Shown here: positions 1 through 58,657 of the stretch, one piece after another | Layout of the letters: the number at the start of each line of letters is the position of its first letter | How positions within the stretch are numbered: position 1 is the stretch's first letter | Assembly: GCA_963827755.1 (NCBI GenBank) | Contig: CAWHCQ010000034.1 | Coordinates: forward strand, 1 to 58,657 | DNA: 58,657 nt | Source: an uncultured Gammaproteobacteria bacterium | GTDB taxonomy: Bacteria; Pseudomonadota; Gammaproteobacteria; UBA9214 | Direction of reading: 5' to 3' | Notes under the pieces: generated by a model | What the model was told of the DNA's origin: nothing | The model's input: only the letters and a program-made list of their open reading frames with translations | The model's database searches: none | Position numbers and translations under genes: made by a program

Positions 1-681
1 CCCCTGCTGGCTAATGATGACATTGCCGACGATGTACGCACAGAGTTACGCTGGCTGGTACCGAGAATTCCCGGGCAGTTAACGGATGCTTTGCTGGATC
101 CTGATGTGCCAATGCTGGCACGACAACGATTGCCAGGTGTCCTCGAAGCCAGCCACAATCCACGTTCCATTGACGGATTATTGCTGGGCATGATGGATGC
201 GTCTTTTAACGTACGTTACAGTTGCGCCAGGGCACTGGCGCGAATGCGCTCGAGAAATGCCAGCCTGAAAATTCCCCGCGAAACGATCTACACTGCAATT
301 CGTGAGGAACTCGACGCTTCGATGGATGAGTGGGAGGTGCTCAGCGAGGAACTGAATCTTAGCGATGAGCAGGTGGAAGACGCGGGAAGTCCTCGCATCA
401 ACCGCAACCTGGAACACGTGTTTACCCTGCTGGCGCTTACCCTCGACCCGGATGCCGTCCATATGTGCAAGCAAGCCGCTTTCAGCAAGGACATCAATCT
501 GCGTGGTACCGCACTTGAATACCTGGAAAATGTCTTACCGGCCGGGCTTTACCTGGTACTCGTGCAGCGACTCGGTCTCAGTGAGGAAGGACGCAGCAGC
601 TCACGTTCGTTGCGTGAAATCATGAAAGAACTGAAATCCGTTGTGCAGAATGCGGGGCCGCACTGGTCAGATCGATCCTGA
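1..681 (+). CDS. HEAT-repeat protein, C-terminal part (5' truncated); resembles the tail of NTT/TLC-HEAT nucleotide transporter fusions
   Basis: Frame is open from base 1 to TGA at 679-681. HEAT-like units DASFNVRYSCARAL and LEHVFTLLAL...LRGTALEYLENVLP. Transporter part, if any, lies outside the window. Confidence 0.7.
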   Translation, partial: PLLANDDIADDVRTELRWLVPRIPGQLTDALLDPDVPMLARQRLPGVLEASHNPRSIDGLLLGMMDASFNVRYSCARALARMRSRNASLKIPRETIYTAIREELDASMDEWEVLSEELNLSDEQVEDAGSPRINRNLEHVFTLLALTLDPDAVHMCKQAAFSKDINLRGTALEYLENVLPAGLYLVLVQRLGLSEEGRSSSRSLREIMKELKSVVQNAGPHWSDRS

Positions 682-746
682 CCTGAGTGAGACAAAACTA
701 TTGCCGCAATGAGCACACAACTTTACGGGTATAAGGCGTAAAGTGC

Positions 747-2057
747 CTACTGTTGGTGCTCTACAGGCATCCCGACCGGCACCGGCACTGGTGCCGGTAT
801 CGGGTTGGCCTTCTCGATCAGCCGGTGAATACGCATGCCCATTGTTTGATGATCCACGGCCGAGTTCTTGCGCAGGATATTCGAAATCAGTGTAGAGATG
901 TAATGCAGTGGTCGACCGTCCAGGTGGTTTTCCACGATCGCGACCGAGTTCATGTAGTTTTTCACGTTACCCATGTACTTGCCGCATTTAAAACCTTCTT
1001 CTTCCTTGCAGCTGTAGAGGGATCCGGACTTGAAATACACGGCCGAGTCCCTTAGTGCCGGTGCCGAGGCATAACGAATTCGCCGCTCGGTCATGTAGAG
1101 CAGGCGCTTTATCTCGCGGCTGGAAAACTCATCCACCAGGCGACCCTGTTCCATGCGCAGGGTGAACAGCATCAGCTCCCTGGCAGTCCCGTAACTGTTG
1201 CCGCCGCCGGGCACTTTTTTCTTGCCGGTACGTGTAAAAAAACTTCCCTGGCGCAGCCGGTTGATATCCAGTCCGTTACGGGTAATCGGGTCGAAGAAGG
1301 TGGCCTGGAACAGTGCGGTCAGTTCCTTTCTCGGAGTTTCGCTGAAGAACCGCTGGATTTCTTCTTCCGGAACGGGATAGCCCTTGCCGTAGTGTTTCAG
1401 CAGCATGGCATCGCGCATGGTCATGGCGGCGGCGGCATTGGAACTGGCAGACAGCATCCAGTCAAGGTACTCCCAGAGCGAGCCTCGGTCGCCATCCTTC
1501 ATTTCGCGCCGGGTCAGTTTTTGTGTTTCGACATCGAACAGTCGAATATCGTGATGGTCCCAGTGAGAGAATTCATCGGCGGTAATGATCGTGTTTTTCA
1601 GAATATCCCGGCGCTTTGCAAGGTCATCCGGCCAGGCATCGGCCAGTGCCTGGAACAGGCCCAGCGCCACCACCATCTTGCCGACACTGCCGACATTCTG
1701 CGTGTGGTCACCACGGTGTTCGGCGTAGCGTGGATTTTCCGGGTTGCTCAGGTCCAGTACGGCGATTCCGTAGCGGCCTGCATTATTGCCCAGCAGGTTC
1801 AGGATTTGGCGGTTGAAAGCCGGGTCCGGGGCCGGCAGGTCAATGTCCGGGTAATCCAGCAGGCGCAGGTCGACCTCCGCCGTTGAAAGTTGCGCCCCCG
1901 GGGGTTGCTTGCGTCCTCGTATAACACCCTCATTCGCGAGGCGTGCACCTTCCACGCGCCGGATGCCGGTTTCCGCGTAACCATCCAGCGGATAGGCCGT
2001 CACCAGGGAAGGAGAGCCGAGCACCAGTAACAGCGGCACAGCCAGGAATTTAATCAT
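747..2057 (-). CDS. Secreted serine hydrolase, class A beta-lactamase-like / PBP fold
   Basis: Signal peptide MIKFLAVPLLLVLGSPSLVTA; SxxK (GSVGK), SxN (SSN) and K[ST]G (FKSGS) motifs in order; start overlaps the stop of the upstream dikinase gene. Confidence 0.85.
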   Translation of the reverse strand: MIKFLAVPLLLVLGSPSLVTAYPLDGYAETGIRRVEGARLANEGVIRGRKQPPGAQLSTAEVDLRLLDYPDIDLPAPDPAFNRQILNLLGNNAGRYGIAVLDLSNPENPRYAEHRGDHTQNVGSVGKMVVALGLFQALADAWPDDLAKRRDILKNTIITADEFSHWDHHDIRLFDVETQKLTRREMKDGDRGSLWEYLDWMLSASSNAAAAMTMRDAMLLKHYGKGYPVPEEEIQRFFSETPRKELTALFQATFFDPITRNGLDINRLRQGSFFTRTGKKKVPGGGNSYGTARELMLFTLRMEQGRLVDEFSSREIKRLLYMTERRIRYASAPALRDSAVYFKSGSLYSCKEEEGFKCGKYMGNVKNYMNSVAIVENHLDGRPLHYISTLISNILRKNSAVDHQTMGMRIHRLIEKANPIPAPVPVPVGMPVEHQQ

Positions 2058-4994
2058 CGTGGTATCTCCAGCATGTTTACTGTCTGGCCAAGGCGGCCTT
2101 CAAGCGTCTTGTCCATGTTGTTCAGGTAGCTGCTGCCGCGGGCCTGTTTGCTTTCCAGGAAGGGACGTATCTGAAACAGCTGCAGCTTGCCTTTCAGGAA
2201 ACCGAATTCGACATCTGCTGGCGCCGGCTTGCCTTCGTCATCTGTAATCGAGGGAAACTTTTGCGGCAGTTGTTTTGCAAATTGTATGAGCTGCCTGATT
2301 TCGTCCGGCTGTAAAACCGTATCACTGCCACTGGTCGGGACCTTTTCGACCCCGCCGCTGGCAACCGGGTTGCGGCGCCAGGGGGCCGTGGCCATGGCCA
2401 GTACCCGCACCGAGCCATCGCGTGTATCAATGCGCAGGGATTCGGCGGACTGGCCATCGACCGCGCCACCGACGCCTTCGTTGACGGCGACTGAAATAAT
2501 CGCGCGGTTGCCCGTATCGATGTCCTGGGTCACCAGCACGCCGGACTTGTCATTCGCCACCGACTTCAGCAATAGCACGGCAGGGTAGACATGCTCAGGC
2601 GTATCCATATGCGACTGCCGCCATGCAAACGCCCGGGCCGTGAACGGGGACGCCCAGACACGCGGAATGGCGTTAATCACGTTGTCCACCCCGATCACGT
2701 TCGGCAGGGTCAGGTTCAGACCGGCACCGGTAAAACCGGCAAGGTCCTCGACGTTGGTATCAGAGCGTACAAATACGCCATAGGTGCCGGTACCGAAGGC
2801 TTCGGCCATGGTCTTGCGCAGTGCGTTCCTGAAATCGTCATCCAGCTTTGCCGATGCAATCCGCTCATACACCGTGGCACGGAATTTCTCGGTAAATTCC
2901 TGCCTCCTGGCAGAGTCTTCCGGCATGGCCTGCATCGTGCGATATTGCTCGACCATCCATTCGAACATGGTCTTGCCTGAATTATCGTAGGGCTTGTCCA
3001 GCACCGTCTCCCGGAACACGCCAAAGGGAATGGCGACGCCCTGCGCGACGGCGTCGGGATAAGAGTGGCGCAATTCACCGAGCTTGGCAGCCTTTGGACC
3101 GACAGTGCGCCCGGAGTCATCTGCACGCAAGGCATCGAGGATAAGGAACTCCTTGACGGACAGGTCCAGCTTTTCCAGGTCCGGTCGAATGACAGCACCG
3201 GACTCCTGCTTGTCCTTGCCGAACACCGCGTCCCAGTCCGCGCCATCCGGCCCCAGTTCAACCAGTCCTGCCGGGCTGACCGCCATGACGACCGCCTTGC
3301 CGTCATGCTTGCGTATGGCCGGAATCAGTTCCTCGTCCACGCCAACGTTGGGTATCCCCAGGTTGCGGGCAAGCAGCTGGACATGCGACAGGGGATTGCC
3401 TTCACCGGCCGTCATGATGCCGGCGATCGGCGGTAGCTCGGAAATGGTTTCCGGCAACAGGTAGATACCGCGTGCTTCAAAAGCGGCGTGTTCATCAAGG
3501 TCCGGTGTGGCATGCAGCACGCCACGTGCCAGCCCCGGGTTGAGGGCGCGAAAGCCGACACCGATTTCCTTGCCGAAGAGTTTGTGCTGGACACCTGCCA
3601 GGCGGTTTGCATCCTGCAACAGCCCGTCAAGAACTTGCGAATAAAACAGCAGCGGGCTGCCGCGCAACTGGTCCTGGATAAACAGCAGTGCCAGCGGTTC
3701 GATCCGTGCCAGTTTCTCCATTGATTCGTAGAACTGGAAGCGCAGCCCCTGGGTTCCCCAGCCGGGCACCCGCCCGAGGTAGCCCAGCGTCTGCATGTAG
3801 CCGGCCAGGGAAATTTCCGACTTGCCGAGGCCGTCGAGCGACTTGGTTATTTCGCGACGTCCGCGTTGATTGATGTTGCCGGTTCCATAGGCGGCGTCCA
3901 CGGCTGCCTTCAGCCACTCGACACGCTGCTGCCGGGTGGCCTTCGGGAGTTTTTCACGCAGGTCCGCACTGGCACTGAAGTTCACCGTCTCGACTGCGAG
4001 TCCAAGGTCGAGTACCCGCAACCGTGCCGAGGCACTCCTGATGCGCGGCAGGGCATCTCGCAGATCCGCCAGCAGACGGGCGGTTACCGTGAATTGATGC
4101 TCGGCCGCAGGGTTGCTTTCCAGTTGTTGCGCGGCAGTGTGCAGGATTTCCTGCAGCCAGGGTCCCGCGGTGAATATCGCGGCTGTTTTATTCAGTTCCA
4201 CGGGCAGGGGTGCAGCCTGGTAAACCAGGTCAATCTCGCGGGCCAGGCTTTTGTATTTTTCCCTGAGTTCCGGATTTTTCGTGGCGGCCGCGTAATCGCG
4301 AACCAGTTGTGCATCGCTCGCCTCGGGGGTGCCGTGAATCTTGCCGCGGATGTCCTTGAAGCCCTTGTCTTCTTCTGACAGGGAGGCCGACACCTGGCGG
4401 ACCTTCTGGACAGACGCGGTATCCTCGCCATGCGGTAACAAGGCCGCGCCGATGCGCAGCGCCGGGTACCGGAATCCGATCCAGTTCGAGTCGGCCGCCA
4501 GGGTCAGCAACAGGTCCCGTCCGCCATTGCGTTCACCTTCTTCCTGGATGGCGCCCCGGTAGAAGAGGGCGCGGCGCAGTATCCAGCCATTGTCCACCCG
4601 GATGAGGAATTTCTCGATCAGCAACTGGTTATAGGCGTCGATGAATCCAGGCTGGTTGACGTCAACATCTGTTTTGTACCCGGCGAGAAAGTTCGCGATC
4701 AGGTATCCCTCGTCCCTCAGCTTTCTGGTCTTGTCGCTCCATGAGCCGTGCTGGTGGCCGCCGCCATGTTTGACGCAGGCATACTCCCTGGGCGGCAGGA
4801 TGGATCCGTCATTGCAGAACCAGCGCAGCTCCTTGAAGGGACCCCTGTCGCGGCTCTTCATTTCCCTGATCCATTGCCGGTATTCCGGATTGTTTTCAGC
4901 TGCGCCGAGTGGCGCTGTCGGATGAGGCATGACTGCCTGCTGTGAAACATACGTTGAAGGCGAGCAATATCGTTATTATTGAACAAACTTTCAT
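2054..4994 (-). CDS. Secreted PEP/pyruvate-binding (PPDK/PEP synthase-like) dikinase with phospho-His domain; one frameshift near the 5' end
   Basis: ORF 2054-4930 has His-swivel motif GEGNPLSHVQLLARNLGIP and ATP-grasp motifs GPKAAKLG, FVRSDTNVEDLAGFTGAGL, DVEFG...LFQIRP. An upstream ATG at 4994 with GGAGG RBS encodes signal peptide MKVCSIITILLAFNVCFTAGSHA in another frame. Confidence 0.85.
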
Positions 4995-5075
4995 TCTCGC
5001 CTCCGTGGAAAGGATAATGATGTCAACAGGCAGGAAAACAGAGAATAGCAAAACCGGGGGCTCACGGCATCTACA

Positions 5076-5850
5076 CTAGAAAGTACGTATACCCCTGTTC
5101 AGCGGGTGTTGTCGAAACACAAGGACATTGCCCGCGGCATCCTGAAGAATTAATCTGAGACTGGTTCCTGGCAAAGGTGTACTGTGTAACGCTGCCGGTT
5201 TGTTTTGCAAGCAGGTTGACAATATTATTTCTGATCTGGATCGTGCCGCTGATTGCAGCTCTTTCTGTTCCGCAGTAGAAACTGGTTTCCCCTGACCTCC
5301 AGGATCTCGCCGGTATTCCCGTACCAGCGTCCGTTGAGCAAGGCAGAAGTGGGATACTCGCCGGCGGGGTTTGCGTATCTCGCAGGAAAGCCGTTGTTCG
5401 GTATTCCATAGGGATGCATGCAGGATAGCGGTTGTTCGGTATCCCGTACGGGTTCGAGTAGGCGGGTGACATGAACGGGTTTTGCCCGCCGCATAAGGGT
5501 ATTCCAGGGGTTGCTCCACGGATTGCCCGTCATGCCGGACGACCAGGGCGACATCCCCATGCCGTTCAGCGGCACTCCACCCAGGCCGGACCAGGGATTC
5601 ATACCGGTCATGCCCCAGGGACTCGCATGCCGCTCATCAGGGGCAGGGTGGTCATGCCGAGCCCGAGGGAATTGCCGCCGCCCCAGCCAAGGTTGCCTGT
5701 ACTGTCACCGGCAACGTCTGACATGGCCCTCATCATGCCCAGCATCATGCGAAACATAATGCTGAACATGTCACCGTACTCGTTGGCAGCAGCAGGCCGG
5801 GCACATGACAATGCGCAAATGAGCAGGTAAATGGCGGGTCTGTTTTTCAT
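5076..5850 (-). CDS. Secreted low-complexity Gly/Met/Pro/Trp/Asn-rich protein with small C-terminal beta domain (several frameshifts)
   Basis: Signal peptide MKNRPAIYLLICALSCARPAAA; pieces across frames give GMNPWSG, GMSPWSSG, GNPWSNPW, PYGIPNN repeats, then LNGRWYGNTGEILEVRGNQF. Confidence 0.6.
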
Positions 5851-6111
5851 TTAAATAATATGTCGTTAGCTGGCCTTTTTAATCAAGTGTAGAAGATCGG
5901 ACCGATTATCAGATAACATAGTTCAATAATACTATATATTGTGCCTTGCTTCCAAAGACATCCTATATTTGGTAGCAACAGGGGCGTCGGTGTCTGGCTG
6001 CGATTCGGTTGACCTGACGGCCCTTGAGATTGAGGGCGGGGAAGCTTGCATGGAGGTAAATATCAGCACACATGGTACACTTTGCCGGATAACTCTATTT
6101 CACTGAATCTC

Positions 6112-9100
6112 ATGAAAAAAATCACTGAATTACTGGACGGGCGCATCCTCTTTCTGGATGGCGCCATGGGGACCATGATCCAGCGCCACAAGCTGGAAGA
6201 GGCGGATTACCGCGGTGAGCGCTTTGCCGACTGGCCCTCGGACCTGAAAGGCAATAACGACCTGCTCAGCCTGACGCAGCCCGGAGATCATCCGTGATAT
6301 CCATACGCAGTACCTCGAGGCAGGCGCGGATATCATCGAGACCAACACCTTCAACTCGACGCGCGTTGCCATGGCCGACTATGGCATGGAAGAGCTGTCC
6401 TTCGAAATCAATGTCGCATCGGCAAGAATCGCTCGCGAGGCGGCTGATGCGCTGACGGCAAAAACACCCGACAAGCCACGCTTCGTTGCCGGTGTGCTGG
6501 GTCCAACAAACCGCACTGCCTCGATATCCCCCGACGTCAACGATCCGGGTTTTCGCAATATTTATTTCGATGAACTGGTTGACGCCTACACCGAGTCCAC
6601 CCGTGCGCTGATCGAGGGTGGTGTCGATATCATCCTGATCGAGACCATATTCGATACGCTGAATGCAAAGGCCGCCGTGTTTGCCGTCGAGCAGTATTAC
6701 GAAGACTCGGGCAGCCGCTTGCCGGTGATGATTTCCGGCACCATCACCGATGCATCCGGCCGTACCTTGACCGGGCAGGTAACCGAGGCATTCCTGAATT
6801 CACTGCGTCATGCAAGGCCGCTGTCCATCGGTCTCAACTGTGCACTCGGTGCTGAACAGATGCGCCAGTATGTCGATGAGTTGTCACGGCATGCCGATAT
6901 TCGCATTTCGGCACATCCGAATGCCGGGTTGCCGAACGAGTTTGGCGAATACGATGAAACACCGGCGCAGATTGCCGCTGAACTGGGTGACTGGGCGGCC
7001 AGTGGCTACCTGAATATTGTCGGTGGCTGCTGCGGCACCACCCCGGAGCACATCAGGGCGATCGTCAAGGCGGTCAGTCCGCACCCGCCTCGCAAACTGC
7101 CCGTGATCGAAAAACAATGCCGCCTGTCAGGTCTTGAACCCTGCAATATCGGGCCGGACAGTCTTTTCGTGAATGTCGGCGAACGCACCAATGTCACCGG
7201 TTCGGCGCGTTTCAAGCGTCTCATCATGGAAGGCGATTTCGATACTGCGCTGGCGGTGGCACGCGAGCAGGTTGAAAACGGCGCGCAGATCATCGATATC
7301 AACATGGATGAAGGCATGCTGGACTCAAAGGAAGCAATGGTGCGCTTTCTCAACCTGGTTTCCGCTGAACCGGATATTTCCCGCGTGCCGGTCATGATCG
7401 ATTCATCCAAGTGGGAGATCATCGAAGCCGGACTCAAATGCATCCAGGGTAAAGGCGTGGTGAATTCCATCAGCCTGAAGGAAGGCGAAGAAGAATTTAT
7501 CCGTCATGCAAAACTCGTGCAGCGCTACGGTGCCGCCGCCATCGTCATGGCATTCGACGAACAAGGCCAGGCGGATACCTGCGAGCGCAAGGTCGAGATT
7601 TGTACGCGGGCTTACAGGATCCTCACCGAAAAGGTCGGCTTTAACCCGGAGGATATTATCTTCGATCCGAATATTTTCGCCATCGGCACCGGCATCGAGG
7701 AACACAACAATTATGGTGTTGATTTCATCGAGGCCACCCGCGAGATAAAGCAGACGCTGCCCCACGCGCTGGTGTCCGGTGGCGTTTCCAATGTCTCGTT
7801 CTCGTTCCGCGGCAATAACCCGGTACGCGAGGCGATTCACGCCGTTTTCCTCTACCATGCCATCAAGGCCGGCATGGACATGGGCATCGTCAATGCCGGG
7901 CAACTGGCAATCTATGAAGACATCCCCGCCGCACTGCGCGAACGGGTCGAGGATGTCGTCCGGAATCGCCGCGAGGATGCCACCGAGCGCCTGCTGGAAA
8001 TAGCCGCTGAATATGCCGGCGATGGTCAAGAAAGTCGTTGCAGAAGATCCTGAATGGCGCCAGTGGGAAATCAACAAACGCCTGGAACATTCGCTGGTCA
8101 AGGGTATTGCTGATTTCATCGAGGCCGACACCGAGGAAGCCAGGCTGGCAGCGGAAAAGCCGCTGGATGTGATTGAAGGCCCCCTCATGGACGGGATGAA
8201 CGTGGTTGGTGACCTGTTCGGGGCCGGCAAGATGTTTTTGCCCCAGGTGGTCAAATCTGCGCGCGTGATGAAAAAGGCCGTGGCCTACCTGCTGCCATAC
8301 ATGGAAACGGGCAAGGGTGAAGCGGTGCAGACCAATGGCCGCATCCTGATGGCGACCGTCAAGGGCGACGTGCACGATATTGGCAAGAATATCGTCGGCG
8401 TCGTGCTGCAGTGCAACCGTTACGAGGTCATTGATCTCGGGGTCATGGTTGCGGCTGAAACCATTCTCAAAACGGCACGCGAGAAGAATGTCGATATTAT
8501 CGGCCTGTCGGGACTGATTACGCCATCTCTGGACGAGATGGTGCACCTTGGCAAGGAAATGCAACGCCAGGGCTTCGACTTGCCGCTGTTGATCGGTGGC
8601 GCAACGACTTCACAGATTCATACCTCCGTCAAGATCGACCCGCAATACAGCGGTGCGGTGGTCTACGTACCCGACGCCTCCCGCGCGGTCGGTGTCGCAA
8701 GTTCATTGTTAAGCGAAGACAGGCGCAAGGATTACATTGCCGGGATCAAGGAAAAATACCGGCAGTTACGCGAACAGCGTGCCGGCCAGCAACAGTCACG
8801 CCAGCTCGCCACGATTAAGGAGGCGCGTGCCAACAAGTTCAGCACAGACTGGGGGAAATACCAGCCGGCAAAACCCGAATTCCTCGGCCTGAAGGTTTTT
8901 GACGACTATCCACTGGCCGAGTTGATTGGCCATATTGACTGGAGTCCGTTCTTCAAGGCCTGGGAACTGGCCGGAAAATATCCAAAAATTCTCGATGATG
9001 AAATCGTCGGCACGGAGGCCAAACGCCTGTTTAACGACGCACAGGCCATGCTGGAGAAGATTGTCAGTGAAAAATGGCTGCAGGCCCGGGCAGTCATCGG

Positions 9101-9788
9101 CCTGTTTCCCGCCAACTCGGTCGATGACAGTGACGTGCAAATCTACACGGATGACACGCGCACGGAGGTGCGGACCGTATTCCATTTCCTGCGCCAGCAG
9201 ATGAACCGGCGTAACCAGGCGCCCAACCACAGCCTGGCCGATTACATTGCGCCGAAAGAAACCGGCATAAAGGATTACATGGGTGCTTTTGCAGTCACCA
9301 CCGGGATCGGCATTGAAGACAAGGTTGCCGAATTCGAGGCCGACCATGACGATTACAACAGCATCCTGCTGAAGGCACTCGCAGACCGGCTGGCCGAGGC
9401 CTTTGCCGAACGCATGCACGAGCGCGTGCGCAAGGAATTCTGGGGTTACGCCACGGCCGAGAACCTGAGTAATGAAGAATTGATAAAAGAGGAGTACCGC
9501 GGTATCCGCCCGGCACCCGGGTACCCGGCCTGCCCGGACCATACGGAGAAGGGCCTGCTCTGGGACCTGATTGACCCGGCCGCCAATGCCGGTATGACGC
9601 TCACCGAGAGTTTCGCCATGTTGCCCACGGCCTCGGTTTCCGGGTTTTACTTTGCCCATCCGAAGGCCCGCTACTTCGGTACCGGCAAGCTGGCACGCGA
9701 CCAGATCGAGGACTACGCACAGCGCAAGGCCATGAAAGTCGAGGAAGTCGAGCGCTGGCTGGCATCCGTCCTCGGTTATGACAACTAG
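6112..9788 (+). CDS. metH: Cobalamin-dependent methionine synthase (frameshifts near 6280 and 8025)
   Basis: [44 protein letters not shown]12 motif and [12 protein letters not shown] activation domain across three ORF pieces. Confidence 0.97.
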
Positions 9789-9914
9789 GCCACGGATTGC
9801 ATGTAGTTTTACATTGCGGCGCGCCTGCAAGGCCACTGCAGGAAATGCCAATATGTTAGTTCACATAAACAACGTCAACGGGCTATGAAAGTTTTGCACC
9901 TTAAATCGAGGTTA

Positions 9915-11064
9915 ATGCCTACAATTCACCGATGAGATTCATCATCCTTCAAGGCGGCTTGCGCCACTGGCGAGAACTGGCAGTCGATTATCGACCAGTG
10001 CCTTGCAGATCTCGGCACCGAGCCGTCGTCAGCCAACCTGGGCCTGCTATACCTGACCGAGGCACTGGCTCCCTACCTGGATAACCTGGTTGAATACTTG
10101 CGCATAGAAAACCGGTATCAATGACTGGGTCGGAACGGTTGGCAGTGGCATCTGCTACAGCTCCCTGGAGATTTATGACGAGCCGGCAGCCGTCATTATG
10201 CTGGCTACATTGCCCGCGGACAGCTATCGCCTGATCCCATCGGGGCTGGAAGCGCTGGCCGACATGCTCGGTAAAAACAAGAACTGGATTGCCGAGCATT
10301 CCGCGCATTTCTGTATCGTTCATGGTGATCCGCGTAATAGTCATATCACGCAATTGATTGAATCGCTCTCAACAGAACTGGATCCCGGATTTCTTGTCGG
10401 CGGCCTGTCGTCTGCCGGCAATGAAGATCTCCAGTTCCAGGTTGCCGGTGAGATCTACGAGTACGGATTGTCAGGCGTACTTTTTTCCTCGGAAATACCG
10501 GTGATAAGCGCGGTGACACAGGGCTGCACGCCGCTGGGACACAAGCACAGGATTTCCAACTGCCAGGGCAATATCGTCGCCGAGCTTGATGGCAGGCCGG
10601 CGCTGGAAGTATTCAAGGAAGATGTCGGGGAGGTCCTCGCCAAGGACCTTTCACGCGTTGCCGGTTATATCTTTGCCGGTCTGCCGGTAAGCGGGTCTGA
10701 CACCGGTGATTACCTGGTACGCAACCTGATTGGCATCGATCCGGAGCAAAAACTGCTGGCCATCGGTGACAATCTTGAGGAAGACGCGACTATCATGTTC
10801 TGCAAACGTGACGGCGACACGGCCCGCGAGGATATGATTCGCATGTTGCAGGACTTGAGAAAACGCACCACGGGTCCGATCAGGGGTGGGGTGTATTACA
10901 GCTGTCTCGGGCGTGGACGCAACCAGTTTGGTGAAAATTCAGAGGAATTAAAGCTGATCCACGAACAGCTCGGTGACTTTCCGCTGGTCGGTTTCTTTGC
11001 CAACGGCGAGATTTCGCACAACCGCCTGTACGGCTATACCGGGGTTTTGACGCTGTTTCTGTAA
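9915..11064 (+). CDS. FIST N/C domain protein (NosP-like sensor family); frameshifts in the 5' part, start approximate
   Basis: LVGGLSS, QGCTPLG, ELDGRPAL, YSCLGRG, PLVGFFANGEI...YGYTGVL; N-terminal ANLGLLYLT...DWVGTVGSGIC lies in an upstream frame. Confidence 0.88.
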
Positions 11065-11144
11065 TCCCGGCTGGAAATATTCTGTACCCACCCCGGATTT
11101 CGCTCCCGCGCACCTGCACCCGGGCGACGTACCCTGTAAATCGT

Positions 11145-11210
11145 TGTAGGAGCCAGCGCCAGCTGGCGAACGGTGCGTGAATCATTCGCCAGCTGGCGCT
11201 GGCTCCTACA
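11145..11210. repeat. REP doublet (GTAG family), perfect 26-bp inverted repeat
   Basis: TGTAGGAGCCAGCGCCAGCTGGCGAA (11145-11170) and its reverse complement (11185-11210) between convergent genes. Confidence 0.85.
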
Positions 11211-11236
11211 TTTTATCGAGTTGCGCCGCATCGATC

Positions 11237-11986
11237 TCAGTCTTTCCAGTACTGCTCCGTGGTGATCTGTCCCGGTTCACGGCGCTTGTTCTTTTTCAGG
11301 CCGCGTGCCTCGAGGACGCTTTGGGTGTCACGCACCATGGCAGGATTACCGCAAATCATCACCTGTGAGTTGTCGGCGGAAATCGTCAAACCGGCACGTT
11401 GCTCCAGCACCCCGTCTTCTATGGCTGCCGGGACACGCCCCTTGATGGCGTAATCCGTCTCTTCGCGACTGACAAAGGCGATGAACTGCAGCTGATTCGG
11501 GTGTTCTGCAAGAAGTTGCCCGATCGTCTCGCCGTATGTCAGTTCTTCAGCCCTGCGCACGGCGTGTACCAGGACAATATTTCTGAACCGTGTCCAGGCT
11601 TCCGCGGTAGTCAGAATGGAAAGGAATGGCCCGATAGCCGTGCCGGTAGACAGCATCCACAGGGTTTCAGCATCGGGAACCTCGTTGAGTACAAAAAAAC
11701 CGGCACCCTTGGGAGCAACAAACAACGGGTCGCCGGGTTTCAGCTTGATGAGTTCGGTGGTCAGGGGGCCATCCCTGACGGTGACGAAATAGAATTCGAG
11801 TAGCGGGTTAGCAGGGCCGTTGACGAACGAGTAGGGGCGGGCAATCATCTCGCCATCGATCTCCAGTGCGAGCCGGGTGAACTGGCCGGCAGTGAAGGGT
11901 GCAATCTCCGCCTTTAGCTGAACCGAGTAGAGCGTGTCTGTCCATTGTCGCAAGTTGACAACCTTTCCCTCGACCCATTTACTCAT
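11237..11986 (-). CDS. fpr: Ferredoxin/flavodoxin-NADP+ reductase
   Basis: MSKWVEGKV start; FTAGQF, RPYSFVN, STGTAIGPF, MICGNPAMV, TEQYW motifs. Confidence 0.95.
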   Translation of the reverse strand: MSKWVEGKVVNLRQWTDTLYSVQLKAEIAPFTAGQFTRLALEIDGEMIARPYSFVNGPANPLLEFYFVTVRDGPLTTELIKLKPGDPLFVAPKGAGFFVLNEVPDAETLWMLSTGTAIGPFLSILTTAEAWTRFRNIVLVHAVRRAEELTYGETIGQLLAEHPNQLQFIAFVSREETDYAIKGRVPAAIEDGVLEQRAGLTISADNSQVMICGNPAMVRDTQSVLEARGLKKNKRREPGQITTEQYWKD

Positions 11987-12257
11987 GTGGTTTGTACCTG
12001 TGGCTGGATTTCGTTGGCGACAATGCGCAGCTGCCAGCTGGTCAGGGTTTCTGCAGCCGATTTGTCCATCGGGATCAATACCGGCATTAATAAATCTCCA
12101 AATGGCTTTTACGTATGTCGTATCATAGCGTAAAACGGCCACCGGATTAGCCTCCCGGCTTTCTGCAGACGACCTGACCGGGCCCTGTCCTGGCAGTATA
12201 CTTTTTACCCTGCCCCGCAGGCCCGGGGCGCTGGAACTACAAGAGGTTTTGACGGCT

Positions 12258-12449
12258 ATGGATCAGATGTCGACGTGGGAAATGCTGTTGCTGGGCGCCG
12301 TTGTCCTGATGGTGTTGATCTGGCTTGGGCCGGGGGTCAAGGCATCCCTGGAACAGAGCCGCAAGGCAGAGAAGAAAGACTGGGCAGGGGTACTGTTTCC
12401 TGTCGCGCTGGTCATATTGTTCGTTATTTTTCTCATCAGTATGGTGTAG
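12258..12449 (+). CDS. Small two-TM membrane protein
   Basis: AAGAGG RBS upstream; two hydrophobic segments flanking a charged linker; 4 nt before the ABC ATPase start. Confidence 0.75.
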   Translation: MDQMSTWEMLLLGAVVLMVLIWLGPGVKASLEQSRKAEKKDWAGVLFPVALVILFVIFLISMV

Positions 12450-12453
12450 CCGG

Positions 12454-13392
12454 ATGACCAGCGCGTTGACAGTCCGCAACCTCACTAAAACCTACAAGGG
12501 TGGTCACCAGGCCCTGAAAGGCGTCAGCCTGGAAGTAAAGCAGGGTGATTTCTTTGCCCTGCTCGGCCCGAACGGGGCAGGCAAGACCACCATGATCGGA
12601 ATCATTACCTCGCTGGTAAACCAGAGCAGCGGTTCGGTATCCATCTTTGGCCATGACCTGGAAAGCAATCCGTCTGTCGCCAAGGCCTGTCTCGGGCTGG
12701 TGCCGCAGGAATTCAATTTCAACATGTTTGAACCGGTCATCGAGGTAGTCGCCAACCAGGCCGGATACTACGGCATCGAGCGCAAACAGGCGTTCAAGCG
12801 TGCGGAAAAATATCTGAAGAACCTCGACCTGTGGGACAAGCGGCGCGTGATGGCGCGCAGCCTTTCGGGTGGCATGAAGCGGCGGCTGATGATCGCACGC
12901 GCGCTGGTGCATGAGCCCCGGCTGCTGATCCTGGATGAGCCGACCGCCGGTGTCGATATCGAGATCCGGCGTTCCATGTGGGCCTACCTGCGGGAAATAA
13001 ACGCGGCCGGCACGACCATTATCCTGACAACCCACTATCTCGAAGAGGCCGAGAGTCTCTGCAGGAATATCGCCATTCTGGACGAGGGCATGATGATCCG
13101 TAATACCAGTACGCGGGAGTTGCTGAACACGCTGCACATGGAAACCTTCATACTGGATATCGAATCACCGGTCAGGAATCTCCCGGCGTCAACGGTTCAC
13201 AAGTTGAAACTGATTGATGAATCCACTATCGAGGTCGAGGTATACAGGGAGGACACCGTAAACGAGTTGTTCACCTTCCTCTCGGAGAACGGTATCAAGG
13301 TGCTGAGCATGCGTAACAAGACCAACCGCCTGGAAGAGCTGTTCATGAACCTCGTTGAGAACGATCACGAAAACAACAGGGCGCACGCATGA
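12454..13392 (+). CDS. yadG: ABC-2 transporter ATP-binding protein
   Basis: Walker A GPNGAGKT, signature LSGGMKRR, Walker B ILDEP, C-terminal SMRNKTNRLEELF. Confidence 0.92.
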   Translation: MTSALTVRNLTKTYKGGHQALKGVSLEVKQGDFFALLGPNGAGKTTMIGIITSLVNQSSGSVSIFGHDLESNPSVAKACLGLVPQEFNFNMFEPVIEVVANQAGYYGIERKQAFKRAEKYLKNLDLWDKRRVMARSLSGGMKRRLMIARALVHEPRLLILDEPTAGVDIEIRRSMWAYLREINAAGTTIILTTHYLEEAESLCRNIAILDEGMMIRNTSTRELLNTLHMETFILDIESPVRNLPASTVHKLKLIDESTIEVEVYREDTVNELFTFLSENGIKVLSMRNKTNRLEELFMNLVENDHENNRAHA

Positions 13393-14162
13393 ACGCACGC
13401 GAGAAATGGATTGCACTGCAGACCATCGCGACCAAGGAGATACTGCGCTTCACGCGTATCTGGGTCCAGACCGTGCTGCCGCCGGTAATCACCACGGCAC
13501 TCTATTTTATTATCTTCGGAAACCTGATCGGACCGCGCATCGGCAAGATGGAAGGCTTCAACTACATGGAATTCATAATTCCCGGCCTCATCATGATGGC
13601 TGTGATTACCAATTCCTACGCCAATGTCGTTTCATCCTTTTATGGTTCGAAGTTCCAGCGCCATATCGAGGAAATGCTGATTTCGCCGGTACCCAACTAC
13701 ATTATCCTGATCGGATTTCTGACCGGCGGTGTTGCGCGTGGCCTGATTGTCGGTATTGCGGTGACAGCGGTGTCACTGCTTTTCAACCCGTTAAATGTCC
13801 ACAGCCTGCCGGTCATGCTGAGCATGATCCTGCTGACGGCGACGCTGTTCTCGCTGGCCGGGCTCATCAACGGCGTCTATGCCAACAGCTTCGATGACAT
13901 CTCCATCGTGCCGACCTTTGTCCTCACGCCACTGACCTATCTCGGCGGTATTTTCTATTCCATCAGCATGCTGCCCGATTTCTGGCAGAGTGCGTCACTC
14001 ATCAACCCGATTCTCTACATGGTGAATGCATTTCGCTACGGCTTTCTCGGGATCTCGGACATCAGCCTGGTCGTGTCCTACGGGATAAGTATCGGCTTTA
14101 TCGTGGTGATGTACGTGTTCAGCCTGCACCTGTTGCGCACGGGGCAGGGTATACGGACGTAG
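13389..14162 (+). CDS. yadH: ABC-2 transporter permease
   Basis: KEILRFTRIWVQT, PGLIMMAVITNSYANVVSSF, LTPLTYLGG; ATGA overlap with yadG. Confidence 0.93.
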   Translation: MNAREKWIALQTIATKEILRFTRIWVQTVLPPVITTALYFIIFGNLIGPRIGKMEGFNYMEFIIPGLIMMAVITNSYANVVSSFYGSKFQRHIEEMLISPVPNYIILIGFLTGGVARGLIVGIAVTAVSLLFNPLNVHSLPVMLSMILLTATLFSLAGLINGVYANSFDDISIVPTFVLTPLTYLGGIFYSISMLPDFWQSASLINPILYMVNAFRYGFLGISDISLVVSYGISIGFIVVMYVFSLHLLRTGQGIRT

Positions 14163-14255
14163 GCAATCCCGGGGACTGTTGCGAAGCTCCTGCGCTCGAG
14201 ATTCACTCCTACAATTGACGCAGGCGCCTGCATGAGCGCATCTGCAACAGCGCGA

Positions 14256-15416
14256 TTAACCCTGTAAAACCAGTTCCCCGTCCCTGGCCGAGAGCACAAG
14301 CTTGCCGTCCAGCAGTGCCTGCAGCTGATCGCCGACCAGTTTCTTGCGCCAGCCCTGCATGAGGCCGGTATCCGTTTCACCGGCCACCAGTTTTTCGAGG
14401 TGTTTTCGCGTCGCCAGGACCGCCGGGTTGAGGGAGTTTTTTTCGCCGCTGATGCGCACAACTGCCATCATCACATCGACGAGGGCATCCTGCGAAGGTG
14501 ACAGGCGCTTGCTGAAATCCTTTTTGGGAAAGGGTTCGGGTTTATTCTTTTTGCCCGCGCTGACAAGCCCGAGCAGTTTTTCACCGCTATTCTTCAGAAT
14601 CTTCTCATTCAGGCCGCGTATCTTTCCGAGTGATGCCAGTGAATCCGGCTGGTGTCGTGCCAGTTCGACGAGGATATCGTCGCGCAACAGCCAGCCTTTC
14701 GGGATGTCTTTTTGCTGTGCGGCCTTTTCACGCCATTCAGCCAGCACCTGGAGGGTGGCAAGGCTGGCGCCCTTGAGGCGATTACCGCCCTTTACCTTGA
14801 GCCAGGCCCTGTCAGGGGCGTTCTGGTACAGGTCGGGGCGGGTGAGTTGCTCAAAATCCCCGCTTAACCATTCAAGCCTTCCCCGGTCGTTCAGCTTTTC
14901 CAGCAATTGCTGATAGATATCCACCAGGTAGATCACATCATCGGCGGCATACTGAATCTGGTCCTTTGACAAGCGGCCGCAACGACCAGTCAGCCCGGGT
15001 ATGTTTCTTGTCAAGACTGACGCCGAGGAGGTCATTGACAAGATTGCCGTAACCGATCTGGTCCGGGTAGCCCAGCAGCAGGGCAGCAATCTGGGTGTCA
15101 AAAACAGGGGCGGGCACAGCACCCCGAATATGGATAGAAGATTTCCATGTCCTGGCGTGCGGCATGCATCACCTTGGTAACGCGGGGATCGAAAAGTACT
15201 TCAAGAAGCGGTGACAGGTCATCCAGCGCCAGCGGGTCGATACAGGCAACGACTTCGGGTGTTGCGATCTGTATCAGGCAGAGTTTCGGATAGTAGGTTT
15301 TTTCTCTGAGGAATTCTGTGTCCAGTGCAATCCAGCTCGGCGTCTGAAATCTGTTCAGTAAACTGCTTGAGTGCATCCGGTGAATCGATGTACTGGATGT
15401 CAGCAGATGCACTCAC
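14256..15416 (-). CDS. rnd: Ribonuclease D (several frameshifts)
   Basis: IALDTEFLREKTYYPKLCLIQ, HAARQD, FDTQIAA, DWSLRPL, YAADDV, C-terminal HRDC region and GWR motif. Confidence 0.93.
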
Positions 15417-15430
15417 GATAGCAGGCGCAC

Positions 15431-15859
15431 TTAACCATCACCTTCTATCTCATCGACATCGACCTGGCCGGTCACACGACGGCGTATATGTGACCAGGAA
15501 ATTCCGATGGCAAGTATTCCGGAGAGTATCGCGAGGACGATATAGCTGATGGCCTCGACGCTGTCAGCAGGCACCAGGTCCCAGTCAATCAGCATCCATA
15601 GAATGGTGCCAAAGAAAGCGGCGGCCAGGATCAGGCCAAAGGCACCGAGTGACCGACCGGTTGCACGCAAAAATATTGTCCAGCCGATAATCACCAGAAT
15701 GCCTGCCAGGGCCATCAAGGGACTAAAATTTTGCAGGTTTTCACTAACCCAGTGGTAATACGATTTGCCAGACGGGTTATAGGTCGAGAACACCAGCACA
15801 ATTGCAGCCAGCAGGCGCAGAATAAATCCCGTCCAGGTCAAGCCCTTGTATGCAGCCAT
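15431..15859 (-). CDS. Conserved four-TM membrane protein (DUF6524-like)
   Basis: TYNPSGKSYYHW, RATGRSLG and C-terminal SWSHIRRRVTGQVDVDE motifs. Confidence 0.8.
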   Translation of the reverse strand: MAAYKGLTWTGFILRLLAAIVLVFSTYNPSGKSYYHWVSENLQNFSPLMALAGILVIIGWTIFLRATGRSLGAFGLILAAAFFGTILWMLIDWDLVPADSVEAISYIVLAILSGILAIGISWSHIRRRVTGQVDVDEIEGDG

Positions 15860-16095
15860 ATCATTTCCCCCGTGCGCCTCGATTGGGTGCGCATTCTATG
15901 CGTCGTTGACACGTCATAGCAAGTACAGCGCCACTCTGCTCGAGTATTGATTATTTTCCAAACACGGTAGAATGATCAATCGGCTGATGGCCCTTTACCC
16001 GGAGAGATCTGCACTGCCGGTATTTCTTTTGGCACAAGGCTCAGGTTATTTATTTGTTTTCAATGCATCCTCTTGTTTATATTGTTAATAGTCAT

Positions 16096-17485
16096 ATGAA
16101 AGTTGTCCTGATAAACCCCTATGAAATCGGCCGTCAGCCGTTCGGGCTGGCACAACCGGTTGCATGGCTGGAAAGGGAAGGTTGCCGCGTTGCCTGCCTG
16201 GATCTGTCGATACAGAAACTCGATCAGGCCGTGCTTGAAGATGCCGCCCTGGTTGCACTCTATGTGCCCATGCATACCGCGACCCGTATCGCGGCCGAGG
16301 CCATCCCTAAAATCAGGGCGATGTCACCCGGCGCGAGCCTGTGCGTATTCGGTTTGTATGCGCCCATGAATGCCGACCTCTTTGAATCGCTCGGTGTCAG
16401 TACCATCCTCGGGGGTGAAGTCGAACCCGGCATGGTGTCGCTGGTCAGACGCTTGCAAGCGGGCGGGCAGCACACACAGACCGAACCAAGGGTCAGCCTG
16501 GAGAAGATTGATTTTCTTGCACCCGATCGCTCGAAACTGCCGCCTCTCGAAAAGTATGCGCAGCTGATGATGCCGGATGGCAGCAGGCAAACCGTTGGTT
16601 TTGGCGAGACCACGCGCGGCTGCAAGTACCTCTGCCGGCATTGCCCGGTCGCCCCGGTTTACAACGGAACCTTTCGCGTCATACCGGAGAACATCGTGCT
16701 CGATGACATCCGCAGCCAGATCATGCAGGGCGCAACGCACATCTCCTTTGGTGATCCGGATTTCTTCAATGGCCCGGGTCACGCACTCAGGATCGTGCGC
16801 AAATTGCATACAGAGTTCCCGCAGATAACCTATGACGCAACCATAAAAATCGAGCATATCGTCAACTACCCGAATGAAATACGTGCACTCAGGCAGACCG
16901 GTTGCCTGTTCATTGTCTCGGCCGTTGAGTCGGTCGACGACCGCGTACTGGAGTACCTGGACAAGGGGCATACCCGCAACGACTTTATCCAGGCACTGGC
17001 ATTCCTGCGCGAAACCGGTATCGCCATGTCACCGACCTTTGTCGCCTTTAACCCCTGGTCGACCCTGGAGGGTTACCGTGACCTGTTGCGGCACATCTTT
17101 GATCTGCGCCTGGTTGAAAGCGTGGCGCCCGTACAGCTGGCCATCCGCCTGCTGATACCGCAAGGTTCATTCATTCTCGACCTCGACGGCCTGGACGAGG
17201 TGATCAGCCGAATTTGACCCGGTGACGCTGGGTTACCGCTGGAACAACCCGGACCCGCGGGTGGACAGGCTGCAGGAATCGGTCATGGCATGGGTTATGA
17301 AGGCAGAAGCCGAGAACACCTCACGCCAGAATATTTTCGAGGGTGTCTGGAAACTCGCCCACCAGCATGCGGGCCTGCCGGTACCGGTCTTGTCAGGGTA
17401 CGCGTCCGGTGAGCCGATACCCCGCCTGTCCGAGAACTGGTATTGCTGTGCCGAGCCGACCAGTGAACAGCTCGCATCATTCTGA
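16096..17485 (+). CDS. B12-binding radical SAM protein, CUAEP/CCAEP-tail family (Cys variant; frameshift near 17210)
   Basis: N-terminal YEIGRQPFGLA B12-binding region, CxxxCxxC (CKYLCRHC), FGDPDFFNGP, tail PRLSENWYCCAEP. Confidence 0.9.
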
Positions 17486-17521
17486 GCATGACAACACGGT
17501 ACAGGACCTGAGCGGCACCTG

Positions 17522-18416
17522 TTGAAAAGAATAATTTTCACTCCCGGCAAGAATATCAAGCCACCCGAAGAACAGCATAAGCAGCAATTACTGCGTTGCC
17601 TGCTCCATTCTGTCGGCAGGCTGGATGCCGATGTCGCACGCGAAATTGAAGCCACGGATGCCTTTACCCTGGTCCCGTGGAATTACACGTTCTACAACGA
17701 GTACCGTGATATCAACAGGGATATTCCATGGGTCGACAGGCTGCTTGAGATCGATACACCGGATTCTGCAGATATCTCGGCGGCACGCCCGCTGGCGTAC
17801 CGCTTTGCAAAATTCATGTACATGATCGGCGATATCATGCCCTGGCTGATCCCGCTGATCCCTGACAAGCGGGTGAAGATATCCATACAGGATACGGAAA
17901 GGTATTTTGCAAATCATGACAATATTGCCTGCCGGATACGCGAGTATCTCAAATCCGCGTTGCGCGAAGGCCTATGGCAATCAGGACAGGATACTGCTGA
18001 TCGGTCACAGCATGGGATCGATCATCGCCTATGACTCGCTATGGGAACTGGATCATCTGGAAGGCATTCACCAGTGTGTCGATTGCTTTCTGACGATCGG
18101 GAGTCCACTGGGCATGCATTACGTCCAGCGGCGATTCATCAACCATGAGAACCATCATCCTGATCCCTACCCGGGGAATATTCGCAAATGGATCAACGTG
18201 TCCGCGCGTGGTGACCTTGTCGCCCTGGACCCGGCGATCGCCAATGATTTTGACGACATGGTAAAAAAGCACTACATCGAATCAATCGAGGACCGGGCGA
18301 AGGGCGTTTATAACTTCTATCGTGATGAAAAGGGACTCAATGTGCACAAATCCTATGGCTACCTGGCGAACCCCGTGGTGGCACGGATCATAATTGACTG
18401 GTGGAAATCGGCATGA
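17522..18416 (+). CDS. Alpha/beta-hydrolase (lipase-like); frameshifted, start uncertain
   Basis: Nucleophile elbow IGHSMGS, TIGSPLG, GDLVA acid and NVHKSYGYL His motif. Confidence 0.75.
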
Positions 18417-19161
18417 AACCCCTGCTGATCGGTCATCGCGGTGAGCCCGAGACCTGGCCGGAGAATTCGTACCAGGGGTTCGAGGCCGTGCTGCGTGCCG
18501 GTGCCTGTTATATCGAAGCCGATGTCCAGATCACAGCGGACGGGGTAGCCGTGCTCAGCCATGACCCGTCCCTGCTGAAAATCACCGGCCTCAACCGGAC
18601 GGTTGCGGAGACGGATTACCCGTGATTCCGGCGCTCTCTGCCGGTTATCCGGAGCGCTTCGGGGAAAAATACAAGGACCTTGCCATTACCCGCCTGGATG
18701 AATTTGCGGGCCTGTTACAACAATGGCCGCAGGCGCGGGCCTTTATCGAAATCAAGCATGGGAGCATCAAGGCCTTCGGCATCGCCACGGTCGTCGATAC
18801 CGTGCTTGCCGTACTTGGCGAGGTCCTCGAACAGGTCATTATTATCTCGTTTGAATATGAGGCACTGGTCTATACGCGTGAGATCTGTCAACTGCCGATC
18901 GGCTGGGTGTTGCCGGCCTGGTCGGCAGAGAACCGGTCGCGCGCACAGGAATTGTCCCCCGAATACCTGTTCTGCAACATCAAGCGCCTGCCGAAGGCAG
19001 GTGCCGCGCTCTGGAAAGGTCCCTGGAAATGGGCCGTGTACACCATTAACGATGCAGGCGAGGCCGCCGCGCTTGCCAAGCGTGGCATAGACATGATCGA
19101 AACCAATGTCATCAGCAAGCTGCTGGCAGATCCCCGTTTCAGCGGAGAACCCGGTGACTGA
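18413..19161 (+). CDS. Glycerophosphodiester phosphodiesterase (frameshift near 18620)
   Basis: IGHRG...PENS, IEADVQITADGVAVLSHD, FIEIK, YTIND, IETN motifs; ATGA overlap with upstream gene. Confidence 0.9.
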
Positions 19162-20323
19162 GCATTATGACGTGGTCGTCATCGGCGGCGGCATCCACGG
19201 GGTCGGTGCGGCACAGGCCGCGGCCTGCGCCGGCTGTTCCGTACTGCTGATCGAAAAAACCGCGCTGGCGGCAGGCTCATCGAGCCGTTCCAGCAAGCTG
19301 ATCCACGGCGGCCTGCGTTATCTCGAAGGCCTTGACTTCGGACTCGTGCATGAAAGCCTGAGAGAGCGCGCCATATTGCGAAGGATTGCACCCGAACTGG
19401 TGCAGTTGCGTCCGTTTCACATTCCGGTCTACCCGGAAACCTCGCGCCGGCCGCTGACCCTGCGGGCCGGCCTGACCCTGTATGCCGTGCTCGGCAATCT
19501 GCGCGCCTCGAGCCGTTTCAGAAAACTTGCGCGCAGCGAATGGGACGGTCTCGACGGCCTGAGTACAGACAGGCTGCAGGCCGTGTTTCAGTATTTTGAT
19601 GCACAGACAAATGACAGTCTGCTGACGCGGGCCGTGATGCAGTCTGCAATCGACCACGGGGCGATACTTTCCTGCCCGGCTGAATTCCACGCCGCCCGGA
19701 TCAGTACAGCGGGCTGTGAGATCAGCTACGGGGAGAATGCCGTTGAAAAATCATGTTCAGCCTCGGTACTGGTCAACGCGGCCGGCCCCTGGGTAAACAC
19801 CGTGGCTGAACGTATCAGCCCGGCACCGAAAGGAATGCAGATCGACCTGGTTCAGGGTGCCCACCTGATCATGGAGGAGGGCCTCGAGAAGAACTGCTAT
19901 TACATGGAGGTCCCGGTGGACAAGCGTGCCGTTTTTCTTCTGCCCTGGGGCGAACACTCCATGCTCGGCACGACAGAAAACAGCTACACGGGCGACCCGG
20001 AGAACGTGGCCATCCTCGACCGCGAAGAGGCCTACCTGCTGGAGGTTCTACGCTATTACTTCCCGCAGCGCTCACCACAGGTGCGCGAACGGTTTGCCGG
20101 GCTGCGGGTGTTGCCGCTCTCCGCTGATGCCGCGTTCAAGCGCTCACGTGAAACCCACCTGCAGCTGGATAACCCGCATCAGCCAAGGCTGGTCACCATT
20201 TACGGCGGCAAGTTGACCGGTTACCGTGCCACAGCCGCGAAGATCATGAAACTTGTGCAGCCGACGCTGCCGGGCCGAAAGGCCGTGGCCGACACGGCCA
20301 GACTGATGCTCAGGCCCGTCTAA
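19154..20323 (+). CDS. glpD: FAD-dependent glycerol-3-phosphate dehydrogenase/oxidase-like protein (short form)
   Basis: IGGGIHGVG, SSRSSKLIHGGLRYLE, NAAGPWV, FAGLRVLP, GGKLTGYR. Confidence 0.82.
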   Translation: MTEHYDVVVIGGGIHGVGAAQAAACAGCSVLLIEKTALAAGSSSRSSKLIHGGLRYLEGLDFGLVHESLRERAILRRIAPELVQLRPFHIPVYPETSRRPLTLRAGLTLYAVLGNLRASSRFRKLARSEWDGLDGLSTDRLQAVFQYFDAQTNDSLLTRAVMQSAIDHGAILSCPAEFHAARISTAGCEISYGENAVEKSCSASVLVNAAGPWVNTVAERISPAPKGMQIDLVQGAHLIMEEGLEKNCYYMEVPVDKRAVFLLPWGEHSMLGTTENSYTGDPENVAILDREEAYLLEVLRYYFPQRSPQVRERFAGLRVLPLSADAAFKRSRETHLQLDNPHQPRLVTIYGGKLTGYRATAAKIMKLVQPTLPGRKAVADTARLMLRPV

Positions 20324-20324
20324 C

Positions 20325-21744
20325 ATGGCACCGAGCTGATCCTCGCGATCGATCAGGGCACGCATTCAACCCGCGCCATTGTCTTCGACGGCCGGGGCGC
20401 GGTGGTGGCGCTGGCGCGCAGGCCGGTGACGCTGCAGCGCCGCAGCGCAACCGAGATCGAACAGTCAGCCGACGGGATCCTGCAGTCCGTGCAGGCGGTT
20501 GTCGAGGAGGTGCTGCACCATCCGGACGTGGAGCGCGGCGCGGTGCGCGCGGCCGGCATGGCAACACAGCGTTCCAGCGTGCTGGCCTGGACACATGACA
20601 GCGGCGCGGCACTCGGCCCGGTACTCAGCTGGCAGGACCGGCGCAGCGAACAGGCGCTGCGCCACTCGCCGCGCACGAGACGGAAATCAGGAACATTACC
20701 GGTCTGCCCCTGTCGCCGCATTACGGTGCCGGGAAGCTGCAGTGGCTGTTGCAGCAGGCGGCATTGGTGAGGCGCGGGATGCCGGTTCACTGGTCATGGG
20801 GCCGCTGGTCAGCTATCTGCTGCATCACCTTCGTCGCGGGCACGCCTGAAAGGGTCGATCATGCGAATGCCTCGCGCACCCTGTTATGGGACCTGCACAC
20901 CCGCGACTGGAGCAAGCGGCTGCTTGAACTGTTCGCCATCCCGCGTGCGCTGCTGCCGGCGTGTCAGCCAATCTGTTCCGATTACGGGCGGATCCGTCGA
21001 ATACTGCGATCCCGCTGACGGCCGTGAACGGTGACCAGACCGCTGCCCTGTATGCGCAGGGCAGGCCATCGATGCACACCATTCGCGTCAACATCGGTAC
21101 CGGCGCCTTTGTGCTGCTGCCCGTCGACGACCCTGCCATACGGCCCGCCGGCCTGCTTGCAGGCATTTCGCAAAGTGATGCGCAGAGTGCCAGCTACTAC
21201 ATCGAGGGAACCGTCAATGGTGGTGCCAGCGCATTGAAATGGGCCGCACAACGCTACGGGATCAGCGGGATAGAAGAACAATTGCATGACCTGGCTCGAG
21301 ACGGTCACGGACCCGCCGCTGTTCCTGAATAGCGTCGGCGGGCTGGGCGCGCCCTGGTGGAAGCCGGGCCCGAAACCCGGTTTTGTCGGCGAGACGCCCT
21401 CAAGCCCCGTTGCAGCGGTGGCGGTCATCGAAAGTATTATCTTCCTGGTAGAGGCAAACGTTGCCCTCATGCAAGGCGTCAACAGCGCCGTGAAAAATAT
21501 ACAGGTCAGTGGCGGCCTGTCGAACCTTGACGGCCTCTGCCGGAAACTGGCCAATCTTTCAGGGCTGCCCGTGCATCGCCCGGTGCAGGTCGAAGCCACC
21601 GCCCGCGGCATTGCCTGGCAGGCCGCCGGTTGCCCGAAAGACTGGCCTGCAAGCGGACCGGGTGAGACCTTTGAACCGGTTAAGGATGCGGCGCTGGCTG
21701 CGCGTTACCGGAGGTTTACAGAGATACTGCAATCATCCCCGTGA
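20325..21744 (+). CDS. glpK: FGGY-family carbohydrate kinase, glycerol kinase-like (multiple frameshifts)
   Basis: LAIDQGTHSTRA, ATQRSS, SWQDRR, ANASRTLL, GDQTAALY, GGLGAPWW, SGGLS, EATARG. Confidence 0.8.
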
Positions 21745-21767
21745 CAACGACTGTCACCGGAAGCAGC

Positions 21768-21967
21768 GTCATCGCGGATTAGATCCGCTCCTACAGGGGT
21801 TGATGCGAATTGTAGGAGCGCTTCCGCTGCAAGCGCGGCTCGCACGGCCATGTCATCGCGGATGAGATCCGCTCCTACAGGGGTTGATGTGAATTGTAGG
21901 AGCGCTTCTCAAGCGCGATCGGGGCTCGCACCGGCCGTGTCATCGCGGATGAGATCCGCTCCTACAG
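21768..21967. repeat. REP/BIME-like cluster, GTAGGAGCG family
   Basis: Three copies of TCATCGCGGAT(T/G)AGATCCGCTCCTACAGG at about 21769, 21853 and 21940, alternating with inverted TGTAGGAGCGCTT units; period about 85 bp. Confidence 0.9.
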
Positions 21968-22001
21968 GTGGCTGATGTAGACACCTGGTCGCCCGGCGAG
22001 A

Positions 22002-22460
22002 TCAACCAGGCGCCGCGAACAGCCACAGGAACCCGGCGTTATAAAAGACATGCAACACGATAGGTGCCACAAGGCCGTGGGTCCGATCCTTGAAGAAGCC
22101 GAATACCAGCGATGGAAAGAACACCAGTGCCGCCCACAGGGGAGGGTGGTAGACAAAATGCAGCCCGGTAAAGAGGACACTGGTTAACAGGTTGGCAGCA
22201 CTCAGCGGACCGAAGTACCGGCCGGAGATATGCTCATGCACCAGCTCCTGCACAAGCCCGCGAAAGACGATCTCTTCAAGCACCGGGTAGACCAGCACCG
22301 GCAACAGGAATACAACAGGCGCAGCCAGCGGCCAGTCCAGCTGCAGCGATGGCAGCAGGATGGTATAGAGAACCAGCCAGGTGAGCGGACCCGCCGCGAG
22401 GGCGGCCCCGAAGAGGGGGTCTTTCAGCAGGGGGCAGGCCCCGGTTGAATGCTCAGGCAA
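22002..22460 (-). CDS. CPBP/CAAX glutamic-type intramembrane protease, JDVT-CTERM-associated (MrtJ-like); start uncertain
   Basis: YPVLEEIVFRG, ANLLTSVLFTGLH, PSLVFG, LHVFYN motifs; N-terminal DPLFGAALAAG. Confidence 0.8.
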   Translation of the reverse strand: MPEHSTGACPLLKDPLFGAALAAGPLTWLVLYTILLPSLQLDWPLAAPVVFLLPVLVYPVLEEIVFRGLVQELVHEHISGRYFGPLSAANLLTSVLFTGLHFVYHPPLWAALVFFPSLVFGFFKDRTHGLVAPIVLHVFYNAGFLWLFAAPG

Positions 22461-22465
22461 ATCGT

Positions 22466-22868
22466 TCAGTGGTTCTTCAATTGCTGGACCATCTCCGGTT
22501 CCATGTCCATGCCGACCGGCCAGCCCGGGATTGATCGACACACCGACACCGCCGCCGACCCTTTCAAGCACCCATTTGAACTCCACCAGCAGGCCACCGT
22601 CATAACCGGGAAAGTCCTTCATGAAATCCTGGGAACGGTCCGGGTTGGAGAACAAGATCAGCACTTCCACGTCATCTTCGGTCTTCAGGGTCATCGGTAC
22701 GGCCTTGGTGCTGCTGGTAAAGCCCTCGATGCCGATCGAGTCCTTCACCGGCATAAAGACCTGCGTATCCATCAGGTAGGTCATGAATTCTTCACCGCTC
22801 AGGCTGCCTTCCTGGGCGGCAAGCAGCTTTTCTTCGAGTTCATTACGGGTTTCAAACGGGTCATGCAT
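22466..22868 (-). CDS. SseB-family protein (frameshift near 22525)
   Basis: NELEEKL...QVFMP...LILFS...GVSINPG; removing one G gives INPGWPVGMDMEPEMVQQLKNH* with TGA at 22468-22466. Confidence 0.75.
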
Positions 22869-22883
22869 AACGGGATACCCTAA

Positions 22884-22913
22884 TAATAAAGCCCCGCGAT
22901 GCGGGGCTTTATT
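22884..22913. terminator. Intrinsic terminator after yccA (symmetric, possibly bidirectional)
   Basis: AATAAAGCCCCGC-GAT-GCGGGGCTTTATT hairpin. Confidence 0.8.
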
Positions 22914-22933
22914 AAGCAGAATTTCAGAAACGG

Positions 22934-23603
22934 CTAGTCATTACCACCGAAGACGCCCAGCAGCTGCAGCAGGCTGAGGAACAGGTTGTAGATGGAAACG
23001 AACAGGGTGACCGTGGCCAGGATGTAGTTGGTCTCGCCGCCGTGGATGATCGCGCTGGTCTGGTAGAGGATCAGGCCGGACATCAGCAGGATGAACATGG
23101 CGGAAACGGCCAGCGACAGGCCGGGCATGCTGAGAAAATAAGCAGCCAGGCCGGCAAGGAACGCCACCAGGATACCCACCATCAGGAAGCCGCCGAGGAA
23201 GCTGAAGTCCTTGCGGGTGGTCAGGACATAGCCGGACAGACCCAGGAAGATAATCCCGGTACCACCCATTGCCGTCATGACGATGCTGTGGCCGTTCGGG
23301 ATTGACAGGTACATGCTGATAATCGGGCCAAGCGTGACACCCATAAATCCGGTCAATGCGAAATACGAACAGCAGGCCCAGGCCGCTGTTGCTGAACTTC
23401 GTGGTCAGAAACAGCAGGCCGAAATATCCCACTATGGTGATCAGCAGACCCATAGGCGGCACGTTCATCTTCACCGCGATTGCCGCGCACAGGCCACTGA
23501 AAATCAGTGTCATGGAAAGCAGGGCGTAGGTGTTGCGGAGGACCTTGTTGGACTCCAGTACCGAGGTACGTGATGTGCTGACGGTCTTTTCAATCATGTT
23601 CAT
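22934..23603 (-). CDS. yccA: Bax inhibitor-1/YccA family membrane protein (frameshift near 23360)
   Basis: NKVLRNTYALLSMTL, TGFMGVTLGP, TRKDFSFLGGFL, GGETNYILAT; adjacent to tRNA-Ser as in other gammaproteobacteria. Confidence 0.92.
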
Positions 23604-23805
23604 GTAAGCAAACCCTCTTGATTGCCAAAATATTCAGTCCGAATGTAGACAACGACATTCCCGACTGGTTCATCCAAGGATAAACACCTCGAGCAGAAAC
23701 AGCAACTTAAATACCGTCTTTTCTTGTGGAAATGGGTGGTCAAACCCTGCCGACTTCCGGTATTCTAGCGCCGCGCTGATCAGCGGCTGTGAACCCGATT
23801 TGCCT

Positions 23806-23893
23806 GGAGAGGTGGCTGAGTGGTCGAAAGCGGCGGTCTTGAAAACCGTTGACCGGCAACGGTCCGTGGGTTCGAATCCCACCCTCTCCGCCA
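23806..23893 (+). tRNA. tRNA-Ser (anticodon TGA)
   Basis: GGAGAGG acceptor pairing with CCTCTCC, D arm TGGCTGAGTGGTCGAAAGC, anticodon loop CTTGAAA, long variable arm, GGTTCGAATCC, encoded CCA; 88 nt. Confidence 0.97.
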
Positions 23894-24152
23894 AATAGAA
23901 ATGCCCCCTGAACAGGGGGCATTTCTATTTGTGGTGCAGGCAGGCCCTGATGAGGACCCTTCGGTTCGAGCCGAGCACCGAAGGTGCGAGACAACGTCGT
24001 CGCAACGCGACGGCGGCCCCGAAGGGGTGAGCGCGCAGCGCGAATAATCCCACCTCTCCGCCAAACGGAAATGCCCCCTGAACAGGGGGCATTTTTATTT
24101 GTGGTGCGGGCAGGCCCTGATGAGGACCCTTCGGTTCGAGCCGGGCACCGGA
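23875..24152 (+). repeat. tRNA-linked tandem repeat, RtT-like, about 171-bp period, about 1.6 copies
   Basis: tRNA 3' end AATCCCACC(C)TCTCCGCCA, terminator and GATGAGGACCCTTCGGTTCGAGCCG recur at 23875 and 24046; internal GGTTCGAGCCGAGC...GCGAGACAACGTCG...GGCCCCGAAGGGGTGAG resembles RtT. Confidence 0.8.
23893..23930 (+). terminator. Intrinsic terminator after tRNA-Ser (second copy about 24068-24100)
   Basis: AAATAGAAATGCCCCCTG-AA-CAGGGGGCATTTCTATTT. Confidence 0.85.
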
Positions 24153-24158
24153 TACCTG

Positions 24159-24401
24159 TCATCCCATGATCAGCAGCGCCACGTAGGGCGTGACATTGAA
24201 GACCAGGAAGACAATCTTGAACAAGCCGAGAAACGAGTAAATGACCACGTCGAAGGTTTCCCGGGGTATGGGGAAAAATATGCTTTGGGTGCGATACACC
24301 AGGTCCGGGACGAACACGCAGAATGCGATCCACAGAAGCAGGAGGCTGCCATTGATGATGGTGCACCACATCAAGAACGTTGTCAGGGTCTGAATATCCA
24401 T
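24159..24401 (-). CDS. Small membrane protein (DUF6868-like)
   Basis: FLMWCTIINGSLL...YSFLGLFKIVFLVFNVTPYVAL; RBS upstream. Confidence 0.8.
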   Translation of the reverse strand: MDIQTLTTFLMWCTIINGSLLLLWIAFCVFVPDLVYRTQSIFFPIPRETFDVVIYSFLGLFKIVFLVFNVTPYVALLIMG

Positions 24402-24477
24402 AGTGGAGCTCCTTTATTTTTCAGGTCAATCGTATTAGGGTTGATTTTGACACCGGTCACCCAGGGTGAAAAGCGCC

Positions 24478-24738
24478 ATGAAGAAACTCAAAAACGAGGC
24501 ACAGTTGGTCAAGGAGGCCATCCGTGCCGGTATTGAATACGGTGAGAAGCGCGGCGTGGTGGAATTCGAGGCCACCGATACACAGAACGAGAAAATCGAA
24601 TACATCTACAAGCTGCTGGTCCATGACAAGGTGATCGTGCCGCTGGCCCAGGGCCAGCAGAGCCTGCCGAACATGCGCCACAAGCTGGCGTTGTGGGCAT
24701 CACGCCAGTTGCCTGCCGATCATCCCTTGCTGAAATAA
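24478..24738 (+). CDS. Conserved small protein (DUF5062-like)
   Basis: MKKLKNEAQLVKEAI...KIEYIYKLLVHDK...HKLALW. Confidence 0.8.
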   Translation: MKKLKNEAQLVKEAIRAGIEYGEKRGVVEFEATDTQNEKIEYIYKLLVHDKVIVPLAQGQQSLPNMRHKLALWASRQLPADHPLLK

Positions 24739-24752
24739 CCGCTTGACTACAG

Positions 24753-25158
24753 CTAATCCACACTCAATATCCTGTCATTATCACGCAACAGGAATAATGC
24801 AAAACAGGCCGCGAGCATGGGCCAGGCTGCGAAGAACAGCAGGCCGGGTCCTTCAAAGGGCGCCAGGTATTGCTTGAATGAGGACAGGGTAGACACCGTG
24901 TGAAATAACAGTACCGCGCCATAGGTGTATTTCTTTTTATAGCCCGCCAGGAACAGCAGCAGGATGATCATTTCCAGGCCGCCTATCGCATACATCACAA
25001 CAGACTCCAGGCCGGCAATGTAATAGAAACTTCTCGAAGACCTTTGCCGCATGACCGGGATTTATGAACTTGTCGATCGTCCACATGAACATGACCAGGA
25101 AGACGGTCAGTCGAAGAAAAAATAATGATAGCTGAAGTCTTTTATCCTGGTCTGTCAT
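24753..25158 (-). CDS. DoxX-like membrane protein (frameshift near 25030)
   Basis: LRLTVFLVMFMWTIDKFINPGHA...HTVSTLSSF...LLFFAAWPMLAA. Confidence 0.8.
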
Positions 25159-25233
25159 GATTTCCCCTCTTTGCGTGTGTATGCAATTTATTTGTCAGAC
25201 GAATTTGTAACCCACCTTTGACGCCATAAAACC

Positions 25234-25737
25234 TCATTCGATCTTGAGATAGGCGAATCCCTGGTGTTGCAGTTCTGCCAGGCGCACCACGCCGGAACGT
25301 ACCAGCGATACACCCTTGTACAGCTTGTCTGCCGGCAGGCCGATCTGGGTACGCGTGATATCACACAGCTCCAGCTTGACGCCCTGCACGGCATTCAGGG
25401 CGCTGAGCCTGCCCTGCAGGTTGTCGCGCCGCTCTTCCAGCGCCGCATCGGATGCGAACGGCGTCTTCTCGAGCTTGTCAGCGGTAAGAAAACGGATACC
25501 GTGCGCGACAAAAACAATCCGCACATCATAGTCAATCAGCTCATTCTGGTAATGCGTCACCATATTGTTGATGCTGGTCAGCATGGCGCTGTAGCGCCTG
25601 GGATCAGCGAAATCCGCGTGGTAGACCACCTTGACCACATCGTCCATGCTGTCATCGGCAGCCGCTGCCGGCAGGGGCAGAACAATGACGCTGAGCAGCG
25701 AGAGGACGGATAAAAAATACAATAACCTTGAAAACAT
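25234..25737 (-). CDS. Exported DsrE/DsrF-like protein
   Basis: Signal peptide ending AAAA; KVVYH, IVFVAHGI, VKLELCDIT, SGVVRLAELQHQGFAYLK; GGAGG RBS. Confidence 0.85.
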   Translation of the reverse strand: MFSRLLYFLSVLSLLSVIVLPLPAAAADDSMDDVVKVVYHADFADPRRYSAMLTSINNMVTHYQNELIDYDVRIVFVAHGIRFLTADKLEKTPFASDAALEERRDNLQGRLSALNAVQGVKLELCDITRTQIGLPADKLYKGVSLVRSGVVRLAELQHQGFAYLKIE

Positions 25738-25815
25738 GACGTGCCTCCTTGAATCATACTCCTGGAAACCAGGTATACAGCCAGTCTAGTCGAAATCGGC
25801 GCAGGGGATAACAAA

Positions 25816-26820
25816 TTATCGGTGTCCGCACAGTGCCTGCAGACGCGGCGCTGCTGTCGACACCTCGAATCCCGAGGGCAGGGCGGCTTGCCGGTTTCGC
25901 AGCCATGCGACGATGTCATCGAGCACGACTTCGGCCTGCAGGTCGCGCGTCAGCATATGGTAGCCCTGCGGGTACAGCGCCAGCCGCCAGTTTACCGGCT
26001 GCTGAACGGGCAGGCTGGAGAACATCCTGCAGACCGGTCGGGCAGGAATAATTTCATCGTTTTCCCCGTAAACGATCAGTGCGGGTGTCGCCAGTCGTGC
26101 ACTGGAAAGCTGTGCCGATTCCATCAGTGCAGCCAGTCCGTACATGGCGTCGACGCGGGTCTCCTTGATGACCAGTGGATTGCGTCCCTGGTCGCGCAGC
26201 ATTTCGATATTGTCGGATGCGCGGATCTCGAGCCCTTCACCGGTTAGTTTCTTTTCGGGCCAGGTATGGGCCGCCAGCCAGAGGGCTGCGTGCTGCCACC
26301 ATGGCATGCTGCGCCAGCCCCAGACGGCCGGGGCCACCAGCACTACGCCATTTATACAGCCGGGTGCTGCATCTTCCAGCATCAGCATGGTGACAGCGCC
26401 GCCCATACTTTCTCCAAGCAGGAACAGCGGCACACCGGGGTGTCGCAGGCAGAGCAATTCAGCGGCGATGGCGGCATCCCTTTGCAGGCGTTCGCTGCCC
26501 GGCCAGATGCCGCGTTCTTGTGTCTCGCCAAAGCCGCGCTGGTCATAGGCGTAGACCTGTATGCCGCCAGCCGTCAATGTTGGTGCGACATCGGCAAATG
26601 CGTTGCGGTAGTCGTTAAAGCCATGCAGGGCCAGTACGACGGCTTTCGCTTCAATGTCAGGCTGCCAGGTGGCAAGGGGGAGTTTGTAGCCATCATCCAT
26701 GATGAGCTGATCTGGTGTCAGCCGGGGGTCCTGTGTAATACTGGATTTTTGCTGGACACGCGGCGTTGCGCAGGACACCAGGCAACCGAGAACCAGCAGG
26801 CAAATCAGGACGCGAGTCAT
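25816..26820 (-). CDS. Lysophospholipase-like alpha/beta hydrolase lipoprotein
   Basis: Lipobox LVSC; LHGFNDY, DQRGFG, GESMGG, GENDEII, GYHML. Confidence 0.9.
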   Translation of the reverse strand: MTRVLICLLVLGCLVSCATPRVQQKSSITQDPRLTPDQLIMDDGYKLPLATWQPDIEAKAVVLALHGFNDYRNAFADVAPTLTAGGIQVYAYDQRGFGETQERGIWPGSERLQRDAAIAAELLCLRHPGVPLFLLGESMGGAVTMLMLEDAAPGCINGVVLVAPAVWGWRSMPWWQHAALWLAAHTWPEKKLTGEGLEIRASDNIEMLRDQGRNPLVIKETRVDAMYGLAALMESAQLSSARLATPALIVYGENDEIIPARPVCRMFSSLPVQQPVNWRLALYPQGYHMLTRDLQAEVVLDDIVAWLRNRQAALPSGFEVSTAAPRLQALCGHR

Positions 26821-26865
26821 GGGGCGAACATCATACCCTGAACTGGATTAACCGGGAGGTCTGGC

Positions 26866-27153
26866 ATGTCAAATGAAGGTTATCACGAACCCGTAAACGA
26901 GCTTTCCGAAGAGACGCGCGACATGCATCGTGCGATCACCTCGTTAATGGAGGAACTGGAGGCGGTCGACTGGTACAACCAGCGTGTCGATGCCTGCAAG
27001 GACAAGGCGCTGAAGGCCATTCTTGCGCATAACCGCGACGAAGAGAAAGAACATGCCGCCATGGTGCTGGAGTGGATTCGCCGCCAGGATCCGTCCTTTG
27101 ACAAGGAGCTGAAAGACTATCTGTTCACGGACAAGACGATAGCGCACGAGTGA
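26866..27153 (+). CDS. Encapsulin-associated-type ferritin-like protein (EncFtn/Flp)
   Basis: YHEP, SLMEELEAVDWYNQR, HNRDEEKEH ferroxidase motifs; GGAGG RBS. Confidence 0.92.
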   Translation: MSNEGYHEPVNELSEETRDMHRAITSLMEELEAVDWYNQRVDACKDKALKAILAHNRDEEKEHAAMVLEWIRRQDPSFDKELKDYLFTDKTIAHE

Positions 27154-27168
27154 TCGGGCCGGCTCCGG

Positions 27169-27513
27169 ATGTTAATGCTGACTGCTGCGATGAAGGCCTG
27201 GGGATCACCCGGTTTCGAGGCGGTGCTGAAGGAAGAAATACAACAACTGGATCCCGCAATGCTGCCACTGCAGCAGGGCTTGTCCCGGAGCAGCCATGTG
27301 AGCGATACAAAAACCAGCGTGGTTGTTCTCAGGCTTGCTGAAACTGCAGACGCCATAGAGGCAAAAGCCGGGATATTCTACGCCGGAATAATTGCCGGCA
27401 GCTGCTGCAGCGACGACCCGACCCCGATGAGTGAAAACACCGAATATTGTGAAGTGCTGTTTGAGATCAATAAAACCACATTCGAGACAGTGGTAACACT
27501 TCTGGATACCTGA
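27169..27513 (+). CDS. Conserved hypothetical protein with Cys cluster
   Basis: LPLQQGL and GIIAGSCCSDDPTP...EYC motifs; 15 nt after the ferritin gene. Confidence 0.75.
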   Translation: MLMLTAAMKAWGSPGFEAVLKEEIQQLDPAMLPLQQGLSRSSHVSDTKTSVVVLRLAETADAIEAKAGIFYAGIIAGSCCSDDPTPMSENTEYCEVLFEINKTTFETVVTLLDT

Positions 27514-27727
27514 CCGGGACCTGCAGACAGCTTGGACTATTCGTGGATCGGCTACCCGGGGCGAGATTCCTGTAGCCGATGTCATCCCCGGGCGAGTGAT
27601 TCGCTTTACATACAATCAGGAAATGTATTAAATACAACACCCCGGAAGGGGGTTTTTGCAAAAATCAAGTGGCCCACGGGCGTCGCGGTCAGCCGACAAT
27701 ACAACATTATAAAAGGGAGCAAGCTGA

Positions 27728-28378
27728 ATGAAGCAGATTAAAATCCTGACCAGTGCCATCACACTGGCTGTTCTTGCCTGTCTGGGAACGGCCTGTACGG
27801 AGGAGGCGGCACCTGTAAAACTCAAAGAGACGCTCTTGTGTGCAGGTAACGAGGGCGTCACGCCTTTCAAGGTGAACTGCACCTATTTTTATCTCGATGA
27901 ATACAATAACGAGATAGAGCCGAAGGACACCGTGTACTGGACGCTGGATATTGCCCTGGAAGGTATTGCACAACGTTTCTATTCCCAGAGCACAGGCAAC
28001 CGGTTCTTCACTGAAATTGACCGTCCGGGAGAATACACCCTCAGTGCGGCGAACAGCGGCAATAAAACCAGCATACTGGTATCGATCGTTGCGCCCGAAG
28101 ATTACTCTTCATCCCTGGTGAGACAGGTGCCTGTTACCATTGCTTCAAGAAAGCACGAGAAGCAGGTGCGGATACTGGAGGCCTCGCCCGGCTACGAGAT
28201 AAGCTCTGCGACAATCCAGGTCCATCCGAACAGTACCCGGGTAAGTTCCCGCGTAACTGTTTCCAGTGACCGCACGACAGCGAAACTCGTCGTTGAACTC
28301 CAGCCCAAGTCCGAGGCATTCAAGGTTGTGCGGGCCTGGTTTGCCGGTAACGTCGTCCTGACGGAGCGTAAAATCTGA
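27728..28378 (+). CDS. Hypothetical lipoprotein, beta-rich
   Basis: GGGAG RBS; signal with lipobox-like LGTAC; 216-aa intact ORF; no family recognised. Confidence 0.65.
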   Translation: MKQIKILTSAITLAVLACLGTACTEEAAPVKLKETLLCAGNEGVTPFKVNCTYFYLDEYNNEIEPKDTVYWTLDIALEGIAQRFYSQSTGNRFFTEIDRPGEYTLSAANSGNKTSILVSIVAPEDYSSSLVRQVPVTIASRKHEKQVRILEASPGYEISSATIQVHPNSTRVSSRVTVSSDRTTAKLVVELQPKSEAFKVVRAWFAGNVVLTERKI

Positions 28379-28577
28379 TACCCGACAGGCGCTGATCAAT
28401 ATCCCTGCCGACGAAGCAATCCACATCAAGCGGTCGCAGCAGCGACCGCACTGATTTTCTCAATTCCCTGATCCGGTAAGTTCATACCCCACGGGCCGCT
28501 TTGGCCCGTCAATCAGCTGTCGTTCAGCTAATTTCCTGCCCGTTTCGCATTCCTCTACCTATATTAGCGGGCTTGTT

Positions 28578-28597
28578 TGCGTCATTAATATGACGCA
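28578..28597. promoter_or_regulatory. Palindromic operator, FleQ-box-like
   Basis: TGCGTCAT-TAAT-ATGACGCA; core GTCATTAATATGAC has one mismatch to the FleQ consensus GTCAnTAAAnTGAC; about 200 bp before the DUF11 operon. Confidence 0.55.
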
Positions 28598-28793
28598 TGC
28601 GGTTGGCGGCTGTCCCGAATCCCGCTGAATTTTTTTATCCCTCCCCGACAGCAAAGCTGTGCGCGCCGTCACAGATTCAAGAAATATTTTCAGTGGCCGA
28701 ACAGGCCAATAGAGGCAATGAATTTGAGCAACTGCGCCCGTGGTTCAAAGAGGCCGCGGTGCAATCAATCGGGAAAACAAGGAGACAGCAATT

Positions 28794-29312
28794 ATGTACA
28801 GCAGCAAGACGAAATGGCTCAACCGGATCCTGCTTGCAGGGGCAATGTTCTTCTCACTCAGCGCCTTGTCTGAAGGGGCGCTGCAGAGCCGGATGGAGGC
28901 GCTTGTGGTGACTACACAGGCTGATGGCAGGGAGACATTTGATATCGCGACATCAGTCGAGCCCGGCCAGGTGATTGAATACCGCACCGTCTATAGCAAC
29001 AGCGGCGACGCATCGATCAGCAATCTTGCCGTGGTTGGCCCCGTACCTGCCGGAACCCGCTACCTCGGCAAATCCGCCAGCAGCAGTGTGGCACACGTGT
29101 TCGAGGCGAGCATCGATGGCGGCAACAGCTGGCACAAAGAACCGCTGCTGCGCACGGTCACGCAGGCAGATGGCAGCAAGAAACAGGAAGTCGTCCCGCC
29201 GGAAGAATACAGCCATGTCCGCTGGAAGGCGGCCGAGGCGATTGCGCGCAACAGCCGCCAGGAATATCGCTACCGTGTGCTTGTCCTGCCAACAGAGGAT
29301 AACGCCAGGTAA
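28794..29312 (+). CDS. Small secreted single-domain DUF11-like protein
   Basis: AAGGAG RBS, signal peptide, VEPGQVIEYRTVYSNSG...PVPAGTRY...SIDGG...EEYSHVRW...EYRYRV. Confidence 0.85.
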   Translation: MYSSKTKWLNRILLAGAMFFSLSALSEGALQSRMEALVVTTQADGRETFDIATSVEPGQVIEYRTVYSNSGDASISNLAVVGPVPAGTRYLGKSASSSVAHVFEASIDGGNSWHKEPLLRTVTQADGSKKQEVVPPEEYSHVRWKAAEAIARNSRQEYRYRVLVLPTEDNAR

Positions 29313-29410
29313 GCAGGAGAACACTGGATACAACGGCAGGATCATGTGCAGCAGCAAAGCAATCAGGATGATTATTTTCGCTTTATGTATTGAAATCTGG
29401 AGATAGAACC

Positions 29411-32157
29411 ATGCAAGGAAATAGTAGTTACCGGAAGACCAGACAGCCGCATCGGACAATTGACCAGGTCTGTATTAACAGGCCTGTGCGCGGTATTGAT
29501 GCTGATGGTCATGACTTCAACCGCGGCGGATGCTGCGCCGGTGGCCGGTTCGGTCATTGGCAACCAGGCCAGTGCCACCTACCTCGACGGGTCCGGCCAG
29601 GCGCGGACCGCAACATCGAATCTCGTCGAAACAGTGGTCGCACAGGTGGGCGGTACCGATATCGAGTCAGACCTGAGTAAAACGGTATCCGTCGGCGGTA
29701 CAGTCAACTACCCGCATACAATCACCAACAGCGGCAACGGGGTGGATACCTTTGACCTTGCGGTTGTCGATGCAGACAGCGGAAATATCGTGCTTGGCAG
29801 CCTGGTCATCTACGCAGACGCCAACCAGGATGGCGTTCCGGATAATTTTTCGCCGATCACGGTAACACCGGGCATGAACCCCGGCGACAGCTACGGCATT
29901 ATCGTCGCCACGACTGTACCCGGCGGTGTAGTCGCCGGTGACAGTGAAACAATGACGGTCACGGCGACCAGCCAGTTCGACAACGGTGTCAGTGATTCCA
30001 ACACCGATACGGTGACCGTAACAGGCAATGCGATCATCGAGGTCACGAAGGCCATTAATGTGGCCAGTGGACCCTCGCCAAACGGCAACCCGGCTGATCT
30101 CAACGATCCCGTCACGGTAACCCTGACCTATACCAACCGCGGCATCGGTGCGGCTGTGGCCGTGGTTCTTACCGACAGCCTGCCGGCAGGAATGAGCTAC
30201 GTCGCAGGTTCCGGACTGTGGAGCGGTGCCGCCCTGGTCGATGCGACGGGCGCAAATGACCCGGCCGGTATTGATTACGATGGCGGTGACACCACGACGA
30301 ATGAAATCATTGCAACCATTGCTTCTGTACCGCAGGGCCAGTCCGGGACGGTCAGCTTCGATATCACCATCGACGCCGGCCTCGTACCGGGTGCCATCGG
30401 TAATATCGCGACCTATGCATACAACGATGGTAGTGGAGCAGTCGGGCCGGTCGATACCAATACGGGCAACTACACCGTGCTCGCCACTGTTGGCGTCGAT
30501 TTTACAGATAGCGGGTCGAATACGGATGATGACGGCGCTAACGACGATGTGCTGATCAGCGGACCGGTCGCACAGGGTTCGACGCTGTTGTTCGACAACG
30601 TCCTGGTCAACAACGGCAATGGCAGCGACACCTTTGATGTCGACCTGAGCGGGTCCAGCTTTCCGCCGGGAACCACCTTCCAGCTGTACCTCGGTGATGC
30701 CTCCGGCAACCCGGTAACACCGATGACCGATTCAAATGGCAATGGCAAACCCGATACCGGGCCGCTGGCCCCGGGTGCGACTTACCACGTGGTGGTGAAG
30801 GCAACCCTGCCGACTGACGCCTCGGGCGGACCCTTCAGCGTTACCGGTACCGCGACGTCGTCTGCCGATCCAGGCGTGACCAATACGCTCACCGACACCG
30901 TGAACGCGGTCGAGGACATGACCATGGACCTGACAAACGACCCGGCCAGTGTTGACGTCCGCCGGTACTGTCGGTACGGGTGCCGGACCGGAAGTCACTG
31001 CAATAACGACCGAGTCTGTTGATCCGGGAACGAGCGCAATCTTCACCCTGCTGCTTGAGAATGAAAGCGCGCTGAGCAGCGATACCTATGACCTGGATGC
31101 CAGTACCGACGGGAGTTTTGCCGCGGTAAGCCTGCCGCCCGGCTGGTCGGTGATATTCCGTGATGCAGGCAACAATGTCATTAACAGCCTGACTGTCCCG
31201 GCAAATACCATCTCCACGATAACCGCCGAGATCAGTGTGCCGGCCAACGCAGCACCTTCAACCGGTACCGGTATCTATTTCCGCGCAGCCTCGAGCACCA
31301 GTGGTGCCAGTGATGTCCTGCATGATGCGGTCACCGTGAATACCATCCATGACCTCGCCATCGCCTCGAGCAGCACCGGCCAGGTGTTCCCGGGTGGCAG
31401 CGTCGAATACCCGTTCACCATGACCAATAACGGTAACGTGGTCGAAACGGCAGCCAGCCTTTCCGCTGTCAACGGTAATGGTCTCTGGGTGAGCACGCCG
31501 CAGGTCTACCATGACCGGAACGGCAACGGGGTGGTCGACGCGGGTGAGCCTGTCGTGGCAGACCTGTCAGCCGTCCTCGCCGATGGCGGGGCCGCGGGCG
31601 GTGCCAGCTCCGATCTTGACCCGGGCGAGAGCGTGAATCTCATCGTGCGGGTTGAGGCGCCTGCCAGTGCCAATGGTGGTGACAGCAACGACACGACGGT
31701 CACCGTTACCCTGGCAACGGACAGTGACACGGGTAACAACAGCCTGACAGAAAGCAGCACGGTAGTCAGCGGGGACATAAACGTCGCCAAATCACAGGGC
31801 CTGGACGTGAACTGTAATGGTGTACTGGGCGACGCTGGTGATTCGGCAGCCTTTACAACAGGCCAGATCAATTCAAGCGCTGCTGTGCCGGGTGTCTGCA
31901 TCCTCTACCAGGTCACGGCAACCAATACCGGCACATCACCGGTCAGCAGCCTGGTCGTTACGGATACCACGCCCGCCTTTACGACCTATGGATGTGACAC
32001 CGTGTCTCCACAGGTCGCGAACAATTGTGTGGCTACCGGCACGGGCGTTGTAACAGCCCCGGCACTCGGTGCCACGGGCGCCATCAAGGACACGATCGGG
32101 CCGCTGGCACCGGCCGCATCATCGGTGCTCACCTTTGGCGTCAAGATCAACCCGTAG
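29411..32157 (+). CDS. Secreted multi-Ig/DUF11 repeat protein of about 900 aa, putative fibre shaft subunit (frameshifts near 29450 and 30955)
   Basis: Signal ending AADA; mature N-terminus APVAGSVIGNQASATY; repeated N.GN..DTFDL Ig units, DxNxNG loops, one complete and one C-terminal truncated DUF11 domain. Confidence 0.85.
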
Positions 32158-32163
32158 GGAACA

Positions 32164-32198
32164 GGAAATACCGGGGGGAATCCCCCCGGTACATTTCC
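32164..32198 (+). terminator. Strong intergenic hairpin after the shaft-subunit gene (terminator or mRNA-stabilising stem)
   Basis: ACCGGGGGG-AAT-CCCCCCGGT stem extended by GGAAAT/ATTTCC; no clean U-tract. Confidence 0.6.
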
Positions 32199-32330
32199 AC
32201 AACTGAATCTTCGTTCCGGAAAAACGGGAATTTTCAGGCAGGCGTTGCATGAACAAGCCGCGTGAATGACGCCGATGCAGCAGCCACGAGAATTTCCATA
32301 TATAAGGTATACACAGGAAAACGCACGACA

Positions 32331-35300
32331 ATGCCGAGCAAGGATGAAAAGCCGGTCACCGCTCCACTCAAGGCATTGAGATACCTTCTCTCGGGCGCAC
32401 ATCCTGCTGCTCTCGACTCCTTCGCAGGCGCGGCACAGGCAGCACCGGCTGCCGGCACCATCATCAGCAACCAGTCCGAGGCCAGTTACCACAACGACGT
32501 CGTCGGCATCGATGAGACAGTCTATTCAAATACCACCGAGCTCGTTGTTGCAGCCGTGGAAGGCGTCTCTCTTGTTGCCAACCTGACACGCACGGTCATG
32601 GCCGGTGACTCACTGAAACTTCCACATCGCCTGACCAACACCGGCAACACGACGACAGGCTATATTCTCAACACCAGCAACCTCGGTGGTAATGACTTCG
32701 ATCTGCTCAATATCACCATGGTGCATGACGTCAACGGCAACGGCATCGATGATCCCGGTGAACCGCAGATCGCACAGGGCGGTACGGTGACACTCGCAGC
32801 CACGGCCTTTCTCGACCTGGTGCTCGTTGGTGATGTGCCCGCTGGCGCCAGCCCGGGACAGAGCAGCATGCTGATGACGGAGGCAGTCTCGCAGAGCGCC
32901 GTGACAAGCGCGGCAGTCATCGACACCATTACCATCCAGTTAGCCCCGGACCCTGCGCTGTCCCTGCTGGCAGACAAGGGCACGGCCCTCCCGGGAGATG
33001 TGGTGGAATTCACCCTGACGGCCGTCAACACCGGTGCAGGGACCTGCCGGGCCGATCGATGTGCGTGTCGATAACGTGAGTACAACGCTGCTTGTTTTGC
33101 GCGACCCGATACCGCCGAACACGACATTCCTCGGCGTAACCAACAGCGGCATTGCCCAGGCCCTGTATCATGTTCTCGGCGATGCGCTGCACGATTACCA
33201 GAGTACCCCGCCGGTCGACCTGGCCAGCGTGGATGCCGTTGCATTTGGCTATGCCGATGCAGCACCCGGCTTCAATCAACAGGCGGGTTTCAATGTAACC
33301 ACCAACGCCAATGCCGGGGGAATCATCGCCAACCAGGCACAGCTGTATTACATGAATTCCCCGGCCAGCGTGATCGATTCCAACCCGGTCGTTGTCAGCC
33401 TGCCTGCAGCTGTCGCCGAAATCGGCTATTTTACCGACCCGGGCATGACAAACACGGCCGTTGTCTCGAGTGCGGGTAATCCACTGCACCTCGGTATGGA
33501 TGCCAGCGACTGCAATACCGATGCGGCTGTCATCGAGCAATACACGGTAACACTGACCACCACGCTGTCATCCGACCTGGAACCCGGCTTTGTCATCGTC
33601 GAGACCGGTGCAAACACGGGACTGTTTGCACTCGGCAATATACCGACGCGTCTCTGGCCTGCCTTCCCCAGCGTGTCCGGCAATAATATTCTTGAAGTCG
33701 CCACTGATGATGTCGCGACGGCAACTGTCAACTGCGGTGGCGTGTCACTGAGCACTGTAATCCTGATCGATCCGGCCGGCGTGGTGTTTGACTCGGCCAC
33801 CAACCAGCCGCTGGCGGGCGCGACTGTCACGCTGACGGTATCGATGCCGGTGGTAATGACTTTACACCCGTGGTGCGGGATGCGGGCGGTAACCCGGTCC
33901 CCAACACGGTTGTAACCGGTGCAGACGGGCGCTACGAATTTCCCCTCGTCGCCGCCAGTGATTACCGTCTTGACGTGATTGCACCGGCCAGTCACAGCTT
34001 CCCGTCAACCCGGCCAGCCGCCTCGTTCCCGCCCGGGCGCAACATCGACCCGGCCGGCTCATACGGCGGTACCTTTACGGTGTCGGTACTTTCGGGCCCG
34101 GTGTTTATCGACCTGCCACTCGACCCGGGAACCACGCAGCCCGGCCTGTTTGTCGACAAGACAGCCTCGAGAACGGTTGCCGGGGTTGGTGAAAGCATTC
34201 TCTACACGGTGAAAATCTCGAACGGCACCGGCCTGACGCTGACCAATACACGCCTTGTCGATACGCTGCCGGCCGGGTTTGCCTACCAGCGCGGCACTTC
34301 GCGCCTGGATGCCCTGCGGATCGGCGACCCGGACGGTGCCCCGGGAAGACAACTCGTATTCCAGCTCGGTACACTGGCTCCTGCAGCCGAACATATCCTG
34401 CATTACCGGGTACAGGTACGCACCGGTGCACTGCGTGGCGACGGTATCAACAGCGCACAGGTCAGCAGCGACCAGGCAACTTCCAACATCGCCAAGGCGA
34501 AGGTGCGCATTGCCGATGACGTATTTCGCGACGAGGCACTGATCCTCGGCAAGATCTTCATCGATTGCAACCGCGACCGTCTCCAGGGGGCGGAGGAACC
34601 CGGCATCCCGGGAGTGCGCATCTATCTTGACGATGGAACCTTCGTCGTTTCCGACGTCGAGGGCAAATACAGTTTTGTAGGTATTTCACCGCGCACGCAC
34701 GCCCTCAAGGTCGACGCAACCACGCTGCCGGCCGGTGCGGAGATGATCACGCTCGGCAACCGCAATGCAGGCGACCCGCTCAGCCTGTTCGTTGACCTGA
34801 AGAAGGGTGAACTGCATCGCGCCGATTTTGCGGAAGGTTCCTGTACACCGGCCATCGTGAAGCAGGTCAGGCAACGCCGCCTGCAGGGTGAGGTGCTGGT
34901 GGCCGAGGTCGATCAGCAGATGAGCCAGGAACTGCGCGCCGATGGCGAACGCCCCCGGGCAGATCCGCGTTCACGGCCGGCCAGCGGCGTACGCGATGCC
35001 GCCGGGAATATTGTTGATTTCGTACCGGTGTTTACCGGGACACCGCCCGATCCAGGCCTTTCCAACCTGCCGAAGCCCCCGGTGCGCAAGGCAGCCACCG
35101 TCAAGCTGGAATCCATACTGCCCGGTGTTGATCCCGGACTCGGTTTTATCGGCCTGCGCGACGGCGACACCGTCGCAAGCCAGCAGATCTCCATCCAGGT
35201 CAAGGGTGCGGCCGGCACCCGCCTGCCGCTGCTGGTGAACGACGAAGTGATCCCGGAGAGCCGTGTCGGGCAGAAGGCGGTCATGTCGAACCGTTCCGTC

Positions 35301-38189
35301 GGTGCCTGGGAATATGTCGCCGTCAAGCTGCAACCGGGTGAGAACCGGCTTGAAGTCCGCCAGCTGGATCCGTTCGGCAACATGCGTGGCAGCCACGGCA
35401 TTACTATCATTGCCCCCGGCAACCTGGGCAAACTGTCGCTTTCCGTTCCCGGCAACGGCACACCGGCGGACGGGCATACCCCTGCGCCGATCGTGGTGCA
35501 GCTGCAGGATGAAAACGATGTTCGGGTGACCGCGCGCACGCCGATCACGCTGGAGACCAGCGAGGGCCGCTGGGATGTCGATGACCTGGATCCGCTTGAA
35601 CCCGGCGTACAGGCCTTTATCGAGGGCGGCGAGGCCATCTTCGATTTGTTGCCCCCGCAGCAACCGGGTGACGCGCAGGTACGCGTCAGCAGCGGCGTGC
35701 TTGAATCGATGGTCAACGTGAGTTTCCTGCCGGACCTGCGGCCGCTGATTGCCGTTGGCGTGATCGAGGGCGCCATCGACTTCAGCCGACTCGATGAAGA
35801 TGACCTGGCGCCGGCAACCGAACAGGACAGCTTCGAGGAACAAATTCGCGAGCTGCAATTCGGTGATGGCGACAGGCTGCGCGGGGGCGTACGCGGATCG
35901 ATGTTTCTCAAGGGCAAGGTCAAGGGTGATTTCCTGTTGACCCTGTCCTACGATTCCGACAAGGATCTCAAAGACCGCCTGTTCCGCGATATTCAGCCGG
36001 ACGAGTTTTACCCGGTGTACGGGGACTCTGCTATCAAGGGCTTCGATGCACAGTCAACCAGCCGCCTGTATGTACGCCTCGACAAGGGCAAGTCCTATAC
36101 GCTCTATGGTGACTACACCACACAGTCGGACAGCGAGGCGCTGAAGCTGGGTAATTACAGCCGCAGTCTCACCGGCCTGCGTGGCCATTATGAAACCGGG
36201 CGAGCTTCCATCAACTATTTTTCCGCCTACGATGATAGCCGCCAGCGCGTCATCGAGATACCGGGGAAGGGAATATCCGGACCTTACAGCATCGGTGCCA
36301 GCGAAATTGTCCGCAACAGCGAAAAAGTCGAAATCCTGACCCGCGACCGCAACCAGCCGGCACTGATCATCGAAACCAGGGCGCAAACCCGGTTTGCGGA
36401 CTACACCATCAACGCAATCGATGGCACGTTGCTGTTCCGCCGCCCTGTTTCCAGTGTCGATGCCAATCTGAACCCGGTAAGTATCCGGGTTGCCTTTGAA
36501 GTCGATGAAGGAGGAGAGGACTTCTGGATCTATGGCTTCAACGGCCAGCTGCACCTGACTGGCAATATCGATGTCGGCGCCTCCTTTGTGCGCGACGAGG
36601 ATCCCGGCAACAGGTATGAACTTTACAGTACCAATCTGTCGGTGAAGGTCGGGGAGCAGGGGAGATTGCTTGCTGAAATCGCACAATCCCGGCGTGAGCT
36701 CGGCAAGAGAGGCACCGCGAAACGGATTGAATACCGCCATGGCGGGAAGCGTCTGGAGGCGCGGGTATATGCCGCTGACACGGACAAGGCCTTCGACAAC
36801 CCGACCGCCTCGGTCACGCCCGGCCGGCGCGAGGCCGGTGCGCGCGCAATCGTCAGGATCGATGATCATTCGCGGCTCTCCACCGAGGTGCTGTTTACCG
36901 AAGACCGGGAGACCGGCGGGATCCGGCGCGGCGCAGAGATCTATCTCGACCGGGACCTGCCCTTTAACCTGCGCGCGGAGGCCGGCCTGCGCCATGCAAA
37001 GGAAACAACGGCCGCCGCATTACCCGCCAGTGAGGGCACGACACCGAGGGAAACCAACAGTATCCGTGGCAAGCTCGGTTGGCAGCCCGGGTTTCTTCCC
37101 CAGGCTAATGTGTCAGTCGAGTATGAACAGGATATCTCGGACAGTGCCCTGAAACAGGCCGCAGTCGCCGGTGAGTATCAACTGACAGACCGGGGGCGCC
37201 TCTACCTTCGCCATGAGTTCATCAACAGCCTGAGCGGAATCTATGGACTGAACGGGGTCAGCGACAACAGCAACAGCACGGTGCTGGGCCTCGATTACGA
37301 TTACATGGAGGATGGCCAGTTGTTCAACGAATACCGGCTGCGCGATGCCGTCAGCGGCCGCGAGGCCGAGGCGTCCATCGGTCTGCGCAACCTCTGGACC
37401 CTTGCCGATGGTCTGCGCATCCAGACCGGATTCGAGCGCATCCACCCCCTCGTCGGTGATACAGCAGACGAGGCGACAGCCGTGACGGGCGCCATCGAGT
37501 ACACGGCCAATCCACTCTGGAAAGGCACGGCACGGCTTGAATTGCGCCGCGCTTCCACCACAGAGAATCTATTGAATACATTAGGTTACGCCAGAAAGCT
37601 GGACCGGGACTGGACAGCACTGGCGAAAAACACCCTGACTCTTGAGCGTGCCCGTGACAGTGATGACCTGCATACCCGGGAGCGTATTCAACTGGGACTG
37701 GCCTACCGGGATACGGATACGAATCTCTGGCAGGTGCTGACGCGCTACGAGTACAAGTACGATAAGGACGAGGCCATCGATGACCGGCGGCGTGTTCACA
37801 TGTGGTCCGGTCATGCCAACTACCATCCGAGTCGCCCGCTGACCCTGAGTGGCCGCTATGCAGGCAAGTGGGTGGAAGAAGAGGCCACCGACTTTAATAA
37901 CGATTTCATGGCGCATTTGCTCAGCGCCCGCCTGATGTATGACTTGAGCGAACGCTGGGACCTCGGCCTGATAGCCAGCACCCTGTTTATGGATGGCTTC
38001 GACTCACACCAGTACGGGCTGGGCGTGGAGGCCGGCTACCAGCTGACCTATAACCTGTGGCTGTCGGCAGGCTATAACTTCTTCGGGTTTAAAGACGAAG
38101 ACCTGGACGAGGAAGACGCAAGCAACCCGGGTGCATACGCACGCATGCGCCTCAAGTTCGATGAAGACATGTTCAACTGGCTGCAATAG
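32331..38189 (+). CDS. Very large (about 1950 aa) DUF11/SdrD-B repeat protein with C-terminal outer-membrane beta-barrel (frameshifts near 33045 and 33850)
   Basis: Mature N-terminus APAAGTIISNQSEASY; DUF11 units; GKIFIDCNRD...GIPGVRIYL SdrD-B-like unit; Big-1-like PADG unit; YPVYGDS motif; long run of amphipathic beta strands ending LWLSAGYN...GAYARMRLKFDE. Confidence 0.85.
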
Positions 38190-38205
38190 GAAAGAACGGG
38201 AAACG

Positions 38206-39212
38206 ATGATGAAATACAAATACAGGTCATTCATTGCCGCAGCAATCATGCTGGCAGGCAGTGGTTGTGCAGTTAGTACGGATATCGTCAAGCAGTCGCA
38301 TGCGCCACGTGGCATCCATGAACAATCGGCGCGCATCACGGATGAAGCGATTGAAAACGATATTGCGTATATCGAGGGCCTGCGCCAGCGGCTTGCCGTC
38401 CTGAACACCTCGGGAACGCCCATCGAGAGCTATCATGTCTGCAAGGCGCAGGCATGGCTGGACATGGCCTTCGATGAATACACGGATAATGACCGCAGCG
38501 CGGTTGTTGCCGCCGCCCTGCAGCAGGCCGAAACCATTATCACCGGACTGGAACAGGGCGGCGCGATCAGCAAGACAACAGCGGTCATCGAAACCAGCCA
38601 GTACCTGCGCGAAGACCTGTGGGCCTCGGCAGAGGCGGCAAAAAACGGCGCATACTTCGAGTGTACGGCCTGCGATGTTGCCCGCCTCGAGGTGCAGCTG
38701 GTCTGGATCGGCCATGAAATCAACGAGCTTGGCTGGCGCCATGCCGAATCCGAAATCATGGCCGCCGAACGCATCGAGCGCAGCCTCAGGGAAAACACGG
38801 CACGTTGCCGGGGCATCGAGGAAACCCGGCTGGCACTGCCTGACCGCCTGCATTTTGCCCACGACAGCAGCCGCATCTGCGCCGCAGTCGGCCGCCTTGC
38901 TCGAGCGTATTGCAGCCTACATGCAGACCGACGAAACCACCCGGCTCGTGCTGAAAGGATTTGCGGACGAAACCGGCAGCGCTGATTATAATCTGGCGCT
39001 GTCGCAACGCCGCGCCGTTGCCGCGCGCGAGTTCCTGCTGGAAAAGGGTATTGCACCGCAGCGGCTGACACTGCGCGCCCTGGGTGAACTGCAACCCGTG
39101 AAGCACGGACGCAGCAGGGAGGCGCTTGCCTATAACCGCCGCGTGGAGCTGCTGCTCATCAGGGCGACACCACATTGACGTGGAAAACCTGTACCTGGAT
39201 CTTCAGCCATAG
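38206..39212 (+). CDS. OmpA-C (peptidoglycan-binding) lipoprotein (frameshifts near 38880 and 39165; end approximate)
   Basis: Lipobox LAGSGC; helical N-domain KAQAWLD...LEVQLVWIGHE..GWRHA; LHFAHDSS, GFAD, YNLALSQRRA, NRRVE. Confidence 0.88.
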
Positions 39213-39217
39213 GGACC

Positions 39218-42052
39218 ATGATGACAAGCCGCAAACACACTGCAGCTGTGACGACGCCTTCAGCGCGAGGCGTGCCGAATACATCGCCGAATAAGGCAGG
39301 CGGGCGTGCTGTTGCTGCTTGCCGCGGGCCTGCTTGCGGCGCCCGTGCAGGTGATACGTGCCGAGGGCTCCGCACAGACGGGCCTGAACCAGCCCCTGTA
39401 TGAATACGGGGCGACACATTCCCTGCTCAGCCCGATCAACCGGCCGCTGTACGTCGATATCAGCTCCGCGGGCGCAGGTGATCAATTTCTCCCTTTGCGG
39501 CAACGCAGACTCCGACCAGTTACGCGTCGAGTTGCGCAATCCCGTGGGGACAATCGTGTTGAACCAGACCCTGTCGACGGCGACGACCGGGGTCGGCAGG
39601 GTAACGTGTACCAACCCCTTCAGCGCGGCGCTGAACAATCCGTTGAAATACGTCACCACGACCAGCGGCGCCTACGAGGTCCGCCTGTACAACAACTCCA
39701 GCACCGTGTTCAGGCGTTTCGATATCACGGTCACGCCGAACACCGCTACCTTGCCGAATCCCACGATAAGGGCCGGCCGCCTGTGGTCCTACAGCTGGGC
39801 CTTCAATGCCGGCAGCTACGTGAAGACGGCCTCCACCGATGCCGATTATTTCTCCCTGACACCGGGCAGCGAACCGGGAACCAACTTTATCTGGCGGCTC
39901 GATCTGAACAAGTTCGCCGGCTATGTCTACGAGATCGCGGCCAACGGTATTGGTGTCGATGCACCCAACTCGGGCCTCAGCGTGCCGACGTCCGGCAACA
40001 ACCTCACTCCGGATTTCCCCGTCTACCTGGGCTACCCGGTCGTTGCCGGCCCGTTGCCGGCGGTGGCGCCATCGACTTCAAACTTCTATTTCGTCGACAA
40101 CGCCGGCCAGGATTCAGGCATCTCCCCGGGGGCGACCACCGGCGTCCAGGACAGCGGCACGTTCTATTTCGATACCAACGGCACCCTCAACTACGCCATC
40201 GTCATCGATACCAACCAGGACAACATCTACAGCGCCGGCGACGTGCTCCTGCTGGGCCCGGCAACGTCCGGTACGAATGCCGTGGATTGGGACGGCCGCG
40301 ACAACAACGGCGCCGTGTTGCCGGTCGGTACCTACAATGCCCGTCTGCAGGTGCGTTCGGGTGAATACCACTTTGTCGCCTCGGACGCCGAGACCAGTGG
40401 CGGCGACGAACCGGGGCTGACGATTTACCGTGCCCTGCCTGGCGGCGGCACCGTGAACACGCTGGTCTACTGGGACGACCTGACCGTGCTCGGCGGCACG
40501 ACCACCCTGCCGACCGGCCAGATGGCCGGACGTCATACCTGGGGTGATTTCACCGGCACCAGTTTCGGCAACCAGCGCTATATCGATACCTATGTCTTCG
40601 GCGGCGTGGCAACGACCACGGACAGTTCGGTCAACATAACCACGGTCGACACGCAGATCACGGGCCGTGTCTGGTCAGATGCCAATCATAACGGCGTCCT
40701 CGACGCGGGCGAGAACGGTATTGCCGGGGTCACGGTGGTGCTGCACAACACGGTTGCCGGCAGTTGCCAGGGCGTGCAGACCGATACCAGCGGCCACTAC
40801 ACCTTCATCGGGATCGCCGATGGCAGTTATCAAATTATCGAGGCGGCAGGGGAGAGCGTACCGGTACCCGGGACCTGCCCGCCCCCGGCCAGCGATCCGC
40901 CTGGCTACTTCTCGGTCACCGCGAACAGCCACGCCGTTGTGGCGACCGGGAATCGATATTTCAGGACGCGATTTCGGCGATTTCAACGGCAGCCGTTACG
41001 AAGGACGTGTCTTCGAGGACAACGGTACTGGCGGTGCGGTGGCCCATGACGGCAGCATGACGGGGGCCGAGAAAGGCCTGCCCGGCATCGTGGTTCAGGC
41101 AAGCAACGGCGCGACACTGGACAGCACGACGACGAATGCAGACGGTGACTTCGTCCTCTGGATCGCTGCTGCGGCCAGCGGTGCGAATGTCGACATCATT
41201 GCAGCCGCTCCGGACAGCAACCTGGCTGTCAGCAAGGCGAATGGCGGAGCAGGGGATGCTGCCGCGCCAACCGCCTACCACCAGATCAGCGTCACGCCTG
41301 TTTCCGGACAGGTCTATAGCGGACTCGCCTTCGGCCAGGCGCGCAAACCGGCCCTTGCACCGGACCATAGCCGTTCCGCTACCGCCGGCAGTACGCTGTT
41401 TTATCCGCACACTTTCACCGCCTACAGCAGCGGCACGGTGAGCTTCAGCACGCCGGACCTCGTTGCAACACCGAATGTTCCCGGCTGGAATGCCGTGCTC
41501 TATAACGACAGCAACTGCAATGGCACGCTGGAGCAGGGTGAGCCTGCGCACACGACGCCCGTGCCGATGGATGCTGACGTCGCCAACCAGGTCTGCCTGA
41601 TCGCGCAGGTGTTTGTCCCGGCGAGCGCGCCAGCCAACGCCCAATACGCGGTGACCGTCGCCGCGACCTTCAGTTATGCGGCGACCGGCGCGATGACTGT
41701 GCGCCAGCGCACCGACCTGACCACGGTCGGCGACTCGAGCCTTGTGCTGGTCAAGGTGGTCGACAAGCCCACGGCACAGCCCGGCGAGTTGCTGACCTAT
41801 ACCATTACCTACACCAACACAGGCAGTGAAGCATTGAGCACGCTCGTTATCGACGACGCCACGCCGGGCTTTACGACGTTCAACAGTGCCAGCTGCCTGC
41901 TGCCGCTGCCGGCCAACCTGACGGGCTGCTCTGCAAGTACCCAGCCTGCGCCCGGTGCGACCGGTCCCATTCGGTGGACCTTCAACCCGGGCGACACCCT
42001 GCAGTCGGGCGCCAGCGGCCAGGTACAATTCCTGGTAACCGTCGACAATTGA
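39218..42052 (+). CDS. Secreted DUF11/SdrD-B/FlgD-Ig protein, putative tip adhesin (frameshifts near 39300, 39480, 40950)
   Basis: Signal LLLLAAGLLAAPVQVIRA; unique N-terminal domain; WDGRDNNGAVLPVGTY FlgD-Ig motif; ITGRVWSDANHNG SdrD-B unit; C-terminal truncated DUF11 ending VQFLVTVDN. Confidence 0.82.
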
Positions 42053-42203
42053 TGGCTCCTGATCGCCCGCTGCCTGCGGGACAACTGAATGGCTGAAGAG
42101 GCAGGGAAGCAAAGGCGGGCGCTTCAGACGACACGGGAGCAGTGACCGTGAGAATTGGGGTGAGGAGGTAAAACAAGTTTCAATAGTAGGTTATCCTTTT
42201 CGA

Positions 42204-42830
42204 ATGCAAGCAGAGGGCGTCATCAAGTTCGACCTGCAGTTCACCAGGGCAGACCCGAGTGTTACGGACCTGGATGAGCTCAACCGCTGGCGCAGCATCC
42301 TCTGGAACCTCAAACTCATAGGCCAGGATCCCGGCCGTTACGGCGGTTATGGCTTCGGCAACGTCAGCCAGCGCATCGAACCTTTTTATGCCGCCCGCGG
42401 CAATCGCGCCTTTGTCATCAGCGGAACACAAACGGGCAAGCTGGAACTGCTGGAAAACAAACACTATGCAACCGTCAGCGCCTGGGACGCCACCCGTAAC
42501 CGGGTGATTGCCTCGGGACTCGTCAAACCCTCATCGGAATCACTGACGCACGCGGCGATCTACGACTCGAATGACGCGTTGCGGGTAATTCTGCATGTGC
42601 ATTCACCGGAGATATGGAACAGCGCCGCTGACAAAGGCATCGCGTCAACAGACCCGTCAGTTGAATACGGTACTCCGGCGATGGCTGAAGAAGTCCGGCG
42701 CCTGTTCAAAACAACCGATGCGTGCCAGGCCGGCATATTTGCCATGGGCGGCCACGAGGACGGCGTCGTGTCGTTCGGGACCGGTGTCGAACAGGCCGGC
42801 CAGGTCCTGCTACGTGCACTCGGGGTGTAA
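42204..42830 (+). CDS. Class II aldolase/adducin family protein
   Basis: GFGNVSQR, ISGTQTG, PSSESLTHAAIY, LHVHS, YGTPAMA, MGGHEDG. Confidence 0.9.
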   Translation: MQAEGVIKFDLQFTRADPSVTDLDELNRWRSILWNLKLIGQDPGRYGGYGFGNVSQRIEPFYAARGNRAFVISGTQTGKLELLENKHYATVSAWDATRNRVIASGLVKPSSESLTHAAIYDSNDALRVILHVHSPEIWNSAADKGIASTDPSVEYGTPAMAEEVRRLFKTTDACQAGIFAMGGHEDGVVSFGTGVEQAGQVLLRALGV

Positions 42831-42908
42831 CGGCATTGGGATACGCGATACACCGGAATAGAGAGGAGCAGGTCTGTCTGGGCAGTAGTTATCCTGTGTA
42901 TTTATCCT

Positions 42909-42936
42909 ATTTAACATAATATACATTATACGAACT
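42909..42936 (-). other. dif: dif site (XerC/XerD chromosome dimer resolution)
   Basis: Minus strand AGTTCGTATAA-TGTATA-TTATGTTAAAT; XerD arm and spacer identical to E. coli dif (GGTGCGCATAA-TGTATA-TTATGTTAAAT); intergenic AT-rich location. Confidence 0.93.
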
Positions 42937-43104
42937 ATATATAATCCTGGATGGTCTTCACTTCAGGCTCAGGGCGACATATTCCAGTCAACGCGAATGT
43001 CTATCCCGCCTTGAATGAGGCTGATAATAGTAGTTCAACTATCTGTTATAGTTATTTTTACAGGCTTTATTTCCTGTAAACCCCGGCAGACATGAAGCAA
43101 CCCG

Positions 43105-44049
43105 ATGAAAATACCATTTCCAAACGTCCGGCTGACAGGCCGCGCAGCCGTCCTGTTTCTCTGCATCGCCGTCAACAGCAGCAGCGCACGAGCCGACACC
43201 TTTATCCAGCCACCTGACGATATTGACCTCATAGGCAGCCTGCAATACGTCAAGGCCCACCAGAACGAAACCCTGCTGGATATTGCACGCAATAATGATA
43301 TCGGCCAGGAAGAGATCCTGATTGCGAACCGGGACGTCGACCGCTGGTTGCCGGTCAATAATCCCGTCGTCAGGCTGCCCAAGCGTTACGTGTTACCGAA
43401 TGCTGCGCGTACCGGGCTGGTGCTGAACCTCCCGGAAATGCGCCTCTATTACTTTTACCGGTCGAAATACAACAATACCCCGCAGGTCATCACCCATCCC
43501 GTCAGCGTGGGCAGAATGGACTGGGAAACCCCGCTGGGAAAGACCAGCATAGCCTCCAAGCAACGAGACCCCTCCTGGCGGCCGCCGCAGTCACTCAAGG
43601 ACGAAGCCATCGCGGAAGGCGATGATCCCCTGCCCGACGTCGTCCCTCCCGGGCCCGATAATCCGCTGGGAGGCTATGCCATGCGTCTGGCTGTTCCGGG
43701 TTACCTGTTACACAGCACCAACAAGCCGTATGGCGTCGGTATGCGCGTCACCCACGGCTGCCTGCGCATGTATCCCGAGGATATCGAACAACTGTTCGAT
43801 GATGTCCCCGTTGGCACGCCTGTAAATATCGTCAATCAGCCGGTGAAACTGGGCTGGCTTGCAGATACCCTGTATATAGAGATCCATCCGGCGCTGGAAG
43901 AAAATCTGCAAAAACCCGGTACTGATTACCAAACGATATTGAACCTGGTAGCCGGGTTCACGGCCGACAGGCCCGTTACCCTCAATACCGCGGCACTGCG
44001 CATGGCCATCGAGAAGCAGGATGGAATACCGGTGGCAATTTCGGAATAA
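43105..44049 (+). CDS. L,D-transpeptidase, ErfK/YbiS/YcfS/YnhG family
   Basis: Signal peptide; LysM-like ETLLDIAR; NLPEMRLYY, GPDNPLG, HSTN...THGCLRM catalytic motif; C-terminal YIEIH domain. Confidence 0.93.
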   Translation: MKIPFPNVRLTGRAAVLFLCIAVNSSSARADTFIQPPDDIDLIGSLQYVKAHQNETLLDIARNNDIGQEEILIANRDVDRWLPVNNPVVRLPKRYVLPNAARTGLVLNLPEMRLYYFYRSKYNNTPQVITHPVSVGRMDWETPLGKTSIASKQRDPSWRPPQSLKDEAIAEGDDPLPDVVPPGPDNPLGGYAMRLAVPGYLLHSTNKPYGVGMRVTHGCLRMYPEDIEQLFDDVPVGTPVNIVNQPVKLGWLADTLYIEIHPALEENLQKPGTDYQTILNLVAGFTADRPVTLNTAALRMAIEKQDGIPVAISE

Positions 44050-44237
44050 GCCTGTCGCACCCTTTGCAGATGCAGTCGCACTTTTTTCATTCGCCCAAAA
44101 AAATACGCCCCATCCCTGAGGCGCAAGGCGGCATAGCGGAGAGGTTATTATTATGTTCCATGCCACTTGCTAACAACATTAACCGGCCGCTGCACGCCTG
44201 TATATTGAACTGAAGTACAATCACGCGCTTGCCGGCA

Positions 44238-44264
44238 CAAAAAAGGCCCCGCGTGGGGGCCTTC
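44238..44264 (-). terminator. Intrinsic terminator after the Lpp/OprI-like gene
   Basis: Minus strand GAAGGCCCC-CACGC-GGGGCC-TTTTTTG. Confidence 0.8.
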
Positions 44265-44286
44265 TGGATGAAGCTGACCAGCCGTG

Positions 44287-44587
44287 TTATTTATACATGG
44301 CCTTCTTGAACATGCGGTCGATCTTGGCCTCGGTTGCTTGCGAGGTTGCTGTTCGCCTCGTTGGCGGTCGCATTTGCACTGTCGGCCGTACTCATGGCCT
44401 TCATGGCCATCGCCTTCGCCTCGGCAGCTTCTGCCTTTGCAGCCAGCGCGTCGGCCGCTACGGCATCAACCCGGGACTGCAGGCTCTGCATCTCGGTGGT
44501 ATTTGCGCAGCCGATCATCCCGGTCGAGACAACCAGTACAGCCGCCAGGGCCGGCATGGTTAATCTGTTTTTCCCTGTTCCTTTCAT
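44287..44587 (-). CDS. Lpp/OprI-like alanine-zipper lipoprotein (one frameshift near 44347)
   Basis: GAGGAG RBS; lipobox MIGC; Ala-rich heptads; corrected C-terminus TEAKIDRMFKKAMYK*. Confidence 0.88.
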
Positions 44588-44640
44588 AACTCTCTCCTCG
44601 TAGTGATAAAAAAATCCGATACTGAAAGTGTGGCAGTCAT

Positions 44641-45210
44641 CTAGCGTATCTCGACCCGGGTACCAATGCGCACCCATCCGGACAAAAGGTCGATCTGTTC
44701 GTTAGTCAGTGCAACACAGCCATTTGTCCAGTTATATTGCCCATGCACCTCGAGGTCACCCTGCCCCACGCCATGAATGCCAATCATACCGCCAAGTATA
44801 GTGTTTTGGGGAGGGACGTTTCCAGTGTTTAAGGCATAACGTATCAGGCGCCATTGTTCATCACTGATCAGGCCTCTTTCATAGCCCTGGCGTGCGGCTT
44901 CTGCGCCGGGATAGTTCAGCCCCATGAAGCGGTGAAACCGGGTCTCGTCAGTAATCCAGCCTATCCTGAACGTCCCGATCGGTGTCTGGTTGTCGCCGAG
45001 CACCTTGTCGCGGCTCGCACCGTAGCGCCCGATCGAGATATCTTCAAAGGTATGCGCTACCCTGTCCCCTTCCATTACCAGCAACTCCAGGCTGTCAGTG
45101 TCAACCAGCAGCCAGGTTTCCTCGCCACCGACGGCCTGCCCTGCAAGACAGGTCAGCAGCAGGAAAATCAGGAAAAAGCGTGGACCGGGCATGTTGGTGT
45201 TAATTGGCAC
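44641..45210 (-). CDS. L,D-transpeptidase (YkuD domain)
   Basis: Signal peptide; GDNQTPIG, LNYP, GGMIGIHG...NWTNGCVAL. Confidence 0.9.
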   Translation of the reverse strand: MPINTNMPGPRFFLIFLLLTCLAGQAVGGEETWLLVDTDSLELLVMEGDRVAHTFEDISIGRYGASRDKVLGDNQTPIGTFRIGWITDETRFHRFMGLNYPGAEAARQGYERGLISDEQWRLIRYALNTGNVPPQNTILGGMIGIHGVGQGDLEVHGQYNWTNGCVALTNEQIDLLSGWVRIGTRVEIR

Positions 45211-45295
45211 GGGTGCGATTTTGCAGGTGAATCAGGAAAGCTGCAATGCCATATCGTGAAGAATTCAGCCGCTCGGGGAAAAAGGGTCTGCACAC

Positions 45296-46417
45296 ATGTA
45301 TGAATCTGCCTTCAAGCTTGATGATTCCATTATCTACCTGAATCATGCCGCCGTCAGTCCATGGCCGGTGCGGACCGCAAACGCGGTGAAGGCCTTTGCC
45401 GATGAAAACGCACTACTCGGTTCGCAACACTATCCTGAATGGATAAAAACGGAGGCTGCACTCAAACAGCAGTTGCGTGCACTGGTGAATGCGCAGACAG
45501 CGGATGAAATCGCCCTGCTGAAAAGCACCTCCGAGGCGCTTTCCGTGGTGGCTTACGGGTTGACCTGGCAACGCGGCGACAATGTCGTTATCACCTCACA
45601 GGAATTTCCATCCAACCGTATCGTCTGGGAATCACTGCAGTGCTACGGCGTCGAAACACGCCCTGCTGCTATTGAAGCGGATGAATCACCCGAGCAGGCC
45701 ATCATCGCTCTCATGGACAGGCACACCCGCCTGCTGTCGGTGAGTTCAATCCAGTATGGAAGCGGCCTGAAGCTTGACCTGAAAGTCCTGGGCAAGGCCT
45801 GCCGTGAACGTGACATCCTGTTTTGTGTCGATGCCATTCAAAGCCTGGGGGCACTGGAATTTGATGTGCAGGCCTGCCAGGCGGACTTTGTCATGGCCGA
45901 TGCCCACAAATGGATGATGGGCCCGGAAGGTATCGCCCTGTTTTACTGCCGCCATGAAGTCATGGAGCAGCTGCAGCTCAGGCAGTATGGCTGGCACATG
46001 CGCAAGGACTACCTGGATTTTAACAGCCACTCCCGGGAGATTGCCGACAGCGCGCGCCGGTTTGAATGCGGCAGCCCGAACATGACCGGGATACACGCCG
46101 CGCATGCCAGCCTGTCGCTGATCCATGAAACCGGGATGCCGGCGATCCAGCAACAGGTGCTGGACAACAGCCGCTTCATGATCGATTTCTTCAAACAGCA
46201 GGCCGACAAATACCGCCTGCTGACGCCGCCCGGGGAGGACCGGCATGGCGGAATCGTCACTTTCCTGCCGCTCCGCGAGTCCCCTGAATCACTGTTCGAA
46301 ATGCTCACCGGGCAACATGTCGCCTGCGCCCTGCGCGGCGGCGGTATACGATTTTCACCGCATTTCTACACCCCTCGAAAAAAACTGTTCAAGGCGCTGG
46401 AACTGCTGGACGGATAA
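45296..46417 (+). CDS. Class V PLP-dependent aminotransferase / cysteine desulfurase-like enzyme
   Basis: YLNHAAVSP, EFPSN, VDAIQSLG, DAHKWMMGPEG (PLP Lys), RFECGS, RFSPHFY. Confidence 0.9.
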   Translation: MYESAFKLDDSIIYLNHAAVSPWPVRTANAVKAFADENALLGSQHYPEWIKTEAALKQQLRALVNAQTADEIALLKSTSEALSVVAYGLTWQRGDNVVITSQEFPSNRIVWESLQCYGVETRPAAIEADESPEQAIIALMDRHTRLLSVSSIQYGSGLKLDLKVLGKACRERDILFCVDAIQSLGALEFDVQACQADFVMADAHKWMMGPEGIALFYCRHEVMEQLQLRQYGWHMRKDYLDFNSHSREIADSARRFECGSPNMTGIHAAHASLSLIHETGMPAIQQQVLDNSRFMIDFFKQQADKYRLLTPPGEDRHGGIVTFLPLRESPESLFEMLTGQHVACALRGGGIRFSPHFYTPRKKLFKALELLDG

Positions 46418-46606
46418 TACCGCCGCCGCTAATCATTTTGCGCCACTTGCCGATAGACCCTTCAGGGTAATTCCCTTCTTTTCGGCCCTGACAAAACACT
46501 TTAGAGAGGCAACTCGGGGACGGGTTTTGTGTCAATATGGGTAGCAGCTGTGCCGGGAAGCAAGCGAACATCTACACTGACAGTGTAAATACAAAGGAAG
46601 ATCCAC

Positions 46607-49082
46607 ATGATCTGGATAATTGAGGTGTCGGTTTTATTCATTGCCATTGGGTTCATGATGGCCCGCCAGGCGTCCTGCTTACCTGTGGACCGCGGTAGCA
46701 GGTGCTGCAATGGTCTACTGGAGCATCATGCATACGCCGCCAGCCTGGGCATTGCTTACCGGCTGGGCACTGTTTCTGCCGGTCGCGATCCTGTTGACGG
46801 TACCCGCCCTGCGCCAGAAGCTGGTAACAAGGCATCTGCTGGCCCTGTTCAGAAAGATTCTGCCCGGCATGTCCGACACCGAACGCGCCGCCCTCGAAGC
46901 CGGTACGGTCTGGTGGGAAGCCGAACTGTTCAGCGGTCAACCGGACTGGCATCGCATGCTCGAATTCCCGGCGCCAGAACTAAGCGCCGAAGAACAGGCC
47001 TTTGTCGACGGACCGACCGATGAACTCTGCAACATGGTCAAGGACTGGGAGATCACGGAAGAGCTGCGCGACCTGACCGCCGAGACCTGGGAGTTTCTGA
47101 AAAAGAACGGCTTCTTCGGCATGATCATCCCGAAGCAATATGGCGGACTGGAGTTCTCTGCCAATGCGCATTCCGCCGTTGTCATGAAAGTTGGCAGCCG
47201 CAGTATTTCTGCCGGTGTCACGGTCATGGTTCCGAACTCGCTCGGTCCCGCAAAACTGCTGCTCTCCTACGGCACGGAAGAACAGAAAAATTACTACCTG
47301 CCACGCCTGGCAAAGGGCGATGAAATACCCTGTTTCGCCCTGACCGGCCCGGAGGCCGGCAGTGATGCCGCCTCGATGCCTGATTCCGGCATAGTCTGCC
47401 GACAGGATTTCGAGGGCAAACAGGATGTGCTGGGTATCCGCCTTAACTGGGAGAAGCGCTATATAACACTGGGTCCGGTCGCGACACTTCTCGGCCTCGC
47501 CTTTCATCTCTATGACCCGGACCAGCTGATCGGCCAGCAAGAAGATATCGGCATCACGCTGGCACTGATACCGACGGGTACACCCGGGGTCGAGATTGGT
47601 AATCGGCATTTCCCGATGAACCAGTCTTTCATGAACGGACCCAACAGGGGCAAGGACGTGTTTATCCCGATGGACTGGGTTATCGGTGGCCAGAAATATG
47701 TCGGACAGGGCTGGCGCATGCTAATGGACAGTCTCTCGGATGGTCGCGCGATTTCATTACCGGCACTGGGCACCGCGTCCGGAAAAATTGTCAGCCGCGC
47801 GGTCGGCGCCTACTCGGGCGTTCGCAAGCAGTTCAAGATTCCCATTGGTAAATTCGAAGGCGTCAGCGAAGTGTTGACGGAGATTGCGGGCTCGACCTAC
47901 GTCATGAATGCGGCACGCGGTTTCACCACGGCCGCCATCGATAGCGGTGAAGATCCATCGGTCGCATCTGCCATCGTCAAATACCACCTTACCGAGCGCA
48001 TGCGCAAGGCCATCAATCAGGGCATGGACATCCTCGGTGGCAGCGGTATCAGCATGGGACCGAGGAACTTTCTTGGCCGCGCCTACCAGGCAATACCAAT
48101 CGGTATCACGGTGGAAGGTGCCAACATTCTGACCCGTAACCTGATCATTTTCGGCCAGGGCGCAATGCGCTGTCACCCATTTCTGTTCAAGGAAATGGAA
48201 TCCGCCAACGCCGGCGATGTTGCGGCCTTCGATGAGGCGCTGCTTGGGCATGCAAGCCTGGCCATGAGCAATATTTCCCGCGGCCTGTTCCACGCCCTGA
48301 CACGGGGACGACTGCTGGAATCACCGCAACATGGGTTGCGCGGCCATTACTACAGGCAGTTTTCCCGCATGAGCCTGGCCTTTGCGGTGACAACGGAAAT
48401 GGCCCTGCTGTCCCTGGGAGGCGGGCTGAAACGAAAGGAATCCATATCCGGGCGACTCGGTGATGTCCTCAGCTACCTGTATCTTGGCAGTGCAGTACTC
48501 AAGCATCATTACGATAACGGTTCACCGGAGGAAGAACTGGCACTGCTTGAATGGACCTGCCAGGACCTGCTGTATAACACCCAGGTTCGCCTTTACGAAG
48601 TGCTGAATAACCTGCCGAATCGCTTCATTGCAGGCGTGACGCGCTTGCTGACTTTCCCTGCCGGCAAGCCCTACAAACGCCCGTCGGACGAACTCGGTCA
48701 AAAGCTGGCTGACATCCTGCTCAAGCCAGGCAAGCTGCGTGACCGTCTGACTGAAGGTGTGTATATTCCAATAGATAAAACAGAAACGGTTGCACAACTT
48801 GACGATGCACTTGAGAAGAGCGCTGCCGCAGAACCGGCCATACGAAAGCTGCGTGCAGCCATGAAAGCCGGCACCCTCCCCCACGGAGATCCGGAAGATG
48901 CCGTCGAGGCCGGTGTAGCGGCAGACGTCATAACCGTCCAGGAAGCTGCCGGCATTCATTCGGCCATCGCAGCCCGCAAGGTTGTCATACAGGTAGATGA
49001 ATTTCTCCCTGAATACCTAACCAAGGAGCAGAAGAAATGGGGGAACAGCAATCTGGATGGGGTGGCCGGCCAGTCTATGTAG
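46607..49082 (+). CDS. fadE: Acyl-CoA dehydrogenase FadE (frameshift in N-terminal TM region)
   Basis: AGTVWWEAELF, VPNSLGP, FALTGPEAGSDA, KRYITL, ITVEGANILTR, SGRLGDVLS. Confidence 0.95.
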
Positions 49083-50342
49083 TTGACGGCAGCCGTACCC
49101 CGTTTCTCAAGGCCCGCGGCAGACCCGGTCGATTTGCCGCGTCCGACCTGGCCGTCGCCGCCGGTCAGCCCCTGCTGGCACGCCAGCCATTTGCGCCCAC
49201 CGATCTCGATGAAGTCATTCTTGGCTGCATGATGCCCAGCCCGGATGAAGCCAATATCGGTCGCGTCGTCGCCCTGCGACTCGGCTGCGGCGAACGCGTG
49301 CCGGGCATGGACGGTGCAGCGCAACTGCGCTTCCGGCCTGCAATCCATTGACAGCGCTGCACAGAATATCGCCAGCGGCCGTTCCAGCCTGGTGCTGGCC
49401 GGCGGCGTGGAATCCATGAGCCGCGCCCCGATCCTGTTCAACAATGCCATGGTCAACTGGCTCGCGGCCATGGGCGGGGCGCGCACCCCGGCTGCGAAGC
49501 TGAAGGCACTTGCCGGCCTGCGACCCGGCCACTTTAAACCAGTCATCGCCCTGCTCCGCGGACTGACTGATCCGATCGTCGGCTTGTCGATGGGACAGAC
49601 TGCAGAAATCCTTGCACACCGCTTCGGCATTAGCCGCGAAATGATGGACAGTTTTGCCATGCGCAGTCACCAGCGCCTGGCTGATGCACACGCGAACGGC
49701 CGCCTTGACGAGATTGAAGTGCTCTATGACACGCGTGGCAATGTCTACGATCACGATGACGGGGTGCGGCCCGACTCCACCATGGAAAAACTGGCAAAAC
49801 TGCGGCCCGTCTTCGACAAGCCGGTCGGCAATGTCACGGCCGGTAACAGTGCCCAGATCACCGACGGTGCCGCGTGGGTGATTCTTGCTTGCGAAGAAAT
49901 GATCGCGCGCCACGACCTGCCGGTTCTCGGCAAACTGGTTGACAGCCAGTGGGCCGGTCTTGACCCGTCACAGATGGGGCTGGGCCCGGCCTATGCCATG
50001 GCACCGATCATGCAGCGCCAGGGCCTGGACAGCGGTGATATCGATTACTATGAAATCAACGAGGCCTTTGCCGCGCAGGTACTGGCCTGCCTGGCTGCCT
50101 GGCGTGATGCCGGTTTCTGCCGCGATGAGCTTGGACGTGACACGCCGTTCAGCGCCATTGACGAATCAAGGTTGAATGTCGATGGCGGTGCCGTTGCCAT
50201 CGGCCACCCGGTCGGTTGCAGCGGCGCACGCATCGTTTTGCATCTGCTGGCGGTATTGAAACGCGAACAGGCACAGCGCGGCATGGCAAGCATCTGCATC
50301 GGCGGTGGCCAGGGTGGCGCGCTGTTGATTGAAAGGAACTGA
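49037..50342 (+). CDS. fadI: Acetyl-CoA acyltransferase (thiolase), FadI/FadA type (frameshift near 49305)
   Basis: DGSRTPF, VQRNCASG, GGVESMS, NEAFA, GHPVG, CIGGGQG. Confidence 0.88.
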
Positions 50343-50362
50343 CGTGGGTTGTGACCGGCACC

Positions 50363-50431
50363 GCAGGAGCGAATCTCATCCGCGATTTGCTCCAGGCCTG
50401 GAATAAATCGCGGATGAGATCCGCTCCTACA
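50363..50431. repeat. REP doublet, GTAGGAGCG family
   Basis: GCAGGAGCGAATCTCATCCGCGAT...ATCGCGGATGAGATCCGCTCCTAC; same unit as 21768-21967. Confidence 0.85.
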
Positions 50432-50451
50432 ATAATAGACGGGTACTGCGC

Positions 50452-52497
50452 ATGAACGATGAAAATCCAGCTGTACATTTCCGCGCCGAAACCGACAGCG
50501 ACGACATCGTCTGGCTGCATTTTGACAAGGCGGACAGCGGTACCAACGTGCTCGGCAAGGATGTCTTCGACCAGCTGGAACAACAGCTGAAAACCATTGC
50601 AGCACAATGCCCGCGCGGCCTGGTGATCCTCTCGGACAAGTCCAACGGATTTATTGCCGGTGCAGACATCAGCTCCTTTACGAAGGTTAAATCGGCACAA
50701 CAGGCGCTTGATTTCATCAGGATGGGACAGGCGGTTTTCAACCGCCTGGCGGCGTTACCGTTCCCGACCGTCGCGCTGATACACGGTTTCTGCCTCGGCG
50801 GCGGGACCGAGCTTGCCCTCGCCTGCCGTTACCGTGTCAGCCGCGACGATCCCGGTACCCGGCTCGGGCTTCCGGAAGTACGCCTCGGTATACATCCGGG
50901 CTGGGGTGGCAGTGCACGCCTGGTGCCCTTGATCGGCGGGCTGAAGGCAATGGACCTGATCCTCAGTGGCCGCTCGATTGACGGCCGCCAGGCAAAACGC
51001 ATGGGGCTGGTTGACCTGGCGGTGCCGGAGCGACACCTGCATGCCGCTGCCCGGCAAATGATCCTCAAGAGTCCTCCCCCCTTCCGGGCCGGACTGCTGG
51101 CCGGCCTGTCGAATAACTTTCTCATTCGCCCCTTACTGGCGATGGTTTTTCGCAGGCAGGTTGCGCGCCGCGCTGCCCGGCAACACTACCCGGCACCCTA
51201 TGCGATGATCGACATCTGGCGCAAGCACGCCGGTAACCAGCACGCCATGCTCGAGGCCGAGGCTGCCTCGCTTGCGCAACTGATCAACGGGGCAACGGCA
51301 CAGAACCTGGTCCGGGTTTTCTTCCTGCAGGAAGAACTCAAGTCACTCGGCAAGGACAAGACCTACAAGCCAACGCATGTGCATGTCATCGGTGCAGGCA
51401 CCATGGGCGGTGACATCGCCGCCTGGTGCGCCTTGCGCGGCTTTCATGTCACGCTGCAGGACCAGGCGCCGGAGCGTATCGCGCCGGCCATGAAACGGGC
51501 CTACACCCTGTTTAAACGCAAGCAGAAAATACCGCGGAAGATCACGGAGGCGATGGACCGGCTGTTGCCCGATCACAAGGGTATCGGTGTTGAAAGGGCC
51601 GATATTGTTATTGAAGCAATCTTTGAAGATGCCGAGGTAAAGCGCTCTTTATACAAGGAAATCGAACCACGCATGAAGGCGGATGCCATCCTGGCCACGA
51701 ATACCTCGAGCATCCCGCTGGAAGAGCTGGGCAGCGCCCTGTCGCGGCCTGAACGGCTGGTTGGCCTGCATTTCTTCAACCCCGTGGCGTTGATGCAGCT
51801 GGTGGAAGTGGTCGTCGGGGAATCGACCTCCGCCGAGGTCGCGGCACACGCCATGGCCTTCACCCGCCAGATAGACCGCTTGCCGCTGCCGGTGAGCAGC
51901 ACCCCCGGTTTCCTTGTCAACCGCATCCTCATGCCTTACCTGATGGAGGCCGTCGTGCTGGAATCGGAAGGTGTGCCCGCCCCGCTTATCGACAGGGCGG
52001 CCGTTGAATTCGGGATGCCGATGGGGCCGGTCGAGCTCGCGGATACCGTCGGTCTTGATATCTGCCTGCATGTCGCCGAAATCCTGGCTGATCATTTCAA
52101 CGCGGACATCCCCGAACGCTTGCGCAAAATGGTTGCCGCCGGCGACCTCGGGAAGAAATCCGGTCGTGGTTTCTATGAATACAAAAAGGGCAAGGCCGTC
52201 AAGCCGAAGGTATCCGCCAGCCAGTGGGACATCGAAGAAGTCAGCAGCCGCCTGATCATGCGCATGCTGAACGAGTCAATGAGTTGTCTGCGTGAGCAGG
52301 TCGTGTCTTCAGACAGCTTGCTCGATGCCGGCATGATTTTCGGTACCGGTTTTGCACCGTTTCGCGGCGGCCCCATGCATTATATCGAGGCTACAGGCAC
52401 AGATGCGCTGAAACAGGAGTTGCTTAATCTCAAACGCAAACACGGTGACCGCTTCATGCCGGACCCGGCATGGAACCCGACACCGGGAGGAAGATAA
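50452..52497 (+). CDS. fadJ: Multifunctional enoyl-CoA hydratase / 3-hydroxyacyl-CoA dehydrogenase
   Basis: FIAGADI, CLGGGTELAL, PEVRLG, IGAGTMGG, TNTSS, HFFNP, GFLVNR, PMGP. Confidence 0.88.
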   Translation: MNDENPAVHFRAETDSDDIVWLHFDKADSGTNVLGKDVFDQLEQQLKTIAAQCPRGLVILSDKSNGFIAGADISSFTKVKSAQQALDFIRMGQAVFNRLAALPFPTVALIHGFCLGGGTELALACRYRVSRDDPGTRLGLPEVRLGIHPGWGGSARLVPLIGGLKAMDLILSGRSIDGRQAKRMGLVDLAVPERHLHAAARQMILKSPPPFRAGLLAGLSNNFLIRPLLAMVFRRQVARRAARQHYPAPYAMIDIWRKHAGNQHAMLEAEAASLAQLINGATAQNLVRVFFLQEELKSLGKDKTYKPTHVHVIGAGTMGGDIAAWCALRGFHVTLQDQAPERIAPAMKRAYTLFKRKQKIPRKITEAMDRLLPDHKGIGVERADIVIEAIFEDAEVKRSLYKEIEPRMKADAILATNTSSIPLEELGSALSRPERLVGLHFFNPVALMQLVEVVVGESTSAEVAAHAMAFTRQIDRLPLPVSSTPGFLVNRILMPYLMEAVVLESEGVPAPLIDRAAVEFGMPMGPVELADTVGLDICLHVAEILADHFNADIPERLRKMVAAGDLGKKSGRGFYEYKKGKAVKPKVSASQWDIEEVSSRLIMRMLNESMSCLREQVVSSDSLLDAGMIFGTGFAPFRGGPMHYIEATGTDALKQELLNLKRKHGDRFMPDPAWNPTPGGR

Positions 52498-52500
52498 GCC

Positions 52501-54308
52501 ATGACCAGTAACAACCCGGGAAAGATTCCTGGCGATGTTGCCAAAACACTTGCCGGTTTGTTCCGTGAACGTGTCAGGCAGACCCCGGACAAGACAGCCT
52601 ATCGGCAATATGACGCTCAAACAGGCCAGTGGAATGATTCAAGCTGGGCCGACATGGGTGCTGCCGTTGCCCGCTGGCAGGCGGCCCTTGACAGTGAGAA
52701 TCTCCAGCCGGGAGATCGCGTTGCCATCATGCTGCGCAACTGCAGGGAGTGGGTCATCTTCGACCAGGCGGCCCTGGGGTGCGGCCTGGTCGTTGTCCCC
52801 CTGTATATCGATGACCGTCCTGACAGCAGCGCCTATATCCTCAATCATAGCGGCGCAAAACTGCTCTTCCTGCACGGCCATGATGACTGGGACGGCATCG
52901 CCAGGGTACTGGACCGGTTAAAGACCGTATCCCGTATTATCACCCTGGAACCCGTACAGGTCCCGAAGGGCGAAACACGCGTTCGCACGGCATGCCGAAT
53001 GGGTGCCCGGCGTGGGTGGTGATTTACAAACCGATGACGGCGAACCGGATTCCCTGGCGACGATTGTCTACACCTCGGGTACCACCGGCCGGCCCAAGGG
53101 TGTCATGCTCAGTCACCGGAACATTATTTACAACGCCGATGCCGCGCTGGATATCGTACAGATGTCCGCCGAGGATACGTTGCTTTCCTTTCTGCCGCTT
53201 TCACACACCTTCGAGCGCACGGTCGGTTATTACATCCCCATGATGGTCGGCGCGACGATTGCCTACGCACGCTCCATCCCGGAACTCGGGGAAGATTTGA
53301 TCAATATCAAACCCACCATCCTGATTTCCGTGCCGCGCATCTATGAACGGGTGTACAACAAGATACAGGCCGGGCTTGCCGAAAAATCACCGCTGGCGGG
53401 CAAGCTTTTCAAGCTTGCGGTCGAGACCGGCTGGCAACGCTTTCTGCATCGCCAGGGGCGCGGCGGATGGCAGCCTGCATTTCTTTTATGGCCACTGCTT
53501 GACAAGCTGGTGGCCGGCAAGATCATGGCAAAACTCGGCGGCAATATGCACATGGCCGCTTCCGGCGGCGCCCCCCTGCCACCGCCCATCGCCAGGGTCT
53601 TTATCGGGCTTGGGCTGAATCTTATCCAGGGCTATGGCCTGACCGAGACCAGCCCGATACTCACGGCCAACCCGGTTGCTGATAACGTGCCCGACAGTGT
53701 CGGCATTCCACTGCGCGGCACTGAACTGCGCGTTGCTGAAAACGATGAGTTACTGGCCCGTGGCCCGGGCATCATGCTCGGCTACTGGGATGATGAGGAA
53801 GCCACCCGTGCAGCCATTGATGATGAAGGCTGGTTTCGCACGGGTGACAAGGCCAGGATCGAGAACAACCATGTCTACATTACCGGCCGCATCAAGGAAA
53901 TACTGGTGCTGGCCAATGGCGAGAAAGTGCCGCCCGCCGACATGGAAATGGCAATAGCCCTCGACCCCCTGTTCGAGCAGGTGCTGGTCATTGGCGACAA
54001 CCGGCCGTACCTGTCTGCAATCATCGTGCTTGAGCCGGAGCAATGGGCAAGCTGGTCGGCGGGACTGGGCCTGGATCCCGGCGACCCCGCTTCACTGGAA
54101 AACGAGTCTGTGACCAGATGCGGTCTTCGAAAAACTCGGCCTGTTGCTGGCCGAATTCCCGGGCTATGCACAGATTCACCGCATCACTTGTACGCTGGAG
54201 CCATGGACCATTGACAATGGCCTGATTACCCCGACACTGAAACTCAAGCGCAACAAGATCATGGAACACCATGCCGGCACAATCGAGCACATGTATGAAG
54301 GACATTGA
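52501..54308 (+). CDS. fadD: Long-chain fatty acid-CoA ligase, AMP-dependent (frameshifts near 52990 and 54115)
   Basis: YTSGTTGRPKG, GYGLTE, WFRTGD, TGRIKE, C-terminal ITPTLKLKR. Confidence 0.88.
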
Positions 54309-54315
54309 TATGTTT

Positions 54316-54385
54316 CTGCAGGAGCGCTTTCCAGGCGCGATTGTTTCTCATACATAGACAGCGCGGATGAGATCCGCTCCTGCAG
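54316..54385. repeat. REP doublet, GTAGGAGCG family variant
   Basis: CTGCAGGAGCGCTTTCC...GCGCGGATGAGATCCGCTCCTGCAG. Confidence 0.75.
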
Positions 54386-54396
54386 GACTTGCCGTT

Positions 54397-54795
54397 ATGA
54401 CTGATCGTATAAAACTGCCGGACAGAGAGCACCTCGCCATACAGGTGATTGCCATGCCGGCGGATGCCAATGCCTCGGGGGATATCTTCGGCGGCTGGCT
54501 GATGTCCCAGGTCGATCTCGCCGGCAGCGTTATTGCACGGCGTCGTGCAAAGGGCCGCATCGTAACGGTCGCCGTGGACGCCTTCCAGTTCAAGAACCCC
54601 GTCTTTGTAGGTGACCTGGTCAGCTGTTATGCCGTCATTACCCGTGTCGGAAACACGTCCATTACCGTACATGTGAGTGCGTTCGCAGAACGCCACGGGG
54701 AATCACAGGAACTGATACAGGTCACGCAAGCTGATCTGACCTATGTTGCCGTGGATGAAAACAGGCGTCCATGCAGGGTGCCGGCTGACACCTGA
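54397..54795 (+). CDS. yciA: Hotdog-fold acyl-CoA thioesterase
   Basis: MPADANASGDIFGGWLMSQVDLAG, PVFVGD, GNTSI, TYVAVD. Confidence 0.88.
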   Translation: MTDRIKLPDREHLAIQVIAMPADANASGDIFGGWLMSQVDLAGSVIARRRAKGRIVTVAVDAFQFKNPVFVGDLVSCYAVITRVGNTSITVHVSAFAERHGESQELIQVTQADLTYVAVDENRRPCRVPADT

Positions 54796-54841
54796 ACGCA
54801 ACGGCTCACCACCCTGTCGTTATAAACCGGGCAAGGGAAGC

Positions 54842-55810
54842 TCAGGCCGCACGCAGGAAATGCAGGCTGAACAGCTCGTCGTCATCCGTCCATAGTGCTT
54901 CCGCTGTAAAACCGGCGCGCTCGGCAAGGGCCGTGAACCCGGCTGCCGTGTATTTGTAGGAATTCTCGGTATGGATGCTCTCGCCGGCTGCGAACTCGTA
55001 TCTATGCCCGTCAATGCGCAAGGTTTGCGAGCACTCACTGACCAGGTGCATCTCAACCCGGCCTTCGGTTTCGTTATAAAAAGCGTGGTGGCGGAATGTA
55101 TCGATATCGATATCACCATCGAGTTCACGGTTGATGCGATGCAGCAGGTTCAGGTTGAATTCGGCAGTTATACCGTTTGCGTCATTGTAGGCGTCATCAA
55201 GGATGCGGGATTCCTTTTCAAGGTCCACGCCGATCAACAAACCTCCGCCAGGACCCGAAATATCCGCAAGCCTGCACAGGAATTCGACCGCCTTTCGTGG
55301 CTCGTAATTTCCGATACTGGAGCCGGGATAAAACACGATACGCCGCGCCTGTGCAGGGATGCAGTCCAGATCGACGGAGCGGGTAATATCAGCGCACACC
55401 GCATGCACATCGAGCCAGGGGAAATCCTCGGCGACACGTCCTGCAGCCTCATGCAGATGCGAACAGGAGATATCCATGGGTATGTAGCGCGATGGCCGCA
55501 GGGCATCGAGCAATAACCTGACCTTCATGCAGCTACCGCTGCCCGGCTCGATCAGGCAGCTGTCTTTGCCGGTCAGGCCTGCAATCTCATTCGCGTATTG
55601 GTCCAGTATCCCTGTCTCGACACGCGTCGGGTAGTATTCAGGCTGCTTGCAGATACGCTCGAACAGGCGCGAGCCGGCTTCATCGTAGAAAAACTTCGGC
55701 GGGATTTGCCTCGGCCTCCGGTCCAGCCCGGCAATCACTTCACGGTAAAAATCATCGGGCTCGGGGCGCTCGTCCTGTAGGCGGTATGCAACTTCTGCCG
55801 TGTCAGTCAT
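54842..55810 (-). CDS. egtD: L-histidine N-alpha-methyltransferase
   Basis: PKFFYDEAGSRLFERIC..PEYYPTR.E, EPGSG, GSSIGN, AYND..G.TA.FNLN, IHTENSYKY. Confidence 0.95.
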   Translation of the reverse strand: MTDTAEVAYRLQDERPEPDDFYREVIAGLDRRPRQIPPKFFYDEAGSRLFERICKQPEYYPTRVETGILDQYANEIAGLTGKDSCLIEPGSGSCMKVRLLLDALRPSRYIPMDISCSHLHEAAGRVAEDFPWLDVHAVCADITRSVDLDCIPAQARRIVFYPGSSIGNYEPRKAVEFLCRLADISGPGGGLLIGVDLEKESRILDDAYNDANGITAEFNLNLLHRINRELDGDIDIDTFRHHAFYNETEGRVEMHLVSECSQTLRIDGHRYEFAAGESIHTENSYKYTAAGFTALAERAGFTAEALWTDDDELFSLHFLRAA

Positions 55811-55937
55811 TCGTCACCTTCCGTCGTGGTATTTATTCCTGAGGACCTGAACAGGCCGGGTACCAAGACTAGCGTAACAGGAGCGATGTTTCTACTCCGA
55901 CCCGGTCTTCCGGGGCTGGCCGGTCTGCCGGTTGCTT

Positions 55938-56711
55938 TCAGGACGGCCTGAACAGGCGCTCGAAATTGCTGCTGGTGGCCCCGGCGATATGCTCGTAACT
56001 TTCACCACGCAGTTCAGCAATAAATTCCGCAACATGGCGCACATAGGCGGGCTGGTTCGGTTTGCCGCGATGCGGCACCGGTGCAAGGTAGGGACAATCC
56101 GTCTCGATCAGCATTCGCTCCAGCGGCATCTCCAGCGCTACTTCCTGTAACTCGCGCGCGCTCTTGAAGGTCACGATCCCGGAAAAGGATATATAGAAGT
56201 TCAGCGCCATGGCCCGCTCTGCCATATCCAGGTCGCCTGTAAAGCAGTGCATGACGCCGCCCGCCTCACTGGCATGCTCCTCATCCAGTATCTTCAGGGT
56301 GTCTTCCTTCGCATCACGCGAATGTATGATCAACGGCTTGCCGGAACGTTTCGCCGCGGCGATATGCCTGCGGAACCGTTCACGTTGCCAGTCGAGGTCG
56401 CCTTCGCTGCGAAAGTAATCGAGCCCGGTTTCACCAATGGCGACCACCTTCGAGTGCCTCGCCAGCTCAACCAGTTCATCGACCTCCGGGTCATGCCCGC
56501 CCCGCTCGTTCGGATGCAGGCCGACAGAGGCCAGCACCTGTTCATGGGACTCGGCAATCTTGAGCATCGCCGGGTAGTCTTCCATGTTGATGGAGACACA
56601 CAGGAACTGTCCAACGTCCAGCTCGTGTGCGGCCGCAAGCACGCCATCGATACTGCCGCCGAATGGCGCCAGGTCGAGCATGTCCAGGTGGCAATGTGAA
56701 TCAACAAGCAT
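55938..56711 (-). CDS. ycfH: TatD-family hydrolase (YcfH type)
   Basis: DSHCHLD, GLHP, IGETGLDY, IIHSR, VMHCF, IETDCPYLAP. Confidence 0.93.
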   Translation of the reverse strand: MLVDSHCHLDMLDLAPFGGSIDGVLAAAHELDVGQFLCVSINMEDYPAMLKIAESHEQVLASVGLHPNERGGHDPEVDELVELARHSKVVAIGETGLDYFRSEGDLDWQRERFRRHIAAAKRSGKPLIIHSRDAKEDTLKILDEEHASEAGGVMHCFTGDLDMAERAMALNFYISFSGIVTFKSARELQEVALEMPLERMLIETDCPYLAPVPHRGKPNQPAYVRHVAEFIAELRGESYEHIAGATSSNFERLFRPS

Positions 56712-56849
56712 GGAACACCCCTATTGTGTTTGAGGCGCAATGATAGAGGTTTTGGCGCACGCCGCAAAGCGCGGCATTACCAACGGGAAGATTCTACAGG
56801 CTGCAGCTGACGGGAATCAGCACGTGGTCAAGTCAGGGGCTGGTGTATT

Positions 56850-57117
56850 GATGGGTATGTCGCTTCGCTCCTTTACCCATCCTGCGAACTACCCCGCTTC
56901 CCGTAGGATGGGTAAAGCGCAGCGTACCCATCGGGCGTGCAATTGATGGGTACGTCGCTTTGCTCCTTTACCCATCCTACGGGTCGTGGCCCAAGCAGCG
57001 AAGGCACCGGCATACCCTGCTTCCCGCAGGATGGGTAAAGCGCAGCGTACCCGTCATCGGCAGGGAGAAGCAGGCTGAGAGTAGGATGGGTAAAGCGCAG
57101 CGTACCCGTCATCGGCA
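56850..57117. repeat. REP cluster, second family (GTAGGATGGGTAAAG)
   Basis: Five units: forward (GT/GC)AGGATGGGTAAAGCGCAGCGTACCC at about 56903, 57026 and 57081; inverted GATGGGTA..TCGC...CTTTACCCATCCT at about 56850 and 56945. Confidence 0.9.
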
Positions 57118-57147
57118 GGGGAATAAAGCGCCTGATCCGGACAGGCG

Positions 57148-57501
57148 CTAGAGGGTGTGTGTCGGTCGCTCGCTGTCCAGTGCGCCGGCGAGGTATCCCT
57201 CGATCTTGTTTCTTGCGGCACCGTCGTCCTGGTCACTGAACTGCACGCCGATTCCCGCTGCACGGTTTCCCTGCGCGCCCGGTGGCGTAATCCAGACAAT
57301 CTTTCCGGCCACGGGTATCTTGTCTCCTTCATCCATCAAGGTCAGCAACATGAAGACCTCTTCGCCAAGGTGGTAACCCTTCTTGGTCGGGATAAATAAT
57401 CCGCCGCCGTTGACAAAAGGCATATAGGCAGCATACAGGGCGCTTTTGTCCCTGATGGTCAAAGACAGAATACCCTGTCGTGGTGCAATACCCTCACTCA
57501 T
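57148..57501 (-). CDS. pilZ: Type IV pilus assembly protein PilZ
   Basis: GILSLTIRDKSALYAAYMPF..GGLFIPT...WITP.GAQ...GIGVQF...RPTHTL; holB-pilZ-tatD synteny. Confidence 0.95.
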   Translation of the reverse strand: MSEGIAPRQGILSLTIRDKSALYAAYMPFVNGGGLFIPTKKGYHLGEEVFMLLTLMDEGDKIPVAGKIVWITPPGAQGNRAAGIGVQFSDQDDGAARNKIEGYLAGALDSERPTHTL

Positions 57502-57538
57502 AACAATCTCACCCCTGGGTGTTTCATAAAAAGTCCTG

Positions 57539-58531
57539 CTATCCCTGGTCGGCCCATGCAAGCAGAATATCTTCCATCATCAGCTGACGATTCAGGCTGC
57601 TGCCGGCCATTCGCAACATCCTGTTGATCCTGTCCAGTTGCTCGAACATTATCTTGCAGTCGAGTCGCCCTGCAAGCGCTTCCAGGCCCTCGATAATATC
57701 CTGGCCCGGTACCCCGCCGCGCTGGCCTGTCATGCGGATTCTCAGCAGGTCCATCAGCCAGTCTCGTAACCAGCGAACGGCCTGCAGGTCTTCATCCTTG
57801 CTCCAGGCCAGTGCCACAGCCAGTGGCGCCGCCCTGCCATCCAGTATATCGACCAGCTCTGCAAAATGTTTCTGCCGGCTTTCGAGGGCATCCAGCCGGG
57901 CCAGCCTGAGGGCCTCCAGCGGCGCATTCCCGGCCAGTTGCAGGTACACCTCCGGCACCGGTGTGTCCAGCTGTGCGGCTAGCCACTCAAGCACCGGCGC
58001 CCTGTCCTGTACGCCGAGCTGGAACCGCTGGCAGCGGCTGCGCAGCGTGGCCGGTAAATGGCCCGGCTGGTCAGAAACCAGTACCAGTACTGTGTTATCG
58101 GACGGTTCCTCCAATGTCTTTAACAGGCTGTTGGCGGCGTTGATATTCATGGCATTGGCCGGCGTGATGACCGCGACCTTGTGGCCCCCGGAGTGGCTCA
58201 TCAGGGACAGGGTCCTGGCCAGCTCCCTGATCTGGTCGACAACGATCGAATCCCTCAATTTCCCCGTTTTTTCATTGATCTCGAAGCTCACATAATGGAA
58301 ATCCGGGTGCGAACCCGCCTTGAACAGCGTACAGGCCGGACAGCGGCCGCAGGGCGAGGCGTCCTGCTGCGGCTGCTCGCAGAGCAGCATTTGGGCGAGG
58401 AAATCGGCAAAACCGGCCTTGCCCATACCCGGCTGGCCGGTCAGCAACAGGGCGTGCGGAAGCCGCCCCTGGTTGATGGTCGTGGCGATTGATTGCCGGT
58501 AAGGTTCCAGCCACGGGTAAGGTATGGACAT
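57539..58531 (-). CDS. holB: DNA polymerase III subunit delta'
   Basis: YPWL, HALLL.G..G.GK, C...PCGRC.AC zinc site, HPD, VDQIR, AANSLLKTLEEP, TLRSRCQ. Confidence 0.96.
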   Translation of the reverse strand: MSIPYPWLEPYRQSIATTINQGRLPHALLLTGQPGMGKAGFADFLAQMLLCEQPQQDASPCGRCPACTLFKAGSHPDFHYVSFEINEKTGKLRDSIVVDQIRELARTLSLMSHSGGHKVAVITPANAMNINAANSLLKTLEEPSDNTVLVLVSDQPGHLPATLRSRCQRFQLGVQDRAPVLEWLAAQLDTPVPEVYLQLAGNAPLEALRLARLDALESRQKHFAELVDILDGRAAPLAVALAWSKDEDLQAVRWLRDWLMDLLRIRMTGQRGGVPGQDIIEGLEALAGRLDCKIMFEQLDRINRMLRMAGSSLNRQLMMEDILLAWADQG

Positions 58532-58657
58532 GGTTATCTGCTTATGTGGACCTGATCGTGCGGATTATACGATGGGTCACGCGAGTACTGATACAGTGAA
58601 GATTACACCGTGAGCGTGATCAGCGTGGATCCCCGCATAGCATATGGTCAGACCCTT

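Follow-up and report, generated by a model that had tools for sequence, protein, structure and literature searches.

Genes for a dikinase-like protein, for PBP-like serine hydrolases and for relatives of ATP/ADP carriers form a widely conserved bacterial gene set, one end of which lies in the window, the whole 58,657-nucleotide stretch of DNA analysed here from an uncultured gammaproteobacterium (contig CAWHCQ010000034.1). Export signals on the dikinase and the hydrolases, beside carrier relatives, suggest that ATP is sent into the periplasm, and we put the probability of a periplasmic phosphorylation system fuelled by carrier-exported ATP at about 0.5. Our literature search found no paper on this exported dikinase/hydrolase/carrier module. 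The relevant features of the window are as follows.

1..681, plus strand: 3' end of an NTT-HEAT carrier gene (226 codons), convergent and truncated by the contig end; the TLC membrane domain lies beyond it
747..2057, minus strand: hydrolase A, a beta-lactamase-fold serine hydrolase with a Sec signal, 436 aa (Beta-lactamase2, E 8.7e-7, over the cut-off)
2054..4930, minus strand: main dikinase-like ORF, 958 aa, with N-domain, swivel-His domain and C-terminal ATP-grasp domain
2135..3106, minus strand: ATP-grasp nucleotide-binding domain, residues 609-932 (Pfam PPDK_N, PF01326, E 2.7e-27)
3338..3460, minus strand: swivel phospho-His domain, residues 491-531 (Pfam PF00391)
3521..4930, minus strand: N-terminal domain, residues 1-470; largely helical, one small beta-hairpin, Cys39/Cys52 pair conserved
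4896..4994, minus strand: signal-peptide ORF (MKVCSIITILLAFNVCFTAGSHA...), found by three-frame translation, in a frame different from that of the main dikinase ORF
4903..4910, minus strand: approximate site of a 1-nt indel between signal peptide and mature dikinase, from DNA alignment with locus L004
5000..5004, minus strand: GGAGG ribosome-binding site, 5 nt 5' of ATG 4994, read off the sequence
5071..5850, minus strand: small secreted Met/Gly/Pro/Trp-rich protein, frameshifted in the window, intact in L004 (5410-6138, 242 aa)

The dikinase combines the two catalytic parts in the order proposed by the earlier sequence-only reading, a phospho-His domain followed by a C-terminal ATP-grasp domain. 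The ATP-grasp domain matches PEP synthase 8a8e (E 6.4e-23), and the swivel-His region, where the Pfam PEP-utilizers model scores 19.8 bits (E 5.9e-4, residues 491-531), under its 23.1-bit cut-off, lines up with ...TSHAAIVSRELGIP... of the same protein. The motif LSHVQLLARNLG contains the candidate catalytic His516 (codon 3385-3383), which a family profile aligns with the catalytic TSH of solved PEP synthases and which is kept by at least 90% of 105 family members. In these 105 members, down to 28% identity, the GPKAA, RSDTNxEDL, DxEFGF and QxRP motifs are near-invariant, which, together with the His motif, argues for retained catalysis. Homologues among the best 120 matches are 67-87% identical and 958-1001 aa long; identity is 52-87% across orders and phyla, and most genomes hold a single copy.

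This domain order is that of the plant and algal dikinases GWD and PWD; passages of PMC13553574 describe GWD as a substrate-binding N-terminal region and a catalytic His domain, followed at the C-terminus by an ATP-binding domain with homology to PPDK/PEP synthase, in agreement with the likeness drawn earlier. The chemistry, transfer of the beta-phosphate to His and on to a substrate, is probably common to both. Unlike GWD and PWD, the dikinase is bacterial, carries a Sec signal, has PBP-like hydrolases and TLC carriers as genomic partners, and has no CBM45, CBM20 or other carbohydrate-binding module detectable by Pfam or fold searches. PEP synthase and PPDK, which are homologous in both catalytic domains, are cytoplasmic enzymes with the reverse domain order and a PEP-utilizers_C TIM barrel, which Pfam did not find in the dikinase. 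NCBIfam PEP synthase models reach at most 99 bits on it against cut-offs of 598-1063, and an ordinary PEP synthase is encoded separately at L009. Rifamycin phosphotransferase (RPH) and the prodigiosin ligases PigC/RedH share the ATP-grasp and swivel-His machinery but differ in having no export signal; their NCBIfam models give partial matches to the ATP-grasp part only (E 5e-25 and 1e-17), far under the cut-offs. RPH and PigC/RedH also differ from the dikinase in domain order, with ATP-grasp first and His last in RPH.

The long N-terminal region, noted earlier as lacking a characterised family, has no Pfam or NCBIfam match over residues 1-470 and is presumed to be the substrate domain. AlphaFold2, run with 105 sequences, gave pLDDT 92.4 and pTM 0.90. 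A Foldseek search with this model, which includes the N-terminal ~450 aa singled out earlier, returned nothing at E<=1e-3, and structure comparison gave generic helical-bundle matches only (Z<=11.5 over 86-98 residues). The domain is a confidently predicted all-helical fold without a solved relative, another difference from GWD and PWD. Searching with it retrieved 623 cluster representatives; among the 150 listed, full-length relatives are ~930-1050 aa long and are matched from about residue 20-80. Neither the sequence nor the fold comparisons of this domain gave a clue to the substrate.

Export of the dikinase is visible in its relatives. The signal-peptide ORF of the window opens at ATG 4994 with MKVCSIITILLAFNVCFTAGSHASS... 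and stops at 4896; in L004 and P0005 the same signal peptide runs in frame into the mature dikinase, and in relatives the gene genuinely starts with this ORF. Aligned with L004, a nearly identical locus, the window shows a single additional base near 4903-4910, and its dikinase as assembled therefore lacks an in-frame signal peptide. A related-strain contig differs at the same site by +1 behind 4903 and -2 at 4909, net -1, and metH and a small upstream gene are also split by frameshifts in the same assembly, making an assembly error the probable cause, although the window's copy may be a real pseudogene. A signal-like segment opens 16/16 homologues read and, by a crude hydropathy test rather than SignalP, is in frame in 179/195 full-length family members, down to ~30% identity. 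In the homologues read, Lys/Arg precede the hydrophobic segment and AxA-like sites follow it. A conserved twin-arginine motif is absent from these signals, so export of a folded, pre-charged enzyme is unlikely. The secreted dikinase of the sequence-only reading thus holds for the family, with the window's own signal peptide out of frame.

The gene overlaps that of hydrolase A by 4 nt (2054-2057, dikinase stop with hydrolase start), as had been noted. Hydrolase A begins with MIKFLAVPLLLVLGSPSLVTA, and S124/K127, S205/N207, K343/G345 and C350/C358 are invariant in 32 orthologues. By the same crude hydropathy test, a signal was found in 62 of the 64 hydrolase A ORFs whose mature N-terminus was located (67 ORFs in all). 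The second hydrolase, B, has an export signal by this test in 43/48 ORFs and SxxK, SxN and KxG motifs in 45/48. Both hydrolases share these motifs, and signal peptides, with class A beta-lactamases and PBP-A-type DD-peptidases (PF13354), from which hydrolase A differs in its 436-aa length with large insertions and in occurring, in our 400-genome sample, only together with the dikinase. Compared by sequence with solved structures, hydrolase A matched only OXY-1 (E 0.21) and hydrolase B nothing at E<=0.01.

The HEAT-containing fragment at the contig end had been read as a protein resembling the C-terminus of NTT-HEAT transporters. The resemblance was correct, and the domain is simply the tail of such a carrier rather than a separate protein: HEAT matches in the fragment are weak (E 1.2e-3, under the cut-off), the L004 orthologue, 92% identical over 224 aligned residues, is one 724-aa ORF, and PF03219 TLC domains are present in the counterparts at L009 (E 8e-13) and on contig C12 (E 7.9e-15). 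The commonest carrier partner of the dikinase is TLC2, a HEAT-less TLC paralogue whose profile aligns end to end with the solved 'ADP,ATP carrier protein 1' (9j3n; E 3e-15). The module carriers, which occur in free-living bacteria from sediment and marine habitats and are linked to exported enzymes, form clades far from the canonical NTT importers, separated by a branch of 4.55 substitutions per column in a quick tree. This divergence means that substrate and direction are not transferable from the characterised translocases. According to passages of Major et al. 2017 (PMC5381601), who describe the NTT-HEAT fusion clade, every characterised NTT is an importer, and what NTT-HEAT fusions do in free-living bacteria is not known. 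In 11 genomes a carrier of a sister clade has an aldo/keto reductase <0.5 kb away, and nine of ten reductase N-termini read carry twin-arginine signals, a parallel case of Tat-exported enzymes beside carriers.

Gene neighbourhoods tie these families together. At L004 the set comprises the small secreted protein, dikinase, hydrolase A, NTT-HEAT carrier, hydrolase B, a class B acid phosphatase lipoprotein and TLC2. Of the 69 dikinase loci (80 in all) whose downstream DNA extends for 1.4 kb or more, 62 have hydrolase A immediately 3' of the dikinase and in the same orientation. Of the 33 loci flanked by at least 9 kb on both sides, 32 have hydrolase A, 30 hydrolase B, 5 acid phosphatase, 11 TLC2, 10 NTT-HEAT and 20 either carrier; in the other 13, no carrier turned up within 10 kb at the thresholds used. 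The HEAT gene that the sequence-only reading placed in the module is thus present in a minority of these loci. One strand of the Agaribacterium haliotis locus (L067) carries hydrolase B, dikinase, hydrolase A and TLC2, the last two with ORFs that overlap by 4 nt. A lipobox-like motif was found in 10/11 acid phosphatases. The small Met/Gly/Pro/Trp-rich protein, found by tblastn in 5/79 loci other than L004, is a neighbour in close relatives only and outside the core module.

The coupling extends genome-wide. The dikinase occurs in 34 of 400 sampled genomes of the class; hydrolase A accompanies it in 33/34 against 0/366 other genomes, and PF03219 in 33/34 against 29/366, counts that overstate independence, the sampled genomes being related. 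In 24/34 the dikinase and a carrier are no more than 12 kb apart, and in three more a carrier adjoins hydrolase A on another contig; PF03219 matched 0/14 control genomes. Within the families f3, f16 and f19, too, presence and absence coincide. Signals and a transporter domain in homologues, and co-occurrence, on which the sequence-only reading hinged, were thus all found.

From the established domain architecture, conserved catalytic residues, export signals and genomic coupling, we infer a periplasmic location, ATP as donor, a direction of transport and a kind of substrate. Sec would export the dikinase into the periplasm, where ATP bound by its ATP-grasp domain would give up its beta-phosphate to His516 of the swivel domain and its gamma-phosphate to water. 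The His domain would then hand the phosphate to a substrate held on the all-helical N-domain, as in glucan water dikinase. Neighbouring TLC/NTT-type carriers would bring the ATP, probably in exchange for product AMP/ADP and phosphate, a direction opposite to that of every characterised NTT, and the class B acid phosphatase, where encoded, would remove AMP. Both hydrolases may act on the dikinase's substrate, hydrolase A being translationally coupled to that enzyme; we would guess an envelope polymer or a derived compound. The conserved Cys pair of the dikinase and the invariant pair of hydrolase A count for export; the expected escape of periplasmic ATP through porins counts against the ATP-export reading.

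It is also conceivable, though unlikely, that the dikinase is periplasmic while the TLC-type carriers import a product or leftover of the module, for example AMP, another nucleotide or what the dikinase has phosphorylated, and that ATP arrives by another route. Such import would match the NTTs characterised so far (passages of PMC5381601), the acid phosphatase in a minority of fully flanked loci points to nucleotide salvage, and PF03219 was unmatched in the complete-looking, dikinase-bearing Halieaceae isolate G001 and in the 90% complete G330. The source of ATP would then be left unexplained, and both the genome-wide association and the hydrolase A/TLC2 overlap in A. haliotis are simplest if the carrier serves the co-substrate. 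In addition, if the mitochondrial carrier is a guide, a membrane potential that is negative inside biases an exchange towards release of the nucleotide with the greater negative charge.

A periplasmic detoxification or resistance island, in which an RPH-like enzyme inactivates a toxic small molecule by phosphorylation and beta-lactamase-fold proteins hydrolyse that compound or related ones, seems less probable again; it is a proposal about the substrate and is compatible with ATP export. It draws on the rifamycin-inactivating phosphotransferase match (E 5.1e-25) to the ATP-grasp part, far under the cut-off, and on the two or three Beta-lactamase2-family proteins in the module with intact SxxK/SxN/KxG motifs. 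Set against it are the differing domain order of RPH and an N-domain unlike any solved fold, RPH entries 5hv1 and 5fbs included; strong conservation across orders and phyla in mostly single copy looks more like a housekeeping envelope function. Least probable, and by a long way from likely, is that no exported ATP-using enzyme exists, the protein being cytoplasmic behind an uncleaved anchor or an ATP-less binding or scaffold protein, with the window's copy perhaps a pseudogene. The frameshift, the sub-threshold PF00391 match and the crude signal calls lean that way, but relatives hold the gene in one frame, their hydrophobic segments have the flanking features of cleaved signals, the neighbours also carry export signals, and the catalytic motifs are near-invariant.

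Periplasmic phosphorylation fuelled by exported ATP would follow a logic like that of the Fam20C secretory-pathway kinases, which use lumenal ATP from an ATP/ADP exchanger: in both, a kinase topologically outside the cytosol is served by an ATP-bringing carrier, although the protein families are unrelated, the compartment is another and there is no homology. Textbooks treat the periplasm as an ATP-free compartment; if the reading is true, these bacteria send ATP into it.

The genes of the window considered here are grouped around a large dikinase, whose reading frame overlaps that of a beta-lactamase-like hydrolase.

Features of the window (nucleotide positions, except where dikinase residues are given)
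1–681, forward strand: 3′ end (final 226 codons) of a gene that runs off the contig edge, the probable NTT-HEAT tail; open reading frame (ORF) with weak HEAT matches under the Pfam cut-off
747–2057, reverse strand: hydrolase A, 436 aa; PF13354 Beta-lactamase2, E 8.7e-7, 28.9 bits against a cut-off of 22
2054–4930, reverse strand: dikinase, 958 aa; ORF whose stop overlaps the hydrolase A start by 4 nt
dikinase residues 491–531, reverse strand: putative swivel-His domain; PF00391 PEP-utilizers, E 5.9e-4, 19.8 bits against a 23.1-bit cut-off
dikinase residues 609–932, reverse strand: ATP-grasp domain; PF01326 PPDK_N, E 2.7e-27, 96.4 bits against a cut-off of 27
5071–5850, reverse strand: small secreted Met/Gly/Pro/Trp-rich protein with repeats such as GMSPWS and NPW, frameshifted in the window
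6046–6297, 6371–8053 and 8013–9788, forward strand: metH (B12-dependent methionine synthase), three overlapping ORFs from an ORF scan

The sequence-only reading had given the dikinase a long N-terminal region, a phospho-His domain and a C-terminal ATP-grasp domain, next to the hydrolase and HEAT genes. This description is correct, as judged by the Pfam matches, by the position of the presumed catalytic His516 (codon 3385–3383, within LSHVQLLARNLG) and by a family-profile alignment in which a weak second segment (7.4 bits) sets His516 opposite the TSH motif that is catalytic in solved PEP synthases. The PF00391 match is precomputed for some dikinase homologues, and the ATP-grasp part aligns with PEP synthase 8a8e at E 6.4e-23. 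Residues 1–470, referred to here as the N-domain, match no Pfam family at E ≤ 0.1, CBM45 and CBM20 included.

This order of residues 1–470, His domain (491–531) and ATP-grasp domain (609–932) is like that of GWD/PWD, for which the available text of PMC13553574 gives one or more substrate domains, then the His domain and a C-terminal ATP domain. Unlike GWD/PWD, however, the dikinase has an N-domain modelled as almost all helical and lacks starch-binding modules, and for the latter reason we do not regard it as a member of that group. Identification as a PEP synthase or PPDK was also rejected, because the order of N-domain, His and ATP-grasp is reversed relative to those enzymes, Pfam finds no PF02896 TIM barrel in the protein, and the NCBIfam equivalogs score far under their cut-offs. 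The NCBIfam matches are partial ATP-grasp matches to PEP synthase, rifamycin phosphotransferase and PigC/RedH, all far below threshold, and identification as a rifamycin phosphotransferase (RPH) was rejected on the same grounds.

The dikinase family is conserved both in its catalytic motifs and in its N-terminal signals. At least 535 relatives are encoded among at least 597 matching stretches of species-representative genomes, and a word-based search found 1586 proteins at E ≤ 1e-3 among 8000 candidates scored, the best 120 being 805–1001 aa long and named at most ‘PEP/pyruvate-binding domain-containing protein’. Hosts among the best 80 of the at least 535 loci include cultured Parahaliea, Parahalioglobus and Agaribacterium as well as MAGs labelled Desulfobacterales/Desulfobulbaceae. 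Across 105 members the catalytic His is kept in at least 90%, and GPKAA, RSDTNxEDL, DxEFGF and QxRP, which by analogy with PPDK we take to be ATP/Mg ligand motifs, are almost invariant down to 28% identity; a Cys pair of the N-domain is almost invariant too. All 16 homologues whose N-termini were read start with a signal-like segment, made up of an n-region that contains Lys/Arg, then a hydrophobic core, then a site of AxA type. A crude hydropathy test, used in place of SignalP (a 10-residue window of mean Kyte-Doolittle ≥ 2.0 near the N-terminus), found a signal-like N-terminus in 179 of 195 members, these 195 being the ones of 270 family proteins that are 930–1070 aa long and start with M; the 16 that failed are mostly borderline (1.9–2.0) or truncated gene calls. 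No conserved twin-arginine motif is present in these signals, which suggests that the dikinase would be exported as an unfolded chain and could not be charged with phosphate beforehand.

The signal peptide behind the proposal of a secreted dikinase is in frame in its relatives and out of frame in the window copy as assembled. Here, the signal peptide starts at an ATG at 4994 behind GGAGG and reads MKVCSIITILLAFNVCFTAGSHASSDSAT..., in an ORF (4896–4994) that stops at 4896 in another frame than the main ORF, while the 958-aa ORF begins at 4930 without an in-frame signal peptide. DNA alignment places one extra base near 4903–4910 relative to L004, the locus of the closest clean relative, and in a related-strain contig from a public sequencing run the net change there is −1. 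The metH gene is a single 1224-aa ORF at L009, another related locus; its splitting here, together with the broken dikinase and the broken small upstream gene, points to assembly indel errors. Since metH and the small gene are likewise broken in this assembly, an indel of assembly is the likelier cause of the dikinase frameshift, ahead of a pseudogene.

The HEAT gene had been proposed to belong to a transporter, and a TLC domain was indeed found in two of its counterparts. On C12, a second contig of the same bin (G000), a copy 83% identical to window positions 1–681 runs on into a membrane domain (PF03219 TLC, E 7.9e-15) with frameshifts, and the L009 counterpart is a 720-aa protein with PF03219 TLC at E 8e-13. 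The L004 orthologue, 92% identical over 224 aligned of 226 aa, is a single 724-aa ORF. On this comparison of orthologues, the HEAT fragment is most probably the tail of an NTT-HEAT carrier; the missing 5′ part of the window gene, cut at base 1, is on no other contig of G000. The overlap of the two contigs extends over C12:1–3443 and window positions 1–3440 at 83% identity, both being contig ends in a bin with 5.38% contamination, and on the C12 side hydrolase A and the NTT-HEAT gene are frameshifted at several points. A paralogous origin of the C12 copy was dropped, as the two-contig gene order is that of the single locus in L004 and L009 and the C12 part is full of frameshifts. Because of this matching gene order, C12:1–3443 and C34:1–3440 (C34 being the contig of the window) are more likely the overlapping ends of a single locus in two related populations. 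The overlap appears to come either from the joint binning of two such populations or from a consensus that was collapsed.

The complete module can be read from L004.

Gene order at L004
Gene 1 (L004:5410–6138): small secreted Met/Gly/Trp-rich protein, 242 aa
Gene 2: dikinase, 979 aa, signal peptide in frame
Gene 3: hydrolase A, start overlapping the dikinase stop
Gene 4: NTT-HEAT carrier, opposite strand
Gene 5: hydrolase B, 310 aa, Beta-lactamase2, signal peptide
Gene 6: class B acid phosphatase with lipoprotein signal
Gene 7: second carrier, TLC2 (a TLC carrier without HEAT tail), 463 aa, opposite strand
Gene 8: serS

The best 80 dikinase loci were searched by tblastn. Of the 69 that extend 1.4 kb or more past the dikinase, 62 have hydrolase A directly 3′ of it and on its strand. 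A further count was made in the 33 loci with flanks of at least 9 kb to either side: 32 contain hydrolase A, 30 hydrolase B, 11 TLC2, 10 NTT-HEAT, 20 either carrier and 5 the acid phosphatase, with carriers called at ≥35% identity over >300 residues (TLC2) or >400 residues (NTT-HEAT), thresholds that drop weaker TLC-like genes of ~25% identity (in L010, L027, L032, L036, L059, L061, L064, L077 and L080). Agaribacterium haliotis (L067) has the genes for hydrolase B, the dikinase, hydrolase A and TLC2 all on one strand, with a 4-nt overlap between the ORFs of hydrolase A and TLC2. Five of the loci (L032, L036, L059, L077 and L080) have, at ~15.2–16.9 kb, an extra TLC-like gene, ~25% identical to TLC2, just past hydrolase B; it is located between hydrolase B and NTT-HEAT in all of these except L077, which is without NTT-HEAT, so that some modules encode more than one carrier of the superfamily.

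The partner proteins also carry export signals, found in 62 of the 64 hydrolase A ORFs (of 67) in which the conserved mature N-terminus (AYPLDGY...) could be located and in 43 of 48 hydrolase B ORFs of at least 270 aa; 10 of 11 acid phosphatases have a lipobox-like motif. In hydrolase A, the SxxK, SxN and KxG residues (S124/K127, S205/N207, K343/G345) and a Cys pair are invariant in 32 orthologues. Sequence searches found no solved relative for either hydrolase, and the ESM Atlas returned for hydrolase A its own family alone. A third Beta-lactamase2-family gene was seen at L009:19548–21017 on the reverse strand, between hydrolase B and the acid phosphatase (489-aa ORF, 52% identical to hydrolase A by tblastn). 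The small Met/Gly/Trp-rich protein was ruled out as a core member of the module, being present besides L004 in only 5 of 79 loci, all close relatives; its L009 counterpart matches no Pfam family. Overall, the sequences show the catalytic motifs of the dikinase to be intact and the predicted export signals to be conserved on the dikinase and its partners.

The predicted co-occurrence of dikinase, hydrolase and carrier was borne out across 400 scored genomes drawn evenly from the class of the window. The dikinase profile was found in 34 genomes (~8%) and the hydrolase A profile in 33, all of them among those 34; in the remaining one (G044), the dikinase is itself only a fragment at a contig edge. 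PF03219 was found in 62 of the 400 genomes, comprising 33 of the 34 dikinase-positive against 29 of the 366 others (32/33 against 28/365 without the unpublished genomes G044 and G301), counts that overstate independence because the sampled genomes are related. The one dikinase-positive genome without a PF03219 match (G330) is 90% complete in 520 contigs, and 14 control genomes gave no match to PF03219. Within families f3, f16 and f19, the presence and absence of dikinase, hydrolase A and PF03219 coincide. In 24 of the 34 genomes, a carrier and the dikinase share a contig and are no more than 12 kb apart; in three (G055, G063 and G254) the carrier adjoins hydrolase A on another contig, in six it is elsewhere and in one it was not found. 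Of five Halieaceae isolates without a carrier near the locus, four have PF03219 elsewhere and one (G001) has no detectable match. The dikinase and hydrolase A thus form an obligate pair, and their genomic tie to TLC/NTT carriers is very strong.

TLC/NTT proteins are the only known family of bacterial ATP/ADP carriers. Over its full length (18–458), a TLC2 profile built from 21 proteins aligns with the solved ‘ADP,ATP carrier protein 1’ (9j3n) at E 3e-15. In a quick carrier tree, with SH-aLRT support alone and NTT-HEAT rows below 700 aa left out, four groups were resolved: canonical NTTs (6 rows, taken from small genomes within the class of the window), the NTT-HEAT clade, a TLC2 clade linked to the dikinase (25 rows, support 98) and the sister clade of TLC2 (6 rows, support 99), the last two joined at 96. 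Because the branch to the canonical NTTs measures 4.55 changes per column in this quick tree, neither substrate nor direction is transferable, at this sequence divergence, from characterised importers to the module carriers. A crude count finds 9–10 of the expected 12 transmembrane helices, which does not place the HEAT side; from the general topology of MFS proteins, we take the HEAT domain to be cytoplasmic.

The sister clade adjoins a presumably exported enzyme of a different kind. In three of eight carrier neighbourhoods from dikinase-negative genomes, after the carrier comes the gene of an aldo/keto reductase (PF00248) bearing a twin-arginine signal. Such carrier–reductase pairs were seen at L085:2788–5038, L086:6003–8278 and L087:6538–8826, and also at L091 and L098–L103. 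The reductase profile is found in 65 of the 400 genomes at E ≤ 1e-70; 11 of these have the reductase less than 0.5 kb from a PF03219 match, and all but one of the 11 are dikinase-negative. The N-termini of 10 of these 11 reductases were read (all but that of G301): nine have an RR-x-[FLA]-[LI]-type motif ahead of a hydrophobic stretch, and the remaining one has KRKLL in place of the RR motif. Like the dikinase, the reductase is a presumably exported enzyme, here of an NAD(P)H-using family, adjoining a nucleotide-type carrier. With the dikinase beside TLC2 and the reductase beside the sister clade, two sister carrier clades each adjoin a presumably exported enzyme of a nucleotide-dependent family. 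In another dikinase-negative genome (L089:307–4288), a reductase-clade carrier adjoins an 852-aa signal-peptide protein with pectate-lyase-like and bacterial Ig domains.

Structure prediction of the N-domain gave a confident fold and no solved relative. The AlphaFold2 model from 105 sequences (pLDDT 92.4, pTM 0.90) is helical with a small beta-hairpin; a full-length model of the dikinase from 13 close sequences was poor (pLDDT 48.7). Searched alone, the N-domain finds 623 cluster representatives at E ≤ 1e-3; in the 150 matches listed, full-length entries are ~930–1050 aa with the match starting from about residue 20–80, and none of these matches has another architecture. Foldseek returned 0 PDB matches at E ≤ 1e-3 (best TM ~0.15), VIA-align found helical-bundle matches over 86–98 residues with Z up to 11.5 (the latter over 86 residues), a level that it rates as common for helical proteins, and the ESM Atlas gave no usable match. 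As Foldseek finds no match and the helical-bundle matches are generic, the modelled fold gives no pointer to the substrate.

Taken together, we favour, at a probability of about 0.5, periplasmic phosphorylation fuelled by ATP from TLC/NTT carriers. The dikinase would work in the periplasm on ATP delivered there by the neighbouring carriers, passing the beta-phosphate to His516 and from there to a substrate held on the N-domain, with release of AMP and phosphate; these may be exchanged back by the carriers or, where the acid phosphatase is present, dephosphorylated. Our favoured guess for the substrate is an envelope polymer or a derived compound, given the constant company of two PBP-like hydrolases. 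This interpretation is supported at the level of comparative genomics, the mechanism itself being a proposal, and the observation as a whole is confirmed with the caveat of the frameshift.

Other readings start from the same genes. The carriers might import a product or salvage nucleotides, as would suit a family whose characterised members are importers; the inside-negative membrane potential would favour ATP exit in ATP/AMP or ATP/ADP exchange, as in mitochondria, and we consider import or salvage unlikely. The module could also be a periplasmic detoxification island, which is compatible with ATP export and which we consider rather less likely again. A dikinase that is not an exported active enzyme would fit the out-of-frame signal of the window copy, and with the signals and motifs kept throughout the family this appears very improbable. 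Beyond phosphorylation driven by exported ATP, we suggest more tentatively a periplasmic nucleotide economy in free-living Gram-negatives, in which divergent TLC/NTT carriers, NTT-HEAT included, may export ATP (the sister clade perhaps NAD(P)(H)) and feed Sec- or Tat-exported enzymes such as the dikinase and the twin-arginine aldo/keto reductases.

In a literature search that covered mainly openly accessible articles, neither an exported bacterial dikinase nor ATP-exporting NTTs were found described. The function of the NTT-HEAT fusion clade was called unknown in 2017 in the available text of Major et al. (PMC5381601), and the same search found no later function for free-living NTT carriers. 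According to the available text of a review (PMC7391070), the periplasm as a general rule contains no ATP, and envelope processes must therefore be powered from the inner membrane. Against this background stands a large family, with at least 535 loci, in ~8% of sampled class genomes and some Desulfobacterota, that keeps every ATP-binding and phospho-His motif yet has an export signal and is tied to the ATP/ADP carrier family. The module occurs in marine bacteria that are cultured and harmless (Parahaliea, Agaribacterium), which makes the idea directly testable. If true, it would provide a function for NTT carriers in free-living bacteria, outside parasites and organelles, and a way of spending ATP outside the cytoplasm that would qualify the rule of no ATP in the periplasm, and it would point to an as yet undescribed phosphorylated component of the envelope, the product of an enzyme whose substrate domain is new.

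Follow-up and report, generated by a model that had tools for sequence, protein, structure and literature searches.

The question raised by this locus is how large secreted proteins of a Gram-negative bacterium might be joined head to tail in the absence of the familiar assembly machines. In the window (the whole stretch of 58,657 nucleotides of gammaproteobacterial DNA analysed here) five genes, A to E, follow one another on the same strand, and their products appear to carry complementary pieces of one and the same protein domain. A Pfam search of ten pieces of the operon found no PapD-type chaperone, usher or FimA-type family, and the 91.8% complete genome yielded no sortase (PF04203); the independence from sortase that was proposed in the initial annotation of this DNA is in keeping with the latter result. 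The genes that flank the operon encode a hydrolase, an aldolase and an L,D-transpeptidase. The operon and its genes are as follows.

28794..42052, + strand: five-gene operon A-B-C-D-E, a candidate outer-membrane-anchored fibre operon
28794..29312, + strand: gene A, a secreted single beta-sandwich of 172 aa, CLIPPER-like
29460..32157, + strand: gene B, candidate shaft subunit with donor and acceptor
32331..38189, + strand: gene C, candidate base or anchor (signal peptide, donor, Ig-like domains and very large C-terminal beta-barrel, in that order)
38206..39215, + strand: gene D, an OmpA-like peptidoglycan-binding lipoprotein
39179..42052, + strand: gene E, candidate tip (N-terminal head module, Ig-like domains and acceptor, without donor)

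A domain probably divided between subunits

The domain in question is of the CLIPPER (DUF11) family. In the solved example (PDB 9IFR), as far as the available text of PMC12617251 describes it, the triad K715/D748/N806 lies within one chain and forms an internal isopeptide bond, with Lys on the first strand, Asp in a D-x-x-P turn and Asn on the penultimate strand. By the same account the fold is CnaA-like, and the CnaB-like fold assumed in the initial annotation has to be given up. The domains of the operon share the family and the placement of these residues (Lys and Asp are 34 residues apart in the acceptor of E, compared with 33 in the solved domain), and those in the interior of B and C hold the full triad (K197/D239/N315 in B, and K97/D131/N194 in the third piece of C). 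The terminal domains of B and E differ from the solved one in that their last two strands are missing and are encoded at the N-terminus of another protein.

29535..29645, + strand: donor segment of B, mature residues 26-62, two strands absent from the acceptor; Asn35 codon at 29562-29564
30027..30482, + strand: complete internal CLIPPER-type domain of B; K197 at 30048, D239 at 30174, N315 at 30402
31768..32154, + strand: acceptor of B, a truncated C-terminal CLIPPER domain; K281 codon 31789, D339 codon 31963, stop codon directly after
32442..32555, + strand: donor segment of C; Asn codon at 32469-32471
34149..34487, + strand: complete internal DUF11 domain of C; K at 34158, D at 34260, N at 34449
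41732..42049, + strand: acceptor of E, a truncated C-terminal CLIPPER domain; K363 codon 41753, D397 codon 41855

Membership in the family was scored with several models. Pfam DUF11 (PF01345, cut-off 24.6 bits) is matched by the internal domain of C (38.7 bits) and the terminal domain of E (30.0), while the terminal domain of B falls just short of the cut-off (24.5) and the internal domain of B lies below it (17.8). With TIGR01451 (cut-off 24) the scores are 38.3 bits for the internal domain of B, 30.0 for the C-terminal half of B, 36.4 for C and 40.7 for E; the internal domain of B reached 23.5 bits against TIGR04226, for which the cut-off is 30. The last domain of B covers DUF11 positions 8-83 of 114 and that of E positions 2-84 (as it also does in the intact E orthologue), whereas the internal domains of B and C extend to position 107 (3-107 in C).

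The position of the break was located with an HMM of 147 positions, built from the complete internal domain of B, with which 29 proteins were scanned. Seven C-terminal domains (those of B and E in the window, B and E of G012, and three small subunits) align up to HMM positions 109-111 and end at most two residues from the end of the protein; the acceptor of B spans positions 15-111, its last aligned residue being 401 of 402, and the acceptor of E spans 12-111, ending at residue 460 of 461. Ten N-terminal matches begin at positions 108-117, with one at 88, each of them weak (i-Evalues from 7.5e-4 to 0.8). The donors of B and C both correspond to positions 113-146, the match of C being weak (i-Evalue 0.49), and the seven E-type proteins scanned gave no N-terminal match to positions 112-146. 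As read from the profile, the break between the end of the acceptor and the start of the donor falls at the same position on both sides, terminal domains closing at 111 and N-termini opening at 112-113. The missing piece amounts to two strands of about 37 residues, and the spacing of its Asn, Ala (+2), Tyr (+6) and Asp (+8) is identical in the donor and in the internal domain. The signal peptide of B has a type I cut (A-x-A) with the donor immediately after it; nothing follows the truncated domain in B and E, which carry no C-terminal sorting signal.

The initial annotation had both Asn codons (residue 35 in the case of B) and the motifs in their correct places, and it was right that the C-terminal domains of B and E stop short of the Asn strand. 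Its proposal that the mature N-termini of B and C supply the missing part agrees with the profile complement, with the amendment that two strands would be supplied and not one.

A model of the joint

The acceptor of B was modelled in complex with the donor and first domain of B and scored by ipSAE, giving 0.87, 0.85 and 0.87, as against 0.05 for the best control. When the tool was calibrated, 58 of 80 solved complexes attained the mark, as did 2 of 110 mismatched pairs; near relatives of a genuine partner pass too, for which reason a B-B pass does not prove B-B specificity. The runs share at least 93% of their contacts, with a pLDDT of 91 for the partner. In the model, the donor chain uses its residues 33-46 and 51-63 to contact the acceptor (at 274-283, 303-315, 330-340 and 394-402) and not its own first domain. 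Donor residues 37-42 pair with acceptor residues 333-338 in the strand leading to D339, and donor residues 51-58 pair with 279-283 in the strand bearing K281; the residues of the triad are conserved and located at the modelled interface. Insertion of the donor strand into the C-terminal domain of B, which the initial annotation had predicted, is what the model returns, and the folding of that strand into its own first domain, which was named there as the contrary outcome, is not seen. The model may merely rebuild a known fold from two pieces. Furthermore, both alignments held the same proteins in the same row order, and the model consequently cannot tell a contact between chains from one within a chain.

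Conservation of donor and acceptor

Of 8000 candidates scored, 683 are homologues of B at E <= 1e-5. An alignment of 62 homologues shows G30, I33, N35, Q36, A39 and D43 of the donor to be invariant, and in the acceptor K281 and D339 each show a conservation of at least 90% among B homologues. The donor motif stands within the first 90 residues, directly past the signal peptide, in 115 of 120 B homologues, and a strict form of it in 99 of 120 homologues of C. Mean column conservation in the donor region (0.738) ranks third among 837 overlapping 37-residue windows of B and is effectively level with the best non-overlapping window elsewhere in the protein (0.73).

The division of roles between the genes was surveyed in 80 loci of other species, and the pattern of donor and acceptor recurs in operons of six phyla. 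A protein with both donor and acceptor is present in 38 loci, in every case upstream of the barrel gene C; a terminal acceptor was found on none of the barrel proteins (0/80), and the donor HMM matched none of 30 downstream acceptor proteins (a loose regular expression called 6 of 41 downstream proteins donors). All three parts occur together in 18 of the 80 loci. Of 52 full-length barrel proteins the donor HMM detects 32, the rest being divergent or starting outside the search window. The roles first assigned from the window alone, with C having a donor only, B both parts and E an acceptor only, recur well beyond it.

The residues of the putative bond can be followed in the same loci. Of 96 terminal acceptor-type domains, 53 align at the Lys column, 52 of them with K, and the Asp column holds D in 82 and L in 14, these last probably being A-like proteins. 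Among matches to the donor HMM, the Asn column holds N in every one of the 40 long non-barrel proteins and, among barrel proteins, in 26 of 27. In the barrel protein of locus L092 the donor Asn is replaced by Ser, while the B protein of that locus retains Lys and Asp; Ser also stands at this position in the C homologues P0147 and P0154. A covalent lock at the barrel protein is, by these substitutions, not universal.

The barrel of gene C and the products of genes A and D

In protein C, in which Pfam recognises DUF11, SdrD_B and CarboxypepD_reg, about 1150 residues of Ig-like domains precede a beta-barrel region of about 700 aa.

36066..38186, + strand: beta-barrel region of C, from an AlphaFold2 model

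The model of this region (pLDDT 76.0, pTM 0.66) has about 32 regular strands at model residues 270 to 829 and shorter strands before them. No Pfam or NCBIfam family matches the barrel above cut-off, and the matches listed by Foldseek were generic large barrels (SlpA, LptD and TonB-dependent receptors at TM of about 0.2, and also MtrB), with no usher among them. The family is nonetheless large, comprising 3240 cluster representatives at E <= 0.001, or 1385 at the stricter E <= 1e-30. At least 597 relatives lie in species genomes, cultured Acinetobacter, Moraxella, Psychrobacter and Massilia among them, and are annotated solely as DUF11, SdrD-like or hypothetical proteins.

The product of gene A scores 23.5 bits against TIGR01451 (cut-off 24) and is modelled by AlphaFold2 with a pLDDT of 87.4 (above 95 for residues 30-165); it had no fold match in the PDB at E <= 0.001. 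By hhalign it matches the internal domain of B with a probability of 90.7% (E 1.2e-6), and the match ends at residue 168 of 172, so that A ends at the truncation point of the acceptors. The position of the catalytic Asp is occupied by Leu or Gly (homologues of A were gathered from 35 loci), and the Lys of the first strand is absent by eye. Judged by these alignments, A is a third acceptor-like protein of the operon, without the Asp and, by eye, without the Lys. Gene D matches Pfam OmpA with 57.5 bits (62.8 in the intact orthologue), and in 10 of the 80 loci the survey flagged a D-like gene downstream of C.

Proposed assembly of the fibre and competing readings

The reading favoured here, to which a probability of roughly 0.6 is assigned, is that the operon encodes an outer-membrane-anchored fibre whose subunits are joined by a split CLIPPER domain, the joint probably being locked covalently. 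Each head-to-tail joint would consist of one CnaA-like domain shared by two neighbours: the C-terminal domains of E and B lack its last two strands, and these would be provided by the roughly 37 residues with which mature B and mature C begin. Insertion of the donor would complete the fold and bring the donor Asn beside the Lys and Asp of the acceptor. Since the same triad forms a Lys-Asn isopeptide spontaneously within complete CLIPPER domains, the cross-link between subunits would probably form as well, and without an enzyme. Having an acceptor only, E would be the distal end; B, with both parts, would be a repeatable or connecting unit; and C, with a donor only and its very large C-terminal barrel, would terminate and anchor the chain. 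Several B units may be added in succession. Export may proceed through the barrel of C, which is a guess, the barrel being unlike any usher. The product of A might be a periplasmic keeper of donor strands, given its acceptor shape without the Asp and, by eye, without the Lys, and D might tie the structure to peptidoglycan. An exact sequence complement that is conserved across phyla, a confident complex model and the modelled fold of the barrel stand behind this reading, and the donor/acceptor scheme withstood each computational test capable of refuting it.

The same joint could also yield a product of fixed length, in which a single copy each of E, B and C makes up one long adhesin, with the donor of B fitting E alone, that of C fitting B alone, and no homopolymeric shaft. 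There is one B gene per operon of this type, C brings its own long array of Ig-like domains ahead of the barrel, and the tolerance of the complex tool for close cousins bears on the specificity of B for itself. Nonetheless, the donor of B fits the acceptor of B with high confidence in the model, no feature of the sequence blocks addition of B to B, and paralogous operons in the same genus have two small donor-plus-acceptor subunits, reminiscent of major and minor pilins. A fixed-length adhesin is judged unlikely, while being the strongest of the competing readings.

A second question is whether strand complementation between subunits might be non-covalent, with Lys, Asp and Asn serving structure only. 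In favour of this, chaperone-usher and type V pili owe their stability to no covalent links, the donor Asn is Ser in three barrel proteins, and oligomers of the N35A mutant of BsaA (see below) stay SDS-stable until 95 C. Against a purely structural role, the three residues occupy the positions of the isopeptide in the solved CLIPPER domain and are retained almost throughout (K in 52/53, D in 82/82 domains other than those with L, N in 66/67), and it is gene A, the acceptor-like protein that should escape being trapped, that lacks the Asp and, by eye, the Lys. A joint held by strand exchange alone is accordingly considered improbable.

The reading frames of the window raise a different doubt, namely that the operon is a decayed pseudogene cluster in the present organism. 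Relative to the intact orthologue, B is divided over two frames, C over three, D over three and E over four, by at least eight frameshifts of one nucleotide spread over these four genes: an insertion near 30961 in B, indels near 33043 and 33833 in C, near 38886 and 39168 in D, and near 39254, 39475 and 40948 in E. The signal-peptide region of C at 32400-32421 is also garbled in this copy. Intact orthologues exist for B (L011 5128-7902, of the 89% class) and C (L011 8075-13927, 1951 aa). That the frameshifts are genuine is given little credence, because nearly all of the indels are insertions of a single base, an unrelated gene upstream of the operon is likewise frameshifted, and the frames are otherwise open, with 71-88% identity to the orthologue. 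In addition, near-identical DNA in contigs from other public runs restores the frame of B (contig X2, net -1 at 30956-30969) and that of C (contigs X1, X2 and X4, an added A behind 33836). The frameshifts of the window are probably assembly errors.

It may also be asked whether the conserved N-terminus serves to direct sorting or export, being recognised by the barrel or some other machine, with the shortened C-terminal domain a stable variant and no exchange of strands. The motif does follow the signal-peptide cut directly and few stretches of B are better conserved (0.738), and A, with the same truncation point, is modelled as a confident stand-alone fold (pLDDT 87). However, the N-terminus and the missing strands are homologous at each position, the N-terminus docks in the model on the acceptor and not on its own domain, and the export of E, which has no such motif, speaks against a general export signal; this explanation is held to be very improbable.

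Least probable of all is closure within one chain, the N-terminus of B completing its own last domain: monomeric, self-complemented FimA has reportedly been observed and the complex model is blind to the distinction, but C-type barrel proteins have no terminal acceptor (0/80) and E-type proteins no donor (0/30), so that each needs a partner in another chain, and the donor runs without a linker into the first domain (with modelled contacts up to residue 63), from which several more domains (one or two in subunits of 350-460 aa) separate the acceptor, making ring closure look sterically hard.

Comparison with known fibres and ligation systems

The donor-strand-and-lock principle proposed for this operon has precedents. 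In BsaA fibres of Clostridium perfringens the residues concerned are Asn35 of the donor, Lys74 of the acceptor and the catalytic Glu56, and there are mutants that no longer form oligomers. As proposed here, the N-terminal donor of one subunit enters the next, and a donor Asn is joined to an acceptor Lys with the aid of an acid in the acceptor, in a spontaneous bond between chains (predicted in the present case) without sortase. The differences are that BsaA has a TasA-like fold and not a CLIPPER fold, that its catalytic residue is Glu and not Asp, that its host is Gram-positive with the SipW peptidase and type IV pilus genes, and that it has neither an outer-membrane barrel nor distinct proteins for tip and base. 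The present operon has no match to a TasA-type Pfam family, and the hydrolase, aldolase and L,D-transpeptidase genes at its flanks include no SipW peptidase. For the archaeal thread protein Saci_0406, the available text of PMC9715654 describes complementation by an N-terminal tail together with a proposed isopeptide between subunits, with no known enzyme, in very stable thin fibres. As described there, the bond links the N-terminal alpha-amine (Asp24) with Asn57 of subunit n+2, where the present scheme would link a Lys side chain with the Asn of a neighbour; the host is an archaeon with a single membrane, and no Pfam domain is assigned to the protein.

Chaperone-usher pili (type 1, P, Csu/CupE) share with the favoured scheme complementation by an N-terminal extension (here from the complex model and the profile complement), a tip-first, terminator-last logic, and a barrel of the outer membrane among the products of the operon. 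They differ in that PapD-like chaperone and usher families are absent from the present operon; its barrel is of far greater size, forms part of the terminating subunit and has no usher among the fold matches listed; its subunits are multi-domain rods of 870-2000 aa where those of usher pili are single domains; and its joint is probably covalent. In type V pili (FimA/Mfa), whose FimA-family precursors are lipoproteins processed by proteolysis, donors are expected at the C-terminus, whereas B has its donor directly after a type I signal peptide and the operon has no FimA-type Pfam match. The distinctness from known pili claimed in the initial annotation can be upheld, on these family searches, for the chaperone-usher and type V systems.

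Sortase pili of Gram-positive bacteria are likewise isopeptide-linked chains of Ig-like (CnaA/CnaB) subunits with tip, shaft and base, but no sorting signal of LPXTG type follows the truncated domains of B and E, no sortase was found in the 91.8% complete genome, and the bond would be autocatalytic, within the reconstituted domain. Autotransporters (type Va) resemble C in the order of passenger and barrel alone; no autotransporter Pfam match was obtained, and the barrel of C is modelled with at least about 32 strands in roughly 700 residues, where the autotransporter family has 12. The isopeptag/pilin-C, SpyTag/SpyCatcher and SnoopTag/SnoopCatcher pairs are complete Gram-positive domains that were cut in the laboratory and religate spontaneously. 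They too set a strand with one reactive residue apart from a domain with the other residue and the catalytic acid; in the operon, in contrast, the split would be natural and would serve assembly.

Significance

No description of this operon system was found in the literature searched. It is suggested tentatively, with slightly less than even confidence, that it represents a new class of Gram-negative surface fibre, present in at least six phyla, in which a naturally split isopeptide domain polymerises and locks without chaperone, usher, sortase or ATPase, the giant barrel of the terminating subunit serves as both export pore and anchor, and the catalytically dead product of gene A holds donors in the periplasm until assembly. 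If so, a widespread covalent route to surface fibres has been overlooked in Gram-negative bacteria, beside the chaperone-usher, type IV, type V and curli routes, and the existence of a very large barrel family without a curated model would be accounted for. Strand exchange followed by locking would then have had at least three independent origins (the TasA family, the archaeal threads and the present system), and operons of this kind would be a source of many natural, probably orthogonal peptide/domain ligation pairs of the SpyTag type.

Operon layout and genomic setting

Five genes, all on the + strand, occupy positions 28794-42052 and are designated A to E.

Genes of the operon at 28794-42052
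Gene A, + strand, 172 aa
Gene B, + strand, ~900 aa, candidate shaft subunit
Gene C, + strand, ~1950 aa, candidate base with beta-barrel
Gene D, + strand, OmpA-like lipoprotein
Gene E, + strand, ~950 aa, candidate tip

The flanking genes (a hydrolase, an aldolase-like gene and an L,D-transpeptidase) are all unrelated to the operon, so the bounds proposed in the initial annotation delimit the unit well. The source is a metagenome-assembled genome of 52 contigs, 91.8% complete, whose four DUF11 matches all lie within this single operon and in which no sortase was found at that completeness. The L,D-transpeptidase (YkuD, 78.5 bits) is encoded at 43105-44049, ~1 kb downstream of E, and belongs to a family whose enzymes link proteins to peptidoglycan. 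At L011, the orthologous locus of genome G012, the contig stops at the aldolase-like gene, short of the position expected for the L,D-transpeptidase.

Frameshifts in the window copy

In the window, the reading frames used number two for B, three each for C and D, and four for E. Locus L011, from the same genus, has the genes in identical order and all intact, at 81% nucleotide identity, and alignment to it places single-base indels at approximately 30961, 33043, 33833, 38886, 39168, 39254, 39475 and 40948, seven of the eight being insertions in the window. The signal-peptide region of C (32400-32421) is also garbled, and an unrelated lipoprotein-like gene upstream of the operon (27616-28378) is likewise frame-shifted. 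Near-identical DNA is present in contigs from other public sediment-metagenome runs (X1, X2 and X4), where differences at the indel sites restore frame: X2 shows a net -1 at 30956-30969, and an added A behind 33836 occurs in X1 (two contigs), X2 and X4. Three contigs that span ~33043 carry one gap each, at a place that was not tabulated. The window frameshifts are very probably assembly errors. Folds and alignments were built from the window's own pieces, with the intact orthologue used where a whole gene was required. Frame-breaking single-base indels occur about once per 1.5-2 kb at 27616-28378 and 29460-42052; further open reading frames of this contig may therefore be split in the same way, and its gene calls need care.

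A DUF11 domain apparently divided between proteins

The operon was proposed to encode a pilus in which C-terminal DUF11 domains of B and E stop early and the mature N-termini of B and C supply the missing strand, and profile comparisons bear this out. Against the 114 positions of the Pfam DUF11 profile, the last domain of B covers 8-83 and that of E covers 2-84 (2-84 also in the intact E orthologue), and matches of the internal domains of B and C extend to position 107. An HMM of 147 positions, derived from 62 B homologues over their complete internal domain, was run on 29 operon proteins (the window plus six relatives). In seven C-terminal domains the alignment reaches HMM positions 109-111 and stops at most two residues from the protein end. 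Ten N-terminal matches start at 108-117, with one at 88, each of these being weak (i-Evalue 7.5e-4 to 0.8). Judged by sequence, the putative acceptor ends where the putative donor begins. The donor comprises ~37 residues in two strands. Its invariant residues, N, A(+2), Y(+6) and D(+8), are spaced like N315, A317, Y321 and D323 of the B internal domain; the donor Asn codons of B and C lie where they had originally been placed.

The solved DUF11 (CLIPPER) domain described in the accessible text of PMC12617251 has a CnaA-like fold with the triad Lys715/Asp748/Asn806, and the same text states that in CnaA-like folds the isopeptide connects the first and penultimate strands. The Lys/Asp/Asn triad of the initial annotation is thus right, but its "CnaB-like" fold and "last strand" Asn need correcting to CnaA-like and penultimate. 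With the two pieces of B or a B profile as query, sequence searches of the PDB stayed empty at E <= 1 or 0.1. Within B the donor is highly but not uniquely conserved (0.738 vs 0.73 elsewhere), and this conservation is not counted as an argument for addition of B onto B.

Predicted complex of donor and acceptor

Complex prediction used two chains, each with a 62-row alignment: an acceptor chain of residues 266-402 of the second window piece of B, and a donor chain of residues 26-195, comprising the donor and the first full domain. The ipSAE values were 0.87, 0.85 and 0.87, vs 0.05 for the best of three controls; of 80 solved complexes, 58 pass the mark used with this tool, as do 2 of 110 mismatched pairs, rates that are only a rough guide for user-made alignments. 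Contacts agree by at least 93% between runs, and partner pLDDT is 91. Donor residues 37-42 are paired in the model with acceptor 333-338, the strand leading into Asp339, and donor 51-58 with acceptor 279-283 on the strand that bears Lys281. The donor was not seen to fold back on its own first domain in this model.

The model may, in effect, rebuild a known fold from two pieces. Because each alignment lists identical proteins in identical row order, contact between chains and contact within a chain are indistinguishable in the prediction itself. Contact between chains is argued from the proteins themselves, since C has a donor and never an acceptor, and E an acceptor and no donor; the donor of B, moreover, appears to join its first domain without a linker, which would also favor pairing with another chain. 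Strand complementation between chains is assigned a probability of roughly 0.8.

Conservation across homologues and phyla

Among 8000 scored candidates in each case, 683 homologues of B and 2319 of C were found at E <= 1e-5. The motif G-x-x-[ILVMT]-x-N-x-[AS] occurs within 90 residues of the start in 115 of the 120 listed B homologues, directly behind the A-x-A signal-peptide cut. Of the five homologues without it, one is a fragment, one a variant, one has a truncated start and two have long starts that were mis-called. On visual inspection, the same terminal strand closes every listed B homologue except the window's broken piece. The strict donor motif is present in 99 of the 120 listed C homologues, the remainder being mostly fragments or variants. 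The barrel part matches 3240 cluster representatives among 1.84 billion at E <= 0.001, of which 1385 reach E <= 1e-30, and at least 597 relatives were found in species genomes. The 80 loci that were fetched include, within the Pseudomonadota, Acinetobacter, Moraxella, Psychrobacter, Massilia, Polaromonas and Gallionella, and also span Verrucomicrobiota, Acidobacteriota, Gemmatimonadota, Geobacteraceae/Desulfuromonas and Abditibacteriaceae.

An initial regex census of these loci was noisy, owing to spurious GC-rich ORFs and motifs outside the search window, and HMM-based calls took its place; the regex gave a donor in 40 of 54 barrel proteins (several others have variant motifs by eye) and, in loose form, flagged 6 of 41 ORFs downstream of C as donors. 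By HMM, the division of donors and acceptors proposed for the operon recurs in these loci. No barrel protein in the 80 loci has a terminal acceptor (0/80); among the 52 full-length ones, 32 have a donor match. One protein with both donor and acceptor is present in 38 loci, always upstream of C, and a long acceptor-only protein in 36; 30 of the latter proteins lie downstream of C, none of them with a donor match (0/30). All three parts are visible in 18 loci, and 68 of 70 donor matches are N-terminal.

The triad residues are retained across these loci. Lys occupies its column in 52 of the 53 terminal acceptors aligning there, and the donor Asn column is N in 40/40 non-barrel and 26/27 barrel proteins. 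The Asp column, over 96 terminal acceptor-type domains, holds D in 82 and L in 14; the Leu-bearing domains are probably A-like proteins, because the A consensus has T-L-P-I-P at this spot. Ser replaces the donor Asn in the barrel protein at L092 6524-12637 and in two listed C homologues (P0147, P0154); some lineages may have an anchor joint that is non-covalent, or these may be sequencing errors. The B partner at L092 retains Lys and Asp, and this locus was uninformative as a case of donor/acceptor covariation.

The barrel and accessory proteins

The model of the last ~700 residues of C is a very large beta-barrel (pLDDT 76.0, pTM 0.66) with ~32 regular strands at model residues 270-829 and shorter strands ahead of them. 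Foldseek searches with this barrel gave only generic large barrels at TM ~0.2, no usher being among the matches listed; Pfam gave a sub-threshold OMP_b-brl match (20.4 vs 28.7) and NCBIfam no match. A protein atlas labels the barrel "outer membrane protein family protein" or "hypothetical", without a family, which serves as a lead only.

Gene A is modelled as a confident stand-alone beta-sandwich (pLDDT 87.4), for which a fold search returned no match at E <= 0.001. With generic matches for the barrel and none for A, the fold searches do not suggest a known machine. Gene A is kept directly upstream of B, with homologues gathered from 35 loci, and is related to the B internal domain by hhalign (probability 90.7%, E 1.2e-6), ending at the strand just ahead of the donor-equivalent strands. 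It has Leu or Gly at the catalytic Asp position, and by eye the first-strand Lys is absent. One might guess that A is a catalytically dead acceptor that holds donor strands without entrapment.

D is a predicted OmpA-type peptidoglycan binder, and at 10 of the 80 loci a gene downstream of C was marked as D-like. The first ~370 residues of E, its head, resemble head modules of unnamed surface proteins from other phyla, again a lead only. The E orthologue (L011 14957-17809, residues 48-420) has predicted-structure neighbours at TM 0.7-0.8 by query among unnamed surface proteins from Bacteroidota, Cyanobacteriota and Actinomycetota; some of these also have a type IX secretion tail or a phage-tail-like trimerisation region.

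Variant operons

A second, 30%-identical operon type is present in the same genus at L012 (G002), L013 (G023), L016 (G015) and L018 (G024). It encodes two small subunits of 350-410 aa, each with donor and acceptor and each stopping right behind the "...V-x-I-N" strand, together with a donor-bearing barrel protein and an acceptor-only protein. Gene order is not fixed: at L054, L071, L073 and L080 (Alkanindiges, Acinetobacter, Moraxella) a long acceptor-only gene lies upstream of A-B-C, and at some of these loci an OmpA-like gene follows C. Among L063, L064, L076 and L084 and proteins P0263, P0316, P0320 and P0334, a shorter barrel protein of ~1100-1150 aa is found behind a separate 2600-2800 aa protein, so fused and split forms of the system both exist; some proteins of this set have ~400-500 extra residues behind the barrel.

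Proposed assembly and relation to known systems

The donor/acceptor interpretation of the initial annotation is supported in silico, and the following route is the most likely. E, B and C would be exported by Sec; the donor of one B would complete the last domain of E, the next B (or C) would complete that of B, and the donor of C would terminate the chain, its barrel anchoring the fibre in the outer membrane. Each completed domain would unite Asn, Lys and Asp and could form an isopeptide as in complete CLIPPER domains; if strands are exchanged as proposed, such a covalent lock is likely. It is an even question whether a fibre would contain more than one B. Export may proceed through the C barrel, A may hold donor strands and D may tie the system to peptidoglycan. 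The sequence complement, its conservation, the complex prediction and the modelled barrel fold are direct results of the analysis, and the remaining features of this route extrapolate from them.

Two systems share the joining principle. BsaA of Clostridium perfringens undergoes donor-strand exchange followed by an Asn35-Lys74 lock catalysed by Glu56, with support from mutants, and Sulfolobus threads, according to the accessible text of PMC9715654, combine donor strands with a proposed bond from the N-terminal amine to Asn57; in both, the fold, host envelope and machinery are unrelated to those of the operon. Chaperone-usher pili have the tip-first, terminator-last logic in common with it but no protein, and sortase pili resemble the proposed fibre as covalent chains of Ig-like domains but depend on a sorting signal and an enzyme to process it. 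In its accessible text, the CLIPPER survey treats intramolecular bonds only (PMC12617251), and that of a 2026 bacterial-surface review names isopeptides for sortase pili only. Two other candidates were set aside: tafi, which surfaced for "DUF11" through DUF1102, follow a donor-strand model without covalent bonds and are unrelated, and a Litorilinea report concerns one giant DUF11 protein. Open-access papers and bioRxiv, supplements aside, gave no description of the operon, the split DUF11 domain or the barrel family, and public annotations of B and C homologues are generic. The system appears to be both undescribed and widespread; as an assembly system the operon appears new, while the idea behind its joint is already known and would here have a third, independent case.
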